Assembly (NCBI GenBank): GCA_963774265.1
Contig: CAVZDU010000001.1
Location: forward strand, 480,001 to 544,000
Length of the DNA: 64,000 nt
Direction: 5' to 3'
Source of the DNA: an uncultured Chloroflexia bacterium
GTDB lineage: Bacteria > Chloroflexota > Anaerolineae > CG2-30-64-16
Each line of letters opens with the position of its first letter. The stretch's first letter is position 1. Of the stretch, positions 1 to 64,000 are shown one piece after another. A program made the position numbers and the translations under genes. Below the pieces are notes generated by a model. That model searched no databases, was not told the DNA's origin, and was given only the letters and a program-made list of their open reading frames with translations.

Positions 1-107
1 ACATGGCGTATCTCAGTGTCCCGATGGCGGCGGACATCATTATTGCAGCTGCCAGGGCGCAGGTCTCAGGCAGCCAGGAATTCACTCACGAAGGCTACGA
101 ATCATGA
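1..107 (+). CDS. 3' end of an upstream gene (partial, product uncertain)
   Basis: Open frame from the window edge (..MAYLSVPMAADIIIAAARAQ..GYES*) ends at TGA 105-107, overlapping the next ATG (ATGA coupling). Confidence 0.5.
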   Translation, partial: MAYLSVPMAADIIIAAARAQVSGSQEFTHEGYES

Positions 108-463
108 CACTCGAAGTCCCTACGCCTTTCTCTCATCCGGTTGAAGCGGAATTTGCGCATATCCTCGACTTCTATGGCATTCCGTGGGACTACGAGCCCC
201 GGACATTCGTCCTCGAGCGCCACGGCGATGGCCTCGTGCGGGAGGCTTTCTCGCCAGATTTCTATCTGCCCGACCAGGACTTGTACGTTGAATTGACGAC
301 GATGCAGCCAAACCAGATCCGGCACAAGAACCGGAAGCTCAAACGGCTGCGCGAGCTGTACCCGGAAATCAACGTCAAGCTTTTCAAGCGAGGCGACATA
401 CGCAACCTGCTCCTCAAGTTCGGGGTGGCCGATATTCCTGACATGATGGCGAATGAATTATGA
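104..463 (+). CDS. Small PD-(D/E)XK-like nuclease-fold protein coupled to hpt
   Basis: YEP..F and FSPDFYLP..LYVELTT motifs resemble the PD-(D/E)XK core; ATGA overlap with hpt. Confidence 0.6.
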   Translation: MTLEVPTPFSHPVEAEFAHILDFYGIPWDYEPRTFVLERHGDGLVREAFSPDFYLPDQDLYVELTTMQPNQIRHKNRKLKRLRELYPEINVKLFKRGDIRNLLLKFGVADIPDMMANEL

Positions 464-1026
464 TAATATCTCCCACTAACGACCTGACGCGCGGCTTGGG
501 ACGCGTGGTTTATAGCGAAGCCGAGATTCGCCAACGCATCGCAAAGCTCGGGGCACAGATCAGCAGCGACTATACTGGGTTGAATCCGCTCGTTGTAGGC
601 GTATTAAAAGGCGTGATGTTCTTCATGAGCGACCTGCTGCGAACACTAAGCGTACCCGCTCGGGTCGACTTCATGGCCATCTCGCGCTATCATCCCGGCA
701 AGGGAGCCAAAGGCCCGGTGCGACTGATCAAAGACCTAGAAGAGCCAGTAGAGGATCAACACGTACTGTTTGTCGAGGATGTGATCGACACGGGGTTAAC
801 CCTCAGCTACCTGCTACGCAACCTGAGCGCGCGCCATCCCGCCAGCCTGGAAGTCTGTACACTGTTCGATAAGCCGCAGCACCGTCTGGCGAAGGTCCCT
901 GTGAAGTACAAGGGCTTCGACTTGCCGGACAGGTTCGTGGTCGGCTATGGTTTGGACTATAAAGAGGCCTATCGGCACCTCCCTTATGTGGCGGAGCTAA
1001 CTCCGGAAACCTTGGGGATAAAGTAG
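460..1026 (+). CDS. hpt: Hypoxanthine phosphoribosyltransferase
   Basis: VGVLKG, PRPP-binding VLFVEDVIDTGLTL, FVVGYGLDY..YRHLPY. Confidence 0.95.
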   Translation: MIISPTNDLTRGLGRVVYSEAEIRQRIAKLGAQISSDYTGLNPLVVGVLKGVMFFMSDLLRTLSVPARVDFMAISRYHPGKGAKGPVRLIKDLEEPVEDQHVLFVEDVIDTGLTLSYLLRNLSARHPASLEVCTLFDKPQHRLAKVPVKYKGFDLPDRFVVGYGLDYKEAYRHLPYVAELTPETLGIK

Positions 1027-1030
1027 AAAC

Positions 1031-2941
1031 ATGAAACGTTGGTCGATGTTCGCGGTCGCACTCGTCCTGCTCTTTACGCTTTCGGCAGCACCGGCCCTCG
1101 CCCCGGACAGCACCTTGCCGGGCGTGGAGATGTCGAGTGCCGTACAGTTGGCGCCTGAAGGCGAGATCGATCAAACCGGCTACATCAAGGGATTCTACGT
1201 CTCATACCCCGCGATGGGCAATGCAGACTTCCTGGCGCGCACCTATGAGTTACTCCAAGAGACTGAGCTGAACGCGGTTGTGCTGGATTTCAAGGGAGAT
1301 GACGGCTTGTTGACGTTCCCGACACAGGTCCCCCTCGCATTAGAGATCGGAGCAGGACGGAGTCCGATGGTAAGAAACCCGTCGGAATTCCTGGGGCGGT
1401 TCAAAGAGCGCAACGTCTACCTCATCGCGCGAATCGTCACATTCAAAGATAATCAACTCGCCGAGGCCTACCCCGGCTGGGCCATTACTGACAGGACCAC
1501 TGGCGGCATTTGGCACGATCAGAACGGCATGGGGTGGATCGACCCGAATCGAACTGAGGCGCGGGACTACATCGTGGCGTTAGCTTTGGAGGCAGCGGCT
1601 CTGGGTTTTGACGAGATACAATTCGACTACGTCCGGTTCCCCACCGATGGGAATGTGGACAGAGCGAGTTACTCGCGACCGAACACCTACGAGAACCGCG
1701 TGGCAGCGATTACGGGTGTTCTGCAGCAGGCCAGCAACGCTTTACGTCCATTGAACGTCAAGGTCGGCGCGGATGTCTTCGGTTACATACCCTGGTCATC
1801 CGACGATTTGGGCATCGGGCAACATCTGGAGACCATCGCACCGTATATCGACGTGCTTGCTCCGATGGTCTACCCTTCGACTTTCGCTGCCGGCTTACCG
1901 GGGGAAGACCCCAAGTATCGCACTGCCGTCGCATATCCATATGGGATCGTCCGCAAAACCACCGAGCGATCGTTGCGCCGGGCAAAAGAAATAAACCCCC
2001 GGATCGAAATTCGGCCCTGGCTGCAGGATTTCCGAGACTACACATTTGACTATCGCACGTTCACACCCGCCGAAATCAGGCTCCAAATCGACGGAGCGCG
2101 CGATGCCGGCGCTCGGGGCTGGCTCTTGTGGGATTCGGCAGTACGCTACACCAAGAAGGCTCTGGTCTCGGCGCAACCAGCATTCCTTCCCAACCGCTTG
2201 GGCCGGGTGCCGGTGCTCGTCTACGAAGAGGTGGATCCCGCCGTGCTGCGCAGCGATCTCTCATGGCTACTGGAGGAAGGGTTCTATCCGACCACAGTGG
2301 CCGATCTGGCGCAGGGGCACTTGCACGGCGTGCCGGCAGGCAAAAAAGCAGTGGTGCTGACCTTCGACGGCTCACCGATCAGCCAGCTCCGACTGCTGGA
2401 TGGTGGCCAGATTGACCCTGAGTGCGTTGTTGGGGTGTTGTTGAACTTTGCAGCGGCGCACCCGGCGGATTTTCCAGCACGCGGCACGTTTTTTATCCGG
2501 CTGGGCGCGGACGGCGACAATGCAAGCATCTTCGGCACGGCCAACCTGGCCGGTTTCAAGCTGCAAACACTGGCGACCTGGGGGCTGGAGATCGGCCTTC
2601 AGCTTACCATAGATGAGTCGCTGGGAGAGATGAGTGCCGATGACATTCAGCAGCGGCTCGGGCAGGCTAAATCGCAGCTGGGCGTCCTGCTGCCGGGGTA
2701 CGATCCGGTTTCTTTGGCGCTCACCAAGAGCGAGCCGCCGCAGGCACCCGAATTGCTCGCTGCAGGGACGAATGGCGACGTGCAGTATGGATTCACCTCA
2801 GCCGTACTGCCAGATGGCGGCCTCGCCCAATCTCCATTCAGCCCCAAATTCGCCCCCTACCGCATCTCCCGGCTGCCGGCGGGTGCATCGTGGCGACAAG
2901 CCCTCGCATCTTCAGAAATCTTCGTGTCGGCTGGCGAGTAA
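1031..2941 (+). CDS. Secreted putative glycoside hydrolase (DUF4015-like) fused to a degenerate polysaccharide-deacetylase-like domain
   Basis: Signal peptide; ELNAVVLDFKGDDG, GFDEIQFDYVRFP, PMVYPS, RPWLQDF; C-terminal VVLTFDGS but no HxxxH metal motif. Confidence 0.75.
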   Translation: MKRWSMFAVALVLLFTLSAAPALAPDSTLPGVEMSSAVQLAPEGEIDQTGYIKGFYVSYPAMGNADFLARTYELLQETELNAVVLDFKGDDGLLTFPTQVPLALEIGAGRSPMVRNPSEFLGRFKERNVYLIARIVTFKDNQLAEAYPGWAITDRTTGGIWHDQNGMGWIDPNRTEARDYIVALALEAAALGFDEIQFDYVRFPTDGNVDRASYSRPNTYENRVAAITGVLQQASNALRPLNVKVGADVFGYIPWSSDDLGIGQHLETIAPYIDVLAPMVYPSTFAAGLPGEDPKYRTAVAYPYGIVRKTTERSLRRAKEINPRIEIRPWLQDFRDYTFDYRTFTPAEIRLQIDGARDAGARGWLLWDSAVRYTKKALVSAQPAFLPNRLGRVPVLVYEEVDPAVLRSDLSWLLEEGFYPTTVADLAQGHLHGVPAGKKAVVLTFDGSPISQLRLLDGGQIDPECVVGVLLNFAAAHPADFPARGTFFIRLGADGDNASIFGTANLAGFKLQTLATWGLEIGLQLTIDESLGEMSADDIQQRLGQAKSQLGVLLPGYDPVSLALTKSEPPQAPELLAAGTNGDVQYGFTSAVLPDGGLAQSPFSPKFAPYRISRLPAGASWRQALASSEIFVSAGE

Positions 2942-2944
2942 ACA

Positions 2945-2977
2945 CAAAAAATGGGAGCGCTACTTCTAGCGCTCCCA
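2945..2977 (-). terminator. Intrinsic terminator of the minus-strand ncRNA (possibly bidirectional)
   Basis: 11-bp stem TGGGAGCGCTA/TAGCGCTCCCA (2952-2977); A-run at 2946-2951 gives a U-tail on the minus strand. Confidence 0.85.
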
Positions 2978-3220
2978 CCCTTTAACAGAGGTGCCCCAAG
3001 CAACCTTCTGGCTTATTTCATTCCTGGCTCGCTGTTCACTCGTTTTTTTGTTGCCGTACTCTTGAACTTTTGCGCTTATCAGACGCTATTTCTCATTCGG
3101 CTTACGAGTTTCCAATTACTTGGTTTTCTTCGAGCCTGAACCCGCCATTAGATTTCTCGGGGCTCCCTCACCAACAGATTGACAACTCCCAGTTGATTGT
3201 TTGTTGCTTTTCTATTGGCA
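2945..3220 (-). ncRNA. Structured small RNA, 6S RNA-like rod
   Basis: Bounded by a consensus sigma70 promoter and a terminator; nested pairings 3156-63/2993-3000, 3131-36/3026-31, 3104-09/3038-43, 3098-3101/3053-56; no long ORF on this strand. Confidence 0.6.
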
Positions 3221-3225
3221 CTTAT

Positions 3226-3254
3226 AGTATAGCAGGGAAGTAAGGCTCTGTCAA
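3226..3254 (-). promoter_or_regulatory. Near-consensus sigma70 promoter
   Basis: TTGACA (3254-3249), 17-bp spacer, TATACT (3231-3226) on the minus strand. Confidence 0.85.
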
Positions 3255-3334
3255 TAGGTATTAAGACAATATGTAGACGCACGCGAAAATATTAAGCTTT
3301 CCTGACAAAACAAAGCGTTTCTCAAAGAACGTGC

Positions 3335-3610
3335 CGCTTTAGTGTTATTCTATATTTAATGTCTATTTGATAATAGTAGTAGTAGGCCCTGGGGATATGT
3401 GGGCAACATGCGTCGTAGCCTGGAGCTACGCGGACAGTTGCGTTACGGCCTAGATGGGCCACTACATGTGGGGTGACCGTATAATTCGTAGGCGTCGAGG
3501 AATTGTGGACGACCGAGGTGCCCAGGAGGCTGCGGCAAGCCTTTCTGATTGCTGGGGATAAGTGCCTGGCTTATCAGGAGCGTTATCCCCTGGCAGCTGT
3601 GGATAGGGTG
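3335..3610. other. Candidate chromosomal replication origin (oriC basal unwinding module plus DnaA-box cluster)
   Basis: AT-rich tract 3338-3373, TAG repeats 3371-3385, GGCCC, tandem DnaA-box-like 9-mers 3390-3406; more boxes at 3504, 3553, 3583, 3598. Confidence 0.65.
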
Positions 3611-3661
3611 CATTTTTGGGTATGTGGCAAGGCTCAGTGTATACTCCTTTTCACGATCGCG

Positions 3662-3687
3662 ACGCCGCCCTATGGGGCGGCGTTTTG
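3662..3687 (+). terminator. GC-rich hairpin with short T tail
   Basis: ACGCCGCCC-TATG-GGGCGGCGT followed by TTT. Confidence 0.5.
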
Positions 3688-3731
3688 CCTGTCTGGGGTT
3701 TGAAGTTGAAAGTTTGGAGGCCTAGGATTCA

Positions 3732-4535
3732 TTGAGTACCGTTCGTGTCATGACCTATAACATCCATCGCTGGGCTGGCCGCGACAAACGATTGGATTTG
3801 GAGAGACTGGCAAGTGTTATCGCTGAATCTGGGGCTGATATCGTCGGATTCAATGAGGTCTTGCACCCCGTCACCACTCCCCATCACACATATGCTCCAT
3901 TGGCTGAACTCGCCGAGCGACTCGGCATGTGGTACGCGTTTGGCGCCAGCGGCTGGATCGATTACGGTCCGGGCTGGCAGGGACCGGTCGGTAATGCGCT
4001 GCTCAGCCGGCAGCCGTTGACGGACGTATCAAACACCTTGTTGCCGCAGCTGCCAGGCACCAAGCGAAGGTCGCTGCTTTCTGCCACCCTGGCAAGCGGT
4101 GGTCCGCTGGCCGGGCTGACGGGGTTTGTGACGCATCTCGACCACGCCTTTGAGGGAACGCGGTTGCTTCAGATCCGCGGGGTGTTGCGGCGCATGGAGC
4201 AACGATCTCAAGGGCAGCCTCACGTTCTGATGGGCGATTTTAACACACCCGGGTTCCTGGGCAGTTGGACGCGCCAGCTCATCCCGCCGGTGCTGCAGGC
4301 GATGCACAGCGCGGGGTATCAAGATGCTTTTCGGGCAGTTGGCGAGGGCCACGGTAGGACGTTCCCCTCGCATTCGCCTCTTGTGCGCATCGACTTTCAG
4401 TTTTTCCCGGAGCGCTGGGCGCAAGGCCTGAGGAAAGCAGAGGCGCTCAATTGGGACCAGATCCCGGAGGCGTCGGATCATAGGCCGCTGCTGGTAGAAT
4501 GGCTCTGGCCTGAACGGTCTCCCGCAATGGCGTAA
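3732..4535 (+). CDS. Endonuclease/exonuclease/phosphatase (EEP) family protein
   Basis: VMTYNIH, GFNEV, GNALLS, THLDH, GDFN, RIDF, ASDHRP. Confidence 0.9.
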   Translation: MSTVRVMTYNIHRWAGRDKRLDLERLASVIAESGADIVGFNEVLHPVTTPHHTYAPLAELAERLGMWYAFGASGWIDYGPGWQGPVGNALLSRQPLTDVSNTLLPQLPGTKRRSLLSATLASGGPLAGLTGFVTHLDHAFEGTRLLQIRGVLRRMEQRSQGQPHVLMGDFNTPGFLGSWTRQLIPPVLQAMHSAGYQDAFRAVGEGHGRTFPSHSPLVRIDFQFFPERWAQGLRKAEALNWDQIPEASDHRPLLVEWLWPERSPAMA

Positions 4536-4544
4536 CCGAGGTCC

Positions 4545-5354
4545 ATGAAAGTCCTGACTTACAATGTCCATGGCTGGCAGGCGCCCGAAGGCGGGTCAAA
4601 TCTTGATCTCGTGACCGAGGTCATCGCTGCCAGCGCCGCGGACGTGGTCGGGCTAAATGAAGTCTTTCATCCGGCGGGAGCGCCGGATGAATGCCCTCTG
4701 AGGCTTCTTGCAGCGCGACTTGGCATGGCCTACGCGTTCGGCGCAACTCAACCGGCCGACCCACATCCCGATCATCCCCCATACGGAAACGCACTCCTCA
4801 GTCGATGGCCGATTATGGCGCACGCCGCACACCATCTGTCACCCGCAATTAGCTATGGCAAGCGCGGGTTGTTGGAGGCGCGTCTGCTATTGCCCTCAGA
4901 TGATACGCTCACCCTGTATGTGACCCACCTGGATCACCGTTTGGAGGAGGTGCGGGTAGCACAATGGGCATCAGTCAACACGTGGCTGTTGCGGGATCGC
5001 CTCCGGCCGCATCTGCTGCTCGGTGATTTCAACGCGTTGGCGCAGACCGATTATACGACGCCCGATGCTGTGGAAGGGCTGGCAGAGTATCAGGCTCAAC
5101 ACGGTTGGCCCACGCCGGCGTTCGATCTGGTGGACCAGGTGCTCAAGGCGGGGTACATTGACGCGTTCGCGGCTGCCGGCAATCCGCCGATGAGTGGAGC
5201 GACGTATCCTGCGTCTGCGCCCGAGCGACGGATCGACTACATCTTCCTTCCTTCATCGTGTGTAGGCGCACTACGGGCATGCGCCCCCTTCGTTGTGGAT
5301 CTCCGTCCGGCGGCCTCTGACCACTTGGCGGTCTTGGCCGAGCTCAGTATCTGA
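4545..5354 (+). CDS. EEP family protein (tandem paralog)
   Basis: LTYNVH, GLNEV, GNALLS, THLDH, GDFN, RIDYI, ASDHLA. Confidence 0.9.
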   Translation: MKVLTYNVHGWQAPEGGSNLDLVTEVIAASAADVVGLNEVFHPAGAPDECPLRLLAARLGMAYAFGATQPADPHPDHPPYGNALLSRWPIMAHAAHHLSPAISYGKRGLLEARLLLPSDDTLTLYVTHLDHRLEEVRVAQWASVNTWLLRDRLRPHLLLGDFNALAQTDYTTPDAVEGLAEYQAQHGWPTPAFDLVDQVLKAGYIDAFAAAGNPPMSGATYPASAPERRIDYIFLPSSCVGALRACAPFVVDLRPAASDHLAVLAELSI

Positions 5355-5380
5355 CCGAGCATCGTGAGGAGGAGGTCCGG

Positions 5381-5989
5381 ATGACGGGGTCAGACATGCC
5401 TGATCGCAGCGATGTGGCTTGGTGGGACGGGCGTTATCTCAGCGGCGACACCCCGTGGGACACCGGCATCGTACCCCCGGAAGTTATCACGCTCATTGAG
5501 TCATCCGTCGTGTCGCGAGGATGGGTGCTAGACCTGGGTTGTGGCAGCGGCGTAACGAGCTGCTATCTGGCCGCGCATGGCTTTCGGGTAGTTGGCGTTG
5601 ATCTGGCGCAGGTCGCATTGCGGCGCGGATTAACGAGGGCCTCCACGCGCGGATTGCCTTGCTTCTTTGTCCGGGCAAGCGCTGCGCACCTGAGCCTTGT
5701 GCGCCTCCAGGCTTCCTTGGCGATAGATATCGGATGTTTTCATAATCTTACCCCCTCCGGGCGCACGTCCTATATCCGATCGCTCGCTGAGCATCTTCAG
5801 GCGGGCGCTCACTATCTGCTGTACACCTTCTTCTCATCGGAGGCAACCTCAACTTCTATGATCGGTCCTGCAGATATCGCCGCCTTCGCTCCGCAGTTCA
5901 CGCTGCTAAAGGCTACCCATGGTCAGGATCGCGAACGGCCATCCGCTTGGTTCCTAATGCGTCGTGCTTGTCGTGATGCCACGACGTAA
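5381..5989 (+). CDS. Class I SAM-dependent methyltransferase (TPMT/TehB-like)
   Basis: TPWDTG, VLDLGCGSG, GVDLA, DIGCFH. Confidence 0.85.
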   Translation: MTGSDMPDRSDVAWWDGRYLSGDTPWDTGIVPPEVITLIESSVVSRGWVLDLGCGSGVTSCYLAAHGFRVVGVDLAQVALRRGLTRASTRGLPCFFVRASAAHLSLVRLQASLAIDIGCFHNLTPSGRTSYIRSLAEHLQAGAHYLLYTFFSSEATSTSMIGPADIAAFAPQFTLLKATHGQDRERPSAWFLMRRACRDATT

Positions 5990-6145
5990 CCCTAGACGCA
6001 ACCTAGTGGAGTTCAAGATCCCTCGGCGGTCCGGCTTCATGCGTTGGCAGACTCAGCCTCTTGGAGAACGTTGCCCGGCTTACTTACCCCTCGTCGCCCT
6101 ACTGCTACAATTACTATCGTCCTAAGTCATTCATCGGAGGCATTT

Positions 6146-6778
6146 ATGCGTTTTGAGAATCCGCTGAAGCGGGTCGAACGGCTGAAGCGGGTCCGCAATC
6201 TGCCGGGCGAGAACACCGACGAGCGCGTGCCGCCTGGCCAATTCCTGACCGAAAAATTCCCGGTTCTTCACTATGGGTCGGTCCCGATCTATAGCAGCCT
6301 GAAAGACTGGGATTTTCGCGTCTTTGGTCTCGTTGAAGAACCGCTGCGCTGGAGTTGGGACGCGCTAATGAAGTTGCCCAAGCAAAACCAGACAGTCGAC
6401 ATCCACTGTGTCACTCGCTGGAGCAAGCTCGATACCACGTGGACAGGTATTCCGTGGCGCGAGCTGATGAAATTCGTTAAGGTCAAGCCAGAGGCGACGC
6501 ATGCGATGGCTCATTGCGAGCACGGCTTCACAGCGAATATTGGGCTTGACGTGCTGGATGATGACGACACCATGCTCGCGTACGAGTATGATGGGCATCC
6601 GCTGACCCCCGATCATGGTTATCCGCTGCGCCTGCTCGTCCCCAAGAAGTATTTCTGGAAGAGCGCGAAGTGGCTGCGAGGCATTGAGTTCATGTCCGGT
6701 GATCGGCCCGGCTTCTGGGAGCGCAACGGGTATCACATGGAAGGCGACCCTTGGCGGGAAGAAAGATTCGGCTGGTAA
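6146..6778 (+). CDS. Sulfite oxidase-like molybdopterin oxidoreductase (YuiH-like)
   Basis: [43 protein letters not shown]; GGAGG RBS before ATG 6146. Confidence 0.9.
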
Positions 6779-6798
6779 TCGCCCAATAGGTCATCCGG

Positions 6799-6827
6799 GG
6801 CCCCGCTGGTTCGGGGCCTTTTCTTTT
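6799..6827 (+). terminator. Intrinsic terminator
   Basis: GGCCCCG-loop-CGGGGCC followed by TTTTCTTTT. Confidence 0.8.
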
Positions 6828-6875
6828 GTGCCGGCCTGCGCTATGATGCCGCCGACTTCACAATGAGGCCTGTCG

Positions 6876-8426
6876 ATGATCAGCTATCAGCTTCGTCAGC
6901 GCGAGTACCTCTTGCAGATCAGCCGCGCCATGACCTCGCGGTTGGATCTGCCTTCTTTGCTTCGATTGATCCTGACCAGCGCGGCCGACCTGGTGCGCGC
7001 CGAAGCGGGTGTGGTCGCGTTGCGCCGGGGGCGGTCGTCAACCTTGGACATCCATGCCAGTTATGGCGTCCCGGTGGCACAGTTGTCGCGCTTTGCCCCA
7101 CTCCTGACAGGCTTCCCACTGAAGGCGGAGGACTACGCGCTTCCTGACCTGGAATCCCGTCTCAACCTTGTAGCGCGCGCCGTGCGCCTGCCGCTAAGCC
7201 AGGTCATCGCTCTGCCTCTGGTGGTGCAGGATCTTCTCTCAGGCGTCATTTATCTGTTCCGTAGTGGCGGCATCGCATTTACAGAGAACGACGAAGCGGT
7301 GCTTGCGAGCTTCGCGGACCAGGCAGCCATCGCAGTTCGCAACGCTCAACTCTATCATCAGATCAGCTCAGAGAAGCGACAATTGGATGCGGTAATCCAG
7401 CATAGCGCGGACGGTGTGATGATCTTGGACCCCGAGTTACGCATTCAGGTGTTCAATCACACGTTGAGCCGCCTCACTGGCTGGCCCGCGGATCAGGCGA
7501 TCGGACGTCCATGTTACCAGGTCATGGCGCTGGAGAAGGTGGATGGGGATGATCTGTGCAGCGCCGCAGGGGGAGAACCGGCTTTTCCTGAGGGCAAACC
7601 GTTGGTGGCCGATGGTGTGCTTGTCCGGCCGGGAGGCTCGCGCGTTTCTGTGAGCGTCACCTACTCGCCGCTGTATGATGAGGAAGGGCGCCTGACCAAC
7701 ATCATTGCCAACATCGTCGATGTCACGCGCTTCCGTGAGGCGGAGGAGATGAAATCGACGTTTGTGTCGGTGATTTCGCATGAGTTAAAGACGCCAGTCG
7801 CGCTGATTAAAGGGTATGCCAATACGCTCGCGCGTGAAGATGCCGAATGGGATCGCATCACGCTGCGCGAAGGCCTGCAGGTGATCGGAGAAGAGAGCGA
7901 CCGGCTTAATGCGCTGATCAATAATCTACTCGACGCGTCGCGCATCCAGGCGGGAGGGTTCAAGGTGGAGCGCGCGGACGTGGACCTTGCTGCGCTGGCG
8001 CGCGAGGTGGTCGAAAGCTGGCGTACGCAAACGGATCGGCACCGCTTCGTTCTGGACTTTCCCGTTGACTTCCCACTGGTTTTCGCGGATCAGGAGCGTT
8101 TGCGCCAGGTGTTCAACAACTTGCTGAGCAACGCCATCAAGTACGCACCTCAAGGGGGCGAAGTACGGGTCGGGGGCTGGCGCGACGGGGATCATGTCAC
8201 GGTGTACGTGGCCGATCAGGGCATCGGCATCCCTGAAGTCGATCAGGCGAACCTGTTCCAACGTTTCTATCGTGTCGATTCAAGCTTGCGCCGGTCGACG
8301 CAAGGTGCAGGGCTGGGGTTGTTCTTGTGCCGCTCGATCGTTGAGGCACACGGTGGGCGAATCTGGCTGCGCAGCGAGCCGGGCAAGGGGACGACGGTGT
8401 TCTTTACGCTGGCCGTGGAGGAGTGA
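6876..8426 (+). CDS. Cytoplasmic GAF-PAS sensor histidine kinase
   Basis: GAF ([12 protein letters not shown]), PAS, H-box [28 protein letters not shown]; no TM segments. Confidence 0.93.
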
Positions 8427-8427
8427 G

Positions 8428-9135
8428 ATGAAAAAACGCATCCTGGTCGTGGACGACGAACCGCGCATGCGCCGTTTTGTGCGGATGAATCTCGACCTGG
8501 AAGGATATGAGGTGATCGAGGCGGACAACGGTCTCGCAGCGCTGAACAAGGTGCGCGACGATATGCCCGACTTGGTGCTGCTGGATGTGGCTATGCCCGA
8601 ATTGGATGGATTCGAGACACTCGAGCATATCCGAGAGGTCTCGGCCGTTCCGGTGATCATGCTGACCGTGAAGAGCGATGAAGATGACCGTATTCGCGGA
8701 CTGGACCTCGGTGCTGATGATTACGTGACGAAGCCATTTAGCCCACGCGAGCTGTTGAGCCGCATCCGCGCCGTGTTGCGCCGCGTGGAGCCGGCAAAGA
8801 GCAGCGTGGAAGAGCCGCTGGTGGTTGATGAGGATTTGCAGATCGACTTTCCAAGGCGCACCGTGATTGCTCGCGGCGAGCACATCAAGCTGCGGCCGAC
8901 GGAGTATCGCCTCTTGTTGCACCTGGTTGACAACGCCGGGTGGATTGTGCCCCAGGAGACCCTGCTCTCCAAGGTGTGGGGGCCGGAATACCGTGACGAC
9001 AGTCAGTTGCTCCGTCTCTACATCACCTATCTGCGCAAAAAGATCGAGCCGGACCCTGCCAACCCGAGATATATCCTGACGGAACGTGGGGTGGGGTATC
9101 AGTTTGTGGATTACAAGAAGCGCCAGGCAAAATGA
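8428..9135 (+). CDS. OmpR/KdpE-family response regulator
   Basis: [24 protein letters not shown], winged helix [18 protein letters not shown]. Confidence 0.93.
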
Positions 9136-9151
9136 GAGCGGGGTGCGCCGC

Positions 9152-10249
9152 TCAGGGATGCTGCGCAATTGCTGGCATCATTCGGTGCGCGCTGTAGATC
9201 GTGTTCGCGTGATGCGTGATGTACTCGTACGGCAGATACCCATAGCCGGGCGCCCAGGCCCCATCCCATGCCCATGGCTGCCATGAATTGCGCACCAGGA
9301 AATAGCCCCCGCCCGGCGTATTTGGATCGTCCTGGTACCCGACCAAGGTCATCGCGTGACCGTCCAACACCGGCTCACCGGTGAGTGGCAAGGTGATCTT
9401 CCCCCAACGCGCCATCGCAGGCGACCTGTACCAACTTTCGAAAACAGGCACGGCAAAGGCGATGGTGCGACCTTCGACCAGGCACGTCTTCATTCCGGTG
9501 ATATCGAGGCGGTTGAAAGCCAGCGTTTGTGCGGTGCGATAAGCGGGGTCGCCGTCAGCCGCACTCTCGGGAGGAGGTCCCTGCCCCTCGTCTGACCGCG
9601 GCGCACTCACGTAGGGCCAGACCACTTCGATGGGCGCACCCATCTTTGCCAGGCAGCGCATGCCGAGCGAGAGGTAGGTGCCGGATCGCGTGGGCAGCCC
9701 ATCGTGTTCCTTGCACCACCAGTAAACGTACTGTTCCGACAGGTCGACGTCGCGCGGCGCACTCGCTGCGATTTCCAACTGCTCCCGCACCGCGAGCGCC
9801 GCAAAGGCCACGCATGTGCTGCGGCGGCCCTGGTTGCGCAAGGGTGGCAGCTGATCGAGCAGGCTGTGGCTGGCAGGAAGGGGTGCGCGAAGGGCGCCCT
9901 CATAAGGCGGCAGATCCCTGTGGCGTTGTTGGACGATATCGGGATCGTCCAACAACGCCCCCAGGCCGTATTCTGTTTCGGCAACTTGGAGATCGATGGC
10001 CCTGGAGGATGTGTAGTGCGCCAGGGGGATCAATCGTTGCGCGGCATTCACAATGGGATCGAACGCCGACCGGTGGATGCCCAACGCGGTGGCCAGGCGA
10101 CCACGAGTCGGCTCACTAATCCCGTAGACGCCGACCAGCTCCTGCGCCGTGTTGATCCATAGGCCATTGAGCGTACGAATTTGTGCCGCATTAAGGCCGC
10201 GTACACTGGTTAGCGGAATACCGCCACGGATCAGTTGGGGAGGGGCCAC
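9152..10249 (-). CDS. Papain-like (C1) cysteine peptidase with N-terminal helix-hairpin-helix-like domain
   Basis: NQGRRSTCVAFA, DLSEQYVY, GHAMTLVGY, VRNSW; no signal peptide. Confidence 0.85.
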   Translation of the reverse strand: MAPPQLIRGGIPLTSVRGLNAAQIRTLNGLWINTAQELVGVYGISEPTRGRLATALGIHRSAFDPIVNAAQRLIPLAHYTSSRAIDLQVAETEYGLGALLDDPDIVQQRHRDLPPYEGALRAPLPASHSLLDQLPPLRNQGRRSTCVAFAALAVREQLEIAASAPRDVDLSEQYVYWWCKEHDGLPTRSGTYLSLGMRCLAKMGAPIEVVWPYVSAPRSDEGQGPPPESAADGDPAYRTAQTLAFNRLDITGMKTCLVEGRTIAFAVPVFESWYRSPAMARWGKITLPLTGEPVLDGHAMTLVGYQDDPNTPGGGYFLVRNSWQPWAWDGAWAPGYGYLPYEYITHHANTIYSAHRMMPAIAQHP

Positions 10250-10262
10250 GCGTACCTCCGGT

Positions 10263-11442
10263 TCAAATCAGGCCGGTTTCCTTGCCCACCCTCTCGAAGA
10301 CGCTCAGGACGCGATCCATCTGCTCAAAGGTGTGAGTAGCCATGTAACTCGTGCGCAAGAGCTCGCGGCCGGGCTGGACGCCAGGCGAGAGCACCGGATT
10401 GACAAATACGCCTTCATCGAAAAGACGTTTCCAGACATAGATGGTCAGCATTTTCTCGCCGATCACCACCGGAATGATCGGCGTCGTGGAGTTGCCGATG
10501 TTAAAGCCAAGCTGGCGGTAGCCCTTCCGCATGTAGTCTGCGATCTTGCCCAGATGCTCCACGCGCTCGGGTTCGTCGCGCATGATCTTCAGTGCGGCCA
10601 ACGCGGCTGCGGCATTTGAAGGCGGGATGCTGGCGCTGAAGATTATCGAGCGTGCATGGTGCTTGATGAAGTGTACGACCTGCTCGTCGCCGGCGATGAA
10701 GCCACCCAAGGACGCGAATGACTTGCTGAAGGTGGACATGATGAGATCCACCTGGTCGGTCATGCCGAAGTGCGCGGCGGTGCCGCGGCCGCCCCCCAGA
10801 ATGCCAATGGCGTGCGCATCATCCACGAGGAGCCGGGCGCCGTATTTCTTGCACAGCGGGACCATCTCGGGCAGTGGAGCGATGTCACCCTCCATGCTGT
10901 AGAGGCCATCCACCACCACCAGTTTGCCCTTGTCTTCGGGCAGGCGAGAGAGCACGCGCTCCAGTTCCTCCATGTCCTGGTGGCCGAAGCGTTTGGTTTC
11001 ACCGTAGCTCAGTTTGGCGCCATCCACGATGCTGGCGTGATCTTCCTTGTCCAGGATCACGTAATCCCCGCGGCATACTCAGCGCGCTGATGGCACCCAG
11101 GTTGACCTGCATACCGGTGGAGAACACCAACGCAGCCTCTTTTCCTACGAATTGCGCCAGCTCGTGTTCGAGCTGCTCGTGCATCTCGAGCGTGCCGTTG
11201 AGAAAGCGCGAGCCGGTGCAACTGGTGCCATAGCGATGGATCGCTGCGATGGCGGCTTCGCGCACGCGCGGGTCAGTGGTTAGTCCCAGGTAGTTGTTCG
11301 ACCCGCACATGATCAAGCGATGGCCTTTGAACACCGCTTCGGAGCCTTCGTTCTCAGTCAGGGGAATGAAGTACGGGTAGTAACCCGCTGCGATGGCTTC
11401 TTTGGCCTCAGTGAATGCGTATGCCTTGTCAAAAAGATCCAT
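10263..11442 (-). CDS. Serine palmitoyltransferase-like alpha-oxoamine synthase (frameshift near 11075)
   Basis: [49 protein letters not shown] (PLP Lys), FSAS; two ORFs join with a one-base shift. Confidence 0.8.
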
Positions 11443-11452
11443 GATTGCTCCT

Positions 11453-12433
11453 TCAGGAAATATAGCCGTGTTCGACGTACCAGCGATAGGCCCGAGCCAC
11501 AGCGTCGCGGAATGGAAGGATGTGATAATTGAGTTCTCGGATCGCCTTGCCCGAATCGAAAAAGACGTTATGGGCGGACAGGCGCAGTTGATCGCCACTG
11601 GCGATTGGGCGCGCCACAAAGTGGTTAGTCATATCGAGCGCTGCGGCGGCTGGCGGCAATACCCAGGCCGGAATGGTCCAGCGCGGCGCGCGGCGACCGA
11701 CTATCTCCGCAATGACAGCCGTGATCTCGTTGTAAGTCAGATTTTCGCCACCAAGAATGTAGCGCTCGCCGGTGCGGCCTCGCTCTGCCGCAGCCAGGTG
11801 GCCCTGCACTACTGCATCGATGTCGGCCACGCTGACCCCGCCGGGTGGCGCAGCGGGAAGGGGCCACTTTGCCATCTCGACGATCAGGCTTCCGGAGATT
11901 TGGTTGTGATCCCCAGGGCCGATCACAATGGCCGGGTTAACGATGACGGCAGAAAGACCGTGGGCGACCGCGGCGAGGACTTCTTGCTCGGCCAGGTGTT
12001 TGCTGTGAGCGTACGCCCAGCGCTCCTCATCGCGGCCGAGCGATTGTGTTTCGTCGGCCGGTCGGCCATTGCGGGGCGCCCCGAGCGCCGCAACGGATGA
12101 GGTGTAAACCATCCGGGGGATCCCCGCTGCCAGGCAGGCGTCCAGGACCGTCCGCGTCCCTTCGAGGTTAACCCGGTAAACCTCCTCACGACGCGCCCGC
12201 CAATAGGATGAAACGGCGGCAACGTGAAACACGACGTCGCACCCACGCACCGCTGCATCGACAGACTCGCGTTCTAGAATGTCACCGAAAACGCACTCCA
12301 CGTCCAGTCCATCAAGCGCGATCATACTCGAGGTCTTGCGACGCAGCACCCGCACGTGGTCGCCGCGGCGAACGAGTGCGGCGGCGACCTGGCTGCCGAC
12401 GAAACCCGTAGCGCCAGTGACGAGGGCTTTCAC
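11453..12433 (-). CDS. Extended SDR NAD-dependent epimerase/reductase (HpnA/DFR-like; candidate ceramide reductase)
   Basis: [37 protein letters not shown]. Confidence 0.85.
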
Positions 12434-13564
12434 AGAGTTTTCTCGTAGATGCGATAGGTCTTGTAGCGCACGCCGCCAAGACGTTCGATGATTTGATTCA
12501 TCATCGTGTTGGTTTCCAGGATCCAGGATCCTTCAAGCCGCTTGTACCCACGGCGCAGCGCTTCCTCGGCGGTCTCCAGGTAGAAGATAGCGTCTGCGCC
12601 GCGACCGCGGTACTCCTCCATCATGCCCATGATCATCAGACGCACCTGGTCAATGTGGCGCCTGTGCCAGAGAAATTTGGGCAGGCCGAAGGGCCACATG
12701 TGACCGCCGCCCGACCGTTTGAGCGCCTGGTGCAGGTCGGGCATGGTCAGCGAGACCCCAGCGGGTTTGCCGTCTTCCGTTTCAGCAACGAAGATCAGGT
12801 TGGGATCGATCATGGGTTTGAGACTGGCCGCGAGATGGTCGATCTCATGATCGGTCATGGGCACAAACCCCCAGTTCTTCTGCCAGGCGCCATTATACGC
12901 CGCCTTGATTTTGATGACTTCTTCGTCGAAATGCTTCATGTCGATCTTGCGTACGCGCAGACCCTGCTTTTCAGCGGCCTTCCTGGCAACGCGGCGTAGC
13001 TTTTCGGGCGCCTCGGCCAACCCCTTTTCAATGTCCGAGAGCCAGGCATAGAGATCCATCGCCTTTATATAGCCAGCGTTTTCGATGAGATTTGGATAGT
13101 AGCGAGGGTTGTGTGTCATCATGAGCATTGGCGGTGTGTCGAACCCGTCGATCAGCGTTCCCACTTCGTCGTTCATGGAGAAGTTCAAAGGGCCGCGGAT
13201 AGCTTTCATCCCTTCCTGACGACACCAATTCTCGGCAGTCTCAAGCAGCGCATCTGCCACAGCCTGATCGTCGATGCACTCGAAGAATCCCCAGCCGCCG
13301 GCTAACTCGTTGTGCACCTGGTTGTGACGGTCATTGACCAACGCGCCGATGGTCCCCACCACCTCACCGAGCGCGTCGGGCTATGAAGAGCTGGTAGCGA
13401 GTATGCTCGTATAGCGGGTTCTTTTTCGTGTCGAAATAGGCCAGCCGTTCCTCGATCAGGGGGGGCACCCAGCAAGGATCGTCTTTGTACAGCCTGAACG
13501 GGAACTGGACGTATTCCACCATGCCCTTACGGGAATTGACGGGCTCGATGACGATATTGTTCAT
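12430..13564 (-). CDS. Tandem GNAT acyltransferase (YghO/bacterial ceramide synthase-like; frameshift near 13368)
   Basis: LYKDDPCWVPPL, WGFFEC, GPLNFSMNDEVG.LIDGF..PP..MM.HNP.YY, NWGFVP, SWILETN.MM. Confidence 0.8.
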
Positions 13565-14418
13565 GATGCCTCCCCTGATGCGACTTCTCTTGAGGACTGC
13601 TGCGCGCGTTTGCGCCGTGAACGGGCGATGAGCCGATCCAGGACCGAGAATTGAAGGTCTCCCAGGAAATTCGCCAGATGTGCGACCGCGGTCATTTCAA
13701 TCCCAGGCGTGATCGAATAGCGTTTGTGCCTTATCCCGTCGACGATTGAACGCGCTACGATTTCGGGTGAGATAACGGTGCCGCCATACACGTCGCGCGT
13801 TTCCGGCGGTTTGTAGGGCATCTCCCCGGCAAGTTGCGGTGTGTCAGTATCGGGTGGGTAGACGACTGATACGTGGATATTGTACGGCTTGAGCTCGAGT
13901 CGCAGCACATCGGAGAGGCCCCGCAGCGCGTGCTTGGAGGCGCCATACGCCGAGTAGCCGAACACGCTTAGCAGCGCCGCACCCGATGCCACGTTGACGA
14001 TGTGTCCGGATCCACGCGCGATCATCCCCGGCGTTACAGCCCGAATCGTATGCAGCGCGCCGAAGTAGTTGATGTCCATCATCTCGCGAAAGACGGCGAG
14101 ATCGAGTTCTTGGAAATAGCCTGGCCGGGAGACGCCGTGCGAATTGATGATGATATCCGGCAAGCCGGCAACGCGCGTCACCTCCGCCACCGCGAACGCC
14201 GCCTGGTCCGGGTCGGCGACATCTGCAGGTATGACACCACACTTTTGGTCAGAGCACTCACAAGCTGCCTGAACCTCGGGCAGTGCATCCGCGAGGCGCC
14301 CTGGTGTGCGCGCCACCAGCCAGACATGCGCTCCCTCTCGGGCGAAGTGTCGAGCCGTTGCCAGTCCGATGCCGCTCGAACCGCCGGTGATGAGAATGAC
14401 TTGGTTACGGAAGGTCAT
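13561..14418 (-). CDS. KDSR/Tsc10-like short-chain dehydrogenase (3-ketodihydrosphingosine reductase-like)
   Basis: ITGGSSGIG, INYFG, GYSAYGASK, and the KDSR-type VYPPDTDTP...E...KP.ET segment. Confidence 0.75.
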   Translation of the reverse strand: MTFRNQVILITGGSSGIGLATARHFAREGAHVWLVARTPGRLADALPEVQAACECSDQKCGVIPADVADPDQAAFAVAEVTRVAGLPDIIINSHGVSRPGYFQELDLAVFREMMDINYFGALHTIRAVTPGMIARGSGHIVNVASGAALLSVFGYSAYGASKHALRGLSDVLRLELKPYNIHVSVVYPPDTDTPQLAGEMPYKPPETRDVYGGTVISPEIVARSIVDGIRHKRYSITPGIEMTAVAHLANFLGDLQFSVLDRLIARSRRKRAQQSSREVASGEAS

Positions 14419-14467
14419 GAATGGAATACTCGGCTGGGTGGGATCGTTTCCGCGAGGTAACGACAGC

Positions 14468-14476
14468 ATTATAACA
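14468..14476 (-). promoter_or_regulatory. Extended -10 promoter upstream of the lipid operon
   Basis: TGTTATAAT on the minus strand about 50 nt upstream of the KDSR-like start. Confidence 0.55.
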
Positions 14477-14498
14477 CGCTTATGATCTTATGCAAACA

Positions 14499-17129
14499 TC
14501 AGTTTTCAAGCGCCGCTCGCAACAGCGCCTCCGTAAGCATCTTCGTGTCCAGTGCATACTCGTGCTCCAGCACCGGGCCGACACATGCGGGACAACCGTT
14601 CTCGCAGGGACAGGCGGTTACAAGATCGAGCGCAGCCCGCAAGACATCGGGCATTGACGCGAACAGCTGCTCGGCATACCCCACGCCACCCGAGGTTCGC
14701 TCGTATACGGTGATCGTGGGCATCCCGGTTGCGGAGTCCTGTGGCTCGGCAACGATGCCCAGGTCACGGCCGTCGCACATAAGAAACAGCGGCGCAACCC
14801 CTTCGATCAACGCCGCGACGCCGCCGAGACCGGAGCGGGTTCGCACGCCCGATTCGGCGCGGTGGTGGCAGGATTGGCACAGTGTGACCAGGTTATCCAA
14901 CCGGTTGGCTGCTTGCCAGGCGAGGCCGACCGGCAGGTCTTCTCGTCGGCTCACGTCCGCGACGAATCCGCGAAACGGAATTTTGTGATGTACGTCGTGT
15001 TGGCGGCCCGCCATCTCGATCGTGCCGCAGCCCTGACAGCGATAGCCATCCCGCTGCCGGACCGCATTCCGTGTTGCTGTCCACTGCGGTCCATAGTCAT
15101 TGGGGTCCGACAACCATTCGCCGGCTGCCTTCAGCGCCTCGACGGTGTGCTCGGGAAACGCTAACCAGCAGCCTTGTGTGTCCAGCGTCTGCTCGGGCAG
15201 GTCCACCTCTCCGAAGCCAAGCACTTCGCCCGTGTTGCGGCGTAGAATTTTGTACCCTGTGGCCTGAGACGTCACGCGTACATCGCCCCAGCCCAGATCA
15301 TACGGCAACACCTTACCTGTGGCACGGTGCAAGTCTGTCTCGTCTGCTGCCGACCCGCGCACTATCTGTATCTCGATCTTCTCCGCCGTGATTGGGCGCG
15401 TGTAGAAGTCGGCGTCGATCGCGCGCACGGTGGCCGCACCCGCTTCCCAGTCGAGCTTCTCCACTACATAGGATGCACCCTCGTGCAGGTAGACCGCCCC
15501 CTTGTAGAGCAACAAGGGCACACCTTCGCGGTCCAGCTCGCCGATGACCACAGGCTTGCCGTCATCCCCATGCGCCTGAATGACGACCCGGTCGTTCCCT
15601 GCGTTTCGCAGCCCCAAGGCCTGAGCCGGATTGCCCTCGCCTGCCCAAAAGTAGCGACCGCCCGAAAGGTAGAGCTGGCCTGTCTCAACGAGGTCCGCGA
15701 GCAGTCCCGTTGTTGTAGAGACATTGCCCGCAACGTCTTCACTACCCCCTGGGTAGGAAACACCGAGTTCCTCGGTCTCTTGCAGGGGCAGTTCTGCCGC
15801 CGCGCAGGCGAGATGCCCGGCCAGGATGATTTCATTATCAGGGTTGATGCGCGCATGTTCGGGTGAGCGCTCGAGTAGCCACCGAGGATGGGTCACGACA
15901 TATTGGTCGAGTGGCCCCGCTCCAGCCACGAACACCGCGACCGATGCGCCCTGCCGGCGGCCCGCGCGTCCCATCTGCTGTCGCGCGCTGGCGATGGTCC
16001 CAGGGTGCCCGGCCAGGATGGCCGCGCCCAGATGCCCGATATCGATGCCCAGTTCGAGTGCATTCGTTGCCACCACTGCCCCCACCGCACCCTTTCGCAA
16101 ACCCTGCTCGATCTCGCGACGATCTGCAGGCAGGTAGCCTCCACGGTAGCCACGGGCGCGGCTGCGTGCGGGAGCCGGCAAGCGCTCGCGCAGGTGTGTC
16201 AACATCAACTCAGCCGCGAGTCGCGCGCGGCCAAACAGGATGGTCTGCACGTCGTGTTCGACGAAATGGGCCGCAAGGTCCGCCGACTCCTGGACAGTGC
16301 TCCGGCGGATCCCCAGGTTGGGATCGACCACGGGTGGGTTGTAAAAAAGCACGTGCCTTTCGCCCTGTGGCGCACCGTCCATGTCTGGCCCTACCACGGT
16401 GACCGGCGCCTCGACCAGCCGCTCGGCGAGTTCGCCGGGGTTGGCAATGGTTGCGGACGCGAGGATGAATTGCGGTGTGGATCCTGCCCCGTAGAATCGG
16501 CAGATGCGGCGCAACCGGCGCAGCACGTTGGCGACGTGTGATCCGAAGACCCCGCGATACACGTGCATCTCATCGATGACTACGACGCGCAGCGAGGCAA
16601 AGAACGCGGCCCAGCGCGGGTGCTGCGGCAAGATGCCCATATGGAGCATGTCCGGGTTGGAGAGAATGATGCGCGAGTTGTCGCGAATTCTTGGGCGCTG
16701 GGCGGAAGGCGTGTCCCCGTCGTACGCGGCGGCGAGACCGCCAAGGGGAGTGGCGGCAAGCAGCGCGGTCAGTTCCGCGAGTTGGTCGTGACCGAGGGCC
16801 TTGGTTGGGAAGAGGTACAGGGCACGGGCGCGTGGATCGCTCAGCAGGCGCTGAAGCACAGGCAGGTTGTAGCAGAGTGTCTTCCCGCTGGCCGCGGGTG
16901 TGGCCACCACAACATGCTCGCCGTTGAGCGCCGCCGTGACGCTTGCCGCTTGATGCGTGTATAGAGCATTGACCCCACGTGCAGACAACGCGTTCAGCAG
17001 CCTCTCGTCCAAGCCTGCCGGAAAGGGCGCGAACTGAGGCGCTCGCGCAGGGACTCGCTCCCAGCGCACGACATTGCTCATGAATCGCGGCTCGAATCGC
17101 AGGGCCTCGAGGGCGGATTCGACGGACAT
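14499..17129 (-). CDS. DEAH-box helicase of the Hrq1/YprA(MrfA)/SftH family with DUF1998 Zn domain and an inserted HNH domain
   Basis: ASGKT, PTKAL, DEMH.YRGVFGSH, SATIANP, YRGGY, ATNALELGIDIG, QQMGRAGR, C-terminal CPCENGCPAC; HNH at about 14850-15105. Confidence 0.9.
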   Translation of the reverse strand: MSVESALEALRFEPRFMSNVVRWERVPARAPQFAPFPAGLDERLLNALSARGVNALYTHQAASVTAALNGEHVVVATPAASGKTLCYNLPVLQRLLSDPRARALYLFPTKALGHDQLAELTALLAATPLGGLAAAYDGDTPSAQRPRIRDNSRIILSNPDMLHMGILPQHPRWAAFFASLRVVVIDEMHVYRGVFGSHVANVLRRLRRICRFYGAGSTPQFILASATIANPGELAERLVEAPVTVVGPDMDGAPQGERHVLFYNPPVVDPNLGIRRSTVQESADLAAHFVEHDVQTILFGRARLAAELMLTHLRERLPAPARSRARGYRGGYLPADRREIEQGLRKGAVGAVVATNALELGIDIGHLGAAILAGHPGTIASARQQMGRAGRRQGASVAVFVAGAGPLDQYVVTHPRWLLERSPEHARINPDNEIILAGHLACAAAELPLQETEELGVSYPGGSEDVAGNVSTTTGLLADLVETGQLYLSGGRYFWAGEGNPAQALGLRNAGNDRVVIQAHGDDGKPVVIGELDREGVPLLLYKGAVYLHEGASYVVEKLDWEAGAATVRAIDADFYTRPITAEKIEIQIVRGSAADETDLHRATGKVLPYDLGWGDVRVTSQATGYKILRRNTGEVLGFGEVDLPEQTLDTQGCWLAFPEHTVEALKAAGEWLSDPNDYGPQWTATRNAVRQRDGYRCQGCGTIEMAGRQHDVHHKIPFRGFVADVSRREDLPVGLAWQAANRLDNLVTLCQSCHHRAESGVRTRSGLGGVAALIEGVAPLFLMCDGRDLGIVAEPQDSATGMPTITVYERTSGGVGYAEQLFASMPDVLRAALDLVTACPCENGCPACVGPVLEHEYALDTKMLTEALLRAALEN

Positions 17130-17248
17130 GGGTGTCATTATACTCTACAAGTGAGAGCAAACGTGACGCGTTGACAGAGGCGTGCGCGTGGTCTATCATA
17201 CGCGTCTTGCTGGCCGTGCCAGCGATCAAGTGACTCTATCGAGGATTC

Positions 17249-18274
17249 ATGTCCGAGCCCACCCTGTTGCCTGCCGGCAAGTTGCCACTTCCTTTTTTGG
17301 AGAAGTTGCTCACGCGTTTTGCACCGCACGACCCGCGCATCATCGTTGGGCCACGCGCGGGGGAGGATGCTGCCGTGTTCGATCTCGGCGATCGCTACCT
17401 GGTGGCGAAGACCGACCCGATCACCTTTGCCACAAGCGAGATCGGCTGGTATGCGGTAAACGTCAATGCAAACGACGTGGCCGTAATGGGCGCGCGTCCG
17501 CGCTGGTTCCTGGCGACGGTGTTGCTGCCCGCGGGCAAGGCAACCACCGAAATGGCAGAGAACATTTTTCAGCAAATCTCCGATGCCTGCGCGGCGCTAG
17601 GGGTGAGCCTGGCTGGCGGGCACACGGAGATCACCGTCGATCTGAATCGACCGCTCGTCAGCGGGACCATGCTTGGCGAAGTTGCGCCAGAACGATTGAT
17701 CATGACCGCGGGCACGCGGGTGGGCGATGGGGTGCTGCTGGTCAAGGCCGCGCCCATCGAGGGAACCGCTTTGATTGCGCTGGAGCGCGCACAGATTCTG
17801 CGCCAGCGGGGCTATAGGGAGGATTTCATCCGCCGCGCGCAGGGCTTCCTGCATGAGCCAGGCATCAGTGTGGTGGCGCCTGCGTTGCTCGCCGCCGAGA
17901 TCGCCGAGGTCCATGCAATGCATGACCCTACTGAGGGTGGCATAATGACCGGCTTGCTGGAAATGGGGCGGGGCGCCGGAGTGGGGCTGCGCATCGATCT
18001 GGATTCTATCCCGATATTGCCGGAAGGTGCGGCACTGTGCCGGGAGTTTGGGTTGGACCCGTTGGGGACCATCGCATCAGGCGCGATCTTGATGGCTGTT
18101 GCCGGGGCGGATGCGTCGCGCCTGTGCGTGGAGCTCTCAGCACATGGTTATCCCACAACATTGATCGGCCGCGTCATACGGGCAGAAGACGGCCTGGTTG
18201 CATTGCGGGAAGGGCAGCCCGTCACGTGGCCGTTGTTTGCAGCGGATGAGATCACGAAGATTTTTTCCCAGTAA
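17249..18274 (+). CDS. AIR synthase-related (HypE/PurM-like) protein
   Basis: GEDAAV, KTDPITF, NANDVAVMGA, GGHTE, MHDPTEGG. Confidence 0.85.
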   Translation: MSEPTLLPAGKLPLPFLEKLLTRFAPHDPRIIVGPRAGEDAAVFDLGDRYLVAKTDPITFATSEIGWYAVNVNANDVAVMGARPRWFLATVLLPAGKATTEMAENIFQQISDACAALGVSLAGGHTEITVDLNRPLVSGTMLGEVAPERLIMTAGTRVGDGVLLVKAAPIEGTALIALERAQILRQRGYREDFIRRAQGFLHEPGISVVAPALLAAEIAEVHAMHDPTEGGIMTGLLEMGRGAGVGLRIDLDSIPILPEGAALCREFGLDPLGTIASGAILMAVAGADASRLCVELSAHGYPTTLIGRVIRAEDGLVALREGQPVTWPLFAADEITKIFSQ

Positions 18275-18276
18275 CG

Positions 18277-18981
18277 TCACGACTTGGAGTCGTCGGTGTC
18301 TTTCCTCACGCCGGCCTGTTGAAGGATCAGCTGCAGCCCGTGCTCGCCGAGTAGCGCCATTAACACGGGCCAGGCGATCAGCACTGTCACGGCCAGTGCG
18401 ATGCTGACTGCAGTCATCGCTCCCGCGAGAACGAGCAACAACACGGAAAACAGGGGGTTCGCAAGGACGGACAGCGCTGCCATACGCAGGCTGGAGACCA
18501 CCGTCGGTCTTTCCAGTGCGATAAAGAAGGGGTAGACATAAAGCTGGACGCTCAGCCAGAAGACTGTCAGGTAGCCCCAAATGATGCCGAACATTCGGAG
18601 CAGCGTGGTTGACTGGTAGAAGTAGAAGATAAGGTTGAGAAACAGCAAGCTGAGGACAACCATGCCGATCGCGTTCAGCGCCAGTCCTTGCTTCCACTGC
18701 GTCTTGTAAGCCTCGAAATATTGACTGCGTTCCACGTGTTGGTCGCGTGCGCAGCGACGGGCCACAGCGGCAAGGGCCATGATGGCCGGGCCGGCAGGGA
18801 TGGCGAGGATGGGAGCGATCCACCATGGTCCATCCGCCGAAAAAAACAAGTAACCCAATGCAAAGGCTAAGCCAACGAATACTCCGCCGGTTGCCCACCA
18901 CAGCAAACTCAGTCCAATCAGGAAGAACAGCTCATTGTAGAAGCTGACAAGTGCGCGCCAGGCGACGTTGAATGCTTTCAT
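18277..18981 (-). CDS. Integral membrane protein (DUF624/YesL-like)
   Basis: About 5-6 hydrophobic segments; GPAIMAL..VAR motif. Confidence 0.6.
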   Translation of the reverse strand: MKAFNVAWRALVSFYNELFFLIGLSLLWWATGGVFVGLAFALGYLFFSADGPWWIAPILAIPAGPAIMALAAVARRCARDQHVERSQYFEAYKTQWKQGLALNAIGMVVLSLLFLNLIFYFYQSTTLLRMFGIIWGYLTVFWLSVQLYVYPFFIALERPTVVSSLRMAALSVLANPLFSVLLLVLAGAMTAVSIALAVTVLIAWPVLMALLGEHGLQLILQQAGVRKDTDDSKS

Positions 18982-20018
18982 GGCGCCAAGACCGATAAAA
19001 TGGCCGTTTGAATTTCGGGGTTTGCCAATTGCCGATGATGCGAAACGACAGGCAGGGCATCGAGTAGGGAACGGGGCTCGGGTAGTGCCGGCGCGGTGGT
19101 TAAAGTCATGGCAATGCTCTTTCCGTCGACGAATGGGTAAGCTGTGCACGGCGTGTGCGGGATTTCTCGTGCGCTTTCGGCCGTCACGAGCAGGTCGCCA
19201 AAACTAACCGTGTGGTCGACCAGCGTGATGCGGTTCGCGCGAATGGTGATGCTGTAGCGGATGTCGCCGTATACTGTGTGACAGTTGACATGCCCCGGCA
19301 TCATCCCAGGCTTGTTCAATTCAGCCAGTACCGGGCTATCGGGGTGAAGTTGGCCGTAGATGGGTGAGTCCGTGAGCAAGACCCGGTTTTCCGGGAAGCC
19401 CGGGCTGTGTGCGGTTCGCTCAGCCACTTGTTGAGCATGCAACGCAGCCTCAAGTTGCTCGATAGTCGTCGCGGGTCGCGCAGGCGCCAGGCCAAGTCGT
19501 TCCAGCAGGCGGATGAACCGCCACATGAGTGAGCCGCGTGGGGCGAGGTCAATCAGTCGCGCGAGATCAGCCCCGCGGTGCGGGCTGCCGATGGTGATGA
19601 GGCGCCCTACATTGCCGCGATAAAGCGTTCCCCAGTCATCGTACATCGCCCGACTCAGGTAGTAGCGGCAGATGATACCGCCGAGGCTGTGTGCGATCAA
19701 CGTGACCTCTGCAGGACCACCGCGCGCCACGCTGTTGTCGCTGAGTTGATCGACGCTGCACAGGAGCCGATCTTCGGTTGACAGGTTTGCTCCCGCCAGC
19801 CGGCTGGCGATTTCCCGCAGGTCGCCCCGGTTGTTGTACGTCCCGTCTGGAGCGATCCCATAGTCGAAGGTGCGGATCAGGTTCGGGTCCAGATTGCCCT
19901 TTAGGATCAGACGCTGGCGAAAACCGGACTCGGTCCAGACAGAAGGCGCGCCGTCGAATCCATGCACCAGCATGATCGGGATCAGTCTTGGCACGACGCG
20001 CCTCCTTTTAGAAGTCAC
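18978..20018 (-). CDS. Alpha/beta hydrolase (PGAP1/lipase-like)
   Basis: LVHGF, nucleophile elbow AHSLGG, ITIGSPHRG, GDLLV. Confidence 0.85.
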   Translation of the reverse strand: MTSKRRRVVPRLIPIMLVHGFDGAPSVWTESGFRQRLILKGNLDPNLIRTFDYGIAPDGTYNNRGDLREIASRLAGANLSTEDRLLCSVDQLSDNSVARGGPAEVTLIAHSLGGIICRYYLSRAMYDDWGTLYRGNVGRLITIGSPHRGADLARLIDLAPRGSLMWRFIRLLERLGLAPARPATTIEQLEAALHAQQVAERTAHSPGFPENRVLLTDSPIYGQLHPDSPVLAELNKPGMMPGHVNCHTVYGDIRYSITIRANRITLVDHTVSFGDLLVTAESAREIPHTPCTAYPFVDGKSIAMTLTTAPALPEPRSLLDALPVVSHHRQLANPEIQTAILSVLAP

Positions 20019-20029
20019 GAAGATGCGAT

Positions 20030-21115
20030 TTAGGCGGCCGTGACGATCTCCTGAAGCAGTAGGGCCACGTTCGTCATATCGGCGATGGCAATATGTTCAT
20101 TCGGCGTGTGCACATCAGCCATGCCCGTGCTCAGGATAGCACAGTGGATGCCGTGCTCCGAGTAGATGTTGGCATCCGTGCCGCCGCCTGAGCTCTTGAT
20201 GATGGGGACCCAGCCCAGTTTTTTAATTGCTGCAACAGCAGCCGCCACAACAGGGTGGTCGTCGGACAGCTTGTAGGTGGTGTACATCCGCTTGATCTTC
20301 AACTCAACGCGTGCGCCGTTCTGCTCGGCCGCTTCCTGAAAAGCGAGGGCCATAGCCGCAGTCTGAGCGGCCAGCTTTTCGTCATCGCGGCTGCGCGCCT
20401 CGCCCTTGATATACACGTAGTCGGGCACGATGTTGGTGGCCACACCGCCTTGAATCAAGCCGATGTTGGCTGTGGTTTCAGCGTCAATTCGCCCAAGGGG
20501 CATGGCTGCAATTGCCTGGCTTGCCACCCGGATCGCGTTGATGCCATTTTCTGGCTCCGAGCCCGCATGGGCAGTTCGCCCGTGGACTTTGATCTCCAGG
20601 CTGTCCTGGCTCGGGGCGCTGGTGACCACCACACCCGACGGTCCGCCCGAGTCCAGGACATAGCCGCGTTTTGCGCGTAGCCTGCTCTTATCCAAAATGC
20701 GAGCGCCCTGAAGTCCCACCTCCTCGCTCACAGAGATGACAGCTTCCAGCGGTGGATGTGGCAGATCATCCTCCCTGACGGACGCAATCATTTCTAGAAT
20801 GGCTGCTACGCCGGACTTGTCGTCACCGCCGAGAATGGTCGTCCCATCGGAGTAGATGATCCCATCCCGAATCTGCGGTTTGATGCCCCGGTCCTTGCCG
20901 ACCGTGTCCATGTGTGCGCTGAGTATCAACCAATCGCCGCTGTTCGATCCGGCGAAGCGCGCGATGAGATTGTGCTGTTCGTCAGTTTCGACCTCCCCGC
21001 CGAGCGCCGAAAAGCGCCGCACGAGATCCTTGCTGATCACGCCCTCTTCGCCCGATGGGCTATCGATTGCGACCAGGTCAAGGAAGGTTTTTACAAGCCG
21101 CTGCTCATTGATCAA
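20030..21115 (-). CDS. M20 family peptidase T-like metallopeptidase
   Basis: SAHMDTV, GGDDKSG, SEEVGL, AHAG..PE.GINAI, GGGTDAN, VHTPNE. Confidence 0.92.
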   Translation of the reverse strand: MINEQRLVKTFLDLVAIDSPSGEEGVISKDLVRRFSALGGEVETDEQHNLIARFAGSNSGDWLILSAHMDTVGKDRGIKPQIRDGIIYSDGTTILGGDDKSGVAAILEMIASVREDDLPHPPLEAVISVSEEVGLQGARILDKSRLRAKRGYVLDSGGPSGVVVTSAPSQDSLEIKVHGRTAHAGSEPENGINAIRVASQAIAAMPLGRIDAETTANIGLIQGGVATNIVPDYVYIKGEARSRDDEKLAAQTAAMALAFQEAAEQNGARVELKIKRMYTTYKLSDDHPVVAAAVAAIKKLGWVPIIKSSGGGTDANIYSEHGIHCAILSTGMADVHTPNEHIAIADMTNVALLLQEIVTAA

Positions 21116-21131
21116 GATTCACCTCTGTTTA

Positions 21132-22229
21132 TCAATCTATCCAGGTAATGCGGCCCGCATCACGGGTTTCATAGCCGCCCAGCGCTTCAATCGCCGCGCG
21201 ACCCTCGACAGAAGCCAGCCATGCGGCGAGCGCTTGCACCGGAGGTAGGGACCAGGAATCCGCGGGGATAATCAGGTCATACGGTTCGGTGGTCAGTCGG
21301 ACGAAACCTAAACCATAGGCGATGGCGGCGGCTTCGATGCCGAGGCCGACGTTTGCCTGATCTTCAGCAACCGCGCGTGCAACTTCTGCGTGCGTTGTGA
21401 CTTCACGGTTGTAACCTGGCACAGCCGAGATGTCCACCCCGGCGCGCCGCAGTTGGGCGTCGAGCCAGACGCGCGTGCCTGTACCACGCTGGCGGTTGAC
21501 GAAGCGGACGCCGGCCCGGGCAAGATCGGCCAGAAAGGTCAGGTTCAAGGGGTTGCCTGGTGGCGTGATCAGCCCCAACCGGCGATGGGCCATAGTAAGC
21601 AGCGCCACCCTGCGGCCAGGCAGTAGCCGGCGAATGAAGGGTGCGTTGTACGTGTCGCTTTCCTGATCCCACAAGTGGCTGCCCGCGATTTCGGCCGTTC
21701 CTTCCGCCAGCGCGATCAGACCGCCGAGACTCCCGGTGTAAGCGACGTGCAAGCTCCACCCCGCGCAAAGCTCGCCGAAGTGCGCGGCGACCAGTGAAAC
21801 CGCGGGATCGTGGCTGCCAGCAAAGCGGAGGATCTGCGCACTGGTGTCCGGGATTGCGACCGACAGCGCGCGCCAGCGGTCGAGGGCCGCCCGGAACCCA
21901 CTCTCTGTCTCCGCGATCGTATAGCCGGCCGAGAGCATCTCCAACAGGAACGCCTCGGCCTGATGCACAACGGTTGCGCGACGAAGTGGCGTTTCGCCGG
22001 CTAAGGCTGACGGTGCGCTGCCGATGTGTGTGCCCTGGCCGGGCCGGCTCACTGCAATGCCCTGCCGCGCCAATTCCTTGTAGGCCTGCTGAACGGTGCC
22101 TGGCGTACACTTCCATCTTTCGGCCATCTCGCGCACAGACGGCAGCGTGGCGCCTGGGCGCAGCCGTCCCTCCAGCAGCTCCTGCCGGATGGCTTCGGCG
22201 ATTTGCAGGTAGAGCGGTCGTTTCTCCAT
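21132..22229 (-). CDS. GntR-family regulator fused to a molybdate-type periplasmic-binding-protein (PBP) domain
   Basis: PLYLQIAE..LPSVREMA HTH; GSHD, GSLGGLIAL, AGSHL, FVNRQRGTGTR. Confidence 0.85.
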   Translation of the reverse strand: MEKRPLYLQIAEAIRQELLEGRLRPGATLPSVREMAERWKCTPGTVQQAYKELARQGIAVSRPGQGTHIGSAPSALAGETPLRRATVVHQAEAFLLEMLSAGYTIAETESGFRAALDRWRALSVAIPDTSAQILRFAGSHDPAVSLVAAHFGELCAGWSLHVAYTGSLGGLIALAEGTAEIAGSHLWDQESDTYNAPFIRRLLPGRRVALLTMAHRRLGLITPPGNPLNLTFLADLARAGVRFVNRQRGTGTRVWLDAQLRRAGVDISAVPGYNREVTTHAEVARAVAEDQANVGLGIEAAAIAYGLGFVRLTTEPYDLIIPADSWSLPPVQALAAWLASVEGRAAIEALGGYETRDAGRITWID

Positions 22230-22234
22230 AGTCC

Positions 22235-23731
22235 TCAGGCGGAGTCTCGGTCCATCGTACACCCCGGTTCCGTCACCTCCACCGCGCCGATCTCCTCTGC
22301 GGTGTGATTCAGGAGACGAGTCGCGAAGCGAATGAAGGCATCAACGTCCGCGAAATTGGAGGCCACCCCGACCGAGATGCGCACAGCACTCACATCGCGG
22401 CCGAAGTGCGATTTCATCTCTCGGCGCAGCTCCTGGAATGAGAGAGGTGTGGCCGACGCGAAGAACGAGCGCATGATCTCAGGACCCAATCCGTGAGCCA
22501 CCTCACCCGCGCCGGGGTTGCAGAAACAGCCTGTGCGCAAGGAGATGCGCTGGTGATTAGCCAACTCCTCGATGCGCCGGTCATCCAGCGCGCGGCCGTC
22601 GCGGTCAAAGAATGTCATGGTCACTGTGCCGCCGCGGGCGATCAGGTTACGCGGGCCGTGAATTTCGACCAGTGGCTGGCCCGAGTGATGTTGGAGCTCA
22701 GACAGGCTGCCTATCAGCCAGCCGGCCAGGCACATCACCCGGTCGTGGATCTGATCCATTCCCACCGACGCCAGATGGCGCAAACCGATTTCCACCGCCG
22801 GGATGTTCAGGTAGTTGACCGTACCATCCTCGAAGCCCGCCTCGCCGGAGGCCAGGTAGTATCCGTCACCCTGCACGGATGAGATGGTGATGGTGCCGCC
22901 CGCATACCAGGGCCGTTTCAGCTTCGCCAGCGCCTCTTTGCGGGCCAGGAGGCACCCCATTCCTGTAGGGTAACCGAACATCTTGTAGAAAGACAGCGGC
23001 ACGAAGTCTGGTTGCCAGCGTGCCAGGTCGAGACGGTTGGAGGGCGCAAAGGCTGCCGCGTCGACGAGCACATCCCAACCGCGCTCATGTGCATAGGCAA
23101 TCAACTCCAGCGGGTGTTGCACGCCTGAGAAGTTCGATTGCGCCGGGAACGCGAACAAGTTCGCCGTGCTGGGCCCCGGCGCGTTGAGTTCCGCTTTCAG
23201 CCCGTCCATGTCGATGCGCAGCTCGGGCGCGACAACTGGCGCATAGGTGAACTCCGCGCCGTTGTGCCGGGCAAATTCGCGGATGCCGTTGACCGAGTTG
23301 TGATTATCGAACGTCAGCAGGTAGCGGGTGCCTGGCTCGAAAGGATACGCTTCCCCAACCAGCTTGAGAGCGTTGCTGGCGTTCGTTGTGAAGACAACCA
23401 CGTACTCTCCAGGCGGCGCGTTGAAGTATTCCAGAACATAATGCCGCGCATCGTCGATGAGACAGGTCATCGCCTGTGACGTCGGGTTATTCGAGTGCGG
23501 GTTGCCGAAGACGTTGCGCGCCAACAGGTTCAGGTGGTCGCGGAGTTGGCTCTCGGCGTACAGGCCGCCCCCGGTGTAGTCCAGGTACACCTGGCCCGTG
23601 GCATCCAGGCGGCCGTATTCTCTTTCGCGCAAGTCATCCAAAGGCCGCGTTGCCTCGTACGCGGGATATGCCTGCAGGAACTCCGAATAGGCCGTCTTGT
23701 TCACAAAGCGATCACTCGCGACTTGGGTCAC
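22235..23731 (-). CDS. Class V aminotransferase resembling the NifS-like domain of molybdenum cofactor sulfurase
   Basis: YLDYTGGGLY, GNPHS, DNHNSVNGIRE, FPAQSNFSG, SFYKMFGYPTG, LRTGCFCNPG. Confidence 0.85.
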   Translation of the reverse strand: MTQVASDRFVNKTAYSEFLQAYPAYEATRPLDDLREREYGRLDATGQVYLDYTGGGLYAESQLRDHLNLLARNVFGNPHSNNPTSQAMTCLIDDARHYVLEYFNAPPGEYVVVFTTNASNALKLVGEAYPFEPGTRYLLTFDNHNSVNGIREFARHNGAEFTYAPVVAPELRIDMDGLKAELNAPGPSTANLFAFPAQSNFSGVQHPLELIAYAHERGWDVLVDAAAFAPSNRLDLARWQPDFVPLSFYKMFGYPTGMGCLLARKEALAKLKRPWYAGGTITISSVQGDGYYLASGEAGFEDGTVNYLNIPAVEIGLRHLASVGMDQIHDRVMCLAGWLIGSLSELQHHSGQPLVEIHGPRNLIARGGTVTMTFFDRDGRALDDRRIEELANHQRISLRTGCFCNPGAGEVAHGLGPEIMRSFFASATPLSFQELRREMKSHFGRDVSAVRISVGVASNFADVDAFIRFATRLLNHTAEEIGAVEVTEPGCTMDRDSA

Positions 23732-23782
23732 GACGGTGTGTCCCCCTTTCCAAAGGTATCGTAGAGACTTTGCATACTGCTG

Positions 23783-25591
23783 CTATTTGTCCGCAACGAG
23801 CGTCTCCAAACGATCTACGAAACCGGTCAACACCTCAAACGCGGCCTCGACCGGTTCTGGTGTGGTCATATCGACGCCCGCGAGCTTGAGCGCGTCGACC
23901 GGGTAAAGGGCGTTGCCGGACTTGAGAAAGCTCAGGTAGTTATCCACCGCGCCCGGCGTCCCCGAACGAATGCGACGGGCCAGCGCATTCGCTGCCGAGA
24001 TGCCGGTAGCATACTGGAAAACATAGTAGTCGACGTAAAGGTGCGCGAAGGTGGCCCAGGTGATGCCGACACGTGGCCGATCGACATGCACCTCACCGCC
24101 GTAACCCTCGCTGAACAGATCGGTCATCAGTTCGATCATGTCATCTGCGCTCATGCCCTCGCCGCGTTCTTCGCGTTGGTGGACTTCCAGCTCGAAGCGC
24201 GCCAGAGTCGGCATGATGAAGAAGTAGCGGTGGAAGTTCGACATGGCCTCTTCAATGACTGCCAGTTGGAACGCCGGGTCATCGACGGTGTCGAGCAGGT
24301 GGGCGCGCACCATTGCCTGGTGGAAGTTCGAGGCGGTTTCTGCGACGAACATCCCGTATTCAGAATAGAGCACAGGTTGGTTCTGCCAGGTGAGGTACGA
24401 GTGCATGGAATGGCCTAACTCATGCGCGAGGGTGCTCATGCTGAACACCTCATCAGTGTAGGTCATCATGATGAACGGATGCGTCCCAAGTGCACCAGAT
24501 GAGAAAGCCCCGCCTTGCTTACCGTGGTTCGGGTACACATCGACCCAACGATCCGTCGTGCACCCGCGGCGCACAGTCTCGACGTATTCTCGTCCCAGCG
24601 GCGCCAGACCCTCGCAGATCAGCTCGACGCCGCGCGCATACTGCACCTTGGGCTGGTTGCCAGAAAGCGGCGCCCAGATGTCGTAGGGATGAAGTTCTGC
24701 GACCCCCAAGGCCTTGCGGCGCACGCGCCAGTAGCGTCGCCATGTGGGCAGGTTCTTCTTGAAGACATCGATCAGATTATAGAACACCGCGGACGGGATG
24801 TTCCACGGGAAGAGCGCCAGGTCGAGGGTGGACTCGTGGCGTCGGGCGCGCATTTTGAAGACGTTTGCCTTCACTGAAGTCATGAGGTTTGACGCCTGGG
24901 TGTTCTTGAAGGCCAGGAAGGTGTCATTGTAGCCTTCCCATGCGGTCCGTCGCGCCTCACGATCGGGACTGGCCAGAATCCCGGGCAGGTTGCCGCTAGA
25001 GACGGACAGCTCTTTTCCGTCTCCTCCCTTGGCCGGCGGATACTTGAAGTCCGCGTCGACCATAAGGCTATGCGTTTGCTCGACATTGCCGAACGGATCG
25101 GAGGCCATGCCCAGCAGTTCCTCGACCTCCGCGGATCGGACGTGAGCTTGCCGGCGGAGGAGATCATCAACATAGTGTTCCAGGTACGCCAGTTTTGGCT
25201 CTTCGGCAAGCCATCTGCGGAGCGTCTCTACGCCGATGGCCAGCAACTCGGGGTCAACGAAGGCCATGGCCGCCGCAGCCAGGCCGTGGAGCCCGTTTGC
25301 GCGGCTGTAGCGCTTCGCGGCATCCGCATTGGTGGTGTCCACCGCGTAGGCCATGCCCGCGTAGGTGCTAAGGACATAGACGCGGCGAAGGAGTTCTTGC
25401 ACAGCGGCCAACGCTTCAACGACTAGCGGCGATCCTTCCGCCAGCCTGCCCTGGTAGCGCTTGACGTCGTTCACCGCCGCATGCACACCGGCCGCTTCGG
25501 CTTCCCAATCAGACTCCGAGGCAAATACGCTTTCAGCGTTCCACTTAAAGCGCTGTTCGATTTCAGTGCGAGAGGGGAGATTCTGGGTCAT
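23783..25591 (-). CDS. pepF: Oligoendopeptidase F
   Basis: [36 protein letters not shown]. Confidence 0.93.
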
Positions 25592-25603
25592 GGTTGCCTT
25601 TCA

Positions 25604-26485
25604 TCAGGGTTCGAATTCGTATTCGTTGGAATCGCACACCGGCCGGTAGCCGATGCGTTGGTAGATGCTGTTGGAGGTCGGGTTCGCCAGGTCGGTGTAC
25701 AGGGTGCAGAATTCCCAGCCAGCATCGAGCAATTGCTGGCTCAGCGCTGCCACGCACACGGACGCATAGCCACGGTTGCGGAGCGCGCGCGGGGTATATA
25801 CCAGGTTCACGGTGATGCCATGGCTGGAAGGTCGTGACTTGGCAGCCATGGAGACGGGCCGGCCTTCGTCCTCCCAAATGAACAGATCACCGCTGTTGAT
25901 CCGTCGCTTCGCAAGATCGCGCGCCTCGGTTGCGCTGCTGGACAGGTTTGCATCGCAGTTGAAACTGACGATCCAGTCTGCCAGCAAATCAGCCTCGTCG
26001 TCGCGTGCGGAGCGGAGATGACCGGACACACCTGCCGGTGGCGTTACCTGGCGCAGTTCGTAGATCCGTAGGCTCATGCCTGGTTTGAACGGTTTGCCGG
26101 TGCGATCCTGCCACAGTTGCGCAAAGGCCAGCGCTGCCGTCGAGTGTGCCGTGACCCCGGGAATATGTCCCAGTGGACTCTCTGGCGGAAAGCCGGCCGT
26201 GTAGTCGAGGAGGTCGTCGAGAATCAAACGGAGCGGCGCAGGGTCGGCCAGCGCGCTATACACGATCACGCGATTAGGCGGAGTACGGACGGCGGCGGCC
26301 ACTAAGCGGTCGTCCACATCCACGGTGGCGAAATAGGCGGGGAACTTGGCCTGTTCGGGGTGCTCTGCGACTCGGGTTGCGATGCCAACGATCAGGTTGT
26401 TGGCCACCTCTTCGACCTCAAGCGGCGTACGCGCACGCCTCAGAAAGTCCACAGCGCTATCGTATCGGGTCAGCTTCATCAACAT
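25604..26485 (-). CDS. GNAT family N-acetyltransferase
   Basis: VYTP..LRNRGYAS, LYTDLANPTSNSIYQRIGY. Confidence 0.88.
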   Translation of the reverse strand: MLMKLTRYDSAVDFLRRARTPLEVEEVANNLIVGIATRVAEHPEQAKFPAYFATVDVDDRLVAAAVRTPPNRVIVYSALADPAPLRLILDDLLDYTAGFPPESPLGHIPGVTAHSTAALAFAQLWQDRTGKPFKPGMSLRIYELRQVTPPAGVSGHLRSARDDEADLLADWIVSFNCDANLSSSATEARDLAKRRINSGDLFIWEDEGRPVSMAAKSRPSSHGITVNLVYTPRALRNRGYASVCVAALSQQLLDAGWEFCTLYTDLANPTSNSIYQRIGYRPVCDSNEYEFEP

Positions 26486-26550
26486 CTCCCCTTGTCCCCT
26501 CAAGATGTTTTTCGCCACATTCTTCGTGGTAGCTACTTTCGTGACCCCGG

Positions 26551-28352
26551 TCATTTTTTTGATTTTAGCGCGGTGACGTCGGTCATCATTTCCGTGACGC
26601 TGACGCGGCCGGATTCGGTATCTGCCCCCATCATCCTGGCCAATTCCGTGACGCGCGAGTCGTTCGTCAGGTGATGCACCTCGGTGATGGTGCGGCCATC
26701 GGTCACGTGCTTGGCGACGTGATAGTGGACATCGCCATAGGCCGCCAACTGTGGCAGGTGAGTGATGCACAACACCTGGTGGCGAATTTCGCCTGCATTA
26801 CTTGTCGCAGCCCTCGCGCCGTTGTGAACCGTCAGTTCCCACAGCTTTCGCCCGACGGTGCCGCCGACGCGCCCGCCGATACCCTGGTCTATCTCGTCGA
26901 AGATGAGCGTCGGTGTCTCATCAGCGCGGCCTAGCACGGTCTTGAGTGCCAGCATCAGCCGCGAGGTCTCGCCGCCCGAGGCGACCCTGGCGAGGGGCCG
27001 TAGTGGTTCCCCGGGATTGGCTGAAACCAGGAATGCGACTGCGTCCAGGCCGTGTGTATCGAAGGTGTAACGGTCAGGGTTGACCTTGATTCGTGTAGCC
27101 GAATCGGGGTCAACGATGGCGCCGCTGGGATCCGGGGTCCACTGGAGGCTGACCGCGAAGCGTGCGCGCACCATGTGGAGGTCGGCTAACTCCGCTTCGA
27201 TCGCCTGGGCCATGCGATCGCCTGCTAAGCGCCGGGCCCCAGAGAGCTCCGCACCCCGCCGGCCCAGGTCCGCCAGCAACTGGCCCTCCTCCGCCTCCAA
27301 CTGGCCGATGCGCTCCTCCGCGTGGCTGATGGTCTCTAGCTCCTGAGCCGCCCTGTCAGCATAGCTAAGCACGTCATCGATGGTGTCGCCATATTTTCGC
27401 TGTAGGGAGTGGATCAAGTGCAGCCTCTCCTCGACCTGTTCGAGGCGTCGCGGGTTGAATTCGATCGTATCGCGGTAGTGCGTCAGCGCGCGGGAGATAT
27501 CGTCCAGGAGTGCGGTGGCCTCGCCCAGTTGCTGCAGAAGCGGCGCAGCGGCCGGGTCGATACGCGCGAGCCGCGAGAGCGCTTGTTCGGCGGAGCCGAG
27601 CGCATCGAGCGCACCGGGCTGCCCGTCATCCGCGCCGGCCAGGTGCAGGCTTGCCTCTCCGCTCAGTTCTGACAACTGCTCGGAGTTTGCCAGCCGGCGG
27701 CGCTCGGCGTCGAGATCCCCTCTTCACCAGCATTGAGCTTCGCGCTGCCGATCTCTTCGACCTGGTAACTGAGTAGATCGATGCGCCGCGCACGTTCGCG
27801 CTCGTCTTGTCGCAGGCTTTCCAGTTCCCTGCGTACGGCGCGGACTCGGCGAACCAGCTCGGCGACAGCCGAGACTTTTCCCCCGAGCCCCGCGTAGCGG
27901 TCGAGCAGGTTGACATGTTCACGTTCGTGCAGCAGAGAGAGATGCTCGCCCTGTCCATGGACGTCAACCAGGAGACCGCCGATATCGCTCAGCAGCGCAG
28001 TGGTCACCGAACGTCCATTGACGCGTGCGACGGAGCGGCCGTTCACGCGCACCTCACGTGCAAGAATCACCTCGTCGCCTTGGTCGCCTTCTAATCCGTT
28101 CTCGGCCAGCAAGGGGGTCACCTTGGCGGCCACCGTGGGGTCGAGATGAAACCTGCCCTCAACCTCGGTGCGGTCGGCTCCCGCCCGGACGACTTCTTGT
28201 GATGCGCGATCGCCGAGCAGTAAGTTAACCGCATCGATGATGATCGACTTGCCCGCGCCCGTTTCACCGGTCAAAACATTGAAACCAGGGCCGAAGGTCA
28301 GGTCAAGCCGGTCGATGATGGCAAGATCGCGAATACGCAATTCGTTAAGCAC
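26551..28352 (-). CDS. recN: DNA repair protein RecN (frameshift near 27718)
   Basis: LTGETGAGKSIIIDA, DVHGQ, ASGGETSRLMLALK, LIFDEIDQGIGG, CITHLPQ. Confidence 0.93.
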
Positions 28353-28364
28353 GAGTTACTAGCC

Positions 28365-28877
28365 CTAAAGGATTCTTGCGTAGAGTGTACTGGCTGCCAG
28401 TGCTCCGAACAACATGACGCTCAATCGCAAGAACATACCCGGGAACCCGACCAGAATGAAGCCTATCGCCAGCAGACCCACCACGAACGCTGCTGCAGCA
28501 GCCACCTTCATTCCTTGGACACGCCGCTTGCGCAGGCCGCGCCGGATCACTTCGGCGACGGCTCCGCCTGCTGCTGGGCCGGCGATAAACGCGATGATGA
28601 AGCTGAAGAAGCCAAGGAGACCGATGAATAAGTAGGCCAGCGCGCCAAAAACAGCGCCTAACACCGCAGCGATAAGTACACCGAGCGGTATGTCGTATCC
28701 TTCCCCGTTGTAGTACTTCGCCCGCTGCGCCCTTACGCACTCACGGCAGCGATAACCAACGGGCGTTTGTACTGCGCATTGGTAACAAATGGGCTTCTCG
28801 CAGCGGTTGCAGCGAAGTAGCGTCTCCCGGTCAGGGTGGTTTGTGCAGTAAAGGGGCGACGTCCCTGGTTGCGTCAT
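28365..28877 (-). CDS. B-box-like zinc finger membrane protein
   Basis: C..HPDRET..RC.RC..PIC..C....PVGYRC.EC followed by 4 TM helices. Confidence 0.75.
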   Translation of the reverse strand: MTQPGTSPLYCTNHPDRETLLRCNRCEKPICYQCAVQTPVGYRCRECVRAQRAKYYNGEGYDIPLGVLIAAVLGAVFGALAYLFIGLLGFFSFIIAFIAGPAAGGAVAEVIRRGLRKRRVQGMKVAAAAAFVVGLLAIGFILVGFPGMFLRLSVMLFGALAASTLYARIL

Positions 28878-28898
28878 TTTGTTCGCCTTTCCCCTCTC

Positions 28899-29749
28899 CT
28901 AGGCTCTCCAGCGGAGTCGATCCATCAGGGTCCGATAGAAATAGGCACGATCCTGGACGTGCACGAAATGCGAGACGTGGCGGCTGGCGCACACCTCCAC
29001 CCGGTCCCCTTCGGCCAGCGTGATTTCAAACTGCCCGTCTACGGTGAGGATGGGAGCATAATCGCCGTGCGCCTCCAGTCCGACTGTTGCGCCCTGCGCC
29101 AGGACGATGGGCCTGTCGAGGCTCAGGTGTGGGCAAATAGGGATGACAAGGATATTCTTAAGCTCAGGCGGGAGGATCGGACCCCCGGCGGCCAGCGCGT
29201 AGCCGGTGCAGCCTGTGGGGGTTGACACAATCACCCCATCGGCCCGATAAGTAGTCAGGTAGCTCTGGTCGACCCAGGTCTGCACGGTGACGATGCGCGC
29301 GAGGCCGCCACGGCTGATCACAACATCATTGATCGCCAGGTAGGAATGGTTGACCGGAGGCTTGCCGGAGCGCGTGACAGCCACATCGAGCAGCATGCGC
29401 TCTTCCAACCAATACTCACCCAAGAGGATCTGCCCCAGTGGCCGTTCCCAGTCTTCAGGTGCAATTTCGGCCAGGAAGCTGACGCGGCCGAGCTTGACGC
29501 CAACCAGGGGAATGGCATCGCTGCCGCCGATGCGCGCTGCGCGCGCAACATGGTGCCGTCGCCGCCCAAGGCAACAAGAATGTCCAGGTTCTGGAGATGG
29601 GCGAAAGCCTCTGGCTCGTCCCAGGCAGAGCCGATCCATACCGTGCAACCACGTGCTTGAAGGAACTCCCGCATCTGCTCGGCCAGAGGTCCGCTTTCGG
29701 GCTTCTTTGGGTGGCACAGGATACCGAAGTGTCGCGGAGGATTTTGCAT
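28899..29749 (-). CDS. nadK: NAD kinase (frameshift near 29545)
   Basis: LGGDGTMLR, AINDVV, ADGVIVSTPTG.TGYALAAGGP, VDGQ. Confidence 0.92.
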
Positions 29750-29753
29750 GATC

Positions 29754-31019
29754 TTACGCCTGTCCCAGTCGGGCGCGCAGCCAGTCCAGGACTTCCTCGC
29801 TCTTCACCGACGTTTGCTGGCTCGTGGCCATTTCGCGCACCAGGACGGTGCCTTGGGCCAGCTCCTGTTCTCCCAGGATCAGCGTGTAGTCGATGTGGGC
29901 CTTGTCCGCGCCCTTGAGTTGCGATTTGAGGCTGCGGCCGCCGAACGCGAGCAGCGCATCGATTTCAGCTTCACGAAGCTGGCGGACCAGCTTGATGGCG
30001 GACACGCGCGCCTGCTCACCCAATGGCGAGACCTGGACGCGAGGCGCCGGCAGCGGCGGTGGCTGCACCTCCTGCTGCTTCAGGCTGGCGATGACGCGCT
30101 CGATGCCCATGCCGAATCCGATGCCCGGTGTAGGCGGCCCGCCTAGTTCCTCGATGAGTCTGTCGTAGCGCCCTCCGCCGCACACAGCCGCCTGCGCGCC
30201 GATGCCCTTGGCCCAGACCTCGAAGACAGTCTTCGTGTAATAGTCGAGGCCGCGCACCAGCCGGAAGTTGATGCTGTGTGGCATGTTGAGCGCGTCAAGA
30301 TAGCCGCGCAGCGTCGCCAGGTGCGCGGCGCACTCTTCGCACAAATAATCCGCACTGTGCGGCGCGGCGTCGAGCAGCGGCTGCGCGGCCTCCTCTTTGG
30401 AGTCAAGCAGGCGCAACGGGTTGATGGACAGCCGGCGGCGGTCCACCTCGTTAAGGAGGTCTTCGTATTCGCGGAAGTAGTCGATCAGTGCCTGGCGGTA
30501 GGCTGGGCGGCACTTAGGACAGCCCGTCGAATTGAGCTGGAAGCTCAGGCCGCGATAACCAAGCCGGGTGAGCAGCGTCCAGGCGACCGACATAACCTCC
30601 AGATCGACGGCAGGGTCGATTTCACCCAGCACCTCCACGTTAAACTGGTGGTGCTGGCGAAATCTTCCGGCCTGAGGCCGTTCGTACCGGAAGATGGGGC
30701 CCATCGAATAGAGCTTGACCGGCTGCGGCCAAACATGCATGCCGTGTTCGATGTAGGCACGCATTACTCCCGCGGTCCACTCGGGCCGCAGTGTGATTTC
30801 CGCCCCGCCCTTGTCTTGGAAGGAGTACATCTCCTTATCGACAATGTCGGTGCCCTCACCGACCCCGCGCACATAGAGTCCGGTCTCCTCGAAGATCGGT
30901 GTATCGATCTGGACAAATCCGAACAACGCGGCCACCGTGTGCATCTCTTCCGTGACATAGCGCCAATAGGGGCGATCAGCCGGCAGGATATCTTGCGTGC
31001 CGCGAGGCGCCTGATACAT
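29754..31019 (-). CDS. hisS: Histidine--tRNA ligase
   Basis: PRGTQD, LRPE.TA, FRYERPQAGR.RQ, LVRGLDYY, GGGRYD. Confidence 0.97.
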   Translation of the reverse strand: MYQAPRGTQDILPADRPYWRYVTEEMHTVAALFGFVQIDTPIFEETGLYVRGVGEGTDIVDKEMYSFQDKGGAEITLRPEWTAGVMRAYIEHGMHVWPQPVKLYSMGPIFRYERPQAGRFRQHHQFNVEVLGEIDPAVDLEVMSVAWTLLTRLGYRGLSFQLNSTGCPKCRPAYRQALIDYFREYEDLLNEVDRRRLSINPLRLLDSKEEAAQPLLDAAPHSADYLCEECAAHLATLRGYLDALNMPHSINFRLVRGLDYYTKTVFEVWAKGIGAQAAVCGGGRYDRLIEELGGPPTPGIGFGMGIERVIASLKQQEVQPPPLPAPRVQVSPLGEQARVSAIKLVRQLREAEIDALLAFGGRSLKSQLKGADKAHIDYTLILGEQELAQGTVLVREMATSQQTSVKSEEVLDWLRARLGQA

Positions 31020-31121
31020 GCTTGCCTCCAAATCCGATTTCCGCACCTCTCGATGGAGGACGGCAACGGTCGGATTATAGCTTATTCAGGTGCCCTTGTC
31101 TAAGCAGAACACGCAAAAGTT

Positions 31122-32387
31122 CTATGACTTGGGTGGGTGCACGCTGAGGTATTGGTGCAGAAATGGGAAGGTTGCGTCCAGTAACTCGTAGCTTTCCCAG
31201 CCGGGGGATGCGGCGGCTGCGAAGATGGCGGCGCCGAGGACATACGAGTCCTGTTGCAGGTGTGCATCGTACCAGGCGAGTTGTTCGATATAGTTGCCCG
31301 GTGCGTCGGTCCCCATGCCGAGTGAATCCCAGTAAGTGGCGAAGTCGATCCAACCTTTGCCGTCCGGGCCAGGGCGGTTCGTAACGAGCCCATCGATGCC
31401 GACTTCGGTCAGCAGTATCGGAATGTTGAGTTTGTTTGGCTTGAGATAGCCGCTGTAGACCTTGCGATAGCGGAGGGTTAGCCAGCCCTCATCCGCACCG
31501 TTAACAGCCCAGCCAAGTGGATCCTGTGACGTTCCATACTGCAGCGTGGGCGCACCGTATTCGTGCAGACCCAGGTAGCCTTTGTGTTTGATGGCGGCTT
31601 CTATGGCGGGTCGAAACTGCGGCCACCATTCGAGAGGCGGGCTGCCTGAGCTGAAGTTGCCGATGCATGAGCGGATGCCTGCCCCTGCGAATAGTTCAAC
31701 GCGATGGGCTTCGAACTCCGCAAGGCGGCTCATCTGGTCCTGATCGCCGGGGGCCGGTTCGTTGAACGATTCCCATGCGTCGATGGCAGCCATGCGCCTT
31801 GGCTCGGTCGCAATCGGCAACAACTGGTCTGCGAAGGCCTGAGCCGCCGCTTTGGGATCGGCCATGTCTGCCAGGTTAACCTGGGGGACATCCATGCGTC
31901 CAACAACAAGCGTCTTGGGTGAGATGGACTTGATTTCAGCCACGAAATTCGGATCGTATTCCAGCGTTTTGACCAGCGTCACGTTCCCGGTACGCAGCAA
32001 ATCGAAGATCCGTGGATCGTTGCGCGTTACGAATAGGCCAAGCTTGGAGGCCGGGCCTGGTGGGAACAAGGTTGCAGTCGGCGTTGGGGTGGCTGTGGGC
32101 GCTGGTGTGTCGGTCGGAAGGAGCGTGACCGAGGCGGTTGGGGTCGCGGCCGTGGTCGCAGTCGCCGCAGTCGTCGGCGTCGCCGGCGGACTGACCGGGG
32201 TGCTCGACAGGGTAGGCGTGCCCGTCGGGGTGGGGATGCGCGGAGTCCGGGTCGGTGTGGGGGTGGGCGCCGGCGCGATTGCGCGACAGCCGCCGATGGC
32301 GGCCAGCGTGCCTGCGCCAATCAATGCCTGTATGGCAGCCCGTCGGCTTAGCCTGCGGGCTGAATTCTTTTGGTTGTAATCTGTCAT
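31122..32387 (-). CDS. Tat-exported lipoprotein with Pro/Thr linker and GH-A-clan-like TIM barrel
   Basis: SRRAAI twin-Arg, lipobox-like IGGC, PT repeats, FNEP, LHEY, LTEVG. Confidence 0.65.
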   Translation of the reverse strand: MTDYNQKNSARRLSRRAAIQALIGAGTLAAIGGCRAIAPAPTPTPTRTPRIPTPTGTPTLSSTPVSPPATPTTAATATTAATPTASVTLLPTDTPAPTATPTPTATLFPPGPASKLGLFVTRNDPRIFDLLRTGNVTLVKTLEYDPNFVAEIKSISPKTLVVGRMDVPQVNLADMADPKAAAQAFADQLLPIATEPRRMAAIDAWESFNEPAPGDQDQMSRLAEFEAHRVELFAGAGIRSCIGNFSSGSPPLEWWPQFRPAIEAAIKHKGYLGLHEYGAPTLQYGTSQDPLGWAVNGADEGWLTLRYRKVYSGYLKPNKLNIPILLTEVGIDGLVTNRPGPDGKGWIDFATYWDSLGMGTDAPGNYIEQLAWYDAHLQQDSYVLGAAIFAAAASPGWESYELLDATFPFLHQYLSVHPPKS

Positions 32388-32414
32388 TAAGTATCGGTCA
32401 ACGCACCAACCGAT

Positions 32415-33185
32415 TCAGTTGATGCCAAGTCCCTCGTCCTTCGGAAGGATCACGATCGGAATACCTTTCGGATTCCAATCGGTGAACCACTTCGCATCCT
32501 CGGGAGTCAGGCGAATGCACCCTTTGGAGGCCGGGTAGGCGCCGAGGGCATCCACCTGTTCGTACACCTTTTGTCCATCGACCAGCCGGTATGGGGTGCT
32601 GTGAATCAGAATATGGCCGGCATCTTCGAAAAGATACCACCCTTCATCTGCATGGACGTCGGAAGCCTGAAAGGTGCCCCAGTAGTCACCCACGAGCCCA
32701 TACCACGCGAGTGTGCGGTAACCACGCGACTCATCGCCGGTGCTAACAGGCATGATGCGCGTGGGCTGGCCCGGATTCCAGGCGATCATGGTCTGACTGT
32801 CCAGGTCCACTACGACGAAGCGTCGGGACATGTCCATGCCGTAGCGCTCTGCGACACGCACCAGGTGTGGCATAAGTGGCTCCGCGGTTGGCCGCGCTGC
32901 GGCTGGCGCCGGCGCCACCGTCGGCTGTGCTGTCGCCGTGGGGATGACGATCGCCAGGTCGACGGTCGCCGGGGTTGGGGTGGATGTTTCAGGGCGCGGC
33001 GTGCGCGTGGGCGTCGCAGTGGCATCAACGACAAGTGCACTGAGGATGCTATTCCAGCGCGGCCAGGCAGCGCCCCATGCGGCCCAGACCGTGCCGGCAA
33101 GTGCGATGAGAATGATCGCGGCCAGCATCAGGACAAAGAGAGTGCGGCGCGATGTGCGTAAAAGGTGTCGGTTATTTGAGATCAT
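32415..33185 (-). CDS. L,D-transpeptidase (YkuD) family protein
   Basis: N-terminal TM, PT linker, VVVDLDSQ, LIHS..., ASKGCIRL. Confidence 0.8.
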   Translation of the reverse strand: MISNNRHLLRTSRRTLFVLMLAAIILIALAGTVWAAWGAAWPRWNSILSALVVDATATPTRTPRPETSTPTPATVDLAIVIPTATAQPTVAPAPAAARPTAEPLMPHLVRVAERYGMDMSRRFVVVDLDSQTMIAWNPGQPTRIMPVSTGDESRGYRTLAWYGLVGDYWGTFQASDVHADEGWYLFEDAGHILIHSTPYRLVDGQKVYEQVDALGAYPASKGCIRLTPEDAKWFTDWNPKGIPIVILPKDEGLGIN

Positions 33186-33222
33186 GCGGCATCGGAGAAA
33201 GCGCGGGATTGCCCGCGCACCT

Positions 33223-33855
33223 TCAGGCAGTCTTGTGTTGCTCGAACGCTTGCATCGCAGCCTCGAGCTCTTCCTGGCGAACAGCCACGGTCAGATCGCC
33301 GCGAGTGCGTTCGAGAACGCCGCGCAACATGTCCGTCGTCCGGCGCAGTCCGCCGGTGAGCGCATCAGGAAAGTCCATGGTGACGAGATGAATGTACACA
33401 TCGTCCATCACCGCGAGATACGGCTCGCCCTCCCGGGTGCGCCCGAGGCGAATTAGATCCAGCATGAAGCGGCGTAGTTCGCTGGCAGCTTCGGCGAGGC
33501 CGTTCAAATACGCCGCTGCCGGAACCCGCAAATCCGCGGGCTTTGGCAAGGCGTGGCCATGAACCATTGCGTACAATGTGTGGGCTTCGACCAGTTCTTT
33601 GAGCGCGTCCTGGGTGTAGCCAGCTTCGTAGAGATCGTGATACTTTGCCAGGTCGGCTGTCATCACGTCAGCGGCTTGCCGGGCGGTGTTGAGGAGGGTT
33701 TCCGCCTCTCCCCACTCATGCCGGTGAATGGCCCGGATGCTGAGCGCACAGTAACGGATCAGCTCGCGGCTGCGATTGAGTGTTGTATCGCGCACCGCGT
33801 TCTTCGCGGTAAACTCCGTACGAATGTCTTCGATAATCTCTGGCAGTTCAAGCAT
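33223..33855 (-). CDS. Translin/TRAX family protein
   Basis: SIRAIHR, QDALKELVEA, YLNGLAEAASELRR, GLRRTTD..RGVLERTRGD. Confidence 0.85.
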   Translation of the reverse strand: MLELPEIIEDIRTEFTAKNAVRDTTLNRSRELIRYCALSIRAIHRHEWGEAETLLNTARQAADVMTADLAKYHDLYEAGYTQDALKELVEAHTLYAMVHGHALPKPADLRVPAAAYLNGLAEAASELRRFMLDLIRLGRTREGEPYLAVMDDVYIHLVTMDFPDALTGGLRRTTDMLRGVLERTRGDLTVAVRQEELEAAMQAFEQHKTA

Positions 33856-34027
33856 AGTTTTACATTATATCCAATAATGCAATGAGGCACAACTCGCGAC
33901 CCTTTTGGCGAATGACCCGGCATGTGGTATTATTTTCATGCTTCCCCCCTGTTGCTAATGAGCGGGGTTGACACACTGGAGGCGTCACGTGGAACCGCGC
34001 GCCGTCCATTATGAGGTATAGAACCAA

Positions 34028-34573
34028 ATGCAGTTTCCCCCAGAACTATTGAATAAGGTCGGTGTGGCCCTGGAGCTGATCGTTGCGATCGTTGTGGCCC
34101 TCACCGTCGCCTTCTGGATTGCCCTGGTGGTCTGGGTGGTCCGTGACATCCGCCTTCGCACGCGTGACATCTTTGCCTGGATCCTTGCCGGACTGCTGGC
34201 CCTCGTGCTGGGACCGGTGGGTGTTGTGTTGTATCTGTTCCTGCGGCCTAAGGAGACTCTGGCTGAGGTGTATGACCGCCAGTTGGAGGAGGAAGCGCTG
34301 CTGCGCGATATCGCCCAGCGCAGAGCCTGCCCGCAATGTCAGGTGGTCACTGAGCCGGACTGGCTGGTATGCCCCCATTGCCGGACGGAGTTGCGCCGGT
34401 TGTGTGACTCTTGCGGTAAGCCCCTGGATTTGAACTGGGTTATGTGCCCGTTTTGCGCAACGCCGGTGACCGGGCAGCGACCTTTACAGCCGTCGTTGGC
34501 TGCTCCTGCACCGACGACCGCTGTGCAGGCCATGGCCACCGATGTGGCGCTTCAGCGCCCGGAAGCGTCATAA
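34028..34573 (+). CDS. Membrane protein with double zinc ribbon
   Basis: Two TM regions then four CxxC pairs. Confidence 0.8.
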   Translation: MQFPPELLNKVGVALELIVAIVVALTVAFWIALVVWVVRDIRLRTRDIFAWILAGLLALVLGPVGVVLYLFLRPKETLAEVYDRQLEEEALLRDIAQRRACPQCQVVTEPDWLVCPHCRTELRRLCDSCGKPLDLNWVMCPFCATPVTGQRPLQPSLAAPAPTTAVQAMATDVALQRPEAS

Positions 34574-34574
34574 T

Positions 34575-34616
34575 ACAAAACAAGGCCACGCCGTTTGTTC
34601 CGGCGTGGCCTGTCTT
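34575..34616. terminator. Bidirectional terminator-like hairpin between convergent genes
   Basis: AGGCCACGCCG/CGGCGTGGCCT 11-bp stem, A-rich 5' flank. Confidence 0.75.
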
Positions 34617-34662
34617 CACCCTTGCCCGATCCCCCTAAAAGCCAGCGCTGCGGCGAAAAACC

Positions 34663-35973
34663 CTATCCGAATGCGCGCCCGGCCGCGATGCGTGCGGCCA
34701 ACGCCGTCGCTACTTCCTCAGCACTTCCCGTGATCCGCTGCACCGTGGCCCCGTCGGTCACTAATTGCTTTTCCGTATCCGCATTCACTTCCTCTGGCGC
34801 GCCGATAATCGTGACGCTGCTCGCGGCTTCCGCCTCTTCTGCGTTGAACCCGAACATCGGAGTGAATGTCAAAATGAAGTCCTGCGCGAGAAGGAGATTC
34901 GCTCGGGTGCGCGGCCGGTCGTTCGGCCCGAACAGAACGTAGTGCGTCACGGACTTCCCCGGTGCTGGCGCAACGAGATCGACGGTGGCCGAGTTCATGC
35001 CATTCAGGTTCAACGCCTCGGACGCCACCTGTGTTCCCGCGATCACCACCCGATACGTGCCCGCCTCCAGTCCCGTAAATCGATATGTTCCGTCGGCCGC
35101 GACGATTTGTGTAGCGACTTCGACAGTTTCCTTCAACAGGGCGACGGTCCGACCCGCGCCGTTGGTTACCCGCCCGGAGATGATGCTCTCGCGCAGGGCG
35201 AGCGTCAGGTTCAGTTGCACCTGGTCGCGCCCGTTCACCCGCGTGAGCGCTGACCGAAAGTTCGTGCCCTCCACTGCAATCAGATACTCGCCCGCACCCA
35301 ACTCGGCGAAGCGGAACGTCTCGTCCACCCCGAGGGCTTTGCGTGCGACCTCTTGGTCCGTCTTTAGCAAGAGCGCCGTGCGCCCTGAGCCGTTGTGGAT
35401 GACGCCATAGATCACGCTGTCCGTATAGACCTGTTCGGCGGCTTGCGCCTTGACGTAGGTCACGCTGAAAGAGTGGTGGAACAAGGTGTTGCCTGGCGCT
35501 TCGTCGGGGTGGCCCGTGTGCATGCCCGTGACTCGGTCCGATGGCAGTTCTTGCCCTGTCAACCCCAGGCATTCGACGGCGCAGACCTGCCACTTCCACA
35601 TGGGAAGGTTGGTCCCCGGCTCATTGGCGGGCTTGTCAACCGTCACGATCTGTTCGCCGCCATCCCAGGTCACGCGCAGACGGGCTGCCTCCACGCGGCC
35701 CCCGTAGGGAGCGCCGCCGAGGGCTGGATCGAGCACGTCGAGATAGATGTGGTGGTTGCCGCCGTTCTCCTGGGGTGTCAGGTGATGCACGCGTACTGCC
35801 TGCCAGTAAAGCGCACCTGGCGCGACGCTGGCCGGCTGGATCTGAACACCATAGCTGGTTGCGTCATTGACCACTTCCTGCGGCGCCACCGAAACCGTTT
35901 GGGCTTGCGCCGGTTTTACGTCGCGCTGCCCGCGCAACCAGCCTATTAGATCCCATCCCTTGTCTGTGCTCAT
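34663..35973 (-). CDS. Protein with carboxypeptidase-regulatory-like beta repeats and C-terminal CWB2-like domain
   Basis: Repeated S.I.G.V.NG.GRT..L...G.YRF.GL.AG.Y; C-terminal VTIIG...L...GATVQRITG. Confidence 0.65.
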   Translation of the reverse strand: MSTDKGWDLIGWLRGQRDVKPAQAQTVSVAPQEVVNDATSYGVQIQPASVAPGALYWQAVRVHHLTPQENGGNHHIYLDVLDPALGGAPYGGRVEAARLRVTWDGGEQIVTVDKPANEPGTNLPMWKWQVCAVECLGLTGQELPSDRVTGMHTGHPDEAPGNTLFHHSFSVTYVKAQAAEQVYTDSVIYGVIHNGSGRTALLLKTDQEVARKALGVDETFRFAELGAGEYLIAVEGTNFRSALTRVNGRDQVQLNLTLALRESIISGRVTNGAGRTVALLKETVEVATQIVAADGTYRFTGLEAGTYRVVIAGTQVASEALNLNGMNSATVDLVAPAPGKSVTHYVLFGPNDRPRTRANLLLAQDFILTFTPMFGFNAEEAEAASSVTIIGAPEEVNADTEKQLVTDGATVQRITGSAEEVATALAARIAAGRAFG

Positions 35974-35976
35974 CGC

Positions 35977-38900
35977 TTAGCCCTCCGCAAAAAGCTGTTC
36001 CAACGCGGTCGCAACCGAATAGGCGTCGCCTTGCAGCCGTGCCACCTGGCATCCCGCAGCACTGAGTGTGCTCTCGGCGCTGGCAGGCACACGATCTCCG
36101 ACGATCGTGACCCGGTTGGCAAGCTTCGCCTCATCGATGCTGAAGCCGCCGGATAGGTCGCCGGTCAGGTAGTGACTTGCCAGAGCAAGCAGAAGCCTTG
36201 CCTCAGCATGGCCTGTCTGATCCGCTGCGGGTGGCGGCGCAAAGAGCAGGTAGTGAGACAAGAGCTTTGCAGGCCCAGGAGGCAAGGTGACATCGCGGAC
36301 GACCGTTGCATCCTCCGGAAGCACGATATCATCTACTATCGCATTGCCATCGCTTACTGCTATGGCGTAGGTCCCCGCGGCAAGGCCGGTGAATTTGAAC
36401 ACACCCTTGCTATCCGCCTCGCTGTGCGCTACTTCCACGTCATCTTTGAGCAAACGCACGAGGGTGTAGGGGAGAGGTGTGCCGTTGGCGTTCAGCACAC
36501 GGCCCTGCAGCGTGCCTCGCGGCCCCTGACTGGGCCAGAGACCGTCGGCCACCTGTTCGCGCTCACCATCAAGTTGAATGCCGGACGCAATTTGCCCCAG
36601 GCCCGCCACCTCAATCGCGTACACACCCGCGGGTAGGTTGGCGAAACGATACGTTCCATCTGCCGCAGTGCGCGTCTCGGCCACCACGCTGCCTTCGCGT
36701 CGCAGGGTAACCGTGCGATCTGCTTGGGGCTGACCCGCACCGTCGGCAATTCGGCCGCGGATCGCGCTCCGCCTGCCAACAGATAGATCTATGGGCGCCA
36801 GCGTCAGGCGGTTTTCGCCGGTGAGGCCAAGATCAGAGAACACCTGTCCCTCTACCTCCAGCCGATAGCGTCCGGGTGGCAGATTGTCAAAGGAGAAGGC
36901 GCCCTGCTGGTCGAGAGGTGCTTGACGGGTCCAGGCCCACGCTGCGGGCGAATACAGGACGGCCACAAGTCCCTCCGGTGCGCCGACGACCGTGCCGCCC
37001 AAGTGGCTGCGCAGGGAAAAGAGCACCTTGAAAAGCGTGCCGGGCGAAACGGCAATGTCCTGTGAAATGACGCCGATGCCCTCCAGGGAGAGCTGGTATG
37101 CGCCGTCAGCCACAGAGGCAAACGCAAACGCGCCGTTGGCAGCCAGCACAGTCTGGCGCGTGGGCGGCGTGGCGCCGGAACCCGCAACACCGGTCAACGT
37201 CACCTTGCGTCCCGCCTGGCCGCCGTAGATGACGCCGTCGACCTGGGCTGGGCTACCGCCGATGGGCCGCAACTGAAAGTTGACCTCGTAAGATATGGGT
37301 TGCCCCTCGCGGCCCGGCACCTTGGCTGTCTCAAGACCATCTGCCTTGTCGCCCGGCCAGTCTTCCTGGATCACTTGCAGCGCAAACGTGCCGGGGGTAT
37401 GCAGAAACTCGTAATAGCCCGCCGGCTTATAGCCATCGCTGCCGGTGACTTTCACGGGGAACTGCGTGCCCGCTGCCGCGCCTTCCCACGACATCTGCAC
37501 CTTGATCCCGTTGAGCGGTGCGCCACTTGCATCGGTGAGAATTCCGTAAAGAATGCGCCGATTGTTGGTTTCTTCAGCGGGCAGCAGTCGTTTCTTGGCG
37601 ACTTCGTACCGATACCCCGCGGCTGTGCCCGTCGTAAGCTTCATGCTCTTGGCCTGCCAACCGTCCAGTGCGATGCCGTCGAGCGTGATGCCCGGCACCG
37701 ATAAACGGTAGGCGCCAAGCGTCAGGCTTGCGAATCGGAAACTTCCATCCGCGCCGGTCTTGTTTGTCGCCACAACTGACCCGTCACGCTGCAAGCTCAC
37801 TTCGATACCTGCAACCGTCGCGCCAGAGGGGTTCTGCACCGTTCCCGAGAGGACGCTGGCCCGTCCGCCGGTGAGGCGAATGGTGATGGCCTGTCCGCCA
37901 CCCTCAACTGCGCTCACACTTCGGCGCACGACGCCCCAGGGTGCGATCGCAATGTCATACGAGCCCGCGGCGAGCCCGCTGAAGGTGAACGAGCCGTCTT
38001 CCTTGGTTTGCATCTTGGAAATCTCATTGTTGGCGAGCAGAAGTTGCACGGTGAGATCGGCCAGCGGCTCATCGGTATCCGCGGGTGACTTTGCCTGAAA
38101 GGCTTGCGCCAGTGGTTCCATCCACCGGTACGCTCGGTAAGGCCTTGAGCGCCGCTACTACCGGCAGTTCGCCATGGAGGTTGAAGTCCTTGTTCCACCA
38201 GTCCGAGTACCACGATTGGCTTTCCCATCCCGGCGCAACGAAGCCGAGGCGGTAGTTTGCGATGAGCCAGTGACACATGGCAAAGAAATTACTGGGGCTG
38301 TGCTGGTTGTGGATCTGGCGCGTGCCCTGCATGAACTCAGCGATCCCGATGTTGCGGTCACGGTGGAGGTCGGGCGTGACCCGGGGATAACGCCGATCTT
38401 CTTTCCACCCTACGACCGGGCCACCCTCAGTGCCGATGATGGGCACCGGGAATCCCAACGCCTGACGTGCGATCTGATCTGTCAGCTGAAAGGCCAGGAA
38501 ACAGGAAGCGTCGTCTTCCAGGGTGTCGCCGGGGTTCTTGTCCGATGCGCGCCACTGGTTGATCTGGTCACGCGTTGCCCCTTCCCACGCCCAGGGCCCA
38601 TGCCGGTCGTACTCCTCCTGGCTGACGGGTTCTCCTTCCTGGTTAACTGGATCGTAGGGGTAGTCGAGCGGATGGTTCAGCGTGTAGTTGTGGACAGCGA
38701 TCCAGGCGCCCTTCTCGAATACGTCGGCGCGTCCCCGTTGAACCACTGCCTCTATCGGGTTGACCCGGCTGCCTACGGCCATCGCCGGGAGGGCAGGGAA
38801 CCCACCCAGTGCAAGCACCTTGTCCGCATCCACAATGAAATTGTCGACCACGATGTCCAGCCAGTTAGGCGGTACATGCCTGTCCTTCCACTCCACAGCC

Positions 38901-39232
38901 AGATCGGGTTCATTGTTGGTCTCGAAGTAGTGGACGCCCGCGGCAACGAGCCGCCTGATGGTGTCCTCTTCGCGGCCGCCGATGGTGCCCGGATTTGGCT
39001 CCGAACGGTACAGGCGCACGACAGGCATGATATCGGCCGCCAGCAGGCGCTGCGAAAGTTCCAGCGCAGACCCGCCGCCATCATCGAGCACCTTCACCCA
39101 TTTGATTTTCATGGCTTGGAGCTCGGCGATCCAGTAGTCGAGCGAAGCTCCTGAGGGGTGATAGACTGAAGCCGACCAATGAACGCCGCGGCGGTTGTCG
39201 GCCTTGGGGCGCGGGAAATCTTCAATGCGCAT
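35977..39232 (-). CDS. Large protein: GH-like TIM barrel, about 6 carboxypeptidase-regulatory-like repeats and a CWB2-like tail (frameshift near 38082)
   Basis: RRGVHW, KWVKVLD, NNEP, HNY, GTEGG; repeats of G.F.F..L..G.Y; the ORFs join as GKVTR/ADTDEPL. Confidence 0.7.
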
Positions 39233-39524
39233 GAGGCCCTCCGATGCAGATAACCCCTTCGGGACCAGACCTGCGCTCTCGGCGATCGCCGCGCGCCGTC
39301 CGGCCTGAACGATGTGGTGATTATACCATAGCACCCACATTAAAAGCAAGTGTCTTTTATTAGACGAAGCAATTCATCTGTACCCACCTGCGGTCGCTGC
39401 AAATGTGGTGTTTGAAGCCCTGTGCGAAGCGTGGTAGGATAATTGCACTTGAGAGGGGATGGGGCTCCCCGGGATCCAGCATCCGGTACGTCGCCAGACT
39501 GAGAACCTCTACCAGGGATAACGC

Positions 39525-40166
39525 ATGATCTCACGCTTCATCCTGGTCCGGCACGGCCAAACCGAGTGGAACCGCGTCGAACGCTTCCGGGGACAGGCCG
39601 ACGTGACGCTCAATGAGACCGGCCTGGTCGAGGCCGCCGCCACCGGCCGGCGCATCGCAGCCGAGTGGCAGCTAACGGCCGTGTATACCAGCCCGTTGAG
39701 CCGCGCGGTCGTAACGGCCCAGGCCATCGCGGCGCCCCTTGACCTGCCGGTCCTGCCGCTCGATGGTCTGGCCGATATCCACTACGGTGACTGGCAAGGG
39801 CTCACACCGGAAGAGGCCCGAGCGCGTTGGCCCGACTTGATCCGCGCTTGGTACACGGCGCCTGCGACCGTTCAGATCCCCGGCGGCGAATCTTTGGCCG
39901 ACCTGCGCGAGCGCGCCATGGCCGCGATCCGCGAACTGGCAGCCCGTCATGCCGGCCAGACGATCGCGCTGGTCAGCCATACAGTCGTCAATCGGGTGAT
40001 CCTGCTGGCGATCCTGGGCCTGGGCAACGACCGTTTCTGGCGGCTACGGCAGGACAACTGCGCTATCAACGTGTTTGAGGCAGAGGGTGACGACTTCACC
40101 CTGGTAACGATGAACGATACGTGCCACCTGCGTGGTGGTCTATCAGACCCTGGTAGATATCGGTGA
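39525..40166 (+). CDS. Histidine phosphatase family protein
   Basis: LVRHGQTEWN, SPLSRA, GGESL, LVSH, NDTCHL. Confidence 0.92.
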   Translation: MISRFILVRHGQTEWNRVERFRGQADVTLNETGLVEAAATGRRIAAEWQLTAVYTSPLSRAVVTAQAIAAPLDLPVLPLDGLADIHYGDWQGLTPEEARARWPDLIRAWYTAPATVQIPGGESLADLRERAMAAIRELAARHAGQTIALVSHTVVNRVILLAILGLGNDRFWRLRQDNCAINVFEAEGDDFTLVTMNDTCHLRGGLSDPGRYR

Positions 40167-40365
40167 TCCCAAGGAGTCGCGACATAGAGCCGGACGCGGG
40201 AGCCGTCCACACCGGACCGCGACCCTTCATTGCAGCGCTAGACGCTCTGGATGACCTGCGCCGCTTGGCGGTCACCAAAAACAACCCTCGAACTTCCTGA
40301 TCGTTCATCGTGAGGTTGGAACCCCGCAGCGTTTTCGTCAGGCACGACCAAGGTGGGAAAGGTAT

Positions 40366-41244
40366 ATGACCGGCACCAATGCGCGCCGAACCCATGCTCA
40401 CAGACTGACCAAACAACGAATGGCGCGATCCCTGCCAAGGCTGAACCCATTCGCTGCGCTCTGGGTTTTCGTCGCCCTGCTCTCGGCCGGCTGTCAACCA
40501 ATCCCAGCCCCTCATCCGCCACAGCCGGTCACACTCACCGTCTCGGCAGCCGCGGATTTGACCTACGCCTTCAGCGAGATCGGCAAGCAGTTCGAAGCGG
40601 AGACCGGCCATAAGGTCGTCTTCAACTTCGGCTCCACCGGCCAGTTGGCTCAGCAGATCGAACAGGGCGCGCCGGTGGACCTGTTTGCGGCCGCCAACGC
40701 CAGCTACGTCGATGACCTGGAGCGGCAAGGACTGATCCTGCCCGATACAAAGCGGTTGTACGCGCGCGGTCGCATCACGCTCTGGACGCGGGCTGACAGT
40801 CCGTTGCAGATCACGCGGGTGGAGGAGTTGACGCGGCCCGAAATCGTGCGTATTGCCATCGCCAATCCCGACCACGCACCCTACGGCATGGCCGCGCGCC
40901 AGGCCATGCAGACGGCGGGTGTCTGGGAGGCGGTGCAGCCCAAGCTGGTGTTCGGCGAAAACGTGCGGCAGACGCTGCAGTATGCCGAGACGGGCAACGT
41001 GGATGTGGCGATCGTGGCGTTGTCGCTCAGCGTGCCTGCGGCGGCCGCACAAGGCGCGCCTGGCCGTTGGACCTTAATCCCCGAGGAACTGCACTCACCG
41101 ATTGACCAGGCGCTGGCGATAGTCAAGGGCACGCAATACGAGGAGGCTGGCCGCGCCTTTGCCGCCTATGTCAATGGCCCTGAGGGACGTCCGATTATGC
41201 GCAAGTACGGCTTTATCTTGCCGGGCGAGGAACCGACCCGATGA
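40366..41244 (+). CDS. modA: Molybdate ABC transporter substrate-binding lipoprotein
   Basis: Lipobox SAGC, VSAAADL, FGSTGQLAQQIEQGAP.DLF, IANP.HAPYG, GENVRQ. Confidence 0.9.
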   Translation: MTGTNARRTHAHRLTKQRMARSLPRLNPFAALWVFVALLSAGCQPIPAPHPPQPVTLTVSAAADLTYAFSEIGKQFEAETGHKVVFNFGSTGQLAQQIEQGAPVDLFAAANASYVDDLERQGLILPDTKRLYARGRITLWTRADSPLQITRVEELTRPEIVRIAIANPDHAPYGMAARQAMQTAGVWEAVQPKLVFGENVRQTLQYAETGNVDVAIVALSLSVPAAAAQGAPGRWTLIPEELHSPIDQALAIVKGTQYEEAGRAFAAYVNGPEGRPIMRKYGFILPGEEPTR

Positions 41245-41348
41245 GTTGGCATCCGCGCTAGCTGTCACTGCAGGTGGATGAATTGCCCTGCCTCGCGATT
41301 CATGGCATCATTGCCGGTGGGGCGATGCAGCCCTTGGAGATACTCTGT

Positions 41349-43142
41349 ATGCACCCAGGCCTCAATCTGCTTCTTTGTTTTCTCCTGGCGCCCCTATTTG
41401 CGCTCGCTCAACTTGCACCACCTGTGATGACGATCCCGCAGATTCAGGGCCCCGGCGCAGCTTCCCCATACGCCGGCCAACGACTGGCGATCCCTTTGCG
41501 CGGCTGCATCACCGGCGTGACGGCCGAGGGTTTTTTCATGCAGGATCCCCTTGGTGATGGCGACGCGCGCACTTCCGATGGCGTCTATGTCTACCGGTAC
41601 AGCAAGTGGGTGAACCCACGCAAGCTGAAGCCGGGCGACTTGGTCGAAATCACCCGTTACGAGGTGCAGGAGTACTACGGCCAGACCGAGATTGCCGGTT
41701 TGAGCGATGACAAGTCGCTGACCTACCGCGTGCTCGGCAGTTGCAAGCTGCCCGCACCGGTGCGCATCGCGGCGCCGGAGGACCCGGGCGAGGACCTGGC
41801 CTTGCGCTATGAGGCGGTCGAAGCGCAGCGGGTGACCCTCGATCTCGATGCCTCCGTTGTCGGTCCAACGCAGCGTTTCGAGTCCCGCCATCCTGCCGGC
41901 GATCCGGAAATCACAGTCGTGGGGAGCGGCAGCCCTTATTACGGTCAGCGCATCTTTGCCGGCCAGTTGCCCATCGATCGTGGGGCCCTGGCGCTATCGG
42001 GCGGCCTGGGGCTTGACCTCCCGCAGGCCGGCACGTTCGATCGGATTGTGGCCAAGGGCCTGACTGGCATCCTTGCCTACCAGTTCGGCCGCTATGTCCT
42101 CCTGGTGGAAGATCCTGGCCTGCTCAGCGTCGCGCGTGTGGACAGGCAACCTGTATCTGTTGCACCGTCCGGGCCTGACGAGTGGACCGTTTGCACCTTC
42201 AACGCCAAGAACCTCTTCGATGCCGTTGACGATGGTGACGGCGACCTGGGAGATTGGACGCCGGCAACTGAGTTCGCGTATCGCAGAGACATTGAGAGCA
42301 CCGCCGCATTGCTCCGCGGCACACTGGGCGGCTGCACGATCATCGCTTTGCAGGAGATTGAGGGGAAAGACGGAGTGTGGACGGACCTGGCGCGCGCTGC
42401 CGGCCCGAACTACCGTTTCGACTACTGGGAGAGCGTGGATGGACGCGACATCACCGTTGGGTTGCTGTACGATAGCACACGGGTGGAACTGTTGCGCAGC
42501 GTGCCAGCGCAAGCATGCGGTGCGGTGGATTATGGGGTCGATGTCAGCATGGCGCGCGGGAACCGCGTGCGGGCTGTCCCGTGTGCGGCGGGGACCTACC
42601 CGTTGTACGACCGTCCACCGCATGTTGCGGATGTGGTCGTCGCAAACGCGGCAGGCGACAGGCATATGGAGGTGCGCCTGGTCGTGGTGCATCTGAAGTC
42701 TAAACGCGGGGACGAGGCGGCGAACCTCGGCCGGCGTGTGCAGCAGGCCGGGCATGTGGCCTCACTCCTTGATGCGGCACATGCCATCGCCCTGGGCGAC
42801 TTCAACGATGATCTCGGATCGCGGCCTGTGGCCCAGCTCGATTCGTTTGTCAACCTCTACCGCAGGCACACCTCACCGGCCGATCGCTACAGCTACATCT
42901 ACAGCGGGCGCGCGCAGGCCGTTGACCATATCATCATCTCACCCGAGTTGGATCGCTATTACGCGGATGGCGGCGCGGTGCACGTCAATGCAGACTTTGG
43001 GGAGCCACTCGCTGGAGCGGCTGGACGCACTTCCGACCACGATCCGGTCGTGGCGCGGTTCCTCTTCCGCCCGACAGGTGTCAGCGATGCCTTGATCGGC
43101 GCAGCTTGCGGCGCTTACAGCCAATCCTTCCGTTTGAAATAG
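41349..43142 (+). CDS. Secreted ExeM/NucH-like nuclease (OB fold plus EEP domain)
   Basis: IPQIQG..SPY.G, GFFMQD..GDGD..TSDG, TFNAKNLFD, LQEIE, HLKSK, GDFND, SDHDPV. Confidence 0.85.
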   Translation: MHPGLNLLLCFLLAPLFALAQLAPPVMTIPQIQGPGAASPYAGQRLAIPLRGCITGVTAEGFFMQDPLGDGDARTSDGVYVYRYSKWVNPRKLKPGDLVEITRYEVQEYYGQTEIAGLSDDKSLTYRVLGSCKLPAPVRIAAPEDPGEDLALRYEAVEAQRVTLDLDASVVGPTQRFESRHPAGDPEITVVGSGSPYYGQRIFAGQLPIDRGALALSGGLGLDLPQAGTFDRIVAKGLTGILAYQFGRYVLLVEDPGLLSVARVDRQPVSVAPSGPDEWTVCTFNAKNLFDAVDDGDGDLGDWTPATEFAYRRDIESTAALLRGTLGGCTIIALQEIEGKDGVWTDLARAAGPNYRFDYWESVDGRDITVGLLYDSTRVELLRSVPAQACGAVDYGVDVSMARGNRVRAVPCAAGTYPLYDRPPHVADVVVANAAGDRHMEVRLVVVHLKSKRGDEAANLGRRVQQAGHVASLLDAAHAIALGDFNDDLGSRPVAQLDSFVNLYRRHTSPADRYSYIYSGRAQAVDHIIISPELDRYYADGGAVHVNADFGEPLAGAAGRTSDHDPVVARFLFRPTGVSDALIGAACGAYSQSFRLK

Positions 43143-44161
43143 ATGACCAGGCCCGTCGTAACCAGAACGATGAGCGAAAACGCCCACAAGCTGCCTATGC
43201 CCCAGCGCAGTTCGGGCATGTTTTGGAAATTCATGCCGTAGAAGCCCGTGATCAGGCTGCCTGCCATCAGGATGATCGACGCGATGGTCAGCACCTTCAC
43301 GATCTGGTTCAGGTGGTTGGACTGGAGGGAGAGATAAGAATCGAGTGCGCTGGATAATAAATCGCGATAGGTATCGATGCTGTCTGTCACGCGCACGATG
43401 TGATCGTAGATATCCTGCAGGTAAGCCACATCTGCGGGTCGAAAGATCGGCAATTCCCGGCGCAACAATACGTTGAGCACATCGCGTTCTGGCGCCACGA
43501 TCCGGCGCATGGAAAGCAGATCTTTCTTGAGGCGGAAGATACTCTGAATCGACTGTTCGTTGAATTGCTCGAAGATCGTATCTTCCAGCTCCTCGACCCG
43601 GTCCGCCACGCGATCCATGAGTGGGAAATAATCGTCGACAACGGCATCGAGGAACGAATGCACGAGTGCGCCAACGGTGTTGCCTAACGGGCTGTCAGGC
43701 ATCTGCCACCGGGCCAGTGTATCCCGAACGTGTTGAATGTCGCCCCCATGCACCGTGACAAGGTAGTTCTGGCCGACAAACATGTTGATCGCTTCTGTCA
43801 GGACATGATCTTGCGCTGGATCGAAACGCGCTTCGTAGAACACGATGAAATAGTATGCATGTCGTCCTGGGCGGGTGGAGACTCCGTTTTGGGACGTGAG
43901 GTCTTCTTCAGGCCTCAGGGTGTGCTGAAGGACTGTGTGCTCGTAAGCGTCCACCTTCGGCCGCTCATGGGCCCGTGTGGCATCCTCGATGGCCAGGGGA
44001 TGGAACCCGAATTCCTCGCGCAGCAACCGGTTGTCTTCGTCGTTCGGTGACTGAATGTCAAGCCAGGTCACCGTGTCCGGAGCAGCGAGCACATCGCTGA
44101 TCGCAGTCGGTGCGAGGTCGCTCGAGAAGCTGCCGTTTCGGCAAATGATCAGAGTCCGCAT
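43115..44161 (-). CDS. corA: Magnesium/cobalt transporter CorA
   Basis: FGFHPLAIED, RPKVD, YLQDIYDH, GFYGMNF..MPEL.W. Confidence 0.95.
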   Translation of the reverse strand: MRTLIICRNGSFSSDLAPTAISDVLAAPDTVTWLDIQSPNDEDNRLLREEFGFHPLAIEDATRAHERPKVDAYEHTVLQHTLRPEEDLTSQNGVSTRPGRHAYYFIVFYEARFDPAQDHVLTEAINMFVGQNYLVTVHGGDIQHVRDTLARWQMPDSPLGNTVGALVHSFLDAVVDDYFPLMDRVADRVEELEDTIFEQFNEQSIQSIFRLKKDLLSMRRIVAPERDVLNVLLRRELPIFRPADVAYLQDIYDHIVRVTDSIDTYRDLLSSALDSYLSLQSNHLNQIVKVLTIASIILMAGSLITGFYGMNFQNMPELRWGIGSLWAFSLIVLVTTGLVIYFKRKDWL

Positions 44162-44264
44162 TGCATCATCACCTCACGGAGTACATCATACTCTTTTCGG
44201 CTCTGTGTGTCACGTCAACTTTTGTTTGACCCTGCCCGAGACATAAACTATACTGATTTCTTGC

Positions 44265-45890
44265 ATGATGCACCAACCTGAGCGTTCCCTCGGTGTTCGG
44301 AGTGGCGATCCGACACTCTTGCTGGCATTTCTGCTGCCTGTCTTCGCCTGGGCCCCGCTGACCTACCCTGGCTATTTTGCGTTTCGCAGCGGCTTCGTGC
44401 CTGTATTCAACCTGGCGGATTTTCTGGCCAATTTTGGCGACTGGCGTTGGGCGCCAGGGGTCGGTGTTGGCCATGACTTGTTGCGCGGGGAACGCAGCCT
44501 GCCTTACCTGATGGGAGCGCTGCCCGCCACGCTCGGCGCAACGCCTGCCGACGCGACGAAACTGCTCTTCGGCTTGTGTATTCTTGTGGCGAGCGTAGGA
44601 ATGGTTGGGTGGGCGCGGCGCCGGCTGGGCAGCTGGCCCGCCCTTGTTGCTGCGACAGCTTACATGTGCAGCCCCATTGCCCTTGCGACGATCTATGGCC
44701 GGGGCGCCTTCGGGGAAGCTGTCTTGCTAGGCCTGGCGCCGTGGATCATTTGGTCGGCTGAGGCGTTTCTGTGGGGCAAGCGCCGTGCGGCGATCGGACT
44801 TGTCGCCGGCGTTGCGGCTGCCCTGTGGACGCAGACAGGACTCGCGTTGTGGCTTGTGGCCATCCTGGTGGCTTATATCCTGACCTTCGCATTTCGGGAC
44901 GCTGTCCGCGGATCGCGTAGGGTGCATGCCTCCCTGGCCGTGCTGGTCGGCCTTGTACTGGGCTTATTGGGGCTGCTACCGATCTTTCTCAGCAAGGGAT
45001 TTGGAGGTGGTGCCCCCACTGATTTCCTTGGGCAGTTCATGGGCTTGCACGAGATCCTGGGCATGTCTGAACTCAGCATGGCGCCCGGATTGGGTCTGGG
45101 AGTGGTTGCGATCGGCCTGGCTCTTTTCGCTTTCTTGCTGCCGTCACCTTCTCCGCTACCGCAAGAGCCTCCTGAGGTGCCTATCGATAGCGAACTGAGG
45201 CGAGTTCGCAGTTACGCGCTCGTTGTTGTTATCCTGCTGGTGTTCCTGTCGGTGGGCCTGTCTGCGCCAGTGTGGCGCGTCCTGCCATTCCTTACGAGAA
45301 CGCTGACTTATCCGTGGCAGCTACTGTTGTTGGCTGGTCCCTGGCTCGCCTGGCTGGCCGGGCTGGGTGCGCGGCAACTCGGGGCGCTGCAGCCCAAATC
45401 AGGGCAGGCGGCTGCCGCCGTGTCCCTATTCGCCGGCGTTCTGGCCCTCGTGCTGCTGGAGGCATATACTGATTTGCGCCCCGTAACGACTGCCGAACCG
45501 GTGGGCCGTGCCCCCCTCGCCATCTACGGCGACAACGAGATTGCGCTGCTCAGCGTGGAAACGGAAGGCACTCCCGGGCCGGGGAGACGTGTTGTGCTCG
45601 AAGCGCATTGGCAGGCGCTCCGGCCTCTAGCCGACGACTACACGGTTTTCGTTCATGTGGTGGGGGCGAACGAGCAGCGCTACGCACAGCATGACGGGAT
45701 GCCGCTGGACGGTCAATTGCCGACAACACGTTGGCTGCCGGGCGCTATCCTCACGGACCGCTACGAAGTCGTGCTCTCGCCTGATGCACCCAGTGGCTCC
45801 GATTATCGCTACTGGCTGGGATGGTACTTGGGCCAAACCGGGGAGCGGTTGGCCGTAGGCGAAGATGACAAATACGTGGTCACGCCATAA
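44265..45890 (+). CDS. Polytopic membrane protein, PTPS-related/YfhO-like (putative GT-C glycosyltransferase)
   Basis: Many TMs, YGRGAFGE, YPWQLL; C-terminal DYTVFVH...Q.DG.P...PT..W.PG domain. Confidence 0.7.
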   Translation: MMHQPERSLGVRSGDPTLLLAFLLPVFAWAPLTYPGYFAFRSGFVPVFNLADFLANFGDWRWAPGVGVGHDLLRGERSLPYLMGALPATLGATPADATKLLFGLCILVASVGMVGWARRRLGSWPALVAATAYMCSPIALATIYGRGAFGEAVLLGLAPWIIWSAEAFLWGKRRAAIGLVAGVAAALWTQTGLALWLVAILVAYILTFAFRDAVRGSRRVHASLAVLVGLVLGLLGLLPIFLSKGFGGGAPTDFLGQFMGLHEILGMSELSMAPGLGLGVVAIGLALFAFLLPSPSPLPQEPPEVPIDSELRRVRSYALVVVILLVFLSVGLSAPVWRVLPFLTRTLTYPWQLLLLAGPWLAWLAGLGARQLGALQPKSGQAAAAVSLFAGVLALVLLEAYTDLRPVTTAEPVGRAPLAIYGDNEIALLSVETEGTPGPGRRVVLEAHWQALRPLADDYTVFVHVVGANEQRYAQHDGMPLDGQLPTTRWLPGAILTDRYEVVLSPDAPSGSDYRYWLGWYLGQTGERLAVGEDDKYVVTP

Positions 45891-45905
45891 CACGAAACAG
45901 GTATT

Positions 45906-47849
45906 GTGATTATGCAACCGGGATCGAACATCAGCACTGAGCCGAAGACCGATGCGGCGGAAGAACATCCGGCTGCGCGGCAGGGTTGGCTGACCATTGG
46001 CCTCTTGCTGCTCTTTGGGTTGGCTGCCATCGCGCCCTTGTTGCAGCCCGGTTACTTTTGGGGCGCGCACGACGCGCGCCACGATGTCTACTTCATCTTT
46101 CAGTACGGGCTCTCGTTCAAAGAAGGCATCCTCTGGCCGCGCTGGTCGCCCGACTGGACGTTCGGCTATGGCTACCCCTTCTTCACGATTTACGCGCCGC
46201 TTGCGACGTTCGTCGGCGTACTGTTCAATCAGGTGGTGGGCCTCGGCTATGAAGCAAGCGTGAAAGCTGTGCTTGCGTTGTCCGTGATCGGTTCTGGGTT
46301 GGCGATGTACGGGTTTGTCCGTTCCTTCCTTGGACGGCGCGTGGGGCTCGTGGCGGCAGTGGCTTACATGGTGGTTCCGTATCACCTGGTAAATGTGTAC
46401 GTGCGCGCGGCGATGGCCGAATCTTTTGCTCTGGCGTTGTTGCCGCTGGCGCTCTGGGCCTTTCGGGAGGCTGTTTGCCATCCTCGATTGCGGTCAGTTA
46501 TAGCCGCGGCACTCGCGCTCGCCGCGCTCATGTGGACCAGTAATCTTGTCGCCCTCGTGTTCACGCCGGCTCTGGCAGCTTACGTCGTTGCTCTCATCTT
46601 GCTTGAGGCACGCCGCCGGCGGGTGTTGGGTGGGACTGCCGGCAGTCCCTTGCGAGCCCTGTGGACGAGCGAGACCCTGCGCTCGGTCATGGCCCCCGGA
46701 TTGGCCTTGGTGTTTGGTCTTGGCCTCAGTGCGGCCTTCTTTGTCCCGGCATTGATCGAGCAAGGCTTCATCAACAAGACCCAGTGGTTCGGAGAGTATT
46801 ACAATCCGGAACAGCATTTCGTTTACTTCAATCAGTTGTTCGATCCTTCTTGGGGGTTCGGGATCAGCCAGCCGGGACCGGATGACGCGGCGCAAGGCAG
46901 CCTGAGTTATCAACTGGGCGCGGCCGCCACGCTCTTCACACTCATCAGCCTGGCGCTCAGTGGTCGCTTCAAACCGCGCTTGCGCGGCGAGCTGCGCTTC
47001 TGGGGCGTTTGGCTGTTGGTGAGCGTCTTCCTGACCTTGCCGGCTTCAGTGTTGCTATGGCGGACCATACCCATCGTCGGTTACGCCCAGTTCCCCTGGC
47101 GGTATCTGATGCTGGCGATCCTTCCGTTGAGCATTCTTCCCGCCGCACTCGTGGAGCTTGGTTCTACGGTGTCTGAAGATATCGGAGTTGCCTCACCGGG
47201 TGCTTACGGCCCTTGGCCCGCAGTCCTGCTGAGTGCACTGCTGCTTCTATCGAGTTACCCTTATCTGAAGGTCGAGATTCGTGAGCCAACGCCCGAACAG
47301 GGTCCCGTGTCCATGGCCGCGCTCATGCGTTTCCAGCGCACCAGCGATGAGATGACCGGGGTCACCGCATGGGTTGATTCCGTTCGCCGGCCGATGTGGT
47401 CGGATATGGCGGAACTGTGGGTGCATGGGAAGGAAGTGACCACGCGCGTCGACTATTCCCGTGTGCCGCAGAATGAAACGCTCGCAGTGAACTCCGAAGA
47501 CGTTGGCACGGCGCACGAGCAGATTTTCTTCTACGCCAAAAATCCGGGTCAGGCTATTACATTCAACCGTTTTTGGTATCCGGGCTGGACCGCGTGGCTG
47601 CTCGACGGCAAGAACGGCCGCCCCGTCGGTAAGTTGGACCTGCAGCGCGAGGACGGTCCCCTGGCGCGAATCGTAGTCCCAATTCCTGCAGGCGAGGGCT
47701 ACATCCTGTTGCGGTTCGAGGACACGCCGTTGCGAGCGGCGGCCAAATGGGCCACTTACGGTACGTTTTTTGTCTTGTTGCTGACCGTTGGCGTGACGTT
47801 CCTTCGGCGACGGTCAGCCGCGGAGCATGAGCAAGCGAGGCTTCAATGA
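45906..47849 (+). CDS. PTPS-related/YfhO-like membrane protein (putative GT-C glycosyltransferase)
   Basis: AHDARH, PRW.PD..FGYGYPFF.IYAPL, PYH....YVRAA.AE, QFPWRYL, WYPGW. Confidence 0.8.
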   Translation: MIMQPGSNISTEPKTDAAEEHPAARQGWLTIGLLLLFGLAAIAPLLQPGYFWGAHDARHDVYFIFQYGLSFKEGILWPRWSPDWTFGYGYPFFTIYAPLATFVGVLFNQVVGLGYEASVKAVLALSVIGSGLAMYGFVRSFLGRRVGLVAAVAYMVVPYHLVNVYVRAAMAESFALALLPLALWAFREAVCHPRLRSVIAAALALAALMWTSNLVALVFTPALAAYVVALILLEARRRRVLGGTAGSPLRALWTSETLRSVMAPGLALVFGLGLSAAFFVPALIEQGFINKTQWFGEYYNPEQHFVYFNQLFDPSWGFGISQPGPDDAAQGSLSYQLGAAATLFTLISLALSGRFKPRLRGELRFWGVWLLVSVFLTLPASVLLWRTIPIVGYAQFPWRYLMLAILPLSILPAALVELGSTVSEDIGVASPGAYGPWPAVLLSALLLLSSYPYLKVEIREPTPEQGPVSMAALMRFQRTSDEMTGVTAWVDSVRRPMWSDMAELWVHGKEVTTRVDYSRVPQNETLAVNSEDVGTAHEQIFFYAKNPGQAITFNRFWYPGWTAWLLDGKNGRPVGKLDLQREDGPLARIVVPIPAGEGYILLRFEDTPLRAAAKWATYGTFFVLLLTVGVTFLRRRSAAEHEQARLQ

Positions 47850-48815
47850 TACGAACAGAAGGTCTAACCAAGCATTTCCGGAGCGACGGCCGCGAAATTC
47901 ACGCCGTCGATGGCCTGGACCTGCAAGTGAGCGAGGGCGAGGTGTTCGGCTTTCTTGGCCCCAACGGTGCGGGCAAGACGACCACGGTGCGCCTGCTCAC
48001 CGGTCTGATCGGACCCACGAGTGGGCGCGCCTGGGTGAACGGCCTCGAGTTGGGCCGGGACGACGAAAAGATCCGGGCCAGCGTGGGCATCCTGACGGAG
48101 TCTCCCGGGCTGTATGAGCGCCTGAGCGCCAGATACAATCTCGAGATCTTCGCTGAGTTGTATGGCTGCCGAGATACGCAGGGGCAGGTTCAGAAGTACC
48201 TGCGCCTGCTAGACCTGTGGGATCGGCGCGACACAGAAGCCGGCACTTTTTCCAAAGGCATGAAGCAGAAACTGGCAATCGCACGGGCACTGCTCCATGA
48301 GCCGCCTGTCGTCTTTCTTGATGAACCGACCTGCGGCGCTGGATCCTGAGGCCGCCAAAACGGTGCGCGACTTCATCGAGACGCTCCGCGGCCAGGGTCG
48401 AACGATCTTCCTATGCACGCACAACCTGGACGAGGCCGAGCGGCTGTGCGACCGCATTGGGGTGTTCAAGCAACGACTGATTGCAGTCGACGCGCCGGAC
48501 ACCTTGCGCCGCCAGTTGTTCGGCCGGCAAACGGTCATCCACCTGGCGCCGGGCAGCCCGCTGGACCAGTTGGCCCTTGTCGTGGGCGGCTTAGCCGGCG
48601 TGAAGCACGTGCAGCCGATGGCGCCTGATAACAGCGGCTCAGCGCAATTGGTCATCAGTCTCAGTGATCCGGCGAGTCAGAACCCGGCAATCGTGCGAGC
48701 ATTGATCGAGCACGGCGCAGACGTTCAGTTTGTCAACGAGCTCAAGCATTCCTTGGAGGATGTCTACTTGAGCCTGATTCACGATGGTGCAGGGAATCAG
48801 GGAGGTGCGCGATGA
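47846..48815 (+). CDS. ABC-2 type transporter ATP-binding protein (frameshift near 48333)
   Basis: GPNGAGKTT, FSKGMKQK, LDEPT|AALDP, THNLDEAE. Confidence 0.92.
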
Positions 48816-49603
48816 ACGCTGTGATGACGGTCATCAAGAAGGAATGGGCAGAGGTCCGCAAAAACAAGCTCGTGCTATCAGTGGTATTGTTCGTGCCGTT
48901 GCTGATGACGATCATTCCGTTGGTCATGCTGGCACTGATGGGGCGAATTGGGGTCAGCCAGAGCGATTACGACGAGCTGGGCCGGATGTTGAATAATCCG
49001 ATCTTTGCGGAGCTCACCCCGGTGGAGGCTATGCAGTCGGTAATGGCTTCGAACTTCCTGGTGCTTTTTCTGATGATGCCGCTCATGGTGCCCGTCACCA
49101 TCGCGGCTTACAGCATCGTGGGAGAGAAGGTGACCCGCTCGCTGGAGCCGCTGCTAGCCACGCCGATCAGCACCACCAAACTGCTGCTCGCCAAAGGGCT
49201 AGCCGCTGCACTGCCCGGCATCATTACCGCCTGGGTCAGCTACGGGCTGTTCCTGATAGGAGCGCGTATCTTCGCGGTCAGTGACAGGGTGTTCAATATC
49301 TTCATTAACCCGATGTGGCTGGTCGCCATGCTGGTCCTTGCACCCTTGCTGACCATTATGGCCGTGAACGTGGGCATCATCGTCAGCAGTCGAACGTCGG
49401 ACCCGTGCGCCGCGGAGCAACTGGGGAGCCTGATCATTTTGCCGTTGATGATCCTTTTCATCGGTCCGATGGTCGGGTTCATCCAACTTAGCAGCACGAC
49501 CTTCTGGATCAGTGCGTTGATTGCTTTGCTCGCCGATGTAGTCCTGGTTTACCTGGGCGTCAAGCTCTTCCAGCGGGAAACCATCCTGACGCGCTGGAAG
49601 TGA
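48812..49603 (+). CDS. ABC-2 type transporter permease
   Basis: IKKEW, SIVGEK..RSLEPLLATP, 6 TMs. Confidence 0.9.
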   Translation: MNAVMTVIKKEWAEVRKNKLVLSVVLFVPLLMTIIPLVMLALMGRIGVSQSDYDELGRMLNNPIFAELTPVEAMQSVMASNFLVLFLMMPLMVPVTIAAYSIVGEKVTRSLEPLLATPISTTKLLLAKGLAAALPGIITAWVSYGLFLIGARIFAVSDRVFNIFINPMWLVAMLVLAPLLTIMAVNVGIIVSSRTSDPCAAEQLGSLIILPLMILFIGPMVGFIQLSSTTFWISALIALLADVVLVYLGVKLFQRETILTRWK

Positions 49604-49696
49604 TGCCAGGCTACGGACAAAAGTACACGGGGAACTTATCCTCGAGTTTCCTCGTATTGTTGCTGCGTTCTTTTTTCATTGGGAGGAGGCGGCCTC

Positions 49697-51835
49697 ATGA
49701 GCCGTAGCCGTCGGATTTATCTCTATAGCGTGGCTTTGTTTGGGCTGGTGGCCTCGCTGGTCGGTCTTATCTCATTTTTGTGGCGCGTCGGAAGCACGCG
49801 TGTGGCTGCGCTGTTAGCCCTGGAGCCGCCGGAAGGGCTGCTCGGCACGTCCGCATTGCCGTGGCTGCTCCTGTTCCTGCTTGCGCTCGCCACGTGGATT
49901 TTTCACATCGTCATGGCGAACCAGGCCGCACGGCCGCTCACCATGGCTGCGGCCGCCGAGCGCGCGTCGCCGGAGCGCAAGGGCTATTTGTATCTGGGGC
50001 GACTGGCGGCCGTGGCCGCCCTGGTTGTGCAACTCTGGCTGCTGATCCGCGCAGTGGTGAGTGCGTTTCTCGATAGCGGCGTGGAAGGGTTGCGCACAGA
50101 GGCTGCGTGGTCAACCGCTTTGGTGGCTGGCGTGGCGGTCGCCTTGGCCTACTGGTTAGTCTTGCGCTACGAGGCCCGTCGTGATGGGGACCTCGGACAA
50201 GAGCGGGTTGGCGCCGTGCTCTGGCGGCGCGCCTACACTTACCTGGCCGCCCTGGCCGGCGCCGCGTTGGCGTTTGGCGGCGGCGGCGAGCTTCTGCGAG
50301 TGGGCATCCGCCTCCTTTTGACCCCCCTCAGCGGTGATGTGTCGTGGCACGCGACCGCCGCAGGCGCGTTGGCAGCACTGGTCCTCGGACTGCCGCTTTC
50401 CAGCCTGGCTTGGGCCGCGGCGAATCGGGCCGCAAGAGCGAATCCTGCTGCCGAGACGAATGCGCTCAGCCGCGTCTTGCTACGCCACACCGGGGTGCTG
50501 GTGGCCACTCTCATAACGTTGGTCGCGTTCGGTTATCTGATAGAGCAGGTCATCTTGCGCGCCATCAGCCGGCCTGAGGGCGCAGCCGGTCGGCCATTGT
50601 TCGGGATCTTTGACTGGCCTTGGGCGCTGGCATATCTGCCGGTCGCTGCAGTGATGTGGATCAACTCCGCTGCCGGAGCACGCTCCGATGCAGCACGGGC
50701 AGGGGAGCGGCCGCGGACCGCGACGATCCGCCGGACGGTCCGTTACCTCCTGTCAGCTGCGTCGCTGGTTGCGTTTTGGTATGGCCTGACACAATTTGCC
50801 CGCCTCATCTTGCAGGTATTTTTGGGTGCTGACGCAAGCAGCGCGACTGCGGCGCAGTGGGTGCAGAGCTTCGCAACCTCCGCGGCGTTCCTGCTCGTGG
50901 GTGCACCGTCCTGGTGGGGACACTGGTGGTCGCAACAGACTCGCGCTCGTGCCGCCGGCGTCCAGGGTTATCATGAGCGAGCGTCGGCTGTGCGCCGCGT
51001 TTATCTGGTGGCGGTCGTGGCCATGGGTGCGATGGTGGTTGTCGCTGCAGCGGGTTTTGGCGTGTTCATGGCATTGAACTGGCAGTCTGCGGGCGCGCTT
51101 GGAGGCGTTCGTGCGGCAGTTGCCGGGGCAAGCGCCGCCGCGCTGGTCGCTCTCTTCTGGACGTTGGTTCAAGGTTTCACTCTGCGCGGGGATATGCGAT
51201 GGCTGGCGCGGGAACGTGCCGCGATAGCGCCTGGCCCATTGGCTGCGCCGGCGACGGCCGCATCCGCCACCACCACGGAGCTCGCTACTGGTTTCCAGGC
51301 GGCGACGGTCATCGCTCCGGTGACGGCATCGGCCGTTGCGACTGAGATTCGACAATATCGTCGAGAGGAGCTTGCACCCATGGCCGCCGAAGCTGGTCTT
51401 TCGATTGAGTCGGAATGGCGTCCCACAAATGCACTGGCAGTCATCGATGGCGTCGATGGCGCGCTTGGCGCGGCGCTCCTCGCAGCCTTGCGTGCGGCCT
51501 TCCCCGATGTCGTGCTGTGGCCCGTGGGGCTGAACGCGGCCGCCCAGGTGGCCATGCTGGATAGCCTGGGTGATGAGCCACCAGCTGTACCTGGTGATGC
51601 GCTGGCACGGGCCGCCGGCATCCTTGCGCCGTCCGATGTGATGCTCCCCGGTGCATTGGAAGGTGAGGTAACGCTAGAACTGATCGAGGCGCTCTCGGCC
51701 AGCTCCGCCAGGATCGTGTTGCTGCCTCCCCGGGATGAGCGACTGCGTTGGGTGGCCGCACCGAGTTGGCCGTTTGAGAAATGGGTGGAAAACGCAGTAA
51801 TCGAGGCAGGCAACATCCTGAATACAGCATCGTAG
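49697..51835 (+). CDS. DUF5671-repeat polytopic membrane protein with a soluble C-terminal domain
   Basis: Repeats of RR.YLY...(TM)...W..HW (RRIYLY, RKGYLY, RRAYTY, RRTVRY, RRVYLV). Confidence 0.7.
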   Translation: MSRSRRIYLYSVALFGLVASLVGLISFLWRVGSTRVAALLALEPPEGLLGTSALPWLLLFLLALATWIFHIVMANQAARPLTMAAAAERASPERKGYLYLGRLAAVAALVVQLWLLIRAVVSAFLDSGVEGLRTEAAWSTALVAGVAVALAYWLVLRYEARRDGDLGQERVGAVLWRRAYTYLAALAGAALAFGGGGELLRVGIRLLLTPLSGDVSWHATAAGALAALVLGLPLSSLAWAAANRAARANPAAETNALSRVLLRHTGVLVATLITLVAFGYLIEQVILRAISRPEGAAGRPLFGIFDWPWALAYLPVAAVMWINSAAGARSDAARAGERPRTATIRRTVRYLLSAASLVAFWYGLTQFARLILQVFLGADASSATAAQWVQSFATSAAFLLVGAPSWWGHWWSQQTRARAAGVQGYHERASAVRRVYLVAVVAMGAMVVVAAAGFGVFMALNWQSAGALGGVRAAVAGASAAALVALFWTLVQGFTLRGDMRWLARERAAIAPGPLAAPATAASATTTELATGFQAATVIAPVTASAVATEIRQYRREELAPMAAEAGLSIESEWRPTNALAVIDGVDGALGAALLAALRAAFPDVVLWPVGLNAAAQVAMLDSLGDEPPAVPGDALARAAGILAPSDVMLPGALEGEVTLELIEALSASSARIVLLPPRDERLRWVAAPSWPFEKWVENAVIEAGNILNTAS

Positions 51836-51837
51836 TG

Positions 51838-51880
51838 ACCGACTTTGATCATCTTTGTTTGCGAGACGATCAAAGTCGGT
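51838..51880. terminator. Long hairpin between convergent genes
   Basis: ACCGACTTTGATC/GATCAAAGTCGGT perfect 13-bp inverted repeat. Confidence 0.65.
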
Positions 51881-51909
51881 GGTTGCGGCTAACGTAAGTT
51901 ATGCCGGTG

Positions 51910-53175
51910 TTATGCGATCTCTCGGAGACACGCCAGGCAATAGTCAACTTCCTCACGCGTGTTGTAATGCGCCAGCCCCGCGCGCACGACCCCGCCGTGC
52001 TCCTCGATCCCCAGTCGTTCCGTCACGGCGATAGCATAGAAGTTGCCTGACCAGACATACACGCCGCGTCGCGCCAAATGTTCGGCGACTTCATCGGGGT
52101 GTCTTCCGGCGATCCGGAACGCGGCAGTCGGCGTCCGCGAGCCAAATCGGCCCGGGTCACTGATGCCGTAGAAGGTCAGGCCTGGGATGGCTAATAGCCC
52201 TTCAACGAAGGTCGTGAACAACTCGCGTTCGTAGCTTCTGATAGCGACCATCGCCTTCTTGAGCGCCAGGCGTCGACCGGTGAAGCCAGGGAACTGACCC
52301 GCCGCCGCATCCCCGCAGTGCGCTCCCACTTGCGCCAGGTAATCCACCGCGGCCATCACACCGGCCTGCGCTTCATGAATCTGGGTGCCGGTTTCGAACT
52401 TATCGGGCGCTCCGTCGCCGGCAGGGCGCACCTTGTATGCACGCAGACTCTCCAACAACTCGTGGCGTCCCCACAGTACACCCGAGTGCGGCCCAAAGAA
52501 TTTGTAGGGCGAGCATACCAGAAAGTCACAGCCGAGGGCCTGCACATCAACCGGTCCGTGGGGCACGTAGTGCACCGCGTCCACCCACAGGAGCGCGCCT
52601 GTCTTATGCACGACCTGTGCGATATCGGCGATGGGGTTGATGGTGCCGACCGCGTTGGACGCATAGCCGACCGCCACAAGTTTTGTTCGCGCGCTCAGCT
52701 TACTCTGCAGGTCGTCCAGTCGGAGGGTGCAATCGAGGGGATCGAAGTCGATCTCTTTGACGAGCACACCCTTCTCCGTCAGCGCCTGCCAGGGGGCGCG
52801 ATTCGCGTCGTGGTCGAGCCGCGTGATGAGAACTTCGTCGCCTTGCTTGAGGTCGCGTCCTAACGTGCGGCTCATCGCGAACGTCAGGGTGGTCATGTTG
52901 GGACCGAACACAATCTCGCGCGGTGAGGCCGCATTGAGCAGGTCGGCCATGGCCTCGTGCGCGGCGTGCAGCACTGCGTCACTCTCGCAACTGGTGCGGA
53001 ACGCGCCCCCGTGGTTGGCGTTTGTGTGGATCAGGTAGCGCGTCATGGCGTCGACCACCTGTTGCGGCACCTGCGTGCCACCCGGACCATCAAAGTAGAC
53101 CGCCGGTCGGCCAGCGTCAATGAGCGAAAGCGCCGGGAACTGGCCTCGGACAAAGGAAAGATCGAATTCTGACAT
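51910..53175 (-). CDS. Cysteine desulfurase-like protein (class V aminotransferase lacking the catalytic Cys)
   Basis: YFDGPGGTQVP, LDHDAN, DAVHY.PH, CSPYKFFGPH, VWSGNFYA. Confidence 0.88.
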   Translation of the reverse strand: MSEFDLSFVRGQFPALSLIDAGRPAVYFDGPGGTQVPQQVVDAMTRYLIHTNANHGGAFRTSCESDAVLHAAHEAMADLLNAASPREIVFGPNMTTLTFAMSRTLGRDLKQGDEVLITRLDHDANRAPWQALTEKGVLVKEIDFDPLDCTLRLDDLQSKLSARTKLVAVGYASNAVGTINPIADIAQVVHKTGALLWVDAVHYVPHGPVDVQALGCDFLVCSPYKFFGPHSGVLWGRHELLESLRAYKVRPAGDGAPDKFETGTQIHEAQAGVMAAVDYLAQVGAHCGDAAAGQFPGFTGRRLALKKAMVAIRSYERELFTTFVEGLLAIPGLTFYGISDPGRFGSRTPTAAFRIAGRHPDEVAEHLARRGVYVWSGNFYAIAVTERLGIEEHGGVVRAGLAHYNTREEVDYCLACLREIA

Positions 53176-53296
53176 ATCGTATCTCCTGAAGGGATGAAAG
53201 CACCATGATCTTACCGCCAGGCTGGCCGCCGGGCAAACAAGAGCGTGTGATATAATGACTTCGTGCTGTTCAGATATTGTCCGTGAGGTTGACCCC

Positions 53297-53890
53297 GTGG
53301 CAACCCAGGTTCGCCTGTTCGTCAGCGCCGCGCCGGCAGAGGATGGGGCGAGAGAACTTCTCGGTCGCGCCCTTGCGGAGTTTCCCGTCAACGTCGGCTG
53401 GATCATCAAGCGCACGCCGGATCTTGACTCTGTGGCTGAGTGTCACTTGTTTGTTCTGGTACTTGGCCGCGACATCGTCGCGCCGGTCGGCCTCGAACTG
53501 TGGTGGGCGCGGCGCACCGAGAAGCCAATCATGGGTTACGCGGCCGAAGGAAGCCGCACACCTGCCTGCCAGGTTTTCCTTCAAGACAATCTCCCCCTGG
53601 ATTGGCGCATGTATGGCAACCCCACAGGCCTGCGACGAGCATTTCTGCTCGACATGAGCCGTTTCCTGCTTGCGCACAGCGAGCGCTACGGCGTGACCGT
53701 TGTCGAAGTGGAGATTCTGCGTGGGTATATGACCCGCCTGGAAAAGTCGATATCCGTATCAGCTTCCCATGATCAGGCGGACGAAGGGCCACTGACCAAG
53801 GCACTCGGTGCGGGCGGAGGCGGGGTGATCCTCGCCCCCGGTAAGGACACGCCGCGTGGCGCGCGCGTCATAGGTGAGGATAAGTCCTGA
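53297..53890 (+). CDS. DUF4062/TIR-like (nucleoside deoxyribosyltransferase-fold) protein
   Basis: RLFVS at the N-terminus, CHLFVLVLG, GLELWWARR..KP. Confidence 0.55.
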   Translation: MATQVRLFVSAAPAEDGARELLGRALAEFPVNVGWIIKRTPDLDSVAECHLFVLVLGRDIVAPVGLELWWARRTEKPIMGYAAEGSRTPACQVFLQDNLPLDWRMYGNPTGLRRAFLLDMSRFLLAHSERYGVTVVEVEILRGYMTRLEKSISVSASHDQADEGPLTKALGAGGGGVILAPGKDTPRGARVIGEDKS

Positions 53891-53897
53891 CTACGGC

Positions 53898-55761
53898 ATG
53901 AACACCCCATCCAAACTTTCGACGGGCTCGACGCCACCTCCATCGCCCATCGTGGCGCGCCTCCGTGCTCACCGGCTAAGCAGTCCTGTGGATCGCCATT
54001 TGTGGCTTGCGCTGCTGCTGACCCTGCCGGCGATGCTGACATTGCTCGCGCCCGGTTATTTCATGAAGGCGCACGATGCGCGGCACAGCATCTTCTTTCT
54101 CGTTGAGTTTGACCAGAGTATTCGTGAGGGTGCGCTGTGGCCCATTTGGGGGCCGGATCACTCTGTCGGTTTTGGCTACCCAACATTCCTGGTCTACGCG
54201 CCCCTGGCTTACTATGTTGGTGAGGTCTTCCATCTGCTCGGCATGGGCTTCGCGGCTGCGATCAAAGCCACCTGGGCGCTTGGGTTCTTGGTCGGCGCCG
54301 CAGGCGCCTATCGGCTCGCCCGGTGTTGGTTCAGACCGGCGATCGCACTGGTCGCCAGCCTGGCTTTCACCTACGCCCCTTATCACTTGTCACAGATCTA
54401 TGTTCGCGCCGCACTGGCCGAGTTCATGGCGCTGGCCTGGCTGCCCTGGACGGCGCTGGCAATGCTGCTCTTGTGGGACGATCCCCGTCCGCGTCGGCGC
54501 CGCGCTTGTCGCCCTGTCACTGGCCGCCCTGATGCTGTTCCACACGGTGTCAACATTGACTTTCGTTCCCTTGTTGGCCGGTCTGTTGATCGTAGTGTTC
54601 TGGCGGGACTGGAGGCAAGGACGACCATCGGGGCGTGGTTTGTTCGCACGGATCCGCGAACCGGCGGCCGTTTGGACACTACTTGCCTTGACACTGGCCG
54701 GGCTGCTTGCCTGCATCTTCTTTGTTCCTCTGCTGCTGGATCGGGCCGGCGTGGCCGAATGGCAGTGGGTGAACGAAACCTATAGCTACCGCCTGCACTT
54801 CGTTTACCCCAGTCAGTTCCTCGACCCGACATGGGGCTACGGCTATTCGGTCGAAGGACCGGGCGATGGGATGAGTTTTCAGGTCGGCATCGTGACATTC
54901 CTGCTGGCCGTCTTGGGCGCCGCTGCAGGGCTGAGCAAGCGGCGTGGGCATCCGATGCCACGGGCGCTTGCCGCGTATTTCGTGGTGGCAACGGTGATCG
55001 CGATCTTCATGATGACGCCCCTGGCCGGACGGCTATGGGATGTCCTGCCGCTCGTTGCAATGATCCAGTTCCCTTGGCGGTTACTGTCGGTCACGGTGTT
55101 TACCGGCGCACTCCTCGCGGCGCGCGGTGTGGACTGGCTAAGCAGCCGCGATCATGTGAGTACAGAAGGATCCGTCAGTCCTTTTGTGTATGGCATCTGT
55201 CTGGCATTGGTGCTGAGCAGTATGCCGTTCACCCGACCCGTCCTTGTCCCGTTGCGGCCGGCAGACGAAAGCCCGCTTGCCGTCTTGGATTTCGAGATGA
55301 CTTACCCCGATATGCGCGGCATGACGAGCTTTTCCGAACGTCTGCCCGCCGACGAGGATTCACCGCTAATCGCCCAGTATCTCGCCGGTCAGCCGCTCCA
55401 GAAAGCAACTATCGCTTCAGGTGCAGGTGAGATCCTGGAACAGGAGGCGGGCGCGCTCTTTGCGCGGGCACGGGTGCGATCGGATGCTCCCATAACCCTG
55501 CGCTTCTACACGTATTTCTTCGCGGGTTGGCGTGCGACGATAGACGGTACTCCTGTCGTGATCCGACCGGATGGGCCGAACGGCTTGATCGCCCTGGATG
55601 TGCCATCGGGAGAGCACGAGGTGGTCGTACGTTTCGGGTCGACGCCTCCCAGGGTGGCCGGGGCCCTACTTTCCGGGCTGGGGCTTGTTGGCGTCGCGCT
55701 GCTGTTTGCGCTGGAACGGAGAAAGTCAGCCCTTATGGGTGGACATGCGAATTTGCGTTAG
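53898..55761 (+). CDS. PTPS-related/YfhO-like membrane protein, third paralog (frameshift near 54497)
   Basis: AHDARH, GFGYP..VYAPL, PYH..IYVRAALAE, QFPWRLL, YFFAGW. Confidence 0.8.
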
Positions 55762-55791
55762 TTATCACTGATTATTATAATCTATTTACAT

Positions 55792-56919
55792 ATGAGCCAA
55801 CCGGAGCCACCCCGGCCATTATACGGCCAACAACGGAGTTGTCCCCATTGCGGGACACGAGTTGCTCAGAAAGCGGAATCCTGTTTCTTCTGCGGTGCAG
55901 TTCTCGAAACCGCGCCGCGTCGTCGTTTGCGTTTGCCCTGGGCTGATCTCTTCCTTTTCGCTGCCATTGCTGGCGTGTTAGCCGTCTGGTGGTTGCACGC
56001 ACCTGAGTCGCCGGACTCGCGGCAGGATGTCCTCAGCACTCAACGAACGGTCGAGACGCCGACAGTCGCTATGGTGGCAGCACTTGAGTTGGACGACCCA
56101 ACCGCCACGCCCCAGCCCACGCCGATGCCCACTGCGACCACAGTTCCCACCGAGACATTTGTTCCTGTCCCGCTCACGCCGGTGGGTCCGGTCCGCCACA
56201 AAGTCAAGTCAGGCGATACGGTGTCCGCTATCGCGGCCCTCTACGGCTCGACCAGCGGCGAAGTAATCCAGGCAAACGGTTTGAGTGCCGATGGCCGGCT
56301 GAGTGTCGGCCAGGAACTGCTGATACCCGGGGCCGGCGGGTCAGGGGGCGCCGGGCCAACCACGACGCCGGGACCGGCTGGCCTGATGGTCACCGTGAAG
56401 TCTGGCGACACGATTAGCGGGTTGGCAGAACGCCACCAATCACGGATCGATTGGATCATGCAGGCAAACGGCATCAAGGCGGGCGAGACGCTGCACATCG
56501 GGCGCGCTCTCCTGATACCCTTGATTCCTGCAACACCCACCCCGACGCCGACAATCCCTACGACACCGCTACCCGACACGCCCACAGCGACCCCGGGATT
56601 GGCAGCGCCACAACTCCTGACGCCTGGTGATGCGGCGACCATTGCCGGTGAAGACTCGGTGTTGCTGAGTTGGACATCTGTGGGTGTGCTGGCGCCGGAA
56701 GAGTGGTATGTGGTGACGCTCAAGTCACCGGAGAAAGAGACGTCGATCGCCACGTGGTGGACGAAGAGCACCTCTTGGCGGTTGCCCGCGGAGTATCGTC
56801 CAACCGGCAGCGCGGGGGTGGATTACACCTGGCGCGTGCAGGTTCGCAAGGGCGGCGCGGACCAGCCAGGCGAAACCGTCAGTCCGCCGAGCGCAGGACG
56901 GCGCTTCACCTGGCGCTAA
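55792..56919 (+). CDS. Zinc ribbon - TM - two LysM - Fn3-like protein
   Basis: CPHCG..CFFCG, TM, two VKSGDT(V/I)S LysM repeats, PT linkers. Confidence 0.85.
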   Translation: MSQPEPPRPLYGQQRSCPHCGTRVAQKAESCFFCGAVLETAPRRRLRLPWADLFLFAAIAGVLAVWWLHAPESPDSRQDVLSTQRTVETPTVAMVAALELDDPTATPQPTPMPTATTVPTETFVPVPLTPVGPVRHKVKSGDTVSAIAALYGSTSGEVIQANGLSADGRLSVGQELLIPGAGGSGGAGPTTTPGPAGLMVTVKSGDTISGLAERHQSRIDWIMQANGIKAGETLHIGRALLIPLIPATPTPTPTIPTTPLPDTPTATPGLAAPQLLTPGDAATIAGEDSVLLSWTSVGVLAPEEWYVVTLKSPEKETSIATWWTKSTSWRLPAEYRPTGSAGVDYTWRVQVRKGGADQPGETVSPPSAGRRFTWR

Positions 56920-57631
56920 ACACCCCGTACAGATTCAGGTTTCCCTCGTGGCCATCGGAGAAAAAGGTCTCGGTGCAAATCAGACCGGCTTCGGTGGCCG
57001 TAGTTTTTAGCGCTGGCTCGTCGATGAAGGCGCAGTAGCGCAGGCCGGGTGCACCCTCCCCCCAACCCATGAGGTGGTCCCCTGATTCTACGCTGTTTTC
57101 CGATATCCCGGCCACTTCCCATGGTGCTATACGCCTACGTAGTCGCTCCGACGTCATAAACTGCCAGGTTGAGATGATCAGGCAGCGGTCGGGCGCGAGC
57201 AGGTCTGCACACTGCCTTAGGAATCGTCTTCGATTTTGGGCGCCGGGGATGTGGTGCAAAACAGCGAGACTGACCAGTGAGTCGAACGTGCCCGTGATCG
57301 TCTGGGTCCAGTCATCAGTGAACAGGTCCGAGACGATGAAGTGCGAGGGAATTTGAGGATGCGCCTGCGCGGTCGAAAGCGCCTGCAGGAGGAGGTTCTC
57401 GCTGCTGTCCACTCCCGTATACTTCCCCTGCCAATTGTTTGCGCCCAGGAAGCCGAGTAACCGGGCATTCCCGCAGCCTAAATCCAATACGTTGGAAGCA
57501 GTCTGCAGATAAGGTAGAATACGATCAAAGCCCGGGGGCCAGGACCGGCGCGTGCGGGCAAAATCGCCGGCGAACTGGGTATAAAACTGTCGATTCAGCG
57601 TCAAGAGCGCTGCGACGGTCTGAGGTTGCAT
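56906..57631 (-). CDS. Class I SAM-dependent methyltransferase (Trm9/ALKBH8-like)
   Basis: FY...A.DFARTR, VLDLGCGNAR, AVLHHIP. Confidence 0.85.
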   Translation of the reverse strand: MQPQTVAALLTLNRQFYTQFAGDFARTRRSWPPGFDRILPYLQTASNVLDLGCGNARLLGFLGANNWQGKYTGVDSSENLLLQALSTAQAHPQIPSHFIVSDLFTDDWTQTITGTFDSLVSLAVLHHIPGAQNRRRFLRQCADLLAPDRCLIISTWQFMTSERLRRRIAPWEVAGISENSVESGDHLMGWGEGAPGLRYCAFIDEPALKTTATEAGLICTETFFSDGHEGNLNLYGVFSAR

Positions 57632-59360
57632 GGATACTAAGACTCAACAGACGTGGCGGCCTCGCGGCCGTGACTTCGACGTAGCGCAACATAGAGAGAC
57701 GCTGCAGTCGATCTTCGATGCTGTGCGACACGCGCGGCACTGGGATGGGCACAGCTTGTCGCGCATCTTAGCACAGCATCCGCGGGTCGACAAGGCCTCG
57801 GTCGCGGCCGGGGAGAACGGCTACTACTCGAAGATTGACCTGGTGCAGGCCTACAAACAGCTTACCTCGACGGGTGAGTTGCCCTTCGAGCGGCATGTAA
57901 TGCGCCGATTGCAGATGAAGCCGGTCCGGACCTCATCGGGCGTGGCGCCCGTCACGGTGTTGACCAGGCCCGCCGGTTGTCCAGGGCATTGCATTTTCTG
58001 CCCGGACGCCGAGGGTATGCCAAAAAGCTATCTGCCGAACGAGCCGGGTGCGCGTCGCGCAGCTCAGTGCGAATTTGACCCGTACCGGCAGGTGATGACA
58101 CGTCTTGCGACATTCAAGGCCATGGGCCACACCGCCGACAAGGTGGAGTTGTTGATTCTCGGCGGCACTTGGAGCGCTTACACCAGGCCGTATCGCCAAT
58201 GGTTCGTGCAGCGCTGTCTGCAGGCGATGAATGAAGCCGCGGGAGAACCAGCGTCGCCGGACAGCAGCGTCGCAGGTACTGAAGCCGTCGACTGGCCGGT
58301 CTTGCAGGCAACGCAGGCAATGAATGAGCATGCCGTGCATCGCAACGTCGGGCTGGTGGTGGAAACTCGCCCGGATTGGGTGACTCCGGCTGAGGTCACT
58401 CACATGCGCCGGCTCGGCGTGACAAAGGTCCAACTGGGCGTGCAGAGCCTCGATGACCGTATCCTGGCGCTTAATCAAAGGGGGCACGACGTGGCTGCTG
58501 TGCGTCGCGCAGTTCGTCTGCTCCGCGCGGGAGGGTTCAAGTTGCACTTGCACTGGATGCCCAATCTCCTTGGCGCCACGCCTGAATCGGATCGGGAGGA
58601 CTTTGATCGCCTGTGGTCGGACCCTGCACTTCGGCCTGACGAGCTTAAGATTTATCCCTGCTCCATCATCGAAGGGACTACCCTGTATGACCTGTGGCAA
58701 GCGGGTCACTTCAGGCCCTATACGGATGATGAACTGGTCGCGTTGGTGGCCGATTGCAAGGTGACGATTCCGCCATATTGCCGGGTCAACCGGGTGTTCC
58801 GTGATATTCCGGCTGATGACATTGTGGCCGGCAGCAAACGTTCCAATCTCAGGCAATTGGTGCAGGGGCACCTTTCCCAGGGCGGGAGGCGCTGCATCTG
58901 TATCCGCTGTCGTGAGATTCGCGATACGCGCTTCGGCGAGAGCGACCTGGCGTTGGCCGGGTATGACTATGACACGGACACGACGCGCGAGCACTTCTTG
59001 AGTTATGACACTCCAGACGGCCGTCTCGCCGGCTTCTTGCGCCTGTCACTGCCCCGCATCGGATCGGACGGCTCAGTTCCACCGGAAGTTGCTGAGGTGT
59101 GGACTGCCATGCCCGAGATTGCCGGAACGGCCATGATTCGCGAGGTGCATGTGTACGGTCCGGCTTTGAGTATTGGCTCGGATAACGCTGGCGAAGCGCA
59201 GCACTCGGGTCTTGGGCGCCAACTCATCGAGGAGGCCAAGCAGCGCGCGCGTGTGGCCGGTTTTGACCGCCTGGCCGTGATTTCAGCAATCGGCACGCGC
59301 CGCTACTACGAGGTCCAGGGCTTTGAGCGCTTTGATCTCTACATGGTTGCTTCGCTTTAG
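57630..59360 (+). CDS. elp3: Elp3 radical SAM/KAT tRNA wobble-uridine acetyltransferase
   Basis: RTSSGVAPV, CPGHCIFCP, PKSY, LGGTW, ETRPD, LKIYPC, CIRCRE, IREVHVYG, QHSGLG. Confidence 0.93.
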   Translation: MDTKTQQTWRPRGRDFDVAQHRETLQSIFDAVRHARHWDGHSLSRILAQHPRVDKASVAAGENGYYSKIDLVQAYKQLTSTGELPFERHVMRRLQMKPVRTSSGVAPVTVLTRPAGCPGHCIFCPDAEGMPKSYLPNEPGARRAAQCEFDPYRQVMTRLATFKAMGHTADKVELLILGGTWSAYTRPYRQWFVQRCLQAMNEAAGEPASPDSSVAGTEAVDWPVLQATQAMNEHAVHRNVGLVVETRPDWVTPAEVTHMRRLGVTKVQLGVQSLDDRILALNQRGHDVAAVRRAVRLLRAGGFKLHLHWMPNLLGATPESDREDFDRLWSDPALRPDELKIYPCSIIEGTTLYDLWQAGHFRPYTDDELVALVADCKVTIPPYCRVNRVFRDIPADDIVAGSKRSNLRQLVQGHLSQGGRRCICIRCREIRDTRFGESDLALAGYDYDTDTTREHFLSYDTPDGRLAGFLRLSLPRIGSDGSVPPEVAEVWTAMPEIAGTAMIREVHVYGPALSIGSDNAGEAQHSGLGRQLIEEAKQRARVAGFDRLAVISAIGTRRYYEVQGFERFDLYMVASL

Positions 59361-59473
59361 CATGGGTCAATGGCGCCGGAACTGTTTTTGATGGACGGTC
59401 CGATATGCTATACTTGCGCTGTTTTATGAGGCGAGCGTGAGCCCACCAATTGCACGGAAAGAAGGAGCAACAC

Positions 59474-59695
59474 ATGAACGCTGGGAAGTTCCTGGAGGGC
59501 CTGGTGTTGGGTGCGTTGACCGGCGCGGCGATGACCTTGTTGATGGCGCCTGAGTCAGGCAAGGACATGCAAGAGACGATCAAGCAGCGGTTCAATATGG
59601 TGGTTGACGAGGGCAAGCGCGCCTCGGCGGAACGACGCGCGGAACTCGAATCTCAGTTCGCCCAGGCCCGGCAGTCCGCTCGGCCGATCCTGTAA
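59474..59695 (+). CDS. YtxH domain protein
   Basis: FLEGLVLGALTGAAMTLLMAPESG. Confidence 0.85.
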   Translation: MNAGKFLEGLVLGALTGAAMTLLMAPESGKDMQETIKQRFNMVVDEGKRASAERRAELESQFAQARQSARPIL

Positions 59696-59743
59696 GGGGA
59701 GATCCGATAGACGCAGCCACGGGCTGATGAGGGAGGCATACTC

Positions 59744-60499
59744 TTGTTGACCGGTAAGCTGGAGGCCGCGCAGGCGCGCATTCGCGACCGCTGGTACCCT
59801 CACTTCTCATGGCTCGTAAATGATGAGACCCCATGGGTTGATTGCACCAAGCCATTGGCTGATTCAGCGTTCGCGTTGATCAGCACCTGCGGGGTCTATT
59901 GCGCCGACAGCCAGTTGCCTTTCGACGCCTGGAACGATCTCGGGGATTCGTCGTTCCGCGAGATTAATCTGGACACGCCTTCCGATCGGCTTGCGATTGC
60001 TCACACACATTACGACCATAAGCAGGTGGCCGCTGATGTAAACGTTGCATTTCCCATTGCGCACTTCCGGCGGCTGGCGGACGAAAAGGTGATCAAGCGG
60101 CTCCATCCCTGGGCTTATAGCTTCATGGGATACTTGCCTGAGCCGCATCAATTAATCACCCGATCGGGCCCGCAGGTTGCCCGGCGTCTCGCTGTCGAGG
60201 GGGTTGATGCGGTGTTTCTGACGCCGTGTTGACCGATCTGTCAACAGTCCGTGGGACTGATTGCTCGGGCCATCGAGGCGGAAGGTATTCCAACTGTGTG
60301 CGTGGTGATGAATCGCGACATCGCGGAAAACGTGGGCATTCCACGTGCACTCTTTGTGCGCTTTCCCTATGGCGCCCCGCTTGGCCCCGCAGGCAGCCCC
60401 GACACGCAGATGGCGGTGATCCGCGATGCGCTTGCCCTGTTGATGTCCGCCACCGCGCCGGGTACAGTTGTTGAATCTACGGTCGAATGGCCGGAGTAA
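59744..60499 (+). CDS. GrdB/PrdB-like reductase selenoprotein (Sec at UGA 60230-60232)
   Basis: ORFs 59744-60232 and 60251-60499 are in frame: VFLTPC-U-PICQQSVGLIARAIEAEGIPTV; SECIS-like hairpin at 60245-60259. Confidence 0.88.
60242..60263 (+). promoter_or_regulatory. Bacterial SECIS element (candidate)
   Basis: CAA-CAGTCC-GTG-GGACTG-A-TTG; stem starts 12 nt after the UGA and the loop begins with G. Confidence 0.75.
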
Positions 60500-60524
60500 T
60501 CTTGCATCACATATAGGAGAAACC

Positions 60525-60779
60525 ATGCGGATCACGATCGAATTCTGCGTGGCGTGAAACTACACGCCTCGGGCCGCCAGTTTGGCGGAAACGCTGGCTA
60601 ACACGTTCAAGCCGGTCGTCGGAGGACGACACCCTATTGAAGCGATCGTGCTTGTTCCCTCCGGCAACGGTCGGTACGAAGTTACAATCGACGACGAATT
60701 AGTCTATTCTAAGGCGGCCACCGGCGTACATACGACTAACGATTTCATCGTCGACAAGGTGCGTGCACGGCTGAAGTAA
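60525..60779 (+). CDS. Rdx/SelW-family selenoprotein (CxxU, Sec at UGA 60555-60557)
   Basis: AGGAGA RBS, MRITIEFCVA-U-NYTPRAASLA...LVPSGNGRYEVTIDDELVYSK. Confidence 0.9.
60574..60588 (+). promoter_or_regulatory. Bacterial SECIS element (candidate)
   Basis: CCGCCA-GTT-TGGCGG hairpin 16 nt after the UGA; loop begins with G. Confidence 0.72.
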
Positions 60780-60853
60780 CCCGATAACCTGAGCCGTGAT
60801 CGATTTCTCGCTGATAATCACAAACGGCGTCATGCCAGAGGGGGAACGCGTTC

Positions 60854-61780
60854 ATGGCGGGTGAAACTTGCTGCGTGTGCAATAAATCGGTCACTGGCGC
60901 GGCCAGGATGCTTGGTGGCCGGGCGTTTTGCGAAGATCACTACGCTCGGGTGGGCCAGAATCGCCGCGGTATGTGGTTGGCCATCCTGATCCTGATTATC
61001 GGCCTCGCCGCGTTCGTCGCGGCGGTGTTTTACGCTGCGCCGGCCGTGCGCACAAATCTGCAGGGCCCACTGCTCACCATCGTCGGCCTCCTGCTGGCCC
61101 TGGTCCCGGCAGCGGTGTGGTTGAGCGTGTTCTATCTTCAGGATCGCGCCGAGCCGGAGCCGAAACAATTCGTCCTCGGTGTTTTCATCTTGGGCACATT
61201 GCTGGCGGCAGCAGTCGGCCAGCCCCTGATCCAGGGTGTATTTGGGATCAACCAGTGGGCTGGCAGCAGTCTCTTCCTGCGGCTGCTAGCGGGCATCTGC
61301 ATCGTGGGCATCACGCAGGAATTCCTCAAATACGCCGCTGTCCGGTACAGCATCTTCCGCAGCGTGGAATTCGACGAGCGCATCGATGGCATCATCTATG
61401 GCGCCGCCGCTGGTTTGGGCTATGCGACTTTCCTAAACGTCCAGTATGTCCTGCAGAACGGCGGCGTCGATCTGGGCATCGGCGCGGTGCGCATCGCCGT
61501 CCTCGCGTTGGCACATGCTTCATTTGCCGGTATTACTGGCTACTTCTTGGGTCGTGCCAAATTCGAGAACCGCGGCCCCTTCTGGCTTCCGGCTGGCCTG
61601 CTGCTAGCGGCGATTCTGAACGGCGTCGTCAGCACGCTCATCAGCGAGATCACGCGTAGTGGTCTGCGTCCGACCCCGTTGAACGGATTGATATTTGCCG
61701 CGGTCGTAGCTGCGACCACCTTCATCATCCTGTTCGTCATCATGCAACGTAGCGCGCGGCCCGGCGCCGCTTCTGCGTAA
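60854..61780 (+). CDS. PrsW-family intramembrane metalloprotease with N-terminal Cys/His knuckle
   Basis: DRAEPEP, QEFLKY, DGIIYG..AGLGYA..LN, HASFAG..GYFLG; N-terminal CxxC..CxxH. Confidence 0.85.
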   Translation: MAGETCCVCNKSVTGAARMLGGRAFCEDHYARVGQNRRGMWLAILILIIGLAAFVAAVFYAAPAVRTNLQGPLLTIVGLLLALVPAAVWLSVFYLQDRAEPEPKQFVLGVFILGTLLAAAVGQPLIQGVFGINQWAGSSLFLRLLAGICIVGITQEFLKYAAVRYSIFRSVEFDERIDGIIYGAAAGLGYATFLNVQYVLQNGGVDLGIGAVRIAVLALAHASFAGITGYFLGRAKFENRGPFWLPAGLLLAAILNGVVSTLISEITRSGLRPTPLNGLIFAAVVAATTFIILFVIMQRSARPGAASA

Positions 61781-61792
61781 AGGAATAACTCG

Positions 61793-62401
61793 ATGACAGC
61801 AACGAGTATCAAGCTGCGACGCACGCTGTTCCGCGAGGAAGAGCCGGAATGGTTGGTTTGGGCCCTGGTGATTGCGCTGCTGGCCGTGGGACTCATCGTG
61901 CGCACCATCGTCGTGAATCGTTCGACCGCTTTCAGCGCGGGCAACTTGTCTGTCAGCTACCCTGCCTCCTGGACCCAGATACAGAGTGATGCGGAAAACG
62001 AAATGCTCGCGGTGAGCGAGCCTTTCGACGCGGGATTATTCCCGGCGCACTTCACGCTGCAGCAGATGCCGGTGACGGACATCAGCACCAGCGCCCGGAC
62101 TCTTGGCGACTTCGCCCTGAAGTGGGCCGATCGTAAGGCGAAGGATTTGCTCGGCTATAGGGTGTTGAGCATCGAGGAAACAAAGGTGCGGGGCAAGGAC
62201 GCCGTGCGGGTGGAATACGTGTACGTCACTGAGCCGGCGATAGCTACGCCCAACAGCGTGCCCATTGTCGCCGAGGGCGCAGACGTCTTGATCCGCCAGG
62301 ATAACGTCATGACTGTGGCAAGCCTGGTGGCTTCAGCGGACGCGTTCAAAGGCCTCGACGGCGTGTGGAATCGCATCGTTGGTTCGCTTGAGCTGAAGTA
62401 G
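61793..62401 (+). CDS. Membrane-anchored protein with PsbP/DcrB-like extracytoplasmic domain
   Basis: One TM, LSVSYPASW, VRGKDAVRVEY, C-terminal F...WNRIVGSLEL. Confidence 0.55.
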   Translation: MTATSIKLRRTLFREEEPEWLVWALVIALLAVGLIVRTIVVNRSTAFSAGNLSVSYPASWTQIQSDAENEMLAVSEPFDAGLFPAHFTLQQMPVTDISTSARTLGDFALKWADRKAKDLLGYRVLSIEETKVRGKDAVRVEYVYVTEPAIATPNSVPIVAEGADVLIRQDNVMTVASLVASADAFKGLDGVWNRIVGSLELK

Positions 62402-62407
62402 GAGACG

Positions 62408-63983
62408 ATGATGAGACGCCAAACCCGGACAATCCTATTCGCGGCGCTGACTCTCCTTTCCCTTGCGGTCGGACTCGTCGGCAGCGCACCGCAGGTCGAG
62501 GCCCTGGATCGGGAAATCGCCCAGCGCATCTTGCGTTCCTCCGTCAAGCTGATGACGCCGTTCGATGCGGATGACAACGCCGGCAGCCTGTGCTCGGGCA
62601 CGATGCTCGATCGGGAGGGCTACATCCTGACCAACTTCCATTGTATCGGCTACCCAACCTCGGGAGGTTCGGATTCGGAGTTGGAGGACCTGGGCTTGCG
62701 ACCGGGCGACTTTTTTAACGCGAAAGGCTTGTCGGTGGTGGCCATCACGGATGACGCGGCGCAAGCTCCCAAAGCCGGCTTATGTTGCCCGGGCCCTATC
62801 GTACGACGCAGAACTGGATCTCGCGGTGCTCAAAATCATCGCGTACTACAACAGCAAGCAGGAGATCACCGCCACGCTGCCCGTTGTTTCGATGGACCTT
62901 GCCGACTCGGATACCGTCGAAACACTCGATGATGTGATCGTGATAGGCTACCCCGGAATTGCGGGCGATACGGTGACCGCGACGGAAGGCCGGATTTCGG
63001 GCTTCATGGATGAAGACGGTGACGACGAGTTCGACTGGTTCAAGACCGATGTGCTGGTCAACCAGGGCAACTCAGGTGGATCTGCTGTCAACGCTGCAGG
63101 TCAACTGATTGGCGTACCGACGGCGCGCATTCAGGACCAGGCGGGCAACGTCATATACCTGGTCCGCCCGACGAACCGTGCCGTGCCCTACATCGAGGAG
63201 GCGCGCAAGGTTGGCGCCAGCGGCGGTAAGATCAGCACCAAGCCGCCCAGCAGTTCGTCGGCCAAACCGAGCGGCAAGGCAGGTTTTGGGGAGATCGTAT
63301 TTGGGACAGCCTTCGACGAGAGTGATGGTATTCTTGGCGAGGCAACCAGCTTCCAGTCCGGCATCGCCGAGGTGCATGCGGGTCTGCCATATGAAGGCAT
63401 GCGCAACGGTATGGATTGGGGTTACGCGTGGCAATACGAAGGACAAGACGTCACCGGTGACCCCGAGTTGGAGTGGGAATTCGGCGCATCCGGTATTCTC
63501 GACCTCACTCTGAGCGGCAAAAAAGGCCTGACCGATGGCAGCTATGGCCTGCAGGTCTATCTGCGAGGGGATCTTGTCCAGGAGGCGGGCTTCACCGTGG
63601 GCAAGCGGCAGGCCAACAACCGGCCGCCTCAGAAGCCACAATCGCCCGCCGACGATGGCGTGATCATCACGGGGGTCGTTGTCGACTATGCAACGCAGCG
63701 GCCTATTCAGAACGCAGTCGTTGTCTTCCTGTTTCCCGAGTTGACTGTTGATGACTTCGACGCGGACGAAAGTGAAGACAAGACTGAGACGGTGTTGTCG
63801 TACGGCGTTACGGACGCAGAGGGTGTTTATACGATCGACACGCCCCTGCCGCGCGGCGAGTCTTATACGGCGATCGTGGGAGCCAAAGGCTACCAACGCA
63901 TCGCTGAGGACTTCGCGTTGGAAATCACCGAGGATGACCCCGACCTGATCGAGCTCGATCCATTGGAGTTAGATCGCCTATAG
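62408..63983 (+). CDS. Secreted trypsin-like serine protease with C-terminal beta-sandwich domains (frameshift near 62758)
   Basis: Signal peptide, LTNFHC (His), DLAVLKI (Asp), NQGNSGG (Ser), IGYP; C-terminal carboxypeptidase-regulatory-like repeat. Confidence 0.85.
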
Positions 63984-64000
63984 TCTCCATATTTTGGAAC

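Follow-up and report, generated by a model that had tools for sequence, protein, structure and literature searches.

A candidate ceramide-type lipid operon with two putative ketoreductases in an Anaerolineales genome

Introduction

The ceramide genes of Caulobacter crescentus and E. coli B comprise spt, acpR, cerR/epi, aasR and cerS (CC_1154/YghO). The order of the steps is disputed in print, as either reduction followed by acylation or acylation followed by reduction. The presence of both routes (KDSR then CerS, and CerS then CerR) within one organism has already been discussed for Bacteroidota. In the accounts considered here, a classical SDR that acts on 3-ketosphinganine ahead of acylation has been either proposed or demonstrated, as for Bacteroides thetaiotaomicron BT_0972 and the eukaryotic KDSR/Tsc10. 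Rubrobacter radiotolerans and Streptomyces plasmids and an Aureispira plasmid hold contiguous genes for Spt, a GNAT and an NAD(P)-dependent extended SDR.

In Chloroflexota, the main text of Ding et al. 2024 (ISME J) reports 218 MAGs with Spt-like genes and links Anaerolineae to ceramides. Some Spt-like genes of their Black Sea MAGs, which belong to the same phylum and class as our locus, lie beside bCerS and CerR homologues. That main text does not mention KDSR, and our locus has a KDSR-like SDR. The proposal that Chloroflexota produce sphingolipids was restated in 2025. The first-pass annotation of this DNA, which took the phylum as not generally recognised for sphingolipids, is outdated in this respect.

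We analyzed a four-gene locus of an uncultured Chloroflexota bacterium. It has three enzyme classes in common with the Caulobacter and E. coli B systems. However, it has no dedicated ACP or acyl-ACP synthetase, its Spt is of the Bacteroidota rather than the proteobacterial type, its reductase is only distantly similar, and it carries an extra KDSR-like SDR. The cerS-type gene is inside the operon, whereas in Rhodobacteria it is described as always a separate transcription unit. The Rubrobacter, Streptomyces and Aureispira triads have the same three contiguous classes (GNATs 38-41% and AOSs 46-51% identical to ours). They differ in gene order, have no KDSR-like SDR at the locus, and encode reductases with HpnA model scores of 97-173 bits, where ours reaches 333. 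BT_0972 and KDSR/Tsc10 are of the same SDR class as our classical SDR, a likeness by description for BT_0972 and human KDSR and by alignment for Cryptococcus TSC10; unlike our gene, BT_0972 is described as unclustered with spt. Both kinds of ketoreductase in one operon are unusual, although Chloroflexota sphingolipids and the coexistence of two routes were already proposed. A compact gene set of this kind is relevant to the 2024-2025 proposal of Chloroflexota as important, so far unproven, environmental producers.

Results and discussion

Operon layout and proposed pathway

The window is the whole stretch of 64,000 nucleotides analyzed here (contig CAVZDU010000001.1, assembly GCA_963774265.1). 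Four co-oriented genes occupy its minus strand from 14418 to 10263 and encode a classical SDR, a tandem GNAT, an extended SDR and an alpha-oxoamine synthase (AOS; Table 1). Pfam and NCBIfam profiles confirm these family assignments. The genes overlap by 4 nt at the SDR/GNAT and GNAT/extended SDR junctions, and 10 nt separate the extended SDR from the AOS, so the near-touching ends described at first are real. The SDR frame (13561-14469) is open from 14469; its true start is likely M18, at 14418, as in relatives. As assembled, the GNAT consists of two ORFs (13364-13564 and 12430-13362) and the AOS of two parts, the N-part from the ATG at 11442 and the C-part at 10263-11060. The closest named homologues and loci are of the Anaerolineales type, in agreement with the Chloroflexota origin suggested from the letters alone.

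Table 1. Features of the operon and its flanks in the window.
Feature	Coordinates	Strand	Description	Basis or remark
Putative promoter	14468..14496	-	sigma-70-like match, TTTGCA-17-TATAAT with TG	between helicase stop and SDR start; consensus match only
Classical SDR	13561..14418	-	KDSR/Tsc10-like, 285 aa from M18	Pfam, PDB sequence search, ortholog alignment
Tandem GNAT	12430..13564	-	N-acyltransferase, YghO/CC_1154 (bCerS) family, 377 aa	one extra base breaks frame
Insertion site in GNAT	13369..13371	-	1-nt insertion, splits the gene	
Extended SDR	11453..12433	-	epimerase family, 326 aa, putative CerR counterpart	HpnA-like sequence
AOS	10263..11442	-	serine palmitoyltransferase-like, ~392 aa	one extra base breaks frame
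Insertion site in AOS	11078..11081 (~11080)	-	1-nt insertion, splits the gene	
Papain-like protein	9152..10249	-	Peptidase_C1, weak match	Pfam 2.7e-07; 13 nt downstream of AOS

The earlier reading of a sphingolipid/ceramide-type operon stands: the AOS is SPT-like, the GNAT is of the bCerS family, the extended SDR is a reductase of the epimerase family, and the classical SDR beside them is KDSR-like. As that reading also noticed, an ACP gene is absent from the cluster: the PP-binding (ACP) domain has 4 matches in the genome, none of them in the window and the nearest ~170 kb away. We consider it probable that the operon serves the synthesis of a ceramide-type (N-acyl sphingoid) membrane lipid, has two candidate 3-keto reductases and owes its frame breaks to artefact.

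From family assignments, synteny and co-occurrence we infer the substrates, the order of the steps and the product. The AOS (Spt) would join serine and an acyl thioester into 3-ketosphinganine. In view of the missing dedicated ACP, acyl-CoA is the probable thioester, as it is for SPT of the Bacteroidota type. The GNAT would N-acylate the long-chain base. The extended SDR may carry out a CerR-like reduction of 3-oxo-ceramide (acylate first). The classical SDR may reduce free 3-ketosphinganine (reduce first), as an accessory or alternative reductase beside the other three enzymes. The two reductase types could make the pathway hybrid or branched, as first suggested. One operon with a candidate enzyme for each route bears on the disputed step order.

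The synthase is closest to Bacteroidota-type SPT

The AOS read-through scores best on the NCBIfam model SerpalmtaseCFB (SPT-CFB), with 529.3 bits. It remains below the cut-off of this model (640) and of every other SPT equivalog: BetaP SPT gives 397.9 bits (cut-off 500) and AlphaP 343 (cut-off 670). E. coli Spt, our positive control, exceeds the BetaP SPT cut-off. SPT-CFB leads the next-scoring model by ~130 bits, and the non-SPT models give 375 (Kbl-related) and 366 bits (bioF). The top PDB match is the SPT of Sphingobacterium multivorum (290 bits; runner-up 202). In the alignment with 3a2b, over the C-terminal 260 residues, DHASI/HASI(V)DG, DDAH, TFSKS and the C-terminal Arg all line up. TFSKS, flagged at first as an SPT-like signature around the PLP lysine, corresponds to GTFSKS in S. 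multivorum SPT. A grouping with BioF/Kbl, which would have counted against the first-pass annotation, is not what profiles and structures give. Separate Kbl/BioF-like paralogues also exist in the source genome. By these matches, the AOS has its closest relation with SPT, ahead of Kbl, BioF, ALAS and CqsA, and among SPTs with the Bacteroidota type.

The product could also be a related lipid that does not come from serine, either a 1-deoxy-sphingoid ceramide (from alanine or glycine) or a capnine-type sulfonolipid. In the capnine-type route, cysteate and acyl-CoA are condensed, and ketoreduction and N-acylation follow. The scores below the SPT cut-offs fit such a product, as do the matches to solved cysteate-C-fatty acyltransferases (~170 bits). 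Parts of the literature describe sulfonolipid synthesis as sharing the logic of AOS, SDR and N-acyltransferase, and 1-deoxyceramides as abundant where Spt-bearing Chloroflexota live. Nevertheless, the AOS obtains 290 bits with a true SPT and ~170 with the cysteate enzymes, the best profile is SPT-CFB by the margin given above, and the neighbour genes examined include no cysteate synthase. We regard a product not derived from serine as unlikely, and a serine-derived ceramide as the better reading.

The tandem GNAT resembles bacterial ceramide synthases

The GNAT is 36% identical to E. coli YghO across 99% of its length. YghO sits in the yghO / aasR-epi-acpR-spt locus, and PMC9386255 lists it as a homologue of Caulobacter CC_1154 (cerS), both as 'aca'. 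The tie to CC_1154 passes through YghO, with which the direct sequence comparison was made. Homologues of the GNAT directly adjoin SPT-like genes in Rubrobacter, Streptomyces and Aureispira, and one in Roseomonas is within a Caulobacter-like sphingolipid locus. All five Spt-linked reference GNATs score higher to the window GNAT clade (207-318 bits) than to the paralogue of the source genome (146-184). In the ML tree, the sister of the proteobacterial/actinobacterial bCerS-type proteins is either the window clade or another Chloroflexota paralogue clade (SH-aLRT of 86 at the deep forks). An AF2 model of an 89%-identical orthologue (pLDDT 89.8) has tandem-GNAT proteins (2wpw, 7q3a) as its top Foldseek matches, and the fold named in the first-pass annotation is borne out. 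Judged by these similarities, the GNAT belongs to the YghO/CC_1154 family of bacterial ceramide synthases.

The KDSR-like SDR is accessory and often takes the place of the extended SDR

In family f1, the GNAT, extended SDR and AOS genes are contiguous in 13 of the 14 loci examined, and 10 of the 14 also include the classical SDR. The first three form the conserved core in family f1, to which the KDSR-like SDR is an accessory. We also counted the genes in a class sample of 121 genomes. These are kin and the thresholds were chosen by us, so Fisher values overstate the associations among the following counts. An Spt orthologue is present in 78 genomes, 64 with the GNAT and 14 without; among the Spt-less genomes, 10 have the GNAT and 33 do not. 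The extended SDR is present in 41 genomes, and 38 of these carry Spt. The Spt-bearing genomes divide into 34 with the extended SDR only, 13 with the KDSR-like SDR only, 4 with both and 27 with neither at the chosen thresholds; therefore, other reductases exist. Across the class, the KDSR-like SDR mostly replaces the extended SDR and seldom accompanies it. Within the sample, only this Anaerolineales family combines both reductases with bCerS and Spt in a single operon.

The classical SDR matches Pfam adh_short (2.2e-49). Its best single-domain PDB sequence match is Cryptococcus TSC10 (8jat, 1e-27), over residues 24-258 (235 residues), and the likeness reaches through the C-terminal substrate region. 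The margin over other SDRs is only ~10 bits (100.7 against 91.0 for the next). The nearest ESM Atlas clusters are named 3-dehydrosphinganine reductase, names that are automatic. Foldseek with the SDR model does not discriminate, and the matches listed, to rank 49, do not include Tsc10 (8jat). Human KDSR carries a PPDTDTP-like motif. The PPDTDTP motif first seen in our SDR is present, and all 10 of the 10 orthologues aligned share an unchanged PPDTDTPQ, as well as TGGSSGIG (T11-G18), S145, Y158 and K162 (alignment numbering).

Homologues of the SDR have an AOS neighbour in 22 of 80 loci, distributed in Chloroflexota, Spirochaetes, Cyanobacteria and Alphaproteobacteria. Of these 22 AOS neighbours, ten are Spt orthologues with 66-89% identity; BioF-like ones are among the rest. 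In several cyanobacteria and Stappia, the AOS beside the same SDR family scores best as BioF-like and not as SPT-like. Among 22 Chloroflexota-titled loci, 10 have an SDR-Spt pair, as do 2 spirochaete loci.

A different role for the classical SDR has to be weighed. It could be a generic or otherwise specialised enzyme, whose substrate might be, for example, an acyl chain that is hydroxylated or oxidised, or a head group, and the extended SDR alone would reduce the 3-keto group. The SDR is accessory: at E<=1e-30 it was not found in five genomes (G012, G013, G016, G017, G018) that retain the core genes, whether or not as a cluster. The non-specific Foldseek result and the small Tsc10 margin point in the same direction. 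However, the family recurs beside AOS genes across the groups named above, Spt-bearing genomes with this SDR largely complement those with the extended SDR, and genome G008 keeps SDR-Spt after the GNAT and extended SDR were lost from the locus. A role apart from the 3-keto group seems to us slightly less likely still than the lipid not derived from serine, and we keep the SDR as a candidate 3-keto reductase.

A broader proposal, which we put forward tentatively and think will rather fail than hold, is that the SDR truly serves bacteria as a 3-ketosphinganine reductase and that SDR-Spt forms an old two-gene module found in Chloroflexota, Spirochaetes and further phyla. In that case, the reduce-first route known from eukaryotes would be common in bacteria and would alternate with the acylate-first route of the bCerS/CerR type. 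This Anaerolineales family would have both in one cell, and among bacterial proteins these SDRs would be the nearest relatives of eukaryotic KDSR.

The frame breaks are most likely assembly errors

The window sequence splits two genes, the AOS (~11080) and the GNAT (13369-13371), as the first-pass annotation had stated. It also considered that the operon might be decaying. The comparison here was with contigs from metagenome runs of related strains. Within 10200-14500, indels against these contigs fall only at the two sites, with one base fewer at 11080 in 4 of 4 runs and at 13369-13371 in 3 of 4. The AOS and GNAT orthologues are in frame in all relatives examined. In the same assembly, rpoB and rpoC are likewise frame-broken, and so are one GNAT paralogue and one Kbl-like paralogue. 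Since the relatives are in frame, the related contigs are one base shorter and rpoB and rpoC are also broken, both frameshifts are most likely assembly errors, and the organism itself would carry an intact operon.

Real frameshifts, with the GNAT and Spt as pseudogenes here, would agree with the presence of both breaks in the window sequence and with runs that hold related strains only. Against this, broken frames extend to the four genes named above, the assembly has 10 contigs but no more than 84% completeness, the split GNAT and AOS have no further lesions, and each half is 88-97% identical to the protein of the nearest relative. Decay is very improbable. The pathway will escape automated annotation of the source genome, whose completeness is underestimated.

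The extended SDR is a putative CerR counterpart

The extended SDR matches Pfam Epimerase (5e-36) and has an N-terminal Rossmann motif. Its top curated model is HpnA (TIGR03466, hopanoid-associated sugar epimerase). Four Spt-linked CerR-type proteins obtain 93-173 bits on this model, against 333 for ours. The extended SDR is the best match in the source genome for the E. coli epi/CerR homologue (a weak 47 bits, with an HpnA score far above that of epi) and for the Spt-adjacent reductase of Rubrobacter (92 bits). Ten genomes from 5 families have it next to Spt (the source genome G000 and G065, G108, G077, G120, G025, G074, G084, G057, G100). The identification as CerR made at first holds in part: the protein is Spt-linked and the best genome match of CerR-type reductases, but it is not a clear orthologue and scores nearer to HpnA. 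We take it as a putative functional counterpart of CerR with an HpnA-like sequence. That it is the HpnA of hopanoid metabolism, in this cluster by coincidence, is hardly credible despite the top model (333.5 bits), as the score is under the cut-off (367.65), the best hopene cyclase match in the 84% complete genome has 34 bits against a cut-off of 431, and the gene overlaps the GNAT gene by 4 nt in a Spt/GNAT context with Spt adjacency kept in 5 families.

Downstream flank

The papain-like gene is kept directly downstream of the AOS in family f1 loci. It may be co-transcribed with the operon. A terminator-like site follows it on the minus strand (9153-9136).

Gene order and spacing

In the window, the minus strand carries four consecutive genes that probably make up a ceramide-synthesis operon. 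These genes encode a KDSR-like classical SDR, a tandem GNAT of the YghO/CC_1154 (bCerS) family, an extended SDR, and a Spt-like alpha-oxoamine synthase (AOS). The compact arrangement described in the first-pass annotation is confirmed. Stop and start codons overlap by 4 nt between SDR and GNAT and between GNAT and the extended SDR, and 10 nt separate the extended SDR from the AOS. By consensus matching only, no terminator-like site was found on the minus strand inside the four-gene cluster. The cluster also holds no ACP gene, as first noted: a profile search gave four PP-binding (ACP) matches in the genome and none in the window.

Features of the candidate ceramide operon (window coordinates)
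Feature	Position	Strand	Remark
Sigma-70-like match	14496-14468	minus	between the upstream MrfA-type helicase gene and the SDR; consensus match only
Classical SDR	13561-14469	minus	relatives begin at the residue matching M18 (14418)
GNAT gene	13364-13564 + 12430-13362	minus	split in two ORFs
Extended SDR	11453-12433	minus	
AOS	N-part from ATG 11442; C-part 10263-11060	minus	split
Papain-like gene	9152-10249	minus	13 nt after the AOS

Frame interruptions in the GNAT and AOS genes

Deleting one base restores the frame in each of the two split genes. The earlier annotation had considered that these frameshifts could be real and the operon decaying, and the evidence goes against it. We compared positions 10200-14500 with contigs from four public metagenome runs, interpreting only covered positions. 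Public sequencing runs share at most 0.17 of words with the stretch, and therefore contain related strains (90-99% alike) and not the source sample. The comparison gave three indel rows only. One base at position 11080 (AOS) is absent from the related-strain contigs of all four runs, and one base at position 13369 or 13371 (GNAT) from those of three. Likewise, at each of the relatives' loci examined, both halves of GNAT and of AOS share one frame, which led us to reject programmed frameshifting.

The window's assembly (10 contigs, 84% completeness) has frame breaks elsewhere, in rpoB, rpoC, one GNAT paralogue and one Kbl-like paralogue. More precisely, rpoB and rpoC (G000:C7:822-8551, in the window's genome but outside the window) are each broken across different reading frames. 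Both genes are essential, so they are not pseudogenes; their breaks therefore point to indel errors in the assembly, and the four-gene operon is most probably intact in the organism. Together with the related-strain contigs and the in-frame relatives, they argue strongly that the GNAT and AOS frameshifts are assembly artefacts. Such errors across the assembly mean that many genes are split and that completeness estimates are lowered. An indel in the assembly may also have split a gene between 18277 and 20018 on the minus strand, where ORF 18277-19149 (DUF624) shares about 170 nt with ORF 18978-20018.

Enzyme families

The AOS is SPT-like rather than KBL- or BioF-like, as proposed from its motif. 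Its read-through scored highest on the NCBIfam model SerpalmtaseCFB (529 bits), followed by betaproteobacterial SPT (398), Kbl-related (375) and bioF (366), with all four scores under the respective cut-offs. Among solved structures, the C-part matched Sphingobacterium multivorum SPT best (290 bits; next entry 202), and the TFSKS motif around the PLP lysine is identical in that enzyme. Kbl/BioF-like genes are present separately in the genome.

Homologues of the GNAT, about 377 aa long, number over 6800, and the named ones come from Chloroflexi/Anaerolineae. An AF2 model of an orthologue (89% identical; pLDDT 89.8) matched tandem-GNAT proteins in structure, and a sequence search of the PDB gave no meaningful match. 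In a plasmid collection, the GNAT is 36% identical to E. coli YghO over 99% of the length. The neighbours of the YghO gene encode a fatty acyl-AMP ligase, an epimerase-family protein, an ACP and an AOS. Padilla-Gomez et al. (2022, PMC9386255) give yghO and Caulobacter CC_1154 as encoding the N-acyltransferase of dihydroceramide synthesis. GNAT homologues directly adjoin SPT-like genes in Rubrobacter, Streptomyces and Aureispira, and in Roseomonas one lies within a Caulobacter-like locus. A maximum-likelihood tree of 47 tandem GNATs (row L145 left out as identical to L062) did not resolve the deep branching order, so pairwise scores were used for placement. All five reference GNATs scored higher against the window's clade (207-318 bits) than against a paralogue in the same genome (146-184). 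Besides the window's GNAT, this genome has two tandem-GNAT paralogues, about 30-36% identical (G000:C10:162812-163903 and G000:C1:207617-208743). The second is also frame-broken.

The best curated model for the extended SDR is HpnA (333.5 bits, cut-off 367.65). HpnA is also the best model for the Spt-linked reductases of four reference loci, but these score only 93-173 bits, so the window's enzyme is far more HpnA-like. A hopanoid role was rejected, as no hopene cyclase was found in the 84%-complete assembly. In this genome, the extended SDR is the protein that the E. coli epi/CerR homologue (47 bits) and the Rubrobacter reductase (92 bits) match best. On the basis of these matches and the lack of a detectable hopene cyclase, we regard it as a putative equivalent of CerR in function rather than as an established orthologue.

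For the classical SDR, sequence similarity suggests a KDSR/Tsc10-like enzyme. Its best single-domain match among solved structures is Cryptococcus TSC10 (1e-27, residues 24-258, including the C-terminal region). The nearest ESM Atlas clusters are automatically named 3-dehydrosphinganine reductase, and PPDTDTPQ is invariant in 10/10 orthologues. A Foldseek search of the PDB with its model returned generic classical SDRs, which does not discriminate for KDSR membership.

Distribution in the family and the class

At the 14 loci examined in f1, the family of the window's genome, the order helicase-[SDR]-GNAT-extended SDR-AOS-papain-like is conserved. GNAT-extended SDR-AOS forms an unbroken block at 13 of these loci. 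Ten loci have the SDR and four lack it (G012, G013, G015, G016); a genome-wide search at E<=1e-30 gave no SDR match in G012, G013, G016, G017 and G018. In G008, another genus of f1, the locus (L040, G008:C11:99000-114000) reads helicase-SDR-AOS-papain-like, with GNAT and extended SDR absent. This assembly has many frame breaks as well. The papain-like protein (365 aa, weak Peptidase_C1 match) keeps its gene position 3' of the Spt-like gene across the f1 loci, including G008.

We then considered 121 genomes drawn evenly from the class, with match thresholds set by us. The Spt orthologue was found in 78, GNAT in 74, the extended SDR in 41 and the KDSR-like SDR in 20. Spt and GNAT occur together in 64 genomes (Spt alone 14, GNAT alone 10, neither 33). 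Spt is present in 38/41 genomes with the extended SDR and in 17/20 with the KDSR-like SDR; Fisher values overstate these associations because the genomes are kin. The 78 Spt-bearing genomes have the extended SDR alone in 34 cases, the KDSR-like SDR alone in 13, both in four and neither in 27. The full set of four genes is confined to three f1 genomes: the window's genome, G065 and G108. Outside f1, the only further three-gene clustering seen in this sample is in G074 (G074:C22:46666-50483), with Spt on one strand and extended SDR-GNAT divergent on the other.

Proposed pathway and known systems

We give minor weight to a sulfonolipid as the operon product. A ceramide is the likely product. Spt would form 3-ketosphinganine, with acyl-CoA as the probable donor because a dedicated ACP or acyl-ACP synthetase is absent. 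The bCerS-family GNAT would N-acylate the long-chain base. The 3-keto group would be reduced by the extended SDR on the ceramide, or by the KDSR-like SDR on the free base. The first-pass annotation had proposed a hybrid or branched pathway. Its basis, the enzyme families and both reductase types in one operon, stands, and f1 keeps both types there. The reductases have a mostly complementary distribution across Spt-bearing genomes, and in some genomes the only neighbouring pair is SDR-Spt or Spt-extended SDR. Both observations suggest that the two are alternative enzymes meeting the same chemical need.

In its enzyme classes, the operon matches the bacterial ceramide pathway. Bacteroides has a known classical-SDR 3-ketosphinganine reductase, and two parallel routes within one organism have already been discussed for Bacteroidota. 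In Rhodobacteria, cerS is described as always a separate transcription unit, whereas the window's cerS lies inside a compact operon. The phylum had been taken as unrecognized for sphingolipids, which no longer holds: Ding et al. (2024) propose Chloroflexota (Anaerolineae) as producers, based on 218 MAGs with Spt-like genes and on ceramide correlations, and the literature covered cites no culture evidence. None of the papers searched describes a Spt operon of Chloroflexota that contains a KDSR-like gene, although the surroundings of Spt in this phylum may already be illustrated in the supplements or figures of Ding et al. New here, relative to the papers searched, are the compact operon including cerS, both reductase types within it, the HpnA-like character of the extended SDR, and the wide SDR-AOS pairing.

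SDR homologues beside synthases in other genomes

An SDR-alignment scan of species-representative genomes gave 80 loci, 22 with an AOS within the flank. Among Chloroflexota-titled loci, a Spt orthologue (66-89% identical) is immediately 3' of the SDR in 10/22. Two spirochaete loci read GNAT-SDR-AOS or SDR-AOS, with an AOS of SPT-CFB type. The AOS beside the SDR homologue in Acaryochloris, Microcystis, Scytonema and Stappia scores best as BioF-like, and that of a Limnothrix MAG as SPT-CFB-like.

SDR homologues are directly downstream of an AOS in cyanobacteria (L059, L068, L071, L074, L081, L085, L090) and 2-3 kb downstream in alphaproteobacteria (L094, L104, L105). They are 37-47% identical to the KDSR-like SDR. 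An unexplored amino-ketone reduction module is possible in cyanobacteria. Finally, a tandem-GNAT paralogue only distantly related to the window's GNAT (27-34% identity) adjoins SDR-Spt or SDR at L062 (Dehalococcoidia MAG), L091 (Spirochaetes MAG) and L101, where a different GNAT subfamily may serve as the acyltransferase.
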